From assembly GCA_964354495.1 (NCBI GenBank), contig CAYHAA010000004.1:90001-122000 (forward strand): 32,000 nucleotides of DNA. The letters run 5' to 3'. Source of the DNA: an uncultured archaeon (GTDB lineage Archaea > Asgardarchaeota > Thorarchaeia > Thorarchaeales > Thorarchaeaceae). The translations under genes were made by a program, and so were the position numbers. The notes beneath the pieces are model-generated. The model was not told the DNA's origin, did not search any database, and saw only the letters and a program-made list of their open reading frames with translations. Shown here in pieces: positions 1-32,000 of the stretch; the first letter of the stretch is position 1; each line of letters opens with the position of its first letter.

Positions 1-50
1 ATTATCTATTCCTTCACTTCGCCTGCAGGACTGAGCCGGTGATTCTAAGT

Positions 51-317
51 ATGGTGAAGGCGTACATTCTGATCAAAGCCGACGTTGGACAGGAAGATAG
101 TGTTCTCAGGGAGGTACTCAAACTCTCGGTTACAGAAGAGGCACACAAGGTCTTTGGGCCCTATGATATTGTCGCGGAAGTGCGAGGCCGTGACATGGAA
201 ACCCTCGTGGAGGTAATCACCGAAAAGGTCCGCAAAATCAAAGGTATTGCAGACACACAGTCAATTCTCGTGGTAGACAGCGAGATAGATATGACCTCGA
301 CGAGCTTGGCATCCTAG
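51..317 (+). CDS. Stand-alone Lrp/AsnC ligand-binding (RAM) domain protein
   Basis: AYILIKADVGQEDSV...EAHKVFGPYDIVAEV...VRKIKGIADTQS matches the Lrp/AsnC C-terminal pattern (AYILI...G.YDIIA.V...IR.I.GV..T.T); no HTH. ATG at 51 preferred over GTG at 39. Confidence 0.75.
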   Translation: MVKAYILIKADVGQEDSVLREVLKLSVTEEAHKVFGPYDIVAEVRGRDMETLVEVITEKVRKIKGIADTQSILVVDSEIDMTSTSLAS

Positions 318-422
318 AAGAACTCGCAAAAGAAGAGCGAGTCTGTCCAAGAATTTCTTAATAGCAGTGATTGCTAGGATGCTCTAGGGACAATACTATA
401 TCTAAGGAGGCCCTGTTCTATA

Positions 423-1217
423 ATGAAGACCCTATCAAGGAAAGCGTTCATGCTGATGTTGCTCGATGATTCAGGGGAGGTCAGTCCAGTACCATTGGAT
501 CCTGGACTAGTAAACAGCGATAATGCTGCAATCGTACTCGATGAATACAACGACACATGCTGGACGTGGATTGGCCGCCATGTCAGCATGCCAACCAGAA
601 TGCATGCAATACGCATGGCGAGAGGAATCCAGAAGTCTGGATACAAGATCGGTGTGACCACTATTGGGCTTGCTTCTGGAAAGATTGTGGAAATGATGGA
701 GAAGGATGACACTGACCCAGATGTCGCAAGCAACATCATGTCCTTCAGAAACACACTAGACCAAAGATGGAGCTTTGATGACAAGGTACTGGCCTACAAG
801 AGGGAAGCATCAGCTGCACGTGAGAAGCCTATTGCTGGAGCTCCAACCAAGAAACGTGTTCCAGAAGCTGAACCTGTGGCAAGAGCTAAGCCCGTTAGAG
901 AGGAAAAAGCAAGGCCACAGTATGTAACGCCAAGACCAGAACCTGCTCCTAGTTCAGCACCTGCACCATCAGTGACGTTGGCTGAGAAGAAAGCAGGATA
1001 TCTCATGATGGCCACAATCAAGAACTCAGACATAGTCTACACTGAAAGAATTGACCGAAGTGGAACACCCGGAATGAAGATCGAAGTTCCAGGAGTGATG
1101 GTGATTGAGGTTCTCATGAAAGACCATGAAATCAGTATCACACCAGGAGACTTTGGTGGTTCGGAAGTAGCTCTAAAGATTAAGTCTGATTTCATGAAGA
1201 TGGTCAAGACTCTATGA
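423..1217 (+). CDS. Gelsolin-like domain protein with Pro/Ala-rich linker and unknown C-terminal domain
   Basis: EVSPVPLDPGLVNSDNAAIVLDEYNDTCWTWIGRHVSMPTRMHAIRMARGI resembles the gelsolin repeat consensus (EVP.S.SSLNSGD.FILD...IYVWIGK.SS..EK..A...A). Followed by a PEAEP...PRPEPAPSSAPAPS linker and a ~80 aa domain. Confidence 0.6.
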   Translation: MKTLSRKAFMLMLLDDSGEVSPVPLDPGLVNSDNAAIVLDEYNDTCWTWIGRHVSMPTRMHAIRMARGIQKSGYKIGVTTIGLASGKIVEMMEKDDTDPDVASNIMSFRNTLDQRWSFDDKVLAYKREASAAREKPIAGAPTKKRVPEAEPVARAKPVREEKARPQYVTPRPEPAPSSAPAPSVTLAEKKAGYLMMATIKNSDIVYTERIDRSGTPGMKIEVPGVMVIEVLMKDHEISITPGDFGGSEVALKIKSDFMKMVKTL

Positions 1218-1253
1218 ATCTAGACTAGCAGAAAGTGCCGCAGGATGCCGGAA

Positions 1254-2033
1254 TCAACAGCTGCGGCATTCGCTTTCTTTTCCTTTAATTAGCTCTCGGT
1301 TCCAGTATCTATAGGCGCTCTTGAAACCCAGTTTTGTATAGAGACTCTTTGCCTCAGTATTACCTGTTTCGACCTGGAGATAGGCACGCTCAGCCCCGAA
1401 CTCCTGTGCCCATGTGCCCAATTCCCTGCTTATTGCGGTTGCAGCTCCTCTATTCCTCATGTCGGGAAGTGTAGCTACGCTGAACACACCCAACCAAGGG
1501 CCCTCAACAACTCCAAAGCCAACTGATGCAATGGCTCCATCTATTGAGGCCTTGGCGTAAGTGTGGGGTTGATTTGTTCTCTTCATGATTGCGAAGCGAG
1601 TAGTCATTGTTGAGGGCTCATGGCCTGATGCTATGCCGTAGGTATCAATCCACTCATCAGTCATCTCGGGGAGTGTTTCGGTTTCACATTCAGATCGAGC
1701 TCCAGCAAGCGTCGATAGGTCAGCGGTCCAGACATCTACTTGAAGGCCTACTGAAAATCCCCTCTGTGCCAACTCTTCGTCAAGTTCCCTCGGCTGACTT
1801 GCTTCGGTCATCTGAAAACTAGGAGTGAGGTCTCTACAAACATAGAACTCAACTGCTGAGTCAATGGCAAGAGAAAGTGGCAGACCGGGAAACTTCAGGG
1901 GTAGTACACTGTTTGCGCGTCTGGTCACCCCATGGTCGGCCCTCAGTAGCCAACCGCCCAGCCGCATCTTCTCCTCAGCCACCCAGGCATTGTGACTGAG
2001 CAACTCCAATTCCCTAATTGTTCGATTGTCCAT
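1254..2033 (-). CDS. GNAT family N-acetyltransferase (two-lobed)
   Basis: GWLLRADHGVTRRANSV N-terminus; acetyl-CoA motif VATLPDMRNRGAA; AYLQVETGNTEAKSLYTKLGF. Confidence 0.85.
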   Translation of the reverse strand: MDNRTIRELELLSHNAWVAEEKMRLGGWLLRADHGVTRRANSVLPLKFPGLPLSLAIDSAVEFYVCRDLTPSFQMTEASQPRELDEELAQRGFSVGLQVDVWTADLSTLAGARSECETETLPEMTDEWIDTYGIASGHEPSTMTTRFAIMKRTNQPHTYAKASIDGAIASVGFGVVEGPWLGVFSVATLPDMRNRGAATAISRELGTWAQEFGAERAYLQVETGNTEAKSLYTKLGFKSAYRYWNRELIKGKESECRSC

Positions 2034-2115
2034 TGCATCCTAACCTCATTTGTTCGCTCGTAACTATCATCAACATTGATTTAACGAGCATGATATGAAC
2101 ATGTATTGGGAAGCC

Positions 2116-2802
2116 ATGAGTATTCAGCAGCTAGTCCGGGAGTTCGCACCACTTCTTCGCTTTCACCCAAGAGAGGGCGAACACTGCTGTTTTCCATCAG
2201 ACGCGGAGGACGTCTTTGAACGCTTTCATGGAGACTAGACTCTATTCAGAGAGGACAAGGCACCGAAGAGGCTTGACAAGACGGCGCCCTGCTACTTTGA
2301 AACATGGACTGATGACAGTCTTATTCAGATTCGTTATTGGATATGGTACAATTACAACGATTTCCCAGCGGGACCCCTTGGAATTGGCAAGCATCTGGGG
2401 GATTGGGAGCACATTGAAGTACGACTCTTTGAACGACATGACCCGGTCTGGCTACTATCAAACCATGGTAGTGCGAGAACTGCAGCAAGGAATGGGACAT
2501 TTCCGGGATTTACGACAGAGGCTGCTATACTGGAGGAAACTCATCTCCATGCATGGGTAGCTCTTGGATATCATGCATATTATCCGTCACCGACCAGTGA
2601 ACCGAGATGCTATGCTCGATTGTTCTGTGACAAGATTGCAGATAACGGCGAAGTCTGGCATACAGAGCAGAACCTGAAACTACTTGCTGGCACCAACTTC
2701 AATGCATTCAAGGGGCGCTGGGGAGATCAGAGGTCTCCAAGGAGTCCAATGAATGAGTGCAACAACCGGTGGCGCAATGCACCAGACCTTCGACCTGTCT
2801 AA
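2116..2802 (+). pseudogene. Vps62-like protein interrupted by one in-frame TAG (2236-2238); pseudogene or amber readthrough
   Basis: Manual translation from ATG 2116: MSIQQLVREFAPLLRFHPRE...FHGD*TLFRED...IRYWIWYNYND...GKHLGDWEHIEVRL...SNHGS...VALGYHAYYP...FKGRWG...RPV*. The frame is continuous to the stop at 2802 apart from TAG at codon 41. FAP.LRFH, YW.WY.YN, H.GDWEH and F.GRWG are Vps62-like motifs. Not shown as one ORF in the supplied track. Confidence 0.65.
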
Positions 2803-3347
2803 TTACCTTCATGATTGGCCTCAGGACACCAAGGAGTACGGCGTGGAATCCATCGCGGCACATTTTCCATATAGAGTCGAAAATCGTCTCCAAAACGTGC
2901 AAGAAGAGCAGGTTCCTCAGACTTGATGAAGTAGATATGATTCATTGCCCAAGCAAGGGCAAACCAGAAGAAGATGGAGAGCGACGAAAAGAGAATTGAT
3001 TCGCCAAGGAGTACTATCAAGACGCTGGATAACATAGGACTTCGAGTTCTTCTATAGGGCCCCTCCACGACGATCTTCTGAGTGGGAGCCCACGGAGCCA
3101 GAGTACCTTGTCCGATTCTTGAAAGCAATCGAATGCATACAACTAGAAGAGCGACTCCAGAGAACATAAGCGCGAAGCCCACTACCATCAGAAGGATGTT
3201 GATTACGGGATCAAACTCCCAGGCAAGGGAACAATCAGTACTGAGTATCAATAGAAAAGCAGGAATAATGATAAGCACGACAAAGGGCAGCACAAAGGAA
3301 AAGGGATGATCACGTCTACTCATCGCGCTCTCATCCATTGAGTACAT
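2799..3347 (-). CDS. Isoprenylcysteine carboxyl methyltransferase / PEMT family membrane protein
   Basis: TM helices plus GTLAPWAP...VVEGPYRRTRSPM and EEPALLARFGDDF..Y...VPRWIP motifs. Start overlaps the nadB stop (TGATG). Confidence 0.8.
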   Translation of the reverse strand: MYSMDESAMSRRDHPFSFVLPFVVLIIIPAFLLILSTDCSLAWEFDPVINILLMVVGFALMFSGVALLVVCIRLLSRIGQGTLAPWAPTQKIVVEGPYRRTRSPMLSSVLIVLLGESILFSSLSIFFWFALAWAMNHIYFIKSEEPALLARFGDDFRLYMENVPRWIPRRTPWCPEANHEGN

Positions 3348-4942
3348 CAGCTAACGGGATTGTAGCCTTTGCGCATAATCGTATCTACAATCTGTGATGA
3401 CTGCTCCGGAAAATCCTTGTTGTAATGGGCGCCCCTGCTCTCCTTCCGCATCCGGGCCATCTTGATAATCAACTCAGCAACAAGTGCAATATTTCTCAAC
3501 TCAACGAGATCGGGAGTGATGCGGAAGTCCCAGTAGAACTCATTGATCTCACGCATCATGAAGTCAATTCGATTTCTGGCACGTATGAGCCGCTTATTTG
3601 AACGAACAATACCGACATAGTTGATCATCAAGCGACGTATCTCTTCCCAGAGATGAGATATCACAACAAGCTCGTCTGAATCAGTGGCTTCACCGGGATC
3701 CCATGGGGGAATTTCAATCTTCGCGATTCTTTTCTTGATTCCCTTTGCAGCCGCAACGGAAGCATTGTGTGCTGTGACGGTGGCCTCAAGGAGTGAGTTT
3801 GAAGCAAGTCTATTCGCACCGTGGAAACCTGTGCATGCAGTCTCCCCTATCGCGTAGAGACCTGCAACATCGGTCGTCCCGTTGATATCAACTCGTACAC
3901 CCCCCATCATATAGTGCGCAGCAGGAACCACCGGAATTGGCTCTTTTGTGATGTCAATCCCAGCCTTCAGACATGTTTCGTATATCTGCGGGAATCGCGA
4001 TTTTATGTATTTAGCATCCCGAAATGAGATGTCGAGCCAGACATGATCAGCACCTGTCTTCTTCAGCTCATTGTCTATTGCACGAGCAACGACATCGCGT
4101 GGTGCCAACTCGGCATCCTTATGGTACTCGGGCATGAATCGCCTTCCGTCGCGATCAAGCAGACGTGCTCCTTCACCACGAAGAGCCTCGGAAATCAGGA
4201 ATGAACGAATCTGTGGATGGAATAGGAGCGTGGGATGGAACTGGACCATCTCAAGATTCATCACGCTTGCACCAGCGCGAAAGGCCATGGCAATACCGTC
4301 ACCGGTAGCAACATCAGGATTACTTGTATAGAGAAACACCCTTCCAGATCCTCCAGTGGCAAGGATAGTTACTTTAGCTGAGAAACGTTCCACGTCGCCC
4401 GTATTCTTGTCAAGGACATAGGCACCATACACACGATTGCTCTGCACATAGAGATTGACAGCCATATGATTCTCGAACACGGTTATGCCTTTAGTGGACT
4501 CTATCTGCTTTGCTAATGCAAGCTCGATGTCTTCACCAGTGTGGTCCTTTACATGCAGCACCCGCCTCATACCGTGTCCACCCTCAAGACCGAGTTCGTA
4601 CTCATCAGACCCTTCCTTCCGGGCGAAGTCTACACCCAAGGCAGACAGTTCAGTGATACGCTCTGGTCCAGCACGCACGATGCTCTCAACGACGTTACGA
4701 TGACAGAGCCCATCGCCCACACGCAGTGTATCCTGAATATGGTTCTCTATCGAATCTTCGGATGAAACAACCGCAGCTATACCACCTTGGGCTCGTGCTG
4801 TGGAGGACTCTGTAAGCCGGTCCTTCGTGATGATGTGGACTGTACCGTGCTTGGCAGCCTTGAGGGAAAACAACAGGCCGGCGAGTCCACTGCCAATCAC
4901 AAGAAAGTCCGATGAATAGACTTTGTCTGACAGCCTTGTCAT
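3347..4942 (-). CDS. nadB: L-aspartate oxidase
   Basis: FAD motif VIGSGLAGL, AQGGIAAV, EGGHGMRRVLH, QFHPT, SEALRGEG, LAPRDVVARAI, HYMMGG, HGANRLASNSLLE, ESRGAHY. Confidence 0.95.
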   Translation of the reverse strand: MTRLSDKVYSSDFLVIGSGLAGLLFSLKAAKHGTVHIITKDRLTESSTARAQGGIAAVVSSEDSIENHIQDTLRVGDGLCHRNVVESIVRAGPERITELSALGVDFARKEGSDEYELGLEGGHGMRRVLHVKDHTGEDIELALAKQIESTKGITVFENHMAVNLYVQSNRVYGAYVLDKNTGDVERFSAKVTILATGGSGRVFLYTSNPDVATGDGIAMAFRAGASVMNLEMVQFHPTLLFHPQIRSFLISEALRGEGARLLDRDGRRFMPEYHKDAELAPRDVVARAIDNELKKTGADHVWLDISFRDAKYIKSRFPQIYETCLKAGIDITKEPIPVVPAAHYMMGGVRVDINGTTDVAGLYAIGETACTGFHGANRLASNSLLEATVTAHNASVAAAKGIKKRIAKIEIPPWDPGEATDSDELVVISHLWEEIRRLMINYVGIVRSNKRLIRARNRIDFMMREINEFYWDFRITPDLVELRNIALVAELIIKMARMRKESRGAHYNKDFPEQSSQIVDTIMRKGYNPVS

Positions 4943-4975
4943 CTCCTATGTGCTATAGAGTCTGAAACCGTAGGG

Positions 4976-4998
4976 CTACTTGAAGCTTCTTGAAGTAG
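4976..4998. promoter_or_regulatory. Imperfect inverted repeat in the divergent nadB promoter region
   Basis: CTACTT-GAAGCTTCTTG-AAGTAG: 6-bp arms, internal palindrome GAAGCTTC and a CTTGAAG direct repeat, about 35 nt upstream of the nadB start. Confidence 0.3.
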
Positions 4999-5054
4999 AA
5001 ATACATTAACCTCGGAACAGCTCCGTAAGGAGCAGAGATAGAGGAGGAAAAACA

Positions 5055-5753
5055 GTGACTACCTGTGAGGAGTGCAAACGGTTCGGGTACTCTAGAACAG
5101 ATCAAGTTTCGTACCCCTGCGCTCTCTGTGGTGAGCTACGATGCATGGACCATATGATTTGGGTTCCCGCCCATGAGCTTGAGAAACCATTCGACGAAGC
5201 AAAGGCAATCACCAGTCTCATGACATACAAGAAGGTCGGAGGATGGTATGGATTCTGCGGGAGTCCTTCTCATATTCCTCGTGGACTTCCAATCCGGCAT
5301 GGAAAAGAGAGAGAGGGCGGAAAGGTGGTCAATCCGATTCTGGACCATGAGAAGAAGCCAGGTCTGGAGTGTTTCCAAAGGTGGGAAGTGGGGGCTATTG
5401 AGAACGGCTTTGAGACCAATTGGGAAGTCAAGCAATACGCTCTCTCATGCTCGTTTGCCCCGATCATGATGCTAATCGCAAACATGTTTCTGAGGGGGAG
5501 CAATCCCTCTACATTTTTGGAGCGTCTCTACGACTCAGCCTTCAGAGCCTTTGGTAGCAAGAAGACTTCATTCTTCTTGGAAACATGGGATGATTTCTCG
5601 AAATCGGTGGGTGGCAGACCCGACAAGGAGAGCCTGATTAAGTACACTTGTTCAAGGTGCTCTGTCATTCCATGTATGAACAGGCAGGCACCATTCTATG
5701 ACGGCAAGATGTTGAAGAGAATAGCCAAAGAGCCCAATCTGCCGCCAACTTGA
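5055..5753 (+). CDS. Hypothetical Cys/His-rich (probable Zn-binding) protein
   Basis: CEEC, CALC...CMDH, FCG..SH and CSRC...PC motifs; GTG start preceded by GAGGAGG. Family not recognised. Confidence 0.6.
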   Translation: MTTCEECKRFGYSRTDQVSYPCALCGELRCMDHMIWVPAHELEKPFDEAKAITSLMTYKKVGGWYGFCGSPSHIPRGLPIRHGKEREGGKVVNPILDHEKKPGLECFQRWEVGAIENGFETNWEVKQYALSCSFAPIMMLIANMFLRGSNPSTFLERLYDSAFRAFGSKKTSFFLETWDDFSKSVGGRPDKESLIKYTCSRCSVIPCMNRQAPFYDGKMLKRIAKEPNLPPT

Positions 5754-5890
5754 TACGTGCCAGAGAATCATTGACATTCTTGTAGACGACAGCAAGAATT
5801 GCAGCACTAGAGGTTTTGACCGGAGATTCTCAGCGAGCAATACAGCTTCGTCAAGGAGCCATAGAATCCCCCAAAATGCAGGTTTAATCC

Positions 5891-6562
5891 CTAACCAGCA
5901 GTAGTCCCACAGTATTCACATGTAGCCATCTTGCCTGAGCGTAATGCTGATGCCTGCTGAGGATTGAACTTCGATCCACACATCGGGCACAACCATACTC
6001 TGACCTCGCCAGCTGACCCATCAGCCAGAGCTTCAGCCCCAATCTCAGATAGTGCTCGTTCAACCCAGCTTGCTGGCGTTGCTTGGCTCATCGCGCGAAA
6101 TAGCGTGAGAGCTTCCTGATAGAGCAGTTTTGCCTCATCCAGTTTTGCAAGACCTCTAAGAGCAGTGCCAAGTCCGAAAGCGTTCCATGCAGTATACCAT
6201 TTATCAGCAACCTTCTTTGCGAGATCCAGTCCACTCCGGAAATACTGCTGAGCAACGGGGTAATTCATCCTATGCAAAGAGATCTGCCCTAGCCCCCACG
6301 ATGCAGCAGATTGATACCAGAAGCTGGATATCTTTACACTGTCCAAGAGGAGTACCTTGTAGAGATTCTCAGCGCTCTTCAACTCCTGAGCATTGAGTGT
6401 GCAATCAGCCATCACGCGTAGAGCTTCGACTGCCCTCTCATTCTTGCCTTCTCTCTCAAACTTCTTCATTGCAGTTTCGGCTTCCATCATTCCCTTTTTG
6501 AAATCTGATGCTTGATGAAGTTTCACAGCATTGCTCAGGTGTTCTTCAGAAGTGGGGGACAT
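5891..6562 (-). CDS. TPR-repeat protein with C-terminal zinc ribbon
   Basis: Helical repeats (AASWGLGQISLHRMNYPVAQQYFRSGLDLA; NAFGLGTALRGLAKLDEAKLLYQEALTLF) followed by CPMCG...CEYCG. Confidence 0.75.
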   Translation of the reverse strand: MSPTSEEHLSNAVKLHQASDFKKGMMEAETAMKKFEREGKNERAVEALRVMADCTLNAQELKSAENLYKVLLLDSVKISSFWYQSAASWGLGQISLHRMNYPVAQQYFRSGLDLAKKVADKWYTAWNAFGLGTALRGLAKLDEAKLLYQEALTLFRAMSQATPASWVERALSEIGAEALADGSAGEVRVWLCPMCGSKFNPQQASALRSGKMATCEYCGTTAG

Positions 6563-6603
6563 GCCGGTTCATCTCTCAACCTAAGATATCAAGTCATTGG
6601 TCA

Positions 6604-7518
6604 CTATGCAGTTACACGAGTTTCATTTGCACCAGCAAATTTCACTAATGCAACTCCAACCAGAGCAATAGCTCCAGCAATGAGGGTGATGACCTCGGGA
6701 GGTTCACCCAATGCAAAGTCGCCTGCGACACTAACGAATGGCACAAGAAAGAGAAAGGATGATGCTTTAGGAGCACCAAGCAACTCGATAGAAGAAAAAT
6801 AGAGCACGTATGCTAGACCTGAGGCGAGGACGCCCGAGAACAACAGCCCAGTCACGAACCAAGCATCCAGCACCAGAATGAGAGAGGCCCCATCCAAGAC
6901 CATGAGCAACATAATTGGCAGAATCATTACTGTAGACGCTACGTGCTTAACAGTCATGACGATGTACCTGTTTGCTCCATCTAGATAATGCAGTGTGATT
7001 GTGTAAGCTCCCCAAGCAATCATACCAATCAGCGCAAGAACAATACCAAGCTCGAGTCCTGGAGAGAGCGCGACAGAGTTCCAGAGAAATGTCAAGCCAC
7101 CCACAAGACCAAGAATGAATCCGCACACCTTGAGGATGGTAACCCGTTCCCGCAGATAATAGACGCCATACAGAAAGACGAGAAAAGGACAGAGGTTCAC
7201 AATAATGGAAGTGGTTCCAGAGCTCACGAATTCAGCACTCGAATGAATAGCAATCACAAAGACAGAAGAGAAGAAGGCACTGAGGAGGAGGATGGCCTTG
7301 TATGGCCGTGTTTCTTCTCGTATTTCAGAAATGCCTCTGCCTTGGTATATCATCACGAAGACCATCGTGACAGCACCTAATAGATATCTGAAGAACGCAA
7401 AGAGAATACCTGAAACACGAACAGGCTCTATCCCGGAGAGAAGACGAGAAACAACATAATTAGCTCCCCAGAGAAGGATGATGACTGCAAGCAAGAGATA
7501 CGGGCGTCTCGATATCAC
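6604..7518 (-). CDS. EamA/DMT family transporter
   Basis: About 10 hydrophobic helices in two repeats; LLWGANY, FFRY, YLRERV..LK..G..LGLVG, LAYVLYF..IELLGA..AS motifs. Confidence 0.9.
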   Translation of the reverse strand: MISRRPYLLLAVIILLWGANYVVSRLLSGIEPVRVSGILFAFFRYLLGAVTMVFVMIYQGRGISEIREETRPYKAILLLSAFFSSVFVIAIHSSAEFVSSGTTSIIVNLCPFLVFLYGVYYLRERVTILKVCGFILGLVGGLTFLWNSVALSPGLELGIVLALIGMIAWGAYTITLHYLDGANRYIVMTVKHVASTVMILPIMLLMVLDGASLILVLDAWFVTGLLFSGVLASGLAYVLYFSSIELLGAPKASSFLFLVPFVSVAGDFALGEPPEVITLIAGAIALVGVALVKFAGANETRVTA

Positions 7519-7569
7519 AAGCTGGCGAGCAAATCTAGACTACTTAGCACTAGCGGTAGAGCTGGCAGG

Positions 7570-9888
7570 TCATTTACGATATGTCAGGACCACTTCATCG
7601 GATAGGGGAACAATCTTCAAGAATGGGCTAGCAGCCTTCGGTGCTTTCTCAACAATGCTCCCGCCATAGACTCTCACCATGGACATGGGCACACTGGGAG
7701 GAATGTGAATCTCAATCTCCTCGGGGAACGACTCCATTCCCACCTCAATCTGGTGTTGGTTCGCGGACATCCCAGTCTCAAGATAAGCTGGTCCTCTTTT
7801 CAATGGTAGTTGATAGATGAGAAGCGGTCTCTTGGCAGTGAACCAGTCTTCAGGTACACCCGATAAGATGACTAGACTAGAGTCGTCTTCACTGATCAGC
7901 ATATCACAGAGAAGTAGAATCAGATCGGCAGAGGCGGCAACACTCAGTCCTGCACCTGCAGAACCACCAAAAGTGCGCAGGTTGACGAACTCGGGAAGAT
8001 GAAAGTCATCCGACATGAATTCAAGCGCTCGATTCAGGATTGGTTCGACTTTCTCCCGTTGCCTTGTCTTCACATAGAAATGAGCTAGACGGAGAGCAAG
8101 ATGACTCGAGTACTTCTCGTCGGGTTGGTGAACCTTCCAGAGACCATTGACCATCCTCTTCGGTGATATCTTGTCGCTCAGTCGTAGAAGGAAAGATGTG
8201 TCAATTGCTTTTATCCGGAGAAGTGCAGCAGATGCAAGGAGATCCAAGATTTCCTGTTCGACTTGCTCACTTGCTGGGTCTGTCGGCCGGAGCCAGCGGG
8301 CCTTGTCAATCTCAGCACAGGTTTCGACCATGTATGTCTGATACTGCTCGATTGTATCATTGAGATTGAGTGTCAACTCACTCTCGTGCAGGGGAGAGAC
8401 TGTGGCGACTGCTGACTCAAGTGCCGCCAGATTCCACAACATCTGCCTTAGGTCAGAGAGCACGCCCGCTCTCATGACGAGATGATGTTGCAGAGGTTCA
8501 TCATCTGACTCTCCAACCTCATGCGCTCTGGGTATCATTCTGCCTCCAAGCTGGACTCTTGCAGCTGCAACCACTCCCGCAGTGAGTTGCTTGAGAAATC
8601 TCAATCGGTCTACAGTCAGGGTCGCTCCTTGGGCATACTCAAGATACTGATGAAAGCCCCAGAGCAGGGGACTAGACATAGAAAGATCCAGTTGTCCATC
8701 TGGAATACTCATATGCTCGCTGAGCGCCTCGACAATCTTCTTCGCCACAATCGTACAACCAGATCTTAGAAGGGCACCGAGTACTCGCATTCGCTCAATC
8801 CAGTCTAGAGAAGCAAGATGAGAATCCTCTGGAAACATGACAGGAAGGGCTTGCATAGCGAGAGAAACAGTGGCTTGAGAGAATAGAGAGTCCAGTCGCT
8901 CTTCAGGGAATGTGGTTTCAACACGAAGATCAGAGAAATCAAACCACGCTCCAATGCTATCTTCACGGTCTTCTGTTGATGGCTTCAATGGGCTGTGGTC
9001 ATCTGTCTTCCCAATTGATGCAAGTGGAGACCAGAAGAAGATTCTTTGAGTACCTGCAGGAGTGAGCGAAACATCGAATCTCATTGCGATGGTAGCCTGG
9101 CCAGCAACAGAGGCAGTCCGGACATCATGACTCTCAGGCATGTGCTTCACTTTCTCTGCGAAGTCAGGATCATCAGCCTCGCCAAAGACGATAGCAGAGG
9201 GGGATTTGTCGAACATCAGAGCCAAGAAACTGTTGGCGTAGATGCATCTTCTTTCTGCATCGTATTCGATGAGTTCAATGGGTTCAACACCGAGAACGGA
9301 CATGGGACGCAGGAGCACGTAGAATGCAAACGTTGTCTTTTCGAGTCCATGATTTCTGAGAACAACTTCGTTGAAGACGTATTCAACGTCATCCTTTCTT
9401 ATATGATAGACAAGTCTAGTGAACTCAACAGATTTGATGTAAGTCTTCCACTCGTAGACCTGGTCGTCGGAAGATACAAGACTGAGTTGTGGACCATCCT
9501 TTCCTATTAGGGCCGGAAAGATAATTTCGTTTTCTCTCTGCAACCACATATCAATAGATTCACAGTCGATTCGCGGGATGACGAGGCCTCTGCTGTCTGC
9601 AATGCCGTACTGCTTTGCACCTACACCCCCTATCAGCGACCAATTACGGTACATGTTATTGCTGAACTCGGTGACAAGACCCTGCTCCTTATCAAAGTCC
9701 TTGAGAGTCAGGACTGCCCATGAAGGAAGCATCCATTGTTCTGCATCAGGATAGAGTCGCGCATTGAGCTGACTTCGTAGATTGTCTATCTCATCTACTG
9801 GGAGCATCCCGTCCCGAGGAGGAGTGAGTCCATGGTGCTTTGCGACTCTCCTAAAACGTTCCAATCGGGCGAGTTCATTGATGATCAA
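7570..9888 (-). CDS. Large six-hairpin glycosidase-like protein (uncharacterised family, possibly degenerate)
   Basis: N-terminal NNMYRNWSLIG...DSRGLVIP...SIDMW and C-terminal LPEFVN...AASADLILLLCDMLISEDDSSLVILSGVPEDWF resemble (alpha/alpha)6 glycosidase-like proteins. TTG start. Confidence 0.5.
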   Translation of the reverse strand: MIINELARLERFRRVAKHHGLTPPRDGMLPVDEIDNLRSQLNARLYPDAEQWMLPSWAVLTLKDFDKEQGLVTEFSNNMYRNWSLIGGVGAKQYGIADSRGLVIPRIDCESIDMWLQRENEIIFPALIGKDGPQLSLVSSDDQVYEWKTYIKSVEFTRLVYHIRKDDVEYVFNEVVLRNHGLEKTTFAFYVLLRPMSVLGVEPIELIEYDAERRCIYANSFLALMFDKSPSAIVFGEADDPDFAEKVKHMPESHDVRTASVAGQATIAMRFDVSLTPAGTQRIFFWSPLASIGKTDDHSPLKPSTEDREDSIGAWFDFSDLRVETTFPEERLDSLFSQATVSLAMQALPVMFPEDSHLASLDWIERMRVLGALLRSGCTIVAKKIVEALSEHMSIPDGQLDLSMSSPLLWGFHQYLEYAQGATLTVDRLRFLKQLTAGVVAAARVQLGGRMIPRAHEVGESDDEPLQHHLVMRAGVLSDLRQMLWNLAALESAVATVSPLHESELTLNLNDTIEQYQTYMVETCAEIDKARWLRPTDPASEQVEQEILDLLASAALLRIKAIDTSFLLRLSDKISPKRMVNGLWKVHQPDEKYSSHLALRLAHFYVKTRQREKVEPILNRALEFMSDDFHLPEFVNLRTFGGSAGAGLSVAASADLILLLCDMLISEDDSSLVILSGVPEDWFTAKRPLLIYQLPLKRGPAYLETGMSANQHQIEVGMESFPEEIEIHIPPSVPMSMVRVYGGSIVEKAPKAASPFLKIVPLSDEVVLTYRK

Positions 9889-9915
9889 TACAGGACCCCA
9901 GCTTGCAGATATTAA

Positions 9916-10550
9916 CTATGTACTATATGAATCGGAGTTATCAAAATGCCTTATTTGTAGTATTCGTCTGTCAGTGGAATCATGATAAAGAGCGAGTTGC
10001 GACGATTGATGATAGAGGAATGACCATTCTTTGGGGATTGAGCCTTGGTTCTGCCACTTTATGTCTATATACTCATCCCTATCAAGAGGGGATGTGTCCA
10101 GGCCTGTGATCCTATTCCATTCCAGATTCAGGGTCTTTAGAGCCTTGCATTCAGAGAGCGGATTCAGGTCCACAGATGTCAGTCTATTCTCGCTGATATC
10201 AAGGAGTTGAAGAGCTTTACATTGAACGAGTTGTGTCAGATCCACAGATGTCAACCTGTTTCCTCCCAGATACAGATGGCCGAGAGAACGACATCTGGAG
10301 AGGGGAGTGAGGTCCACGTTGGTGAATTTGTTTGTTTCACTATCCAAATAACTGAGCTCGCTGCATTCAGAGAGAGGGGTCAGGTCTATCTCGTCAATAT
10401 CTGTTTCATATAGTATAAATCTTCTAAGCTCGGGACAGTTTGAAAGAGGACCTAGGTCAGCAGACCGTAGCGGATTCGATGAAAAGCTGAGAGATTTCAG
10501 TTCCGACAATTCCTTCGCAAAACCAAGATCAATTCTCGACAACCCGTTGC
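9916..10550 (-). pseudogene. 5'-truncated leucine-rich repeat protein
   Basis: About six 22-aa LRRs (xLxxLxLxxNxLxxVDLxPLxxC). The frame begins mid-repeat (SNGLSRIDL) with no credible start and runs upstream into the repeat junction, then a TAA at 10612-10614. Confidence 0.7.
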
Positions 10551-10551
10551 T

Positions 10552-10621
10552 TTTGTTAGAAAAATGGGCCTTTGCTAGAAGGTTGCTCAGGGAATCTCCA
10601 GTGGGCCTTTGTTAGAAAAAT
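10552..10621. repeat. Short tandemly reiterated fragments at the LRR/tnpB junction
   Basis: TTTGTTAGAAAAAT at 10552-10565 and 10608-10621 (identical). TGGGCCTTTG(C/T)TAGAA at 10565-10580 and 10602-10617 (1 mismatch). TTGCTCAG at 10583-10590 also occurs at 10642-10649. Confidence 0.8.
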
Positions 10622-11174
10622 TGATAGTCTGAGACACGGACTTGCTCAGCTTGGTTGGAAGGTCGATGGGAATGATGCTCGATTCCGAGCCTTTCCTGAA
10701 ACGTGGACATCTATCATGTGCTGGAAGTGTGGAAGCATGGGTGAACGACCCAAACAGAACTACTTCAAGTGTCCCTACTGCCGACATAAGACCAACGCTG
10801 ACCGAAATGGTAGTATCAACATTGCTGCACGCATGCTCACGCTCACAAAGTCACTGCACTCTGTGAGGGGACTAGGTCTGTGGACTAGAGCCTTGGACAG
10901 GGCTCGACATGCACGACTGAAAGCCCAAAAGAAGATGTCTTCTCTAGGGAAGTCCTTACTCTCTGTGAAGGAACAGACATCAGGTTCTGGAGAGCCCGCG
11001 GCTGTTCACTTTGTTCAAACGGACCTTGCCAGTTTCAGCAATGAAACTGGTGAGAGTGATGATGACCCCGCCGTGGTAAGTACTGTGGAAATCCTCTCTG
11101 TGGCTGGAAGTGATGCTCCAGCAATAAAACAGGAGAAGGAAGCCAGGTCTTCAGGAGGGATTCCATCCCGATGA
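10590..11174 (+). mobile_element. tnpB: IS200/IS605-family TnpB remnant (C-terminal RuvC-II/Zn-finger/RuvC-III part plus long tail); N-terminus and tnpA missing
   Basis: WAF...ETWTSIMCWKCG...YFKCPYCRHKTNADRNGSINIAAR is the TnpB zinc-ribbon plus NAD.N.A.NI motif. RuvC-I, WED and REC regions are absent. Confidence 0.8.
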
Positions 11175-11286
11175 TAGCGGACAATGCTCTTGCTGATTTC
11201 TCATTCCTATGGAATGTGAGAAGTGGTGACACTGGCAGGAGAGGGGTGGAACACAGAAGTATCTTGCAGTTGAGTGCCACTCACCA
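11175..11286 (+). ncRNA. Putative TnpB omega/reRNA 3' part and element right end
   Basis: Hairpin TTCTCATTCC-TAT-GGAATGTGAGAA (11198-11222). Long stem TGGTGA..TGGCA (11224-11237) pairs with TGCCA.TCACCA (11275-11286). Lies immediately 3' of tnpB. Confidence 0.4.
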
Positions 11287-11304
11287 TAAAACGTAAGATC
11301 CGGG

Positions 11305-11316
11305 TTATCATGATAA
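11305..11316. promoter_or_regulatory. Perfect 12-bp palindrome upstream of the surface-protein operon
   Basis: TTATCATGATAA, followed by a TATA-like TTAATA (11321-11326), about 100 nt upstream of the ATG at 11413. Confidence 0.3.
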
Positions 11317-11412
11317 ACGCTTAATAGAAAACGACTTGAGGGGGATTCTGAATCTCGTAGGCAGTATGATTGTACTAGCGATGCTGCGCGCGCAGAGAGT
11401 GAGGAAAAACAG

Positions 11413-12594
11413 ATGGCAGAAGTTCTAACGAAACCATCAAGGCGAATAAGGAACATGGTAGCTAAGGAGCTACGCCTCATAGTGAAAGATAAGGTTGCCA
11501 TCCTCCTGATCTTCATGCTGCCAGCAGCTCTGATTGGAATGCTGTGGTATGTGACTGAATCTAGTTCCATGGGTGGTATGGACATTGGCGGCAGTAGTGG
11601 TGGTGGTTCATCTGGTGGTGATAACGAAACTGTCATAGAGAGTGACATCATATTGGGTATCATCGATCTAGACACAACGCGAACGTATGAGGGCGAAGAC
11701 CTCTCTGAAAACCTGACAGCATACATCAAGAATTTCGTCAAAGAGCTGATTATCTATAATAGTACAGCTGATGCTTACAGAGACCTCTATGAGAAGGCCA
11801 TTGATGGGTACATAGTGATACCTGATGGCTTTGAGGCCAACTTGACGGTCAACGAGCCAACATATATTGAATTGCACGTAGATTCAACTGATTTTCTGGG
11901 CTCTGCTACAATACAGGGCGTTGTCCAAGGAGCTACCATAATGTTCAGGGTCTCTAAACTCTGGATACGTTCCGAGATCTTTCCTGGGGTAGTCATCGAG
12001 TTCGCGCCGCAGGGAGGGTACTTGGAGGCTGTCTTTGGTGGATTCATAGTCATTTTCTCAAGCTACTTGGGAATCGCGATGACGGCTGCGCAGAGTATTG
12101 TCGGAGACACACCACTTCGAAGAATGCTCCTGACGCCTACGAGTAGGCTAGAGGTCGTATTCTCCAAAGTGATTGCCTATGTCATCATCGGATTTCTGCA
12201 ATCCCTCCTTCTTGTTACGCTCTGGGTGCTGGCATTCAACCTTAATCTAAACACGAATTTCTTCTCGCTTGTCATCATCATGAGCTTCAGCGCCCTGACG
12301 GGATCGGCCACGGGAATTCTGATCTCAGCTGTTGCCGGTACAAGGCTTCAGGCAAATCAGATGTTCTTGTTTGTCCTATTTGCCACACTGATATTGTCTG
12401 GATTCTTCATTGATGTCGGCGTGCTAGATAACATTCTTCCAATGAATCAAGGACTCAAGCTTCTGATTGACACAGCATTCAAGGGTTTGTCATTGCTTCA
12501 GGTACTAGATAAGATATTCATACTTCTCGCATTCTCAGTGGGTGCAATGCTCCTTGCAACCTTCATATTCGCCAGAAAACCAACTTTGGGATAG
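11413..12594 (+). CDS. ABC-2 type exporter permease with extracellular domain (GldF/YbhS-like)
   Basis: N-terminal KELRLIVKDK..ILLIFMLP TM; extracellular loop with YIVIPDGF and N-x-S/T sequons; five C-terminal TMs with RRMLLTP.SRLEVVFSK and ILSGFF...ILP motifs. Confidence 0.9.
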   Translation: MAEVLTKPSRRIRNMVAKELRLIVKDKVAILLIFMLPAALIGMLWYVTESSSMGGMDIGGSSGGGSSGGDNETVIESDIILGIIDLDTTRTYEGEDLSENLTAYIKNFVKELIIYNSTADAYRDLYEKAIDGYIVIPDGFEANLTVNEPTYIELHVDSTDFLGSATIQGVVQGATIMFRVSKLWIRSEIFPGVVIEFAPQGGYLEAVFGGFIVIFSSYLGIAMTAAQSIVGDTPLRRMLLTPTSRLEVVFSKVIAYVIIGFLQSLLLVTLWVLAFNLNLNTNFFSLVIIMSFSALTGSATGILISAVAGTRLQANQMFLFVLFATLILSGFFIDVGVLDNILPMNQGLKLLIDTAFKGLSLLQVLDKIFILLAFSVGAMLLATFIFARKPTLG

Positions 12595-12603
12595 GATAGA
12601 AAC

Positions 12604-14283
12604 ATGATACCAGACGCAGAACATGTCGGGACGCACGAGGAGGAGAAACCAGCCTTTGTTGAGGAGGCGTATTTCTCCGGCGCAAGGATAAGCGAGGCAA
12701 TCGACTGGTGCATCACTCGCCAAGACCGAGAACTGCATTGCGAAGTGGAGGGCGTCCTCACCGATACAGGCAAAGAGATTCGATTCAAGGGGCGGATTCT
12801 GAAAGTCAAGAAGAGCGTACTCTCTAGGAGAATCGCTGTCCACGTGGATGAGGACCTCCGCAGAAGGAGAGCCGGAGAATTGGACAAGATACTCACAGTT
12901 GGGGGTGAGGGTTCAAGTCAGGAGGATGTGGGTGCCACTCAGATTACCGTGCAGAACTATCTGAAGAGAAATATGTCTGATGACCTCTATTATGATGGAA
13001 AGGACCTTCAGCAGGCAGTCAAGGAGCTCGAGAAGGTCAAGGGCCAGGATGTGGTGTGCACTGTCTGGGGAAGACGAGCATCAGATAGGCTTCCAATAAT
13101 GATAGAGGGTGTAGTTGTGGGAGCTACCACCGCACCCGCACCCATCTTGCCAGAGGGGTCTCTAGAGGTCCGTGTCGAGCCTGAAGGTGATGTAGGAGAG
13201 CCGAAGATCTACTATATCGCACAGCCACAACTACTCGTAGGACCCAAGTACAATCCAACTCTGACAGTCCTTGCCGATAAGGTCTATATCATGCCCTTTG
13301 CATGGAAGCAGGCTCCTGAATACCGAGATGTCGTATCCATCCGCAACCTGACAGTCGTTGTGAAGAGCGGCCAGAAACTCATAGAGAATGTGTCATTTTC
13401 GATTAAGGAGGGCGAGATGCTTGCAATCATCGGAGAGTCGGGAGCGGGCAAGTCAACCACTGTCAAAGCACTGATTGGGGACATACCAAGCACCGGAGTG
13501 TCTCGGATTGCAGGGATTGACTCGCGACAGACTCAGAAGGTCAGACACTTCTTCGGGTATTGCCCACAGGATTTGTCCTACATGTATGAGACCTTCACTC
13601 CGCTGGAGAACATTATCGCATTTGGAAAGCAATACAACATCCCTGAATGGCAACTCATCCAGAGAGGAAAGACCCTTCTTCGTGACTTTGGAATTCTCGA
13701 GAAGGGCAATAGTCCAACGTCCGAGCTCTCGGGAGGACAGCAGAGAAGAGAGTCCATTGCCATTGCGCTTGCGCACAATCCCAAGGTCCTATTAATGGAT
13801 GAGCCAACCTCGGGGTTGGACCCAGACAATAGGAGTGAACTCTGGAACTATCTCACCTTCATCAACCAGGAGTATGGCACATCGATCATAGTCATTACGC
13901 ACTACCCCGTTGAAGCAGAGTTCTGCGATAAGGTGGCGGTATTCATGAGAGGGAAGAGCCTTGTTGCATATGGAACTCCAACAAAGTTGAAGGAGTCCAT
14001 GCCATCAAGAGGTTTCGCAGTGGGAATTGTCTTGGAGGAGGTGGACCCGCGGGCTCTGAAGACTCTGGAGAGTGTTGAGGGGGCAAGATTCGTCCTTCAG
14101 AGAGGCGAACTGCTAAAAGTCTTCACTGATGATCCGCTTGAGATTGTCGCAGAGAGATGTGTGACCGCACTCAAGGAACGGGACATCGCAGTAAAGATAG
14201 TCAAGACAAAGTCTACAGCTGATATGGTCGACTATTACATAGCAATTACTAGAGGGCTTGTTCAAGGCACGATTGAGAAGTGA
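12604..14283 (+). CDS. ABC ATPase with ~240-aa N-terminal extension
   Basis: Walker A GESGAGKS, Q-loop CPQ, signature LSGGQ, Walker B LLMDEP, H-loop ITH. The NBD starts at ~13330; the extension contains two similar beta-rich units. Confidence 0.9.
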   Translation: MIPDAEHVGTHEEEKPAFVEEAYFSGARISEAIDWCITRQDRELHCEVEGVLTDTGKEIRFKGRILKVKKSVLSRRIAVHVDEDLRRRRAGELDKILTVGGEGSSQEDVGATQITVQNYLKRNMSDDLYYDGKDLQQAVKELEKVKGQDVVCTVWGRRASDRLPIMIEGVVVGATTAPAPILPEGSLEVRVEPEGDVGEPKIYYIAQPQLLVGPKYNPTLTVLADKVYIMPFAWKQAPEYRDVVSIRNLTVVVKSGQKLIENVSFSIKEGEMLAIIGESGAGKSTTVKALIGDIPSTGVSRIAGIDSRQTQKVRHFFGYCPQDLSYMYETFTPLENIIAFGKQYNIPEWQLIQRGKTLLRDFGILEKGNSPTSELSGGQQRRESIAIALAHNPKVLLMDEPTSGLDPDNRSELWNYLTFINQEYGTSIIVITHYPVEAEFCDKVAVFMRGKSLVAYGTPTKLKESMPSRGFAVGIVLEEVDPRALKTLESVEGARFVLQRGELLKVFTDDPLEIVAERCVTALKERDIAVKIVKTKSTADMVDYYIAITRGLVQGTIEK

Positions 14284-14287
14284 TGAA

Positions 14288-17200
14288 ATGTCAAAGACCA
14301 CGAGAGCAATGCCACAGCTGTGCCTAAGGCTGTTCACATGCATTATGATCGCCTCGATCATGCTCAGTGGTATGACTAGTATTCCTATTGTCACAGGAAC
14401 AGCAAGGGACCAGATACTGCCGCAGGACAAGATTGACACGACACTACTCAATCGGACACAGGTTGAGGAACGACTTGAGGTTCTTGTCGGCTACGATGAT
14501 GTGGCTTCGTATAAGGCACAGAATGCGATACTGATTGCTGATGAGACCGCGGAGTTGTTGGATACTTTCGAGTTTCTCAATATGATACGGGTGAAGATGC
14601 TCAGCACGTCTTTGGCTGACCTCGCCAGAGAAGCCTTCATCACGAAGATATGGTCAAATCAGGTCACCGCAATAAGGCAGACAGAAACCAATACCATCGC
14701 AGAACTCGAGGACTATGTACCTCTAATCGACCGAATAGGTGCGAGAAACCTCGTCGAGGCGGGATACAATGGAACAGGTGTGGTCATTGCTGTCCTCGAT
14801 ACCGGAGTGGACCCGCTTCATCCAGACCTGACAGTCTCAGCATTCGCATCCTTTGTCGAGGCAGATACACTTCCTCTTGACCTCATTGGGCATGGCACCT
14901 ATGCAGCCTCAGTCGCTATGGGAAATGGCAATATGTCCGACGGAAGGTATGCAGGCATAGCTCCTGGAGCAACATTGCTCTCTGCCAAGGTCACTTTGGG
15001 AGGTCTCTTTGCAGCTCCAAGTTGGATAGTCTCGGGTATTGAATGGGCAAGCAGCCGAGGGGCAGACATCATCCTCCTACCATTCAATACCTTTGGTGCT
15101 CCGGGCGACGCGGTTTCAGTGGCCATTCAAGAGGCCACAGAGAAAGGCATCTTTGTCATCGCAGCTGCTGGTGACGATGGCCCGGACTATCTCACAGTCA
15201 TGTCGCCGGGAGGGGGTGCAGCAGCGTTCTGTGTGGGCGCCTATGATACAGAGAAAGAGGAGATTCCCGATTTCTCAGGAAGAGGCCCTTCCCTTGACCT
15301 GCTCACCAAACCAGACATCGTGGCGCCTGGTGTCGGAATCGTTGGTGCTAAGGCCGGGGTGGGTCTTGGTAGCCTGGGATTTGGTGACATTGATCTTACT
15401 GACTTGGGAGATCTCGGTGGTCTTGGAGGTCTTTTGGGAAGTTCCCTTGGCGAAACTGTGGAAGAGAACTTCACTATTGCAGATACGACGACAGCTTCGG
15501 CAGCCATCACCGCCGGAGCTGCAGCGATATTGCTTCAAGCCTTTGATAGAGCAACTCCAATCACCCTCGGAAATGTCCTCCGGGATACGGCCAACCCAAT
15601 AGGGTACGGGGCAAATGATGGCGGAGCTGGCCTTCTGAACATTCAAGGCGCTTTCGATTATCTGAGTATGCGACAGACCCCTGTAAGTCCCCATAATCGT
15701 GCGACGGGTACACCACTTCTTGCTCTGGGTCTTGTATCTGCATCCGGCAGAAATGCATCGACAACGATGTTGATGAGCAGTTTTGGTACCACGGTCGTTG
15801 CCCTTGACTCACGCAATCCTCAGGACTCGGGCATCCATCTCATGCTGGGTATGTTCTCGCTCAAGTGGAACGACATGGATCCGGTGAACCTGATGATGTT
15901 CGATGTCAAGCGCGAACTGCATCAGGTCGTGATGGCAAGCACACTGACGAACTATGACCGCCATATTGGTATCCTGTCATATGAGGATGAAGTCTTCGTC
16001 ACTCTGGTCGTCGAGTCATACAACCTCACTACCTACTCAGCACTACCTCTGACCGCATTCAGAATCACGCCGTACATTCTCAATCTTGGGCCAGAACCGA
16101 TTGAGAACGTGAGCCTCTACGTCTCATATTCGCTAGATCTCTTCTTGGATGGGAGAGATGACCACGGCAAGTATGACCTTGATAATGAACAGCTATTCGC
16201 CTATGGTCTGTCTGAGGACTATGGCAATTTCTATCTTGGGCTCAACTCAAGCATTCCCTTATCAGCATTCGAGGTGGGCAACTCCTCAGAGATATCGAAT
16301 CATATCTCAGACAATGCTCTGACAGGGACTACTGCCTTTGACGGGAGCGTAGCGCTTGCATTGCAGTGGGACTTTGGAACGGTTGAGGTAAACAACCCCG
16401 TGAATGTCACAATCGCACTAGGCTTCGGAGAGAATAGAACAGTCCTTGATGCATCAATAGACGCAATGTGGCTGAACGAGGTTCCCAGCTTCATCGCCAA
16501 TCAAGGAGACCTCATTGTTGTAGAGGCCAATCTACCACGGATAGTTGCGATAGGACAGACCTACGTGTCACAAGCACTCATCATGAATGTTGGAGTCTAC
16601 AATTCATCAGCAATTGCCGCAATGGTCGTTGCAGAAAATCTTGGCGACAGCGGAGCGTTGTTTGCTGAATACTTCTCATACGACATTATTAGACCATTCC
16701 AAGCGATGAGTATGACCGCCACATATCATCCAGAAGGAGCTGGCATCAGAACTGCGGTTTGGGCGGTGGCAGCGAGCCTCGAGTCCGTGATTGGACTGAC
16801 TCAGAATATTAACACCTTAGTTCTTGGTATCCTAGATGACTTTCTGCTTAGAGACATCTTCATTATCTCGCCTATCTCATCTACTTCCGTCTTTCCGAAG
16901 ATAATTCCATTCGCACCATTCGATATCCGATTCCCTGCAGACTTCGGGCTCTATAGCTTTGTTCTAACTACGACCGAGTCCCTGGGAAATATGACCATCA
17001 CAAATCATGGTAATGCATCAGACTGGGGCAATATGTCCCTCACGCATGCAGACACGATTGAGGGATTCTATGACTTCTCGCTGTTTCTGTTGTCCCCACC
17101 TATAGGCATGGATGGGTATCATAGATGTGACTATGTTATTGAAACAGACTATGGATGGACCATGAATATCACCCTAGAGAGAGTGATCAAGTATCCTCGG

Positions 17201-32000: not shown

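What the first reader, a model, noticed from the sequence alone, without database searches (positions are those of the whole stretch)
14798..15499. Subtilase catalytic machinery is altered: nucleophile Ser to Thr, oxyanion Asn to Asp
Seen: catalytic Asp (VLDTG, codon 14798) and His (HGT, 14891) are intact. The oxyanion motif is AAGDDG (GAC 15173; canonical AAGN). The nucleophile motif is ADTTTASAAITAG instead of SGTSMATPHVAG, placing Thr (ACA 15491) at the Ser position, with Gly and Pro also lost. Several codons differ while the 4.3-kb ORF stays intact, so this is not a single error. Inference: a retained pseudo-protease acting as a binding, chaperone or scaffold module, or an unusual Thr-nucleophile enzyme. 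Asp at the oxyanion site is known in PC2 and sedolisins.
Basis: partly seen in the sequence, partly recalled or inferred. Interest (0 to 1): 0.7.

Follow-up and report, generated by a model that had tools for sequence, protein, structure and literature searches.

The report
Dead subtilase domain, Asgard surface protein
A large surface protein of a Thorarchaeota (Asgard) archaeon has a complete subtilisin-type protease fold, but its cutting serine and other catalytic residues were lost long ago, so it most likely binds or scaffolds beside an ABC transporter and databases wrongly call it a serine peptidase.

Summary
Asp (14798) and His (14891) are kept, the oxyanion Asn is Asp (15173), and the nucleophile Ser is Thr (15491). 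The substrate-strand motif S-L-G is also replaced, by P-F-N (15080-15088).

The Thr is not a conserved nucleophile. Among the window protein and 120 database proteins (53-100% identical), this position is T in 62, A in 51 and S in 8. It changed at least 20 times on their tree. His is S or P in 7 and Asp is A in 1, while the oxyanion Asp never varies.

The S8 domain is still the best-conserved part of the protein (dN/dS about 0.03). The gene was found in 72 of 76 genomes sampled from the window's own family. All 33 altered-site cluster representatives, from Thor-, Loki-, Hel-, Hod- and Ranarchaeia lineages, form one clade among canonical subtilases.

The protein also has a prodomain, a GIFT domain, a membrane helix and a conserved cytosolic tail. 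It usually sits next to ABC-2 permease and ATPase genes.

Verdict: an ancient, selected pseudo-protease. The Thr-nucleophile reading is rejected. The scan had already reached the same reading on other Asgard genomes. I found no paper on this family.

The parts
14288..18643 (+). Gene for the 1451-aa surface protein (ATG 14288; an ORF listing from TTG 14258 gives 1461 aa)
   Evidence: Orthologues are 1434-1491 aa and start at the ATG. The upstream gene's stop codon ends at 14283.
14318..14377 (+). N-terminal hydrophobic segment (signal peptide or signal anchor)
   Evidence: Hydropathy scan. It is one of only two hydrophobic segments in the protein.
14420..14662 (+). I9-like prodomain (P0001 aa ~55-135), the fastest-evolving part
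   Evidence: AF2 model: beta-alpha-beta fold with pLDDT 84-91. Foldseek top hits are unprocessed pro-subtilases, 3afg and 3whi. It shows 23.8 changes per site on the tree.
14771..15649 (+). Subtilase (S8) domain, P0001 aa 172-464, catalytically degenerate
   Evidence: Pfam PF00082 at 9e-38, 130.6 bits. Z 35.4 to Tk-SP and Z 33 to subtilisins. 8.35 changes per site and 24% invariant sites, the lowest rate in the protein. dN/dS 0.025.
14798..14800 (+). Asp181, the catalytic Asp position, retained
   Evidence: It is D in 116 of 117 aligned sequences and A in one. In the wider clade it is D in 30 of 33.
14891..14893 (+). His212, the catalytic His position, retained here
   Evidence: It is H in 112 of 119 sequences, S in 4 and P in 3. 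In the wider clade it is H14/R12/S4/E2/I1.
15080..15088 (+). P-F-N in place of the substrate-binding strand S125-L-G127 of subtilisin
   Evidence: Alignment to Tk-SP. Invariant in 59 aligned orthologues. Canonical relatives have S in 100% and G in 93% of sequences.
15173..15175 (+). Asp306 at the oxyanion-hole Asn position
   Evidence: D in 121 of 121 sequences. D in 29 of 33 clade representatives, against N in 110 of 110 canonical relatives.
15371..15466 (+). Gly/Leu/Asp-rich insertion of about 32 aa (aa 372-403), just before the nucleophile helix
   Evidence: Absent from Tk-SP in the alignment. pLDDT is below 50 over aa 372-395. It is partly conserved in orthologues.
15491..15493 (+). Thr412 at the nucleophile Ser position
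   Evidence: T62/A51/S8 in 121 sequences. At least 20 changes on the tree. The wider clade has G12/A11/T5/S3 plus one D and one F, against S in 110 of 110 canonical relatives.
15815..17137 (+). Family-specific middle region (aa 520-960)
   Evidence: No Pfam family above its cutoff. Used as a family-specific probe: found in 72 of 76 genomes of the window's own family.
17195..17992 (+). GIFT-type (GATase1-like) domain (aa ~980-1245), carrying a second Gly/Leu/Asp-rich loop
   Evidence: All 59 orthologues hit IFT52_GIFT, 56 hit ABC_transp_aux and 51 hit DUF4350. The model matches IFT52 at Z 22.4, S1P residues 616-874 at Z 18 (21-22% identity) and OST48/Wbp1 at Z 18.
17990..18292 (+). Macroglobulin-like beta sandwich (aa ~1245-1345)
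   Evidence: Model residues 284-388 match MG domains of alpha2-macroglobulin, C3 and C5 at Z about 12, rmsd about 2 A.
18350..18406 (+). C-terminal transmembrane helix
   Evidence: Hydropathy scan and a predicted helix. Present in all clade members inspected.
18407..18640 (+). Basic stop-transfer stretch and a ~78-aa helical cytosolic tail
   Evidence: Mean column identity 77% in the family. The same tail pattern appears in distant clade members.
11413..12594 (+). ABC-2 permease gene, a conserved neighbour
   Evidence: Pfam ABC2_membrane_3. Same position next to orthologues and to three of four distant relatives.
12604..14283 (+). Long ABC ATPase (TrmB-like N-terminal region plus NBD), a conserved neighbour
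   Evidence: Pfam. Orthologues are 72-92% identical. Adjacent to the pseudo-subtilase gene.
18645..19646 (+). Second ABC ATPase, immediately downstream
   Evidence: Pfam ABC_tran. Present downstream in the P0102, P0122 and P0005 loci. Absent next to P0128 and P0134.

Best explanation
**Shown**
- The S8 domain is a non-catalytic subtilase homologue, a pseudo-protease.
- It has lost the nucleophile Ser, the oxyanion Asn, the S-L-G substrate strand and the M-A-x-P-H helix start.
- These positions drift or are re-fixed across the family.
- The fold is intact, and the domain is under the strongest purifying selection in the protein.
- The alteration is shared by one clade of 1300-1700-aa Asgard proteins. 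All of those inspected (Pfam on 10, C-termini of 13) have S8, a C-terminal membrane helix and a helical tail, and all but one give a GIFT-type Pfam hit.
- Their genes usually lie beside genes for an ABC-2 permease and a long ABC ATPase.

**Inferred**
- The protein cannot cut off its own I9-like prodomain, so the prodomain probably stays attached, as in CspC.
- The remodelled, acid-lined cleft is used for binding rather than cutting. It comprises Asp181, His212, Asp306, Asp307, Asp310 and Asp409 together with P-F-N and the flexible Gly/Leu/Asp loop. The bound partner could be a peptide, a glycoprotein or a cation.
- The whole protein would act as the extracellular auxiliary subunit of the neighbouring ABC-2 system, in the way GldG accompanies GldA and GldF. 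Its conserved cytosolic tail would link it to the cytoplasmic parts.
- The cargo or ligand is unknown.
For: **1. Residue identities and positions**
-.

**2. The nucleophile position is T62/A51/S8 among 121 sequences**
- It needs at least 20 changes on the tree, and only 32 of 293 S8-domain sites change more often.
- His is S or P in 7 sequences and Asp is A in 1, in proteins that are otherwise intact.

**3. The domain is selected, not decaying**
- 8.35 changes per site, against 13-24 elsewhere in the protein, and 24% invariant sites.
- dN/dS is 0.025 against an 86%-identical orthologue, although dS is saturated.
- A match to the family-specific middle region was found in 72 of 76 genomes of the window's own family, mostly as a single match.

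**4. Comparison of 33 altered with 110 canonical representatives**
- D, H, N, S, Ser125 and Gly219 are at 99-100% in the canonical set; Gly127, Met222 and Pro225 are at 93-95% there.
- In the altered clade these positions are relaxed or re-fixed (Asn to Asp in 88%, Met to Ala, Pro to Ala).
- Fold-defining Gly and Pro residues are kept.

**5. One clade**
- FastTree SH-like support is 99.
- IQ-TREE with LG+C20 and the trait columns removed gives SH-aLRT 97.

**6. Taxa named by the sources**
- Thor-, Loki-, Hel-, Hodarchaeales and Ranarchaeia.

**7. Gene neighbourhood**
- The order ABC-2 permease, long ATPase, this gene is seen in the window, in the loci of P0005, P0102, P0122 and P0128, and divergently next to P0134.
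- It was not seen next to P0129.

**8. The GIFT domain is confirmed by sequence and by fold**
-.

**9. Extracellular placement**
- All 23 N-x-S/T sequons lie between the two hydrophobic segments, against 11.7 +/- 3.0 in shuffles.

**10. Precedent for working pseudo-subtilases with uncleaved prodomains**
- CspC and CspA of C. difficile (PMC7200643).
Against: - Within the Thorarchaeota family, Asp181 (116 of 117) and His212 (112 of 119) are still strongly kept. Asp306, Asp307, Asp310 and Asp409 are invariant. This could point to some residual or new chemistry rather than plain binding.
- No biochemical data exist for any member.
- I could not measure active-site distances, because the tools do not expose model coordinates.
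- Retention of the prodomain, the nature of the ligand and physical contact with the ABC proteins are all inferences.
- One of four distant relatives (P0129) is not next to ABC genes.
- dS is saturated, so the dN/dS values are approximate.
Confidence: 0.75

Rival explanations
1. Thr-nucleophile subtilase. Thr412 would replace Ser as the nucleophile and Asp306 would serve as a PC2-like oxyanion residue. The protein would then be an active protease, or at least a protease that cuts itself once.
For: - Asp181 and His212 are intact in the window protein.
- Thr or Ser occupies the position in 70 of 121 sequences.
- PC2 is active with Asp at the oxyanion position (PMC4182778).
Against: - Ala occupies the position in 51 of 121 close sequences. 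Gly or Ala does so in 23 of 33 clade representatives. The position changed at least 20 times on the tree.
- The S-L-G substrate strand, Gly219, Met222 and Pro225 are also replaced.
- Asn to Asp at this site greatly lowers Kex2 activity (PMC4182778).
Confidence: 0.04
2. Neo-enzyme. The conserved acidic cluster (Asp181, Asp306, Asp307, Asp310, Asp409) together with His212 would carry out a different reaction, such as water-mediated hydrolysis or metal-dependent chemistry, without a Ser nucleophile.
For: - Asp306, Asp307, Asp310 and Asp409 are invariant, and Asp181 and His212 are nearly invariant, in the Thorarchaeota family.
- Asp at position 306 is the signature of the clade, present in 29 of 33 representatives.
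Against: - A Thorarchaeota sub-clade has His as Ser or Pro, and one member also has Asp181 as Ala, yet these proteins are otherwise conserved.
- In the wider clade His is R, S, E or I in 19 of 33 representatives. Positions 307 and 409 are not conserved there.
- No set of candidate catalytic residues is shared by the whole clade.
Confidence: 0.07
3. Ligand sensor. The dead active-site cleft would bind a small molecule, cation or peptide and pass the signal across the membrane to the ABC ATPases, as CspC senses germinants. This refines the best explanation rather than replacing it.
For: - The cleft is remodelled but conserved.
- The single membrane helix and the cytosolic tail are conserved.
- CspC and CspA provide a precedent.
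Against: - No ligand is known, and no evidence of signalling exists.
- The large multi-domain ectodomain and the enrichment in glycosylation sequons fit a structural surface component just as well.
Confidence: 0.2
4. Decaying gene or assembly error. The substitutions would reflect a pseudogene or sequencing mistakes.
For: Only one observation points this way. One orthologue in the genome survey carries a single in-frame TAG (G197).
Against: - The frame is intact over 1451 codons.
- The same substitutions appear in 120 database proteins of this family from many independent assemblies.
- dN/dS is about 0.03-0.04.
- The gene was found in 72 of 76 genomes of the window's own family.
Confidence: 0.01

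Closest known systems
CspC and CspA pseudoproteases of Clostridioides difficile (S8 family)
   Same: - Subtilase fold with substituted catalytic residues.
- The prodomain is retained because autoprocessing is impossible.
- The protein is kept by selection for a non-proteolytic role (PMC7200643).
   Different: - The Csp proteins are soluble spore proteins of Firmicutes, about 550 aa long, that act in germinant sensing.
- They are not membrane-anchored, have no GIFT domain and have no link to an ABC transporter.
- Their substitutions differ: His to Thr and Ser to Gly in CspC, His to Gln and Ser to Ala in CspA.
- They represent an independent loss in an unrelated lineage.
Tk-SP of Thermococcus kodakarensis and bacterial subtilisins (active S8A enzymes)
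   Same: - These are the best sequence and fold matches of the domain. Tk-SP scores 2e-42 with 36-37% identity and Z 35.4. Subtilisins score Z 33.
- An I9-like prodomain is present.
   Different: - These enzymes have D, H, N and S, the S-L-G strand and the G-T-S-M-A-x-P-H motif.
- The window protein lacks the last four of these and carries a 32-aa Gly/Leu/Asp-rich insertion before the nucleophile helix.
Eukaryotic site-1 protease (MBTPS1/S1P/SKI-1)
   Same: - Same order of parts: prodomain, S8 domain, GIFT-type GATase-like domain, C-terminal membrane helix, basic tail.
- The GIFT domain matches S1P residues 616-874 at Z 17.6-18.0 with 21-22% identity, the highest identity in that list.
- The S8 domain matches S1P at Z 32.7.
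   Different: - S1P is an active, self-processing protease with a canonical triad and Asn.
- The S8 domain here is no closer to S1P (24% identity) than to Tk-SP or subtilisins (31-37%).
- Only 1 of 59 orthologues gives a weak hit to the Pfam family MBTPS1_4th.
- This protein has a much larger middle region, an MG-like sandwich and ABC transporter neighbours.
GldG with GldA/GldF (Bacteroidota gliding-associated ABC-2 system; Pfam ABC_transp_aux)
   Same: - A GIFT-type extracytoplasmic domain in a membrane-anchored protein, encoded beside an ABC-2 permease and its ATPase.
- That GldA, GldF and GldG form such a system is from my own knowledge and from the Pfam description.
   Different: - GldG has no subtilase domain.
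- The ABC_transp_aux score of the window protein is below Pfam's cutoff (18.5 against 34.7 bits).
- The Asgard ATPase carries extra TrmB-like N-terminal domains.
OST48/Wbp1 subunit of eukaryotic oligosaccharyltransferase
   Same: The C-terminal module (GIFT domain, beta domain, single C-terminal membrane helix) aligns over 283-326 residues at Z about 18. It is also the top Foldseek hit at 8e-12.
   Different: - Identity is 10-15%, and the relative orientation of the domains differs (rmsd 13-14 A).
- OST48 has no protease-like domain.
- The IFT52 GIFT domain alone scores higher (Z 22.4).
Prohormone convertase PC2 (Asp at the oxyanion position)
   Same: Asp replaces the oxyanion Asn (PMC4182778).
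   Different: PC2 keeps the Ser nucleophile and is an active protease. Here the Ser is gone.

Membership tests
Peptidase S8 (subtilase) homologous superfamily | Significant match to the S8 profile over the whole domain | tested here: met
   PF00082 at 130.6 bits against a cutoff of 21.8, covering profile positions 1-286 of 288.
Peptidase S8 (subtilase) homologous superfamily | Subtilisin alpha/beta fold | tested here: met
   The AF2 model matches Tk-SP at Z 35.4 (rmsd 2.9 A, 280 residues) and subtilisins at Z 33.
Active S8 serine peptidase | Nucleophile Ser in G-T-S-M-A | tested here: not met
   Thr412 in the window. T62/A51/S8 across the 121 sequences. S in 110 of 110 canonical relatives.
Active S8 serine peptidase | Oxyanion-hole Asn | tested here: not met
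   Asp306, invariant in 121 sequences. N in 110 of 110 canonical relatives.
Active S8 serine peptidase | Catalytic Asp and His | tested here: met
   Asp181 and His212 are present in the window protein. They are lost in some orthologues.
Active S8 serine peptidase | Substrate-backbone strand S125-L-G127 | tested here: not met
   P-F-N, invariant in the family.
Pseudo-protease of the subtilase family (as CspC/CspA) | Catalytic substitutions shared by orthologues, with the fold under purifying selection | tested here: met
Pseudo-protease of the subtilase family (as CspC/CspA) | Prodomain stays uncleaved, and no peptidase activity | not testable with these tools
   This needs protein biochemistry. 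A prodomain-like fold is present.
GldG-like / ABC_transp_aux auxiliary component of ABC-2 systems | GIFT-type domain | tested here: met
   IFT52_GIFT in 59 of 59 orthologues (28.8 bits against a cutoff of 27.2 for the window domain alone). Z 22.4 to IFT52. ABC_transp_aux itself scores below its cutoff.
GldG-like / ABC_transp_aux auxiliary component of ABC-2 systems | Encoded beside an ABC-2 permease and ATPase | tested here: met
   Seen in the window and next to five of six relatives examined.
GldG-like / ABC_transp_aux auxiliary component of ABC-2 systems | Physical and functional association with the transporter | not testable with these tools
   This needs co-purification or genetics.
Site-1 protease (MBTPS1) | Order of parts: S8, GIFT-type domain, membrane helix, basic tail | tested here: met
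Site-1 protease (MBTPS1) | Active triad with Asn, and self-processing | tested here: not met
   Ser and Asn are replaced.
Site-1 protease (MBTPS1) | Specific sequence kinship (S1P-specific Pfam domains; S8 domain closest to S1P) | tested here: inconclusive
   MBTPS1_4th hits 1 of 59 orthologues at E 0.003. The S8 domain is 24% identical to S1P, against 36-37% to Tk-SP. The GIFT domain is 21-22% identical to S1P. No tree including S1P was built.

The most novel reading that the evidence does not exclude
The combination of S8, GIFT domain and membrane helix would be an Asgard invention related by descent to eukaryotic site-1 protease, and its C-terminal module to OST48/Wbp1. The dead-protease version would be the substrate-holding arm of an ABC-driven machine that handles surface glycoproteins in Asgard archaea. 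That would be a previously undescribed kind of archaeal envelope machinery with eukaryote-like parts.
Probability: 0.15. Interest if true: 0.8.

Novelty: new variant of a known kind. Interest (0 to 1): 0.5.

Why it matters
- **Annotation.** Public records call these proteins 'S8 family serine peptidase'. Counts of extracellular peptidases used to infer protein degradation by Thorarchaeota and other Asgard archaea would therefore include a protein that almost certainly does not cut.
- **Biology.** This is a nearly universal gene of the window's family, mostly found as a single match, and it is shared with several other Asgard lineages. It pairs a selected dead-enzyme domain with a GIFT domain of the kind found in IFT52, OST48 and S1P, and with an ABC-2 transporter. 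It is therefore a concrete handle on unknown Asgard cell-surface machinery.
- **Evolution.** It also bears on the origin of the eukaryotic S1P-like arrangement of domains.
- **The pseudo-enzyme phenomenon itself is well known** (CspC, CspA), so the surprise lies in the context and the age of the loss, not in the principle.

Tried and rejected
1. **Complex prediction, cytosolic tail (aa 1384-1461) with the long ABC ATPase, both as alignments.** No verdict: score 0.00 against a mark of 0.32. This counts neither for nor against binding.
2. **Expression.** No RNA holder is listed among the sequencing runs that hold the gene.
3. **Literature.** Searches for Asgard/subtilisin/GldG, 'GIFT domain' with archaea, and Thorarchaeota with subtilisin found no paper on this family. 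The library is incomplete.
4. **Sequence search of aa 520-1400 against PDB chains.** Only a weak IFT52 match, E 0.05. The fold search was needed to settle the domain.
5. **Alternative nucleophiles next to position 412.**
   - Ser414 is not conserved: A in 15 of 121 sequences and in 24 of 33 clade representatives.
   - Position 410 is G, S or T.
   - Thr411 equals the ordinary Thr220 of subtilisins (98% T in canonical relatives).
6. **S1P as the nearest relative of the S8 domain.** S1P appears only at rank 38 of the VIA list (ranks there are tied within Z 1), with lower identity than Tk-SP or subtilisins. S1P is absent from the 60 best PDB sequence hits shown.
7. **Active-site distances in the AF2 model.** These could not be measured because coordinates are not exposed.
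8. **ESM Atlas shape search of the S8 model.** It returned only generic S8 clusters.
9. **First C-terminal alignment (A2).** It started after the first GIFT strand and was replaced by A3.
Full report
**Numbering.** Residue numbers follow P0001, the ORF translated from TTG 14258. The orthologues begin at the ATG at 14288 (P0002 is 1451 aa and 100% identical). The real protein is therefore probably 1451 aa, and 10 should be subtracted from my numbers. The nucleotide coordinate of codon n is 14258 + 3(n-1).

- The + strand ORF 14258/14288-18643 is intact.
- Its residues 172-464 match Pfam Peptidase_S8 at 9e-38 over the full profile.
- Reading the DNA:
  - VLDTG has Asp181 at 14798-14800.
  - GHGT has His212 at 14891-14893.
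  - AAGDDG has Asp306 at 15173-15175.
  - ADTTTAS has Thr412 at 15491-15493 and Ser414 at 15497-15499.
- The HMMER alignment to the closest solved relative, Tk-SP of Thermococcus kodakarensis (E 2e-42), puts Asp306 on the oxyanion Asn and Thr412 on the nucleophile position. Around Thr412, Gly becomes Thr, Met becomes Ala and Pro becomes Ala.
- The same alignment shows that the S-L-G strand, which holds the substrate backbone in subtilisins, reads P-F-N here (15080-15088).
- It also shows that about 32 Gly/Leu/Asp-rich residues (aa 372-403) are inserted just before the nucleophile helix.
- An AF2 model of aa 45-530 (mean pLDDT 75; 89-96 for the 'Ser' helix) has an I9-like prodomain followed by a complete subtilisin fold.
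  - The four residues sit at their canonical places in the fold.
  - The model matches Tk-SP at Z 35.4 and subtilisins at Z 33 with rmsd 2.2-2.9 A.

**It is not chance or error**
- The genome holds 12 S8-matching loci.
- Ten loci other than this gene were checked with a pattern scan. Seven show all four of D-[TS]-G, H-G-T, [AS]-[AS]-G-N and G-T-S-x-[AS], and one more (L003) lacks only the last.
- In a set of 110 canonical relatives, the four catalytic columns are D, H, N and S in every sequence.

**Orthologues decide between pseudo-protease and Thr enzyme**
- A search of 5.8 billion proteins returned 120 listed proteins, 53-100% identical and mostly full length (some are partial, 906-1366 aa). 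Where the sources give a name, it is almost always Thorarchaeota.
- None of them has G-T-S-M-A.
- Counting the window protein as well (121 sequences), position 412 is T in 62, A in 51 and S in 8.
- On a tree built without the trait columns, this position needs at least 20 changes. Only 32 of the 293 S8-domain sites change more often.
- His212 is S or P in seven proteins, and one of these also has Asp181 as Ala. These proteins are otherwise well conserved.
- Asp306, Asp307, Asp310, Asp409 and Thr411 are invariant.
- A residue that flips freely between Thr, Ala and Ser cannot be an essential nucleophile.

**The domain is nevertheless under strong selection**
- It has the fewest changes per site in the protein: 8.35, against 23.8 for the prodomain, 13.1 for the middle region and 15.5 for the C-terminal region. 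24% of its sites are invariant.
- Against the gene of an 86%-identical orthologue (L018), dN/dS is 0.025 for the S8 domain and 0.044 for the whole gene. dS is saturated at about 1.7-1.9, so these values are approximate.
- Using the family-specific middle region as a probe, I found a match in 72 of 76 genomes of the window's own family, mostly as a single match.
  - Other families of the phylum also have it: 5 of 5, 17 of 19 and 6 of 6.
  - It was not found with this query in two well-sampled families: 0 of 28 and 0 of 21.

**The loss is old and happened once, as far as the data show**
- An exhaustive HMMER search with aa 45-530 against 1.84 billion cluster representatives listed the 150 best hits.
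- After the window's own cluster come proteins of 1300-1700 aa with A-G-D at the oxyanion site, G/A/T/S/D/F at the nucleophile position and A-A-A-x-V-A-G in place of M-A-T-P-H-V-A-G. Many also have His as R, S, E or I.
- The combined states seen are DHDA, DRDG, DSDT, SEDG, DHDS, DRNG and others.
- All 33 such representatives form one group:
  - FastTree SH-like support is 99.
  - IQ-TREE with LG+C20, after removing columns 181, 212, 215, 275-277, 306 and 410-417, gives SH-aLRT 97.
- Source names place the members in Thor-, Loki-, Hel-, Hodarchaeales and Ranarchaeia. One partial sequence is labelled Bathyarchaeota.
- Comparing the 33 with the 110 canonical sequences column by column:
  - The clade has re-fixed Asn to Asp (88%), Met to Ala (82%), Pro to Ala (94%) and His67 to an aromatic residue.
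  - It has relaxed Ser125, Gly127, Gly219 and the triad.
  - It has kept the structural glycines and prolines.

**Context**
- The rest of the protein is a large ectodomain.
- All 23 of its N-x-S/T sequons lie between the two hydrophobic segments. Shuffled sequences give 11.7 +/- 3.0.
- Residues about 980-1245 form a GIFT-type domain.
  - All 59 orthologues tested hit IFT52_GIFT, 56 hit ABC_transp_aux and 51 hit DUF4350.
  - The AF2 model (pLDDT 72) matches IFT52 at Z 22.4, S1P residues 616-874 at Z 17.6-18.0 with 21-22% identity, and OST48/Wbp1 at Z about 18 over 283-326 residues that run into the membrane helix.
- A macroglobulin-like sandwich follows (Z about 12), then a membrane helix and a 78-aa helical tail. 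The tail is conserved in the family (77% mean column identity) and is recognisable in distant clade members.
- The flanking genes are an ABC-2 permease, a long ABC ATPase with TrmB-like N-terminal domains, a second ATPase and a 2277-aa TSP3-repeat protein.
- The order permease, long ATPase, this gene recurs next to P0005 (86% identical), P0102 (57%), P0122 and P0128. It is divergent next to P0134 and absent next to P0129.
- The long ATPase is even better conserved than this protein, at 72-92% identity.

**Mechanism**
- Shown:
  - The canonical catalytic apparatus is gone.
  - The fold is kept and selected.
  - The protein is predicted to be membrane-anchored with an outside ectodomain.
  - It is genetically tied to an ABC-2 system.
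- Inferred:
  - Without a nucleophile the prodomain cannot be cut off and probably stays bound, as in CspC. In CspC, even restoring the triad does not restore processing (PMC7200643).
  - The conserved, acid-lined and remodelled cleft then serves as a binding site, and the protein works as the outer auxiliary subunit of the transporter, comparable to GldG with GldA and GldF.
- The ligand or cargo is unknown.
- The strong retention of Asp181, His212 and the Asp cluster inside the Thorarchaeota family leaves some room for cation binding or a new chemistry. No candidate catalytic set is shared by the whole clade, however.

**Comparison with known systems**
- By function, the closest parallel is the Csp pseudoproteases.
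- By sequence and fold of the S8 domain, the closest are Tk-SP and subtilisins.
- By order of domains, the closest is eukaryotic S1P. S1P is active, and its S8 domain is no closer to this one than bacterial subtilisins are (24% against 31-37% identity).
- PC2 shows that Asp at the oxyanion position is compatible with activity (PMC4182778), but only when the Ser is present.

**Earlier notes of this scan**
- After I had formed this reading, look-ups showed that the scan had flagged the same family in at least ten other windows of other Asgard genomes.
- Four follow-up reports reached the same conclusion: a dead subtilase partnered with an Asgard ABC-2 transporter. These are not independent evidence.
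- I found no published description.

**What did not work**
- The complex prediction of the cytosolic tail with the long ATPase gave no verdict.
- No RNA run is listed as holding the gene.
- Model coordinates are not exposed, so active-site distances could not be measured.

Noticed in passing
window 15371-15466 and about 17234-17440: Two Gly/Leu/Asp-rich low-complexity loops share an L-G-D-L-G-(G/S)-L core. One is inserted in the S8 domain just before the nucleophile helix. The other is in the GIFT domain after its first strand. Both have pLDDT below 50 (block means 20-48) yet are partly conserved in orthologues. Their role is unknown.
   Followed up: partly
window 17195-18406: The C-terminal module (GIFT domain, beta sandwich, single membrane helix) has the OST48/Wbp1 subunit of eukaryotic oligosaccharyltransferase as its top Foldseek hit (8e-12, about 400 columns). 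Its GIFT part is 21-22% identical to the GIFT-type domain of human S1P.
   Followed up: partly
window 14288-18340 (ectodomain): N-x-S/T sequons are enriched: 23 against 11.7 +/- 3.0 in shuffles, and all lie between the two hydrophobic segments. This fits an N-glycosylated surface protein.
   Followed up: yes
window 12604-14283: The long ABC ATPase with TrmB-like N-terminal domains is more conserved (72-92% identity across the listed orthologues) than the pseudo-subtilase it accompanies (53-93%).
   Followed up: partly
L011 (G000:C3:85572-89474), also L012: Another S8-matching ORF of the same genome (1110 aa, weak Pfam match 2.5e-17) shows none of the D, N or S motifs in a simple pattern scan. 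L012 also lacks the D and N patterns. One or both may be further degenerate subtilases.
   Followed up: no
G197:C106:8868-10310 (same-genus genome): The orthologue in this genome has a single in-frame TAG inside the middle region. This could be a sequencing error, a recent break or read-through. I did not examine it.
   Followed up: no
P0239 and P0250 (the two rows nearest the altered clade in the tree): The two rows nearest the altered clade in the tree keep D, H, N and S but have already lost M-A-T-P-H (they read G-S-S-A-A-T-A-F and G-T-S-P-A-T-A-I). P0250 (1555 aa) gives a weak IFT52_GIFT hit. These may be intermediate forms.
   Followed up: partly
public records of P0006, P0024, P0031, P0123, P0134, P0158 and others: Source annotations name these proteins 'S8 family serine peptidase' or 'subtilisin family serine protease', although the nucleophile is missing.
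   Followed up: yes
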